From Octopus sinensis (lineage: Eukaryota), in NCBI RefSeq assembly GCF_006345805.1, contig NW_021826408.1, positions 1-13,194 on the forward strand: a stretch of 13,194 nt of DNA, given 5' to 3'. The notes under the pieces are model-generated. The model made no database searches. It saw nothing but the letters and a program-made list of their open reading frames with translations, and was not told where the DNA came from. Positions 1 through 13,194 of this stretch are shown piece by piece. Numbering within the stretch: the stretch's first letter is position 1; the number at the start of each line of letters is the position of its first letter. Made by a program: the position numbers and the translations under genes.

Positions 1-145
1 ATGTATGTATGTAGTATGTATGTATGTATGTATGTATGTTGTATGTATAAGGCTGAGTGTATGTTCGCGTAGGTGGTCAGTGTGTGTGAGTGTGTGGGCG
101 TGTGTTGTGTGGGTGTGTGTGTGTCTATGTGTCTGTGTGTGTGCG
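1..145. repeat. (TATG)n / (TG)n microsatellite
   Basis: Directly visible. Confidence 0.9.
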
Positions 146-277
146 CGTTGGAGTAGAGTTAATGACCTAGAAGAAAACGTATACGCTGAAGCATAACATG
201 GATCAGCTAAAATAACGTAATCATATATGTATATCCGAGCATGGACGAGCGTGAGTGTGCCTATATGATGTATGTTG

Positions 278-278
<1 letters not shown>

Positions 279-329
<51 letters not shown>

Positions 330-442
330 GTATATATATATATGACATATATATGTATATATATATATTATATATATATTATGTATATGTATGTATATGT
401 ATATGTACATATATATACAAATATATATATATATAATATAGT

Positions 443-473
<31 letters not shown>

Positions 474-652
474 TACATATATATATATATATATATATGT
501 GTATATAATATATATATATATAGTAATCCAAAAAAGAAAGCACAAATGTATATATATATGTGTGTGTGTGTGTGTGTGGTGTGTATGATATGTATACACA
601 AAGCATCTACGCCACAAGCGCACAACCTCACATATACAGGTGTGTGTGTGTG
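279..652. repeat. Interrupted (TA)n tract followed by (TG)n runs
   Basis: Directly visible; explains the YI/CV-rich ORFs. Confidence 0.9.
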
Positions 653-905
653 TAAGAGAAGATATTTCTTCCTTGTTAGAGAAAGAGGACACCGCCTACT
701 GATAAATATCCAATAAGACGTTCCGCCCACCTTTAACTGTTATGCCTTGTGTCTTCATATATTCCCGTGTGTCTACCTGTTACGTGTACCTGTGTGTCAG
801 AGTGTGGTTTTTCTGTGTGTTCCTTGGTTGTTTTTCTTTTTTCATATTGTAACGCACGCGACTAGTTGCACGTGCTCGTACTTCTACGTGTTATGTTCGT
901 ACGTT

Positions 906-955
906 GCGATGCCCTAGCATGGCCGCAGTCTAATGACTGGAACAAGTAAAATAAA
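906..955 (+). mobile_element. Isolated 3' tail fragment of an octopus SINE family
   Basis: GCATGGCCGCAGTCTAATGACTGGAACAAGTAAAATAAA resembles the 3' end of the SINE family at 1991-2490. Recognised from memory only; no second copy in the window. Confidence 0.5.
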
Positions 956-993
956 GCATTCACAGAGGTTCGCATACATATACATATACACAG

Positions 994-1260
994 ACAAAAT
1001 TTAAAGGACCGACCACTAAAAGAGGACTGTCAATATGCTAGATATAGACGTCAAAATCACTATTTTCCACGAAGAATGTAATCTCAAGAAAAAACTCAGC
1101 ACAAAACCAAAGTGTAAAAAATTCATTTGTCTTGCTTATTTTTTACACTTTGTGCTGAGTTTTTACTTGAGATCACATTCTTCGTGGAAAATAGTGATTT
1201 TGACGTCTATATCTAGCATATTGACTGTCCACTTTTAGTGGTCGGTCCTTTAAATTTTGT
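994..1260. mobile_element. Fold-back palindromic element (MITE-like)
   Basis: Arms 994-1121 and 1139-1260 are reverse complements (ACAAAATTTAAAGGACCGACCACTAAAAG...AGTGTAAAAAA) with 4 substitutions and one 5-nt indel, around a 17-nt spacer. MITE identity is inferred; no clear target-site duplication. Confidence 0.75.
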
Positions 1261-1594
1261 ATGTAAAAATATTTTAATCATCGGATTTCTTTAATATGCT
1301 AGACCACAGGTTTTTATTGATTAATATCAATTTCTACCCTTATTCAATTTTATACACACACACATATACATACAGTTTACGCTTAAGTGAATGCAAACAC
1401 ACCTATTTATAAGGAGAGAGAGAGGAGGGAGGAGGAAGGGAGCGAGTGAGATAGAGATGGAGAGAGAAAGGAAGCTAAATAGAAAGAGAAAGAAATGCAG
1501 AGAGAGGGAGTGAAAGGATAGAAAAATTTGAAGTATATACATGAATGTACGTGTGTATATATGTATCCTCTCAAGTGCATGTCTGTATATACAC

Positions 1595-1653
<59 letters not shown>

Positions 1654-1712
1654 TATAAAGAGAGGGTTAAGAATAGACATGTAAATAGACAAATAGTAAA
1701 AAGATGTATATA

Positions 1713-1757
<45 letters not shown>

Positions 1758-1765
1758 ATATATAT
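1595..1765. repeat. (AG)n, (AGAC)n and (TA)n microsatellites
   Basis: Directly visible. Confidence 0.9.
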
Positions 1766-1784
1766 AAAGGTGTCCATGTGTGTA

Positions 1785-1962
1785 CCGTTGGCGATTTTTT
1801 ACCTCCGTCTTCCCTTCTTTGGATCTTTCCTTTTCCTATGTTTCTGACGAAGAGGTCCGCTCGAAACGTTAAACCCTCCTCCTTTCCTTCTTTCCTGAGC
1901 GTCCAATAATACTATACTTGTTCCACATCCTCGCGTTGTTGTAATTTCATGTTTGGATTAAC
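1785..1962 (+). mobile_element. Penelope-like element terminal (pseudo-LTR) fragment containing a hammerhead motif
   Basis: Pyrimidine-rich stretch, CTGACGA...GAAACGTT core, downstream CTGAGCGT..TAATAC, ending at (TA)n. Same layout as 11185-11382. Confidence 0.6.
1840..1874 (+). ncRNA. Minimal type I hammerhead ribozyme motif
   Basis: GUUU-CUGACGA-A-GAG(GUCCG)CUC-GAAAC-GUU-AAAC: canonical CUGANGA and GAAA boxes, 4-bp stem I, 3-bp stem II, palindromic ACGU stem III. Predicted cleavage after 1870. Confidence 0.6.
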
Positions 1963-1990
1963 TATATATATATATATATATATGTATATT

Positions 1991-2125
1991 ATGAGAAGTT
2001 TGCCTCGCAATCACATGGTTCCTACTGTGTAGCATCTTGGGTAAGTGTCCTTCTTCTATAGCTTCGGGTCGGCAAAAACCTTGTGAGTGAATTTGGTAAG
2101 TAGAAACTGAAAGAAACCCGTCGTA

Positions 2126-2173
<48 letters not shown>

Positions 2174-2271
2174 CTCTATCAATATATCTATCTATCTAGC
2201 TATCTATCTATATATATATATATATATGTGTATATTATATATATATAATATATATAATATAATATATATAT

Positions 2272-2314
<43 letters not shown>

Positions 2315-2490
2315 AATATATATATGTGTTGTGTGTGCGTGTATAATATATATGTGTGTGTGTGTATGTGTGCCTTAGTATCTGTACCCCCACAACTGCT
2401 TGACAACTGGTGTTGGTATGTTTACGTACATCTAACTTAGCGGCTCGGCAAAACGGCACGATAGAATAAGTTCGAGGCATTACAAAAAGA
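1991..2490 (+). mobile_element. Degenerate SINE (CORE-like domain) with an expanded internal microsatellite
   Basis: 5' half 1991-2125 (CTTGGGTAAGTGTC...CCTTGTGAGTGAATTTGGTA...GAAACTGAAAGAAACCCGT) has a second copy at ~12730-12850. It is followed by (TCTA)n/(TA)n/(TG)n at 2130-2365, then a 3' half (GCTTGACAACTGG...AACTTAGCGGCTCGGCAAAA...GATAGAATAAG). Linking the two halves into one element is from memory of the family. Confidence 0.65.
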
Positions 2491-2693
<203 letters not shown>

Positions 2694-2959
2694 TAAAAAC
2701 AATAAAATATTCCCTACATTTTGTGATGGTCCATAATAGATTCAGGTCTTCCATACTAAGGTCAACGCTTATCATGTAAGTTATGCATAAAAGAAGCATT
2801 TCATATATTGAAACACAACCCCTCAACACTACTAAATATATATAACGAGGCCCTAATTACTTGCAATCACCGCTACTTTGTATACCTTCAAATTTTACCC
2901 TAAATCTAAATGATCTGAATAACCACACAGCATATATCCACAACACCCCTAGAAGCATG

Positions 2960-3179
2960 GCTGTTTCGTCCAATATTCTGAAACATCCCTTTTGAACGGA
3001 ATGTGCTACTCGATCTGAAGAAAATTCTAACTGGGCCCCACCTGAAAGGTCATTCGCTGTTAATCCTGATATGAGAACACCATGTCTCCCACATATATTT
3101 GTGATGCATGTGCCTGGTGTACCCTTCTCAGACGATTAGTCATGATGGGTATACTTTGATGGCATGCACTGCTTCCTCT
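2960..3179 (-). mobile_element. Probable interspersed repeat fragment (SINE-like, unclassified)
   Basis: AATTCTAACTGGGCCCCACCTG...GATGCATGTGCCTGGTGTACCCTT...TTTGATGGCATGCACTGC resembles a common octopus repeat as I recall it. Single copy in the window; strand tentative. Confidence 0.4.
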
Positions 3180-3652
3180 CATACATACATACATACATAC
3201 ATACATACATACATACATACATACATGCATGCATGCATGCATACATACATACATACATACATGCATACATACATACATGCATACATTCATACATACATAC
3301 ATACATGCATGCATACATGCATGCATACATACATACATACATACATACATACATGCATGCATGCATGCATACATGCATACATACATACATACATACATAC
3401 ATGCATACATACATGCATGCATACATACATACATACATACATGCATACATACGTACGTACATACATACATGCATACATACATACATACATACGTACGTAC
3501 ATACATACATGCATACATACATACATACATACATACATGCATACATACGTACGTACATACATACATGCATACATACATACATACATACATACATACATAC
3601 ATACATACGTACGTACATACATACATACATACATACATGCATACATACCTAC
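3180..3652. repeat. (ACAT)n tract with GCAT/ACGT variants
   Basis: Directly visible. Confidence 0.95.
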
Positions 3653-3763
3653 ATAGAAAAATACCGTTATTGATGTTGAAATTCCAATGAATGATTTTGG
3701 ATCTTGGTTAGAAACAGGTTCTTTCTCTTGTGGCAAGAAATCTTGAAATAAAACTGAATAATG

Positions 3764-4174
3764 ACATACATACATACATACATACATACATACATACATA
3801 CATACATGCATGCATACATACATACATACATACATACATGCATGCATGCATACATACATGCATACATGCATACATACATACATACATACATACATACATA
3901 CATACATGCATGCATACATACATGCATACATGCATACATACATACATACATACATGCATACATACACACATACATGCATACATGCATACATACATACATA
4001 CATACATACATACATACATACATACATACATACATACATACATACGTACGTACATACATACATACATTCATACATACATACATACATACATATATACATA
4101 CATACATGCATGCATACGTACATACATACATACATACATACATACGTACGTACGTACATACATACATACATACA

Positions 4175-4205
<31 letters not shown>

Positions 4206-4230
4206 GTACATACATACGTACATACATGTA
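3764..4230. repeat. Second (ACAT)n tract with GCAT/ACGT variants
   Basis: Directly visible; separated from the first by ~110 bp of non-repeat sequence. Confidence 0.95.
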
Positions 4231-4779
4231 TAATATACATATATTTATATATGTGGATGTATGTTGATATTTATATTTATTATCTTATATGTGCTTAAGT
4301 GGACCCATCCATGCTAGCTCATACCTATGAAAATAACATGCACTAAATCACACACACACACACACATTCGCATACAAAATGCACACGCACAGTTATTGAT
4401 ACACGCGCTGGCACGCTAAAATTGAAATGCATACATCCAGTCGCGTGCACTCAGCCACATACAGAATATATCGACCTCGTTCCCTTTCATTTTGCCTCTT
4501 CCCTCTCAGACCACCATCACCCTCGTCTCAGGTGTGTCACTGCCACGTCATAGCTACGTCACAGCTACGTCATAACCATGTCACAACCACGTCCCTGCCA
4601 CATCACAGTTAATTCCTCGCATTATCGTTTTACTCCACATCACAACTCATTTCACCACTTCATCTTATTTCGTTTTCCTCGTTTTTGTTTATCTATGTTT
4701 TTTTTTGTTAAAATCACAACGACCCCCTACCATCAAACCATCATCATCGAGTTAGCAAATGTCACCCCCCCTGACACCA

Positions 4780-5301
4780 GTAAAATCAGAAGAAACACCA
4801 CCACTGCCACCGCCGAGCCGCCGCCGCCACCACCTCCATCAACACTATCATTACCACTACCACCACTACTACAACTTCCAGCACACCACCATAACAATCA
4901 CCGCAAGCATAAGCAACCATATCTACCATCTCAACCACCTACACTGAACCTCACCTCTACCACCACCACTACACAGCACTATCACCACCACCACTACTAC
5001 CACCACTACCACTACCACCACTACTACAACTTCCACCACCCCACCACCGCCACCGCCACCGCCACCGCCGCCGCCGCCGCCAACACCACCACCACCACCA
5101 TCACCACCACCACCACCACCACCACTACAACTTCCACCACAACACCATAACAATCACCACAAGCAACCATATCCACCAGCACTACCACCTACACCAAACT
5201 CCACCACTACCGCCACCACTACACAACACTATCACCACCACAACAGTCATCACTACCACCACCACCGCCACCAACGCCATCACTAGGACTGCTTTCAAGT
5301 T

Positions 5302-5333
<32 letters not shown>

Positions 5334-7860
5334 ACAACAACGCCACCACTACCGCCACACCACGATCATCTGCACCCCCACAATCATCACCATCACTAAC
5401 ACATCCACCAACACCATCACTAGCATTGCCATGAATTTCATTAACCCCATCACCATCATCGCCACCACCACCACCACTACTACCACCGCCGCCGTCGCCG
5501 CCGCCACTATCACCACCTTCACAAACCTAACCCCTAACGCCGTCACCACCACACCCACCGCGCTCCGCATCCATCATAACACTCGACCACCGTAGCGTCA
5601 ATCACCACCACCACCACAACCACCACCACCACTGCCATATAAAGATGTATATGTTTCATATCATCTCCATCATCACTTCTAGTGATTCCTAGACCCTCCC
5701 ATGCTGTAGCACCAATTACTAGCGTGTGTTCGAACCACACCCACGAGAACCAACGCCTCCACCTCTGGTGGTGCTGGTGCACCACCATCACCATCACCAT
5801 CACCACCATCACCATCACCATCACCATCGCCATCACCATCACCATCACCACCATCACCATCACCATCACCATCACCATCACCATCACCACCACCATCACC
5901 ATCACCAGCACCATCACCACCACCATCACCATCACCATCACCACCATCACCATCACCATCACCATCGCCATCACCATCACCACCACCATCACCATCACCA
6001 GCACCATCACCACCATCACCATCACCATCACCATCACCATCACCATCACCATCACCATCACCATCGCCATCACCATCACCACCACCATCACCATCACCAT
6101 CACCATCACCACCATCACCATCACCATCACCATCGCCATCACCATCACCACCACCATCACCATCACCAGCACCATCACCATCACCACCATCACCATCACC
6201 AGCACCATCACCACCACCATCACCATCGCCATCACCATCACCACCACCATCACCACCCACCATCCACCATCACCATCACCATCACCACCATCACCAGCAC
6301 CATCACCACCACCACCCATCACCATCACCATCCACCACCATCACCAACATCACCATCGCCATCACCATCACCACCACCATCACCATCACCATCACCATCA
6401 CCATCACCATCACCATCACCATCACCATCACCATCACCATCACCATCACCATCACCATCACCACCACCATCACCATCACCAGCACCATCACCATCACCAT
6501 CACCAGCACCACCATCACCATCACCATCACCATCACCATCACCATCACCATCACCATCACCATCACCAGCACCATCACCACCACCATCACCATCACCAGC
6601 ACCATCACCACCACCATCACCATCACCAGCACCACCATCACCATCACCATCACCATCACCATCACCATCACCACCACCATCACCATCACCAGCACCATCA
6701 CCAGCACCACCACCATCACCATCACCACGACCACTACTGCAACCACCACCACTACCAGCACCACCACCACCATCACCATCACCAGCACCATCACCATCAC
6801 CACCACCACCAGTACCAGCACCATCACCAGCACCATCACCACCACCAGCACCATCACCACCACCATCACCATCACCACGACCACTACTGCAACCACCACC
6901 ACTACCAGCACCACCACCACCATCACCATCACCAGCACCATCACCATCACCAGCACCATCACCACCACCAGCACCATCACCACCACCATCACCATCACCA
7001 CGACCACTACTGCAACCACCACCACTACCAGCACCACCACCATCACCATCACCAGCACCATCACCACCAGTACCAGCACCATCACTAGCACCATCACCAC
7101 CACTACCATCACCAGCAGCAGCAGCAGCACTACCACCACATCAGCAACAACAACAACACCCGCTACCATCAAAAATAGCAGCACCACCATCGTCATCAGA
7201 ACAATAACTTTCATCACCATCACCACACCGCCACCAGCACCACCATTACGACCACCACAACAACCATCATAACTACCACCATAACCACCGACATCGGCAC
7301 CACCACCACCACCACCACCACCGCCACCACCACATTAGCAACAACAACGACAACAACCGCTACCATCAACAACAGCACCACCGCCATCGTCATCAGAACA
7401 ATAACTTTCATCACCATAACCACCAACACCACCATCACCACACCACCACCAACATCCCCATCACCATCACCACAACAACCAACATAACCACCACCATAAC
7501 CACCGGCATCACCATCACCACCACCACCACCACCATTACAACCTCTATCCATCATCTAGAGTGACATACCCACATTAACTACTACCACTACAACCACTAC
7601 CATCACTGCCGCAACAACAACATTAACCATTATAACTACCACCATCACCACCACCACCACAATCACCACCACCGCCACCACCATCACTATAACTATCGCT
7701 AACCACAACCACCGCAGCCAACCATCGCCTTCACAATTGCTCTTCCCCTTCACTATTTTCAGAACCACCCACCACCATTAGAGTCAGTACTGTAAGCAAA
7801 ACCACACCCACCAGCACCGGCACCTTCACCACCACCACTATCACCACCACCACCACCACC
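4780..7860. repeat. ~3 kb CAC/CAT/CAG trinucleotide low-complexity tract with a near-pure (CACCAT)n core at ~5780-6720
   Basis: Directly visible; generates the poly-His, (TI)n, (SP)n, (GD)n and (MV)n ORFs. Confidence 0.95.
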
Positions 7861-8386
7861 TCTGCTGCCAAGATCACTACATTATCTTGTCAGACTTATA
7901 ACCTACGTGTAAACTGCCCAGCCCACAGACTGAAATCTTTAATTAACGAAGCATTTATTTAGTCAGTTACGGCCCCTTTGCATAAAAAAAAATAATAGTA
8001 ATAAATCACACGCACACACATACACATACACATTACACACATGCAAATAAATAATATCAGCTGTTAAAAAAAAATATACAAACAAGCAAGTGTTTAGTAA
8101 AAGACAAACAAGCGCATGTAATGAAACTGCAGTAACAGTGTCATACAAGACTAGTTAGCCTTTATATTCTGCCGTAGTCAGGCGGAAGAAGTGGTAAAGA
8201 GAAAACCAGCAAAGAAAAAAAATATCTAGATAATACTACAAGAGATAACTATAAGTACAACCACACCACAAGAATTAAACAAGAGACCTATTTATATATT
8301 TGCATAGTATACAGCATATATCTTTAAAATACCTTTATTAATTATATATCTATATCTGAAAAAAATTATACAGAACAACTGTGAAA

Positions 8387-8542
8387 ATGTCTCAAAATTG
8401 TTTCGCCATCGTCCAACTTTTGTTCGTGTTGTTCACAGTATGCAGTCTCTTCATTGCCACTACAGATGGTTGCTATTTCCGAAACTGTCCCATTGGTGGC
8501 AAACGAGCGACACCCATGTCAGAGCAGGGATCAAATCAAAAG
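8387..8542 (+). CDS. First coding exon of prepro-cephalotocin (oxytocin/vasopressin-family neuropeptide precursor)
   Basis: ATG at 8387 gives MSQNCFAIVQLLFVLFTVCSLFIATTDG (28-aa hydrophobic signal peptide, 8387-8470), CYFRNCPIG (Cys1-Cys6 nonapeptide, 8471-8497; the cephalotocin sequence as I recall it), GKR (8498-8506) and ATPMSEQGSNQK (neurophysin N-terminus, 8507-8542), followed by AAG|GTAAGT. The ORF-track start at 8381 is a GTG. Confidence 0.96.
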
Positions 8543-8548
8543 GTAAGT
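8543..8548 (+). other. 5' splice donor (phase 0) of the intron following the hormone exon; the intron probably runs past the window end
   Basis: AAG|GTAAGT is a perfect U2-type donor consensus. Downstream sequence turns immediately into (TTA)n and SINE sequence with an in-frame stop at 8585-8587. No intact C-x-x-C-G-P neurophysin exon was seen in 8549-13194. Confidence 0.9.
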
Positions 8549-8569
8549 GCAGTATTATTATTAGTATTA

Positions 8570-8745
8570 TCTGCCGTTACATTGTGAGTTCAAATTCCGC
8601 CGAGGTCAACTTTGCCTTTCATCCTTTCGGGGGTCGATAAATTAAGTACCAGTTACGCACTGGGGTCGATATACTCGACTTAATCCGTTTGTCTGGCCTT
8701 GTTTGTCCCCTCTGTGTTTATCCCCTTGTGGGTAGTAAAAAATAT
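8570..8745 (+). mobile_element. 5'-truncated tRNA-derived SINE (Meta-domain-like family), copy 1
   Basis: GAGTTCAAATTCCGCCGAGGTCAACTTTGCCTTTCATCCTTTCGGGGGTCGATAAATTAAGTACCAGTT...CTGGGGTCGAT aligns with the copies at 9233-9440 and 9503-9672. GTTCAAATTCC is B-box-like. Confidence 0.85.
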
Positions 8746-8848
8746 AAATATATATATATATATATAATATATATATATATATATTTTATTATTATTATTA
8801 TTATTATTATTATCATTATTATTATTGTTATTGTTATTATTATTTTGT

Positions 8849-9135
8849 GGAGGCGCAATGGCCCAGTGGTTAGAGCAGCGGACTCGCGGTTTCGATTCCC
8901 AGACCGGTCGTTGTGTGTGTTTATTGAGCGAAAACACCTAAAAGCTCCACGTGGCTCCGGCAGGGGCGACCCCTGTTGTACTCTTTCGCCCCAACTTTCT
9001 CTCACTCTTTCTTCCTGTTTCTTGTGTAACGCTGCGATGAACTGGCGTCCCGTCTAGCTGGGGGGAACCGCCTTAGAAACCGGGGAAACTGGGCCCATGA
9101 GCCTGGCTAGGCTTGAGAAGGGCACATAAATAAAA
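8849..9135 (+). mobile_element. tRNA-derived SINE with V-domain-like segment
   Basis: Pol III A box TGGCCCAGTGG (8859-8869), B-box-like GGTTTCGATTCCC (8888-8900), GCTGCGATGAACTGGCGTCCCGTCTAG (9031-9057) resembling the V-SINE domain, and an A-rich tail followed by (ATT)n. Confidence 0.75.
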
Positions 9136-9172
9136 AAAAACAATATTATTATTATTATTATTATTATTATTA

Positions 9173-9232
<60 letters not shown>

Positions 9233-9233
<1 letters not shown>

Positions 9234-9440
9234 GGCGGTGAGCTGGTAGAATCGTTAGAACACCGGGCAAAATGCTTAGCGACATTTCCTCTGTCTTCAC
9301 CTTCTCAGTTCAAATTCCGCCGCGGTTTACTTTGCCTTTCATCCGTTCGGGGTCGAAAAAAGAAGTACCAGTTGCGTACTGGGGTCGATGTAATCGACTT
9401 AACCCCTCCCCCGTTGGTCTTGTGCCAAAAATTAAAATCA
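9233..9440 (+). mobile_element. Near full-length tRNA-derived SINE (Meta-domain-like family), copy 2
   Basis: GGCGGTGAGCTGGTAGAATCGTTAG head, AGTTCAAATTCCGCC B-box-like motif, shared central domain and (ATT)n tail; aligns with copies 1 and 3. Confidence 0.85.
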
Positions 9441-9474
<34 letters not shown>

Positions 9475-9502
9475 CATTATTATTATTATTATCTTAACCT
9501 CA

Positions 9503-9672
9503 GGTTGGCAAGCTGCAGAATCTTTGGCATGCCGGAAAAAATGCTTAGCAGCATTTCTTCTGTCTTGTTACGTTCTTAGCTCAAATCTCCTCGTGGTCAA
9601 CTTTGCTTTTCGTCCTTTCGGAGTCGATAAAACAAGTGCCAGTTGAGCACTGGGGTCGATGTAATCGACTAG
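9503..9672 (+). mobile_element. More diverged tRNA-derived SINE of the same family, copy 3
   Basis: AAAATGCTTAGC...GGTCAACTTTGCTTTTCGTCCTTTCGGAGTCGATAAAACAAGTGCCAGTTGAGCACTGGGGTCGATGTAATCGACT aligns with copy 2. Confidence 0.85.
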
Positions 9673-9895
9673 CCGCATCATTTTAATCTCGTTATTTTTC
9701 TTTTGTCCCACTATGTGCAAGAAACACTTTATCCCCGTTTAAATTTGGATCCGCTCCTTGACGAACTTGCTTAAAGACCACGTGAAAAATAAAATCTAAA
9801 ATATATGTAGCTTTAAGCCCTTAAGGACAAAATTTCCTTTTGTTAATGCATTTATTTTTCAGGATTTTTGATGTGACCTTGTGTGTTGAGATAAA

Positions 9896-10054
9896 TTTTG
9901 TTGTATCCCTGGAGCGTCATTATGCTAATTTTAAATACGCACTGATTCTATTTTACTTCTTTCATAATTGATCAATAAATTACATCATAAAGAGGTGATA
10001 TAGAATCAGTACGTGTGTTTAGTATTGGCTTTATGACCCTCCCGAGACAATAAA
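9896..10054. repeat. Diverged inverted repeat (old palindromic/MITE-like element)
   Basis: Perfect core ACTGATTCTAT (9941-9951) / ATAGAATCAGT (10000-10010). Imperfect complementarity extends over arms ~9896-9965 and ~9987-10054. Confidence 0.7.
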
Positions 10055-10555
10055 GTAACACTAATTTAATGTTAATTGCCTATATATAATTTCGTAAAAT
10101 TTATGTCCTTTTTTGCTCTTGACTCTGAACAACTTTCATGTACTTGCTCATGACCTGTAATTCTTAATTTGGAGGAAATTCTAGGATTGAAGTGGGTGGG
10201 AAATTTGAAGATTCTGGTAGAGAAATATTTGAGGAAGAAAATATATCCTCCATCATTTTCATATTGCGTTTTCCTAGATTTATTTTCGACTTAATTTATG
10301 ATTTTAAGAATTTTGATATTAACTTAATATAACATTGATACTATATCAATATTATATATATATATATATATATGTATATAACCTTAACATTGATAATCTG
10401 TATTAACGTATTTTGAATACATATCTGTTATCTCCTAACACATGAAGTGTGAGGTTTTGGTATGGTAAAAATAAAAAACAAAACAAAAGAACTTAAGAAA
10501 CACTGATATAGAGATTATAAGAGATAGTATATGGATTAAAACTTCTATTTATGCA

Positions 10556-10615
10556 GTATATATATATATATATATACATACATATATCATATATATATAT
10601 ACATATATATATTTA

Positions 10616-10649
<34 letters not shown>

Positions 10650-10815
10650 ATATATATATACACCCATATATATATATATATAAATTCATATATATATATA
10701 AATTCATATATATATACACATACATATATATATATAATATATATGTATACACACATACACAAACACACACACACACACACTCACATATATATATACAAAT
10801 ATTTGTGTGTGTGTA
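10556..10815. repeat. (TA)n / (CA)n microsatellite
   Basis: Directly visible. Confidence 0.9.
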
Positions 10816-10990
10816 TGTATTTATGGAGACAAACCTCATTCCTCTATGTGATGAGCTTGAGAAATTATTAAGATATTAAGATATCTTCTTTCACATGAAA
10901 CCAATGGTAACCCTAATAGACATACACACATAAAGAAACTTTATCCACAAATGCGGTGTTGAGTGCTCATTCTCCTTGTTCAACATTTAC

Positions 10991-11184
<194 letters not shown>

Positions 11185-11382
11185 CCCCATGATAGATCGA
11201 TAGCCACTACACACACATTTTTTCTCTCCTTTCTCTCCTTGTTTTTTCTGTGTCCCTTTCTGTAGAAGAGCGTATGCTCGAAACGTGAAAGACTTTTCTC
11301 TATTTCTGAGCGTTATACTAATACATCTGTTTGTTTTGTACATCACCTGTCTTCGTCTTTTTTTTTTTTCGTAAACTCGCCC
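11185..11382 (+). mobile_element. Penelope-like terminal fragment with degenerate hammerhead motif (11256-11291)
   Basis: CUUU-CUGUAGA-A-GAGC(GUAU)GCUC-GAAAC-GUG-AAAG, then TTTCTGAGCGTTATACTAATAC; flanked by (TAGA)n and (TA)n. Same architecture as 1785-1962. Confidence 0.6.
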
Positions 11383-12039
11383 TATATATATATATATATA
11401 TATATATAGTGCTTTTTTGAAGATGTTAATGTATAGAGCGAAATCAGCTCTGACCGAGTAGAATCTCCATTCAAAGAATGCTAACTAAGGAACCAATCTT
11501 GTACTATATCTTCAGATATTATCTCTAAATGGTACTTCTGTTATGTCAATCGCTTTCTAACACAATACAATGAAATTGAAGGCAAATCTATTTATGTATG
11601 GCAGTTCAATTTCTGATGCGTTTATCTCGGCGTTACCCCGTATGTCGTTACCCTAGCTGTAATTAGGGCCCAGTGTGTGGGTGCAGTTTATTGCTGTAAG
11701 CAACGAGAGCACTGTATCTTGAACGAGTGTTTCATTAGCTTGCAACGCTGACTTCCATCCATCTCACAGTCCTGAAATTACCCAGTAATAAGTACGTCGA
11801 ACATGATTTCATGTTACCTTCGTTAAAATCTACATGAAGCCAACACTTTTAAGTCAGTTCATATAGTCCAGAAAGTAACGAGAAGAAACTATAGAAAATT
11901 TGTTAAAACTTTTATATTTACTGTTTGCAACGATTTATATATAAGAATCTGAAAATGTATTTTCCCCCACTATTACGTATATTCCTTCCTTATCCCATAC
12001 ATTGATCACCTGTTTTGTGTGCGCGTATATATATATAAT

Positions 12040-12082
<43 letters not shown>

Positions 12083-12458
12083 TCAAAGGACATACTAAGT
12101 ATGTCTACCTGCTTGAAATAACAGTCAAAACTCTTATTAAATCGCCAAAAATACACTGATGAAAACTACAGAAATCAAACGAAGTCAAAATTAGGTTAAG
12201 ACAATCTACTAACATATCTGGGCTCACGTGGACCGGATTCTGCACTGGCAAAATAAGCCTTAGCTTCTTCACCACGCGTTACCATGATTAGAGATTCCCA
12301 ACCCATCGCTTTGAACAGATTCGTTCGCTTTGAACTGATTCGTTTCGCGCCGAAATCACAGCAGCCATCAGTGTAAAATACTCTCGATATAATTCACCAT
12401 TGGATAATAATAGAATTACTGACACCTTCGTAAATTAATATATATGTGTATATATATA

Positions 12459-12508
<50 letters not shown>

Positions 12509-12729
12509 TATATATTATATAAGTAAATCTGTAAATCAAAAGTAGGAGAAGAGAACAACAACGGAATCGAACAAAACACAACATGCGGAAAAATAGACAA
12601 TAACGTAAACGGTTAACATAAAAAATGGCAAACAGGGCAGAAACAAGATAGACAGACGATTCACAGCAGATTTCCTACATACATACATAACTGAAAATTA
12701 TAGAAAAACAAACGTCGAAGACAGGTGTA

Positions 12730-12850
12730 TTAACCTCATGGCTCCATGTTCAGTCCTAATACAAGGCTCCTAGTCGACGAAAGCCTTGTGAGTAGATTTG
12801 GTAGATGGAAACTAAAAACTTCGTTGACGGAAACTGAAAGAAGCCCGTTA
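12730..12850 (+). mobile_element. Rearranged fragment of the SINE family seen at 1991-2125
   Basis: AAAGCCTTGTGAGTAGATTTGGTAGATGGAAACT...GACGGAAACTGAAAGAAGCCCGT matches ~2075-2121, with an internal deletion and a duplicated GGAAACT. Confidence 0.75.
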
Positions 12851-13157
12851 TAGTGAGATGGGAAGCGACCTGTGAAGGCGTAAGTAGGAAACCTTGTTAT
12901 AGGAAGAGGAAATACTTAGATAAATCCACTATATACCATGCTCCGGCATCCAGTAGCCACATGAAAATTCGATACGGCTTACAGAGGACTCCTTCCTTTA
13001 TAATATACATAGCAGTTAATTTCGTTATCCTTACCAAGGAAACACCAGAACTCTTTCAAAACAGATTTAGTATTCAATAGACAAAGGAGAGATCGCCAGT
13101 GTTTCAGGGACAGTATTGGAGAAAGAACAGACATTGCAGCAGAGAACATCTCCATGA

Positions 13158-13194
13158 GAACTCCGTCTCTCGAACTCCGTCTCTCGAACTCCGA
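13158..13194. repeat. 14-bp tandem repeat (GAACTCCGTCTCTC)n, possibly continuing beyond the window
   Basis: Two perfect units (13158-13171, 13172-13185) and a partial third. Confidence 0.85.

What the first reader, a model, noticed from the sequence alone, without database searches (positions are those of the whole stretch)
8387..8548. Cephalotocin gene has an intron at the ancestral oxytocin/vasopressin position
Seen: the coding sequence stops at a perfect phase-0 donor (AAG|GTAAGT) 12 residues after GKR, before any neurophysin cysteine, and is followed by >4.6 kb of repeat-filled DNA. Established: vertebrate OXT/AVP intron 1 is phase 0, just before the first neurophysin Cys. From memory (to verify): octopus cephalotocin and octopressin coding regions were reported as intronless from genomic PCR. 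Inference: this locus keeps the ancestral structure, so the earlier result could reflect a processed retrocopy or failure to amplify a long microsatellite-rich intron. Current genome annotations may already show this.
Basis: partly seen in the sequence, partly recalled or inferred. Interest (0 to 1): 0.75.

Follow-up and report, generated by a model that had tools for sequence, protein, structure and literature searches.

The report
Two octopus hormones, one shared gene
The octopus oxytocin-like hormone cephalotocin is encoded by a short first exon that is spliced onto the same carrier-protein exon that the second hormone, octopressin, uses, so the two hormones most likely come from one intron-containing gene and not from the two intronless genes described in the literature.

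Summary
The intron is real. The window is a whole unplaced contig; 8387-8542 is cephalotocin exon 1, ending at a phase-0 donor. The neurophysin exon lies on G000:C22, and RNA-type contigs of two studies go from 8542 straight into it. Cephalotocin and octopressin precursors are identical from that exon onward, RNA-type contigs of three studies fork into two 5' ends at its acceptor, and O. bimaculoides database proteins show all four combinations as isoforms X1-X4. The deposited 'cephalotocin-del' is an exact exon-2 skip. So the two hormones are most likely alternative first exons of one gene. Reviews of 2018-2023 still state duplicated genes, one of them single-exon genes. Published 'cephalotocin' qPCR primers lie in the shared exon, which likely explains an unreconciled result. 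No retrocopy was seen. Limits: the octopressin exon is missing from this assembly, physical linkage is inferred, the 2003 paper was not readable, and automated annotation already implies the structure. This scan's earlier notes held nothing on it.

The parts
8113..8386 (+). Transcribed 5' leader of the cephalotocin first exon (at least this long; true start not shown)
   Evidence: Contig of run X9 covers 8113-8542 and of X18 8219-8542 without a joint; contigs cannot show a start
8387..8470 (+). Exon 1, signal peptide (residues 1-28; hydrophobic leader, judged by eye and by homology)
8471..8497 (+). Exon 1, cephalotocin nonapeptide CYFRNCPIG
   Evidence: same peptide in Table 1 of PMC7181382
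8498..8506 (+). Exon 1, Gly-Lys-Arg amidation and cleavage signal
8507..8542 (+). Exon 1, first 12 residues of the neurophysin chain, specific to the cephalotocin isoform
8543..8548 (+). Phase-0 splice donor GTAAGT, used in RNA
8543..13194 (+). 5' part of intron 1, cut off by the contig end. The rest of the gene is outside the window, on G000:C22 minus strand: shared exon 2 at 28625207-28625006 (202 nt), last exon 3a coding 28610983-28610880, last exon 3b coding 28585979-28585879; 100-N gap at 28638927-28639026, 13,719 nt upstream of exon 2

Best explanation
The window holds the cephalotocin first exon, which is spliced onto a neurophysin exon that octopressin uses as well, so the two hormones are most likely alternative first exons of one large gene that also has two alternative last exons. 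SHOWN: exon 1 (signal peptide, nonapeptide, GKR, phase-0 donor); one 202-nt exon 2 on C22 with a phase-1 donor; last exons 3a (14.0 kb downstream) and 3b (39.0 kb downstream) in the same orientation with no gap and no further peptide or neurophysin exon between them; splicing of exon 1 to exon 2 and of exon 2 to 3a in RNA-type contigs; a second 5' arm entering the same acceptor. INFERRED: that the second arm is the octopressin exon (protein identity plus hand decoding of the loose end); that both first exons lie upstream of exon 2 on one chromosome, probably in the C22 gap, giving an intron 1 of at least about 18 kb; that each first exon has its own promoter, which would explain the different published expression domains of the two peptides; that the layout arose by separate tandem duplications of exon 1 (with promoter) and of exon 3, 3a being the ancestral-like copy; that the 2003 'single-exon' PCR products came from cDNA-like template, since ordinary PCR cannot cross introns of this size.
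For: (1) One neurophysin match over the Pfam cut-off in the 2.7-Gb assembly; whole-protein searches with cephalotocin and with octopressin hit the same exon 2 and the same exon 3b. (2) Within a species the two precursors are 67/67 identical over exon 2 and 33/33 or 34/34 over the last exon, in 3 of 3 pairs, and carry the same species-specific substitutions, while the first-exon parts differ; identity starts exactly at the exon-2 acceptor. (3) O. bimaculoides proteins labelled isoform X1-X4 are the 2 x 2 combinations; O. vulgaris has octopressin+3a and octopressin+3b under neighbouring accessions. (4) In 3 of 3 RNA-guessed runs from three studies two different contigs end on the first 30 nt of exon 2 and one contig carries exon 2 into 3a; in X9 one arm (458 nt, depth 31.1) is the contig that covers window 8113-8542. 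Decoded by hand, the mixed loose-end consensus agrees at all 30 places with a mix of the cephalotocin end and codons for the octopressin end RSNIPATEPRQ. (5) Exon 1 + exon 2 + 3b translates to Q76DN0 at 152/152; exon 1 joined directly to the 3b acceptor gives the deposited 86-aa 'cephalotocin-del' at 85/86, an exact exon-2 skip. (6) DNA-type runs cross exon 2 (X2, 76% read) and the exon-1 donor (X3) in one piece with no fork.
Against: The octopressin first exon is not in this assembly (the last pattern did find the window's exon), and the window's contig shows no unique overlap with C22, so physical linkage and exon order are not shown here. The genome search scores only its best candidates (4). 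The exon 1-exon 2 contigs carry only 28-30 nt on the exon-2 side, just under the tool's 31-letter bar for a bridge; runs are contigs, 'RNA' is the tool's guess, and X2 and X3 may be or resemble the assembly's source. X11 laid nothing on exon 1. No contig showed exon 2 joined to 3b (0 of 3 runs); 3b rests on deposited proteins. I saw isoform labels and sequences, not gene coordinates. A published genomic PCR study says the opposite and I could not read it. In the squid Todarodes two precursors have clearly different neurophysins (PMC10172372 supplement), so true gene duplicates do exist in cephalopods.
Confidence: 0.9

Rival explanations
1. Two complete tandem genes, kept identical from exon 2 onward by gene conversion (as proposed for mammalian OXT/AVP exon 2) and collapsed into one in the assemblies.
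For: High exon-2 identity between paralogues is known in vertebrates (PMC2656470 passages). The assembly has a gap just upstream of exon 2 and lacks the octopressin exon. I could not compare exon-1 and exon-2 depth within one DNA run (different runs).
Against: It would need identical copies of exon 2, 3a, 3b and the 3a UTR in two species, with identity starting exactly at the splice acceptor; no bubble or other letter in exon 2 in 4 of 4 runs; one exon 2, then 3a, then 3b on gap-free sequence; four isoforms numbered as one series in O. bimaculoides.
Confidence: 0.05
2. One reading: besides the intron-containing locus, intronless processed copies of cephalotocin and octopressin exist and were what the 2003 genomic PCR amplified. 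(Not exclusive of the one-gene model.)
For: The published single-exon result itself (PMC7181382). The assembly is incomplete at this very locus.
Against: No second copy of exon 1 or of exon 2 in the assembly; no loose end or fork at 8542 in DNA run X3 (whole run read) nor at the exon-2 borders in X2 (76% read). Two separate retrocopies would be needed. Contigs show presence, not absence, and only two DNA-type runs were laid.
Confidence: 0.08
3. The peptide exons are unlinked to the neurophysin exon and are joined to it by trans-splicing.
For: In this assembly exon 1 is on another contig than exon 2, with no overlap found.
Against: The contig is a 13-kb unplaced piece full of simple repeats, there is a gap of the right orientation and place 13.7 kb upstream of exon 2, and all four O. 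bimaculoides isoforms are recorded on a contig of the same length, 37,717,999.
Confidence: 0.02

Closest known systems
Octopus cephalotocin (Q76DN0) and octopressin (Q76DN1), described as two single-exon genes (Kanda et al. 2003, seen only as a title and as summarised in PMC7181382)
   Same: Same precursor: spliced exons give Q76DN0 at 152/152.
   Different: Not single-exon and most likely not two genes: three coding exons per transcript, introns of 14-39 kb and probably over 18 kb, one shared neurophysin exon, and a last exon (3a) that the 2003 sequences lack.
Canonical bilaterian VP/OT precursor gene (three exons, phase-0 then phase-1 intron; PMC10532012, PMC2656470; Aplysia two introns, PMC10067623)
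   Same: Signal peptide-nonapeptide-GKR-neurophysin order, 14 neurophysin Cys, intron phases 0 and 1 around a 202-nt middle exon.
   Different: First and last exons are each present in two alternative copies; one locus would give two hormones that act on different receptors (CTR1/2 and OPR, PMC7181382).
Vertebrate OXT and AVP tandem genes
   Same: Two related nonapeptides with distinct expression and receptors; near-identical neurophysin middle part.
   Different: Vertebrates duplicated the whole gene; here only the promoter/peptide exon and the last exon appear duplicated and the middle exon is literally shared.
RefSeq gene model of O. bimaculoides 'conopressin/neurophysin-like' isoforms X1-X4 (XP_014771381.1, ...389.1, ...397.1, ...402.1)
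   Same: Automated annotation already lists the same 2 x 2 isoform set.
   Different: It does not name the peptides; a 2023 paper lists these isoforms in a supplementary tree yet states that the two genes arose by duplication (PMC10172372).
Genes that give two hormones by alternative exons (calcitonin/CGRP, insect orcokinin A/B) and variable-first-exon/constant-exon loci (UGT1A, clustered protocadherins); all recalled, not looked up
   Same: Exon choice decides the active product from one locus.
   Different: In calcitonin/CGRP the first exons are shared and the peptide exons are 3'; here the hormone sits in the variable first exon and the carrier is the constant part.

Membership tests
Oxytocin/vasopressin precursor family | Cys1-Cys6 nonapeptide directly after the leader, followed by Gly-Lys-Arg | tested here: met
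   CYFRNCPIG-GKR at 8471-8506; aligned with mollusc and vertebrate precursors
Oxytocin/vasopressin precursor family | Neurophysin domain with 14 Cys (PF00184) | tested here: met
   PF00184 65.5 bits on C22 exon 2, 69-72 bits on 4 of 4 full precursors; 14 invariant Cys from C53 to C128
Oxytocin/vasopressin precursor family | Cleavable N-terminal signal peptide | not testable with these tools
   No predictor on hand; hydrophobic 28-residue leader ending before Cys29, as in homologues
Canonical three-exon VP/OT gene | Phase-0 intron before the first neurophysin Cys, phase-1 intron after the CC motif | tested here: met
   pattern stated in PMC10532012; a fox OXT isoform carries an in-frame insertion at the same first position, read by me as intron sequence
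Canonical three-exon VP/OT gene | One peptide exon and one last exon per neurophysin exon | tested here: not met
   Two last exons on C22; two 5' arms in RNA-type contigs
Single-exon cephalotocin gene as published in 2003 | Uninterrupted coding sequence in genomic DNA | tested here: not met
   Three separated exons with canonical splice sites; DNA-type contigs run into the introns
Processed retrocopy | Exon-exon junctions present in genomic DNA | tested here: not met
   None in the assembly or in 2 of 2 DNA-type runs; contigs cannot prove absence
Alternative-first-exon (variable/constant) locus | Two different first exons spliced to one acceptor | tested here: met
   Fork at the exon-2 acceptor in 3 of 3 RNA-guessed runs; protein identity from that point
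Alternative-first-exon (variable/constant) locus | Constant exon is single copy | tested here: met
   depth ratio not measured, so a perfect collapse is not fully excluded
Alternative-first-exon (variable/constant) locus | Both first exons lie in cis upstream of the constant exon, each with its own promoter | tested here: inconclusive
   Exon 1 is on an unplaced contig, octopressin exon is absent from the assembly; supported only by isoform labels of another species; promoters not tested

The most novel reading that the evidence does not exclude
Coleoid cephalopods did not get their celebrated oxytocin/vasopressin pair by duplicating the gene as vertebrates did: one gene swaps promoter-plus-hormone first exons onto a shared neurophysin, the same layout gives sepiatocin and pro-sepiatocin in cuttlefish and so predates the octopod-decapod split, and octopods added a second switch at the last exon that yields two neurophysin tails. 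It would be an oxytocin-family gene that makes two different hormones, a layout I found in none of the papers searched.
Probability: 0.6. Interest if true: 0.75.

Novelty: new variant of a known kind. Interest (0 to 1): 0.63.

Why it matters
It would correct two statements repeated in reviews (single-exon genes; a gene duplication paralleling vertebrate oxytocin and vasopressin) and give a different route to two hormones: duplication of the promoter and peptide exon alone. It has a practical edge: any probe, primer, antibody or gene-level RNA-seq count aimed at the neurophysin part measures both hormones. The 'cephalotocin' qPCR primers of PMC5736919 both lie in the shared exon, which likely explains why that study found cephalotocin in the gastric ganglion and was 'unable to reconcile' it with earlier work that found only octopressin there. 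Knock-outs or in situ work must target exon 1. It also explains database models that lack the hormone altogether (P0005, P0011).

Tried and rejected
Misassembly or a dead orphan exon: rejected; exon 1 is intact, spliced in RNA-type contigs and continuous with its intron in a DNA run. Downstream exons inside the window: none; the one nonapeptide-GKR motif in six frames of the window and 200 kb of C22 is this exon. Joining the contig to C22 by overlap: only repeat matches. Octopressin exon 1 in G000: protein search gave one weak unrelated hit (E 1.76), one pattern none, another 5 matches of which 1 is the window exon and 4 lack the first Cys and a leader. L002 (E 3.5) and L005 (E 0.31) are weak hits that I set aside; L002 read as repeat-rich DNA, L005 was not read. 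Pro-sepiatocin precursor: not among the 24 hits nor, by peptide motif, among the stored proteins including the 150 listed of 211, so the cuttlefish test could not be run. Paper search was swamped by generic splicing papers and is uninformative. Papers not held: Kanda 2003, Kanda 2005, Henry 2013 and the octopus genome paper's supplement under the id tried. Sakamoto 2015 and the oyster and insect surveys had nothing on this gene's structure. No folds or complexes were run: the protein family is not in doubt.

Full report
OBSERVATION. The window is the whole contig G000:C2879 of a 2.7-Gb octopus-type assembly. Bases 8387-8542 are a 52-codon frame: a hydrophobic leader, CYFRNCPIG, GKR and 12 more residues, ending AAG|GTAAGT in phase 0. 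It equals residues 1-52 of the O. vulgaris cephalotocin precursor Q76DN0 (P0001). 4,652 nt remain to the contig end, with interspersed repeats and microsatellites. The exon has no second copy in the assembly by DNA or protein search.

THE REST OF THE GENE. Pfam PF00184 gave 2 matches among 4 scored candidates, 1 over the cut-off: G000:C22 minus strand. This is a 202-nt exon, 28625207-28625006, with a pyrimidine-rich AG acceptor directly before the first neurophysin Cys codon and a phase-1 GTAAGT donor. I fetched 200 kb around it. Downstream lie two last exons with good acceptors: 3a (coding 28610983-28610880, intron 14,022 nt) and 3b (coding 28585979-28585879, intron 39,026 nt). The only gaps in the 200 kb are 100-N runs at 28569461-560 and 28638927-9026, so exon 2, 3a and 3b are on gap-free sequence; tblastn with 10 mollusc-type precursors found no other peptide or neurophysin exon there. 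The upstream gap is 13,719 nt from the exon-2 acceptor. If the window's contig belongs in it (inferred; no unique overlap), intron 1 is at least 18.4 kb. Exon 1 + 2 + 3b translates to Q76DN0 at 152/152; exon 1 + 2 + 3a matches O. bimaculoides isoform X1 at 151/153.

SPLICING IN PUBLIC RUNS. One search listed 24 runs, 19 holding half or more of the sampled words; I laid six of them (all Logan contigs; 'RNA' is the tool's guess). On window 7900-8568, X9 and X18 (two studies) leave the genome at 8542 and continue with the first 28 nt of exon 2; X11 laid nothing; DNA run X3, which may be the assembly's source, crosses the donor in one piece with no loose end. On exon 2, 3 of 3 RNA-guessed runs (X6, X9, X11; three studies) show the same picture: one contig covers the exon and goes on into 3a (loose end maps to C22 28610954-983), and two different contigs end on its first 30 nt; X2 spans the exon and both intron flanks in one piece. 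One X9 arm (458 nt, depth 31.1) is the contig that covers window 8113-8542. The other arm is 813-823 nt long. The tool printed only a mixed consensus of the two loose ends; decoded by hand, it differs from the cephalotocin end at 13 of 30 places, and all 30 places fit a mix with codons for the octopressin end RSNIPATEPRQ. Caveat: the exon 1-2 contigs have 28-30 letters on the exon-2 side, under the tool's 31-letter bar, as expected when contigs break at a fork. No run showed exon 2 joined to 3b.

ONE GENE. The cluster look-ups changed the question. Octopressin Q76DN1 is identical to cephalotocin from the first residue of exon 2 to the C-terminus; so are the O. bimaculoides pairs, which share their own substitutions in the last exon (67/67 and 33/33 or 34/34 in 3 of 3 pairs). 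The O. bimaculoides proteins labelled X1-X4 are cephalotocin+3a, cephalotocin+3b, octopressin+3a and octopressin+3b; O. vulgaris CAI9739012/11 are octopressin+3a/3b; the two O. sinensis models start at the Met inside exon 2 and have no hormone. Searching G000 with octopressin hits the same exon 2 and 3b as cephalotocin. Its own first exon is missing from this assembly (the pattern found the window exon as a positive control). Finally, 'cephalotocin-del' (Q76DM9, BAC82437.1, accession next to those of the two precursors; 86 aa) is reproduced at 85/86 by joining exon 1 directly to the 3b acceptor: a deposited sequence that skips precisely the genomic exon 2, which is hard to obtain from an intronless gene.

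MECHANISM. Most likely: two promoter-plus-first-exon units, each encoding leader, nonapeptide, GKR and a short linker and each ending in a phase-0 donor, splice to one neurophysin exon; a choice between two terminal exons gives two neurophysin tails; exon 2 is sometimes skipped. Separate promoters are inferred from the published difference in expression (octopressin widespread, cephalotocin mainly in the ventral median vasomotor lobe; PMC7181382). History (inferred): the tails of 8 of 8 non-octopod precursors tested (Sepia, a decapod-like one, chiton, gastropod, oyster, three unnamed) score higher against 3a than 3b, while the Argonauta tail matches 3b (80 against 22), so 3a is ancestral-like and 3b an octopod copy older than the Octopus-Argonauta split. 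The octopressin first exon is closer to Sepia sepiatocin (119) than to cephalotocin (65), so the two first exons are older than the octopod-decapod split. Unnamed decapod-like proteins P0016 and P0018 read exon 2 out into intron-like sequence at both of the same borders. In the squid Todarodes, oegopressin 1 carries the pro-sepiatocin peptide on a neurophysin that by eye matches the sepiatocin one at 57 of 67 places with a 3a-like tail, which fits a shared exon in decapods; but oegopressin 2 has a clearly different neurophysin, a true second gene (PMC10172372 supplement). I recall that Henry et al. 2013 found the neurophysin identical in the two Sepia precursors; the paper was not held and this is untested.

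THE 2003 RESULT. I could not read Kanda et al. 2003; I saw its title in reference lists and the statement in PMC7181382 that both genes comprise single coding exons and arose by clade-specific duplication. No retrocopy appears in the assembly or in the two DNA-type runs. With introns of tens of kilobases, ordinary PCR would give no product from the real locus, so a trace of cDNA or plasmid would be the only band; this is inference, and polymorphic retrocopies are not excluded.

A PUBLISHED PUZZLE. PMC5736919 reported cephalotocin mRNA in the gastric ganglion and was 'unable to reconcile' this with earlier work that found only octopressin there. Its two cephalotocin primers (Table 2) match L001 1562-1581 and 1685-1704 exactly, both inside exon 2 (1503-1704); the product would be 143 nt against 142 stated. 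The assay therefore cannot tell the two hormones apart.

LITERATURE. Ten searches of the open library. Passages read: PMC7181382, PMC2656470, PMC10532012, PMC9144402, PMC10172372 (plus a term search of its 3 supplements), PMC5736919 (plus section 13), PMC10067623, PMC4585917, PMC6062618, PMC5153645, PMC4200219; the other listed papers were seen as search rows only. PMC6062618 (2018), PMC7181382 (2020), PMC9144402 (2022) and PMC10172372 (2023) speak of duplicated or two genes; none of the passages read describes one gene. [quoted passage not shown] Automated annotation has held the four isoforms under accessions of the XP_0147 series, so the structure is implicit in databases.

VERDICT. Observation confirmed. 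The intron alone is ancestral and implicitly annotated. The finding worth keeping is the one-gene, two-hormone layout (0.9 for Octopus), which contradicts current reviews and explains a conflicting expression result. New variant of a known kind; interest 0.63.

Noticed in passing
G000:C22:28610983-28610880 (L017), minus strand: Alternative last exon 3a, ancestral-like, was the only continuation of exon 2 in 3 of 3 RNA-guessed runs, whereas the classical deposited precursors Q76DN0 and Q76DN1 both end in the derived exon 3b.
   Followed up: yes
L001:1562-1704: Both published 'cephalotocin' qPCR primers of PMC5736919 lie in the shared exon 2.
   Followed up: yes
P0010 (Q76DM9): 'Cephalotocin-del' is an exon-2 skip: intact hormone and GKR but a frameshifted 34-residue tail and no neurophysin; whether it yields secreted peptide is unknown.
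   Followed up: partly
window 5783-7532: A 1.75-kb (CACCAT)n array of about 295 copies, plus (CATA)n at 3180-4227 and (ACC)n at 4959-5273, upstream of exon 1; such repeats may be why the contig is unplaced. The array ends about 580 nt before the furthest RNA-type cover.
   Followed up: no
window 8570-8746, 8846-9140, 9165-9470: Short interspersed repeats at the start of intron 1 with many copies in the 200 kb of C22 examined; SINE-like, not classified.
   Followed up: no
P0005, P0011 (O. sinensis database models): Both annotated isoforms start at the Met inside exon 2 and lack signal peptide and hormone, as expected if first exons were not assembled next to exon 2.
   Followed up: partly
PMC10172372 supplement, file 2: Squid oegopressin 2 has its own neurophysin: a true second VP/OT gene in a decapod; no such paralogue was found in G000 (best candidates only).
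   Followed up: partly
PMC2656470 Table 3: That table gives cephalotocin as Cys-Phe-Ile-Arg..., which differs from the genomic and Q76DN0 sequence CYFRNCPIG; probably a table error.
   Followed up: no
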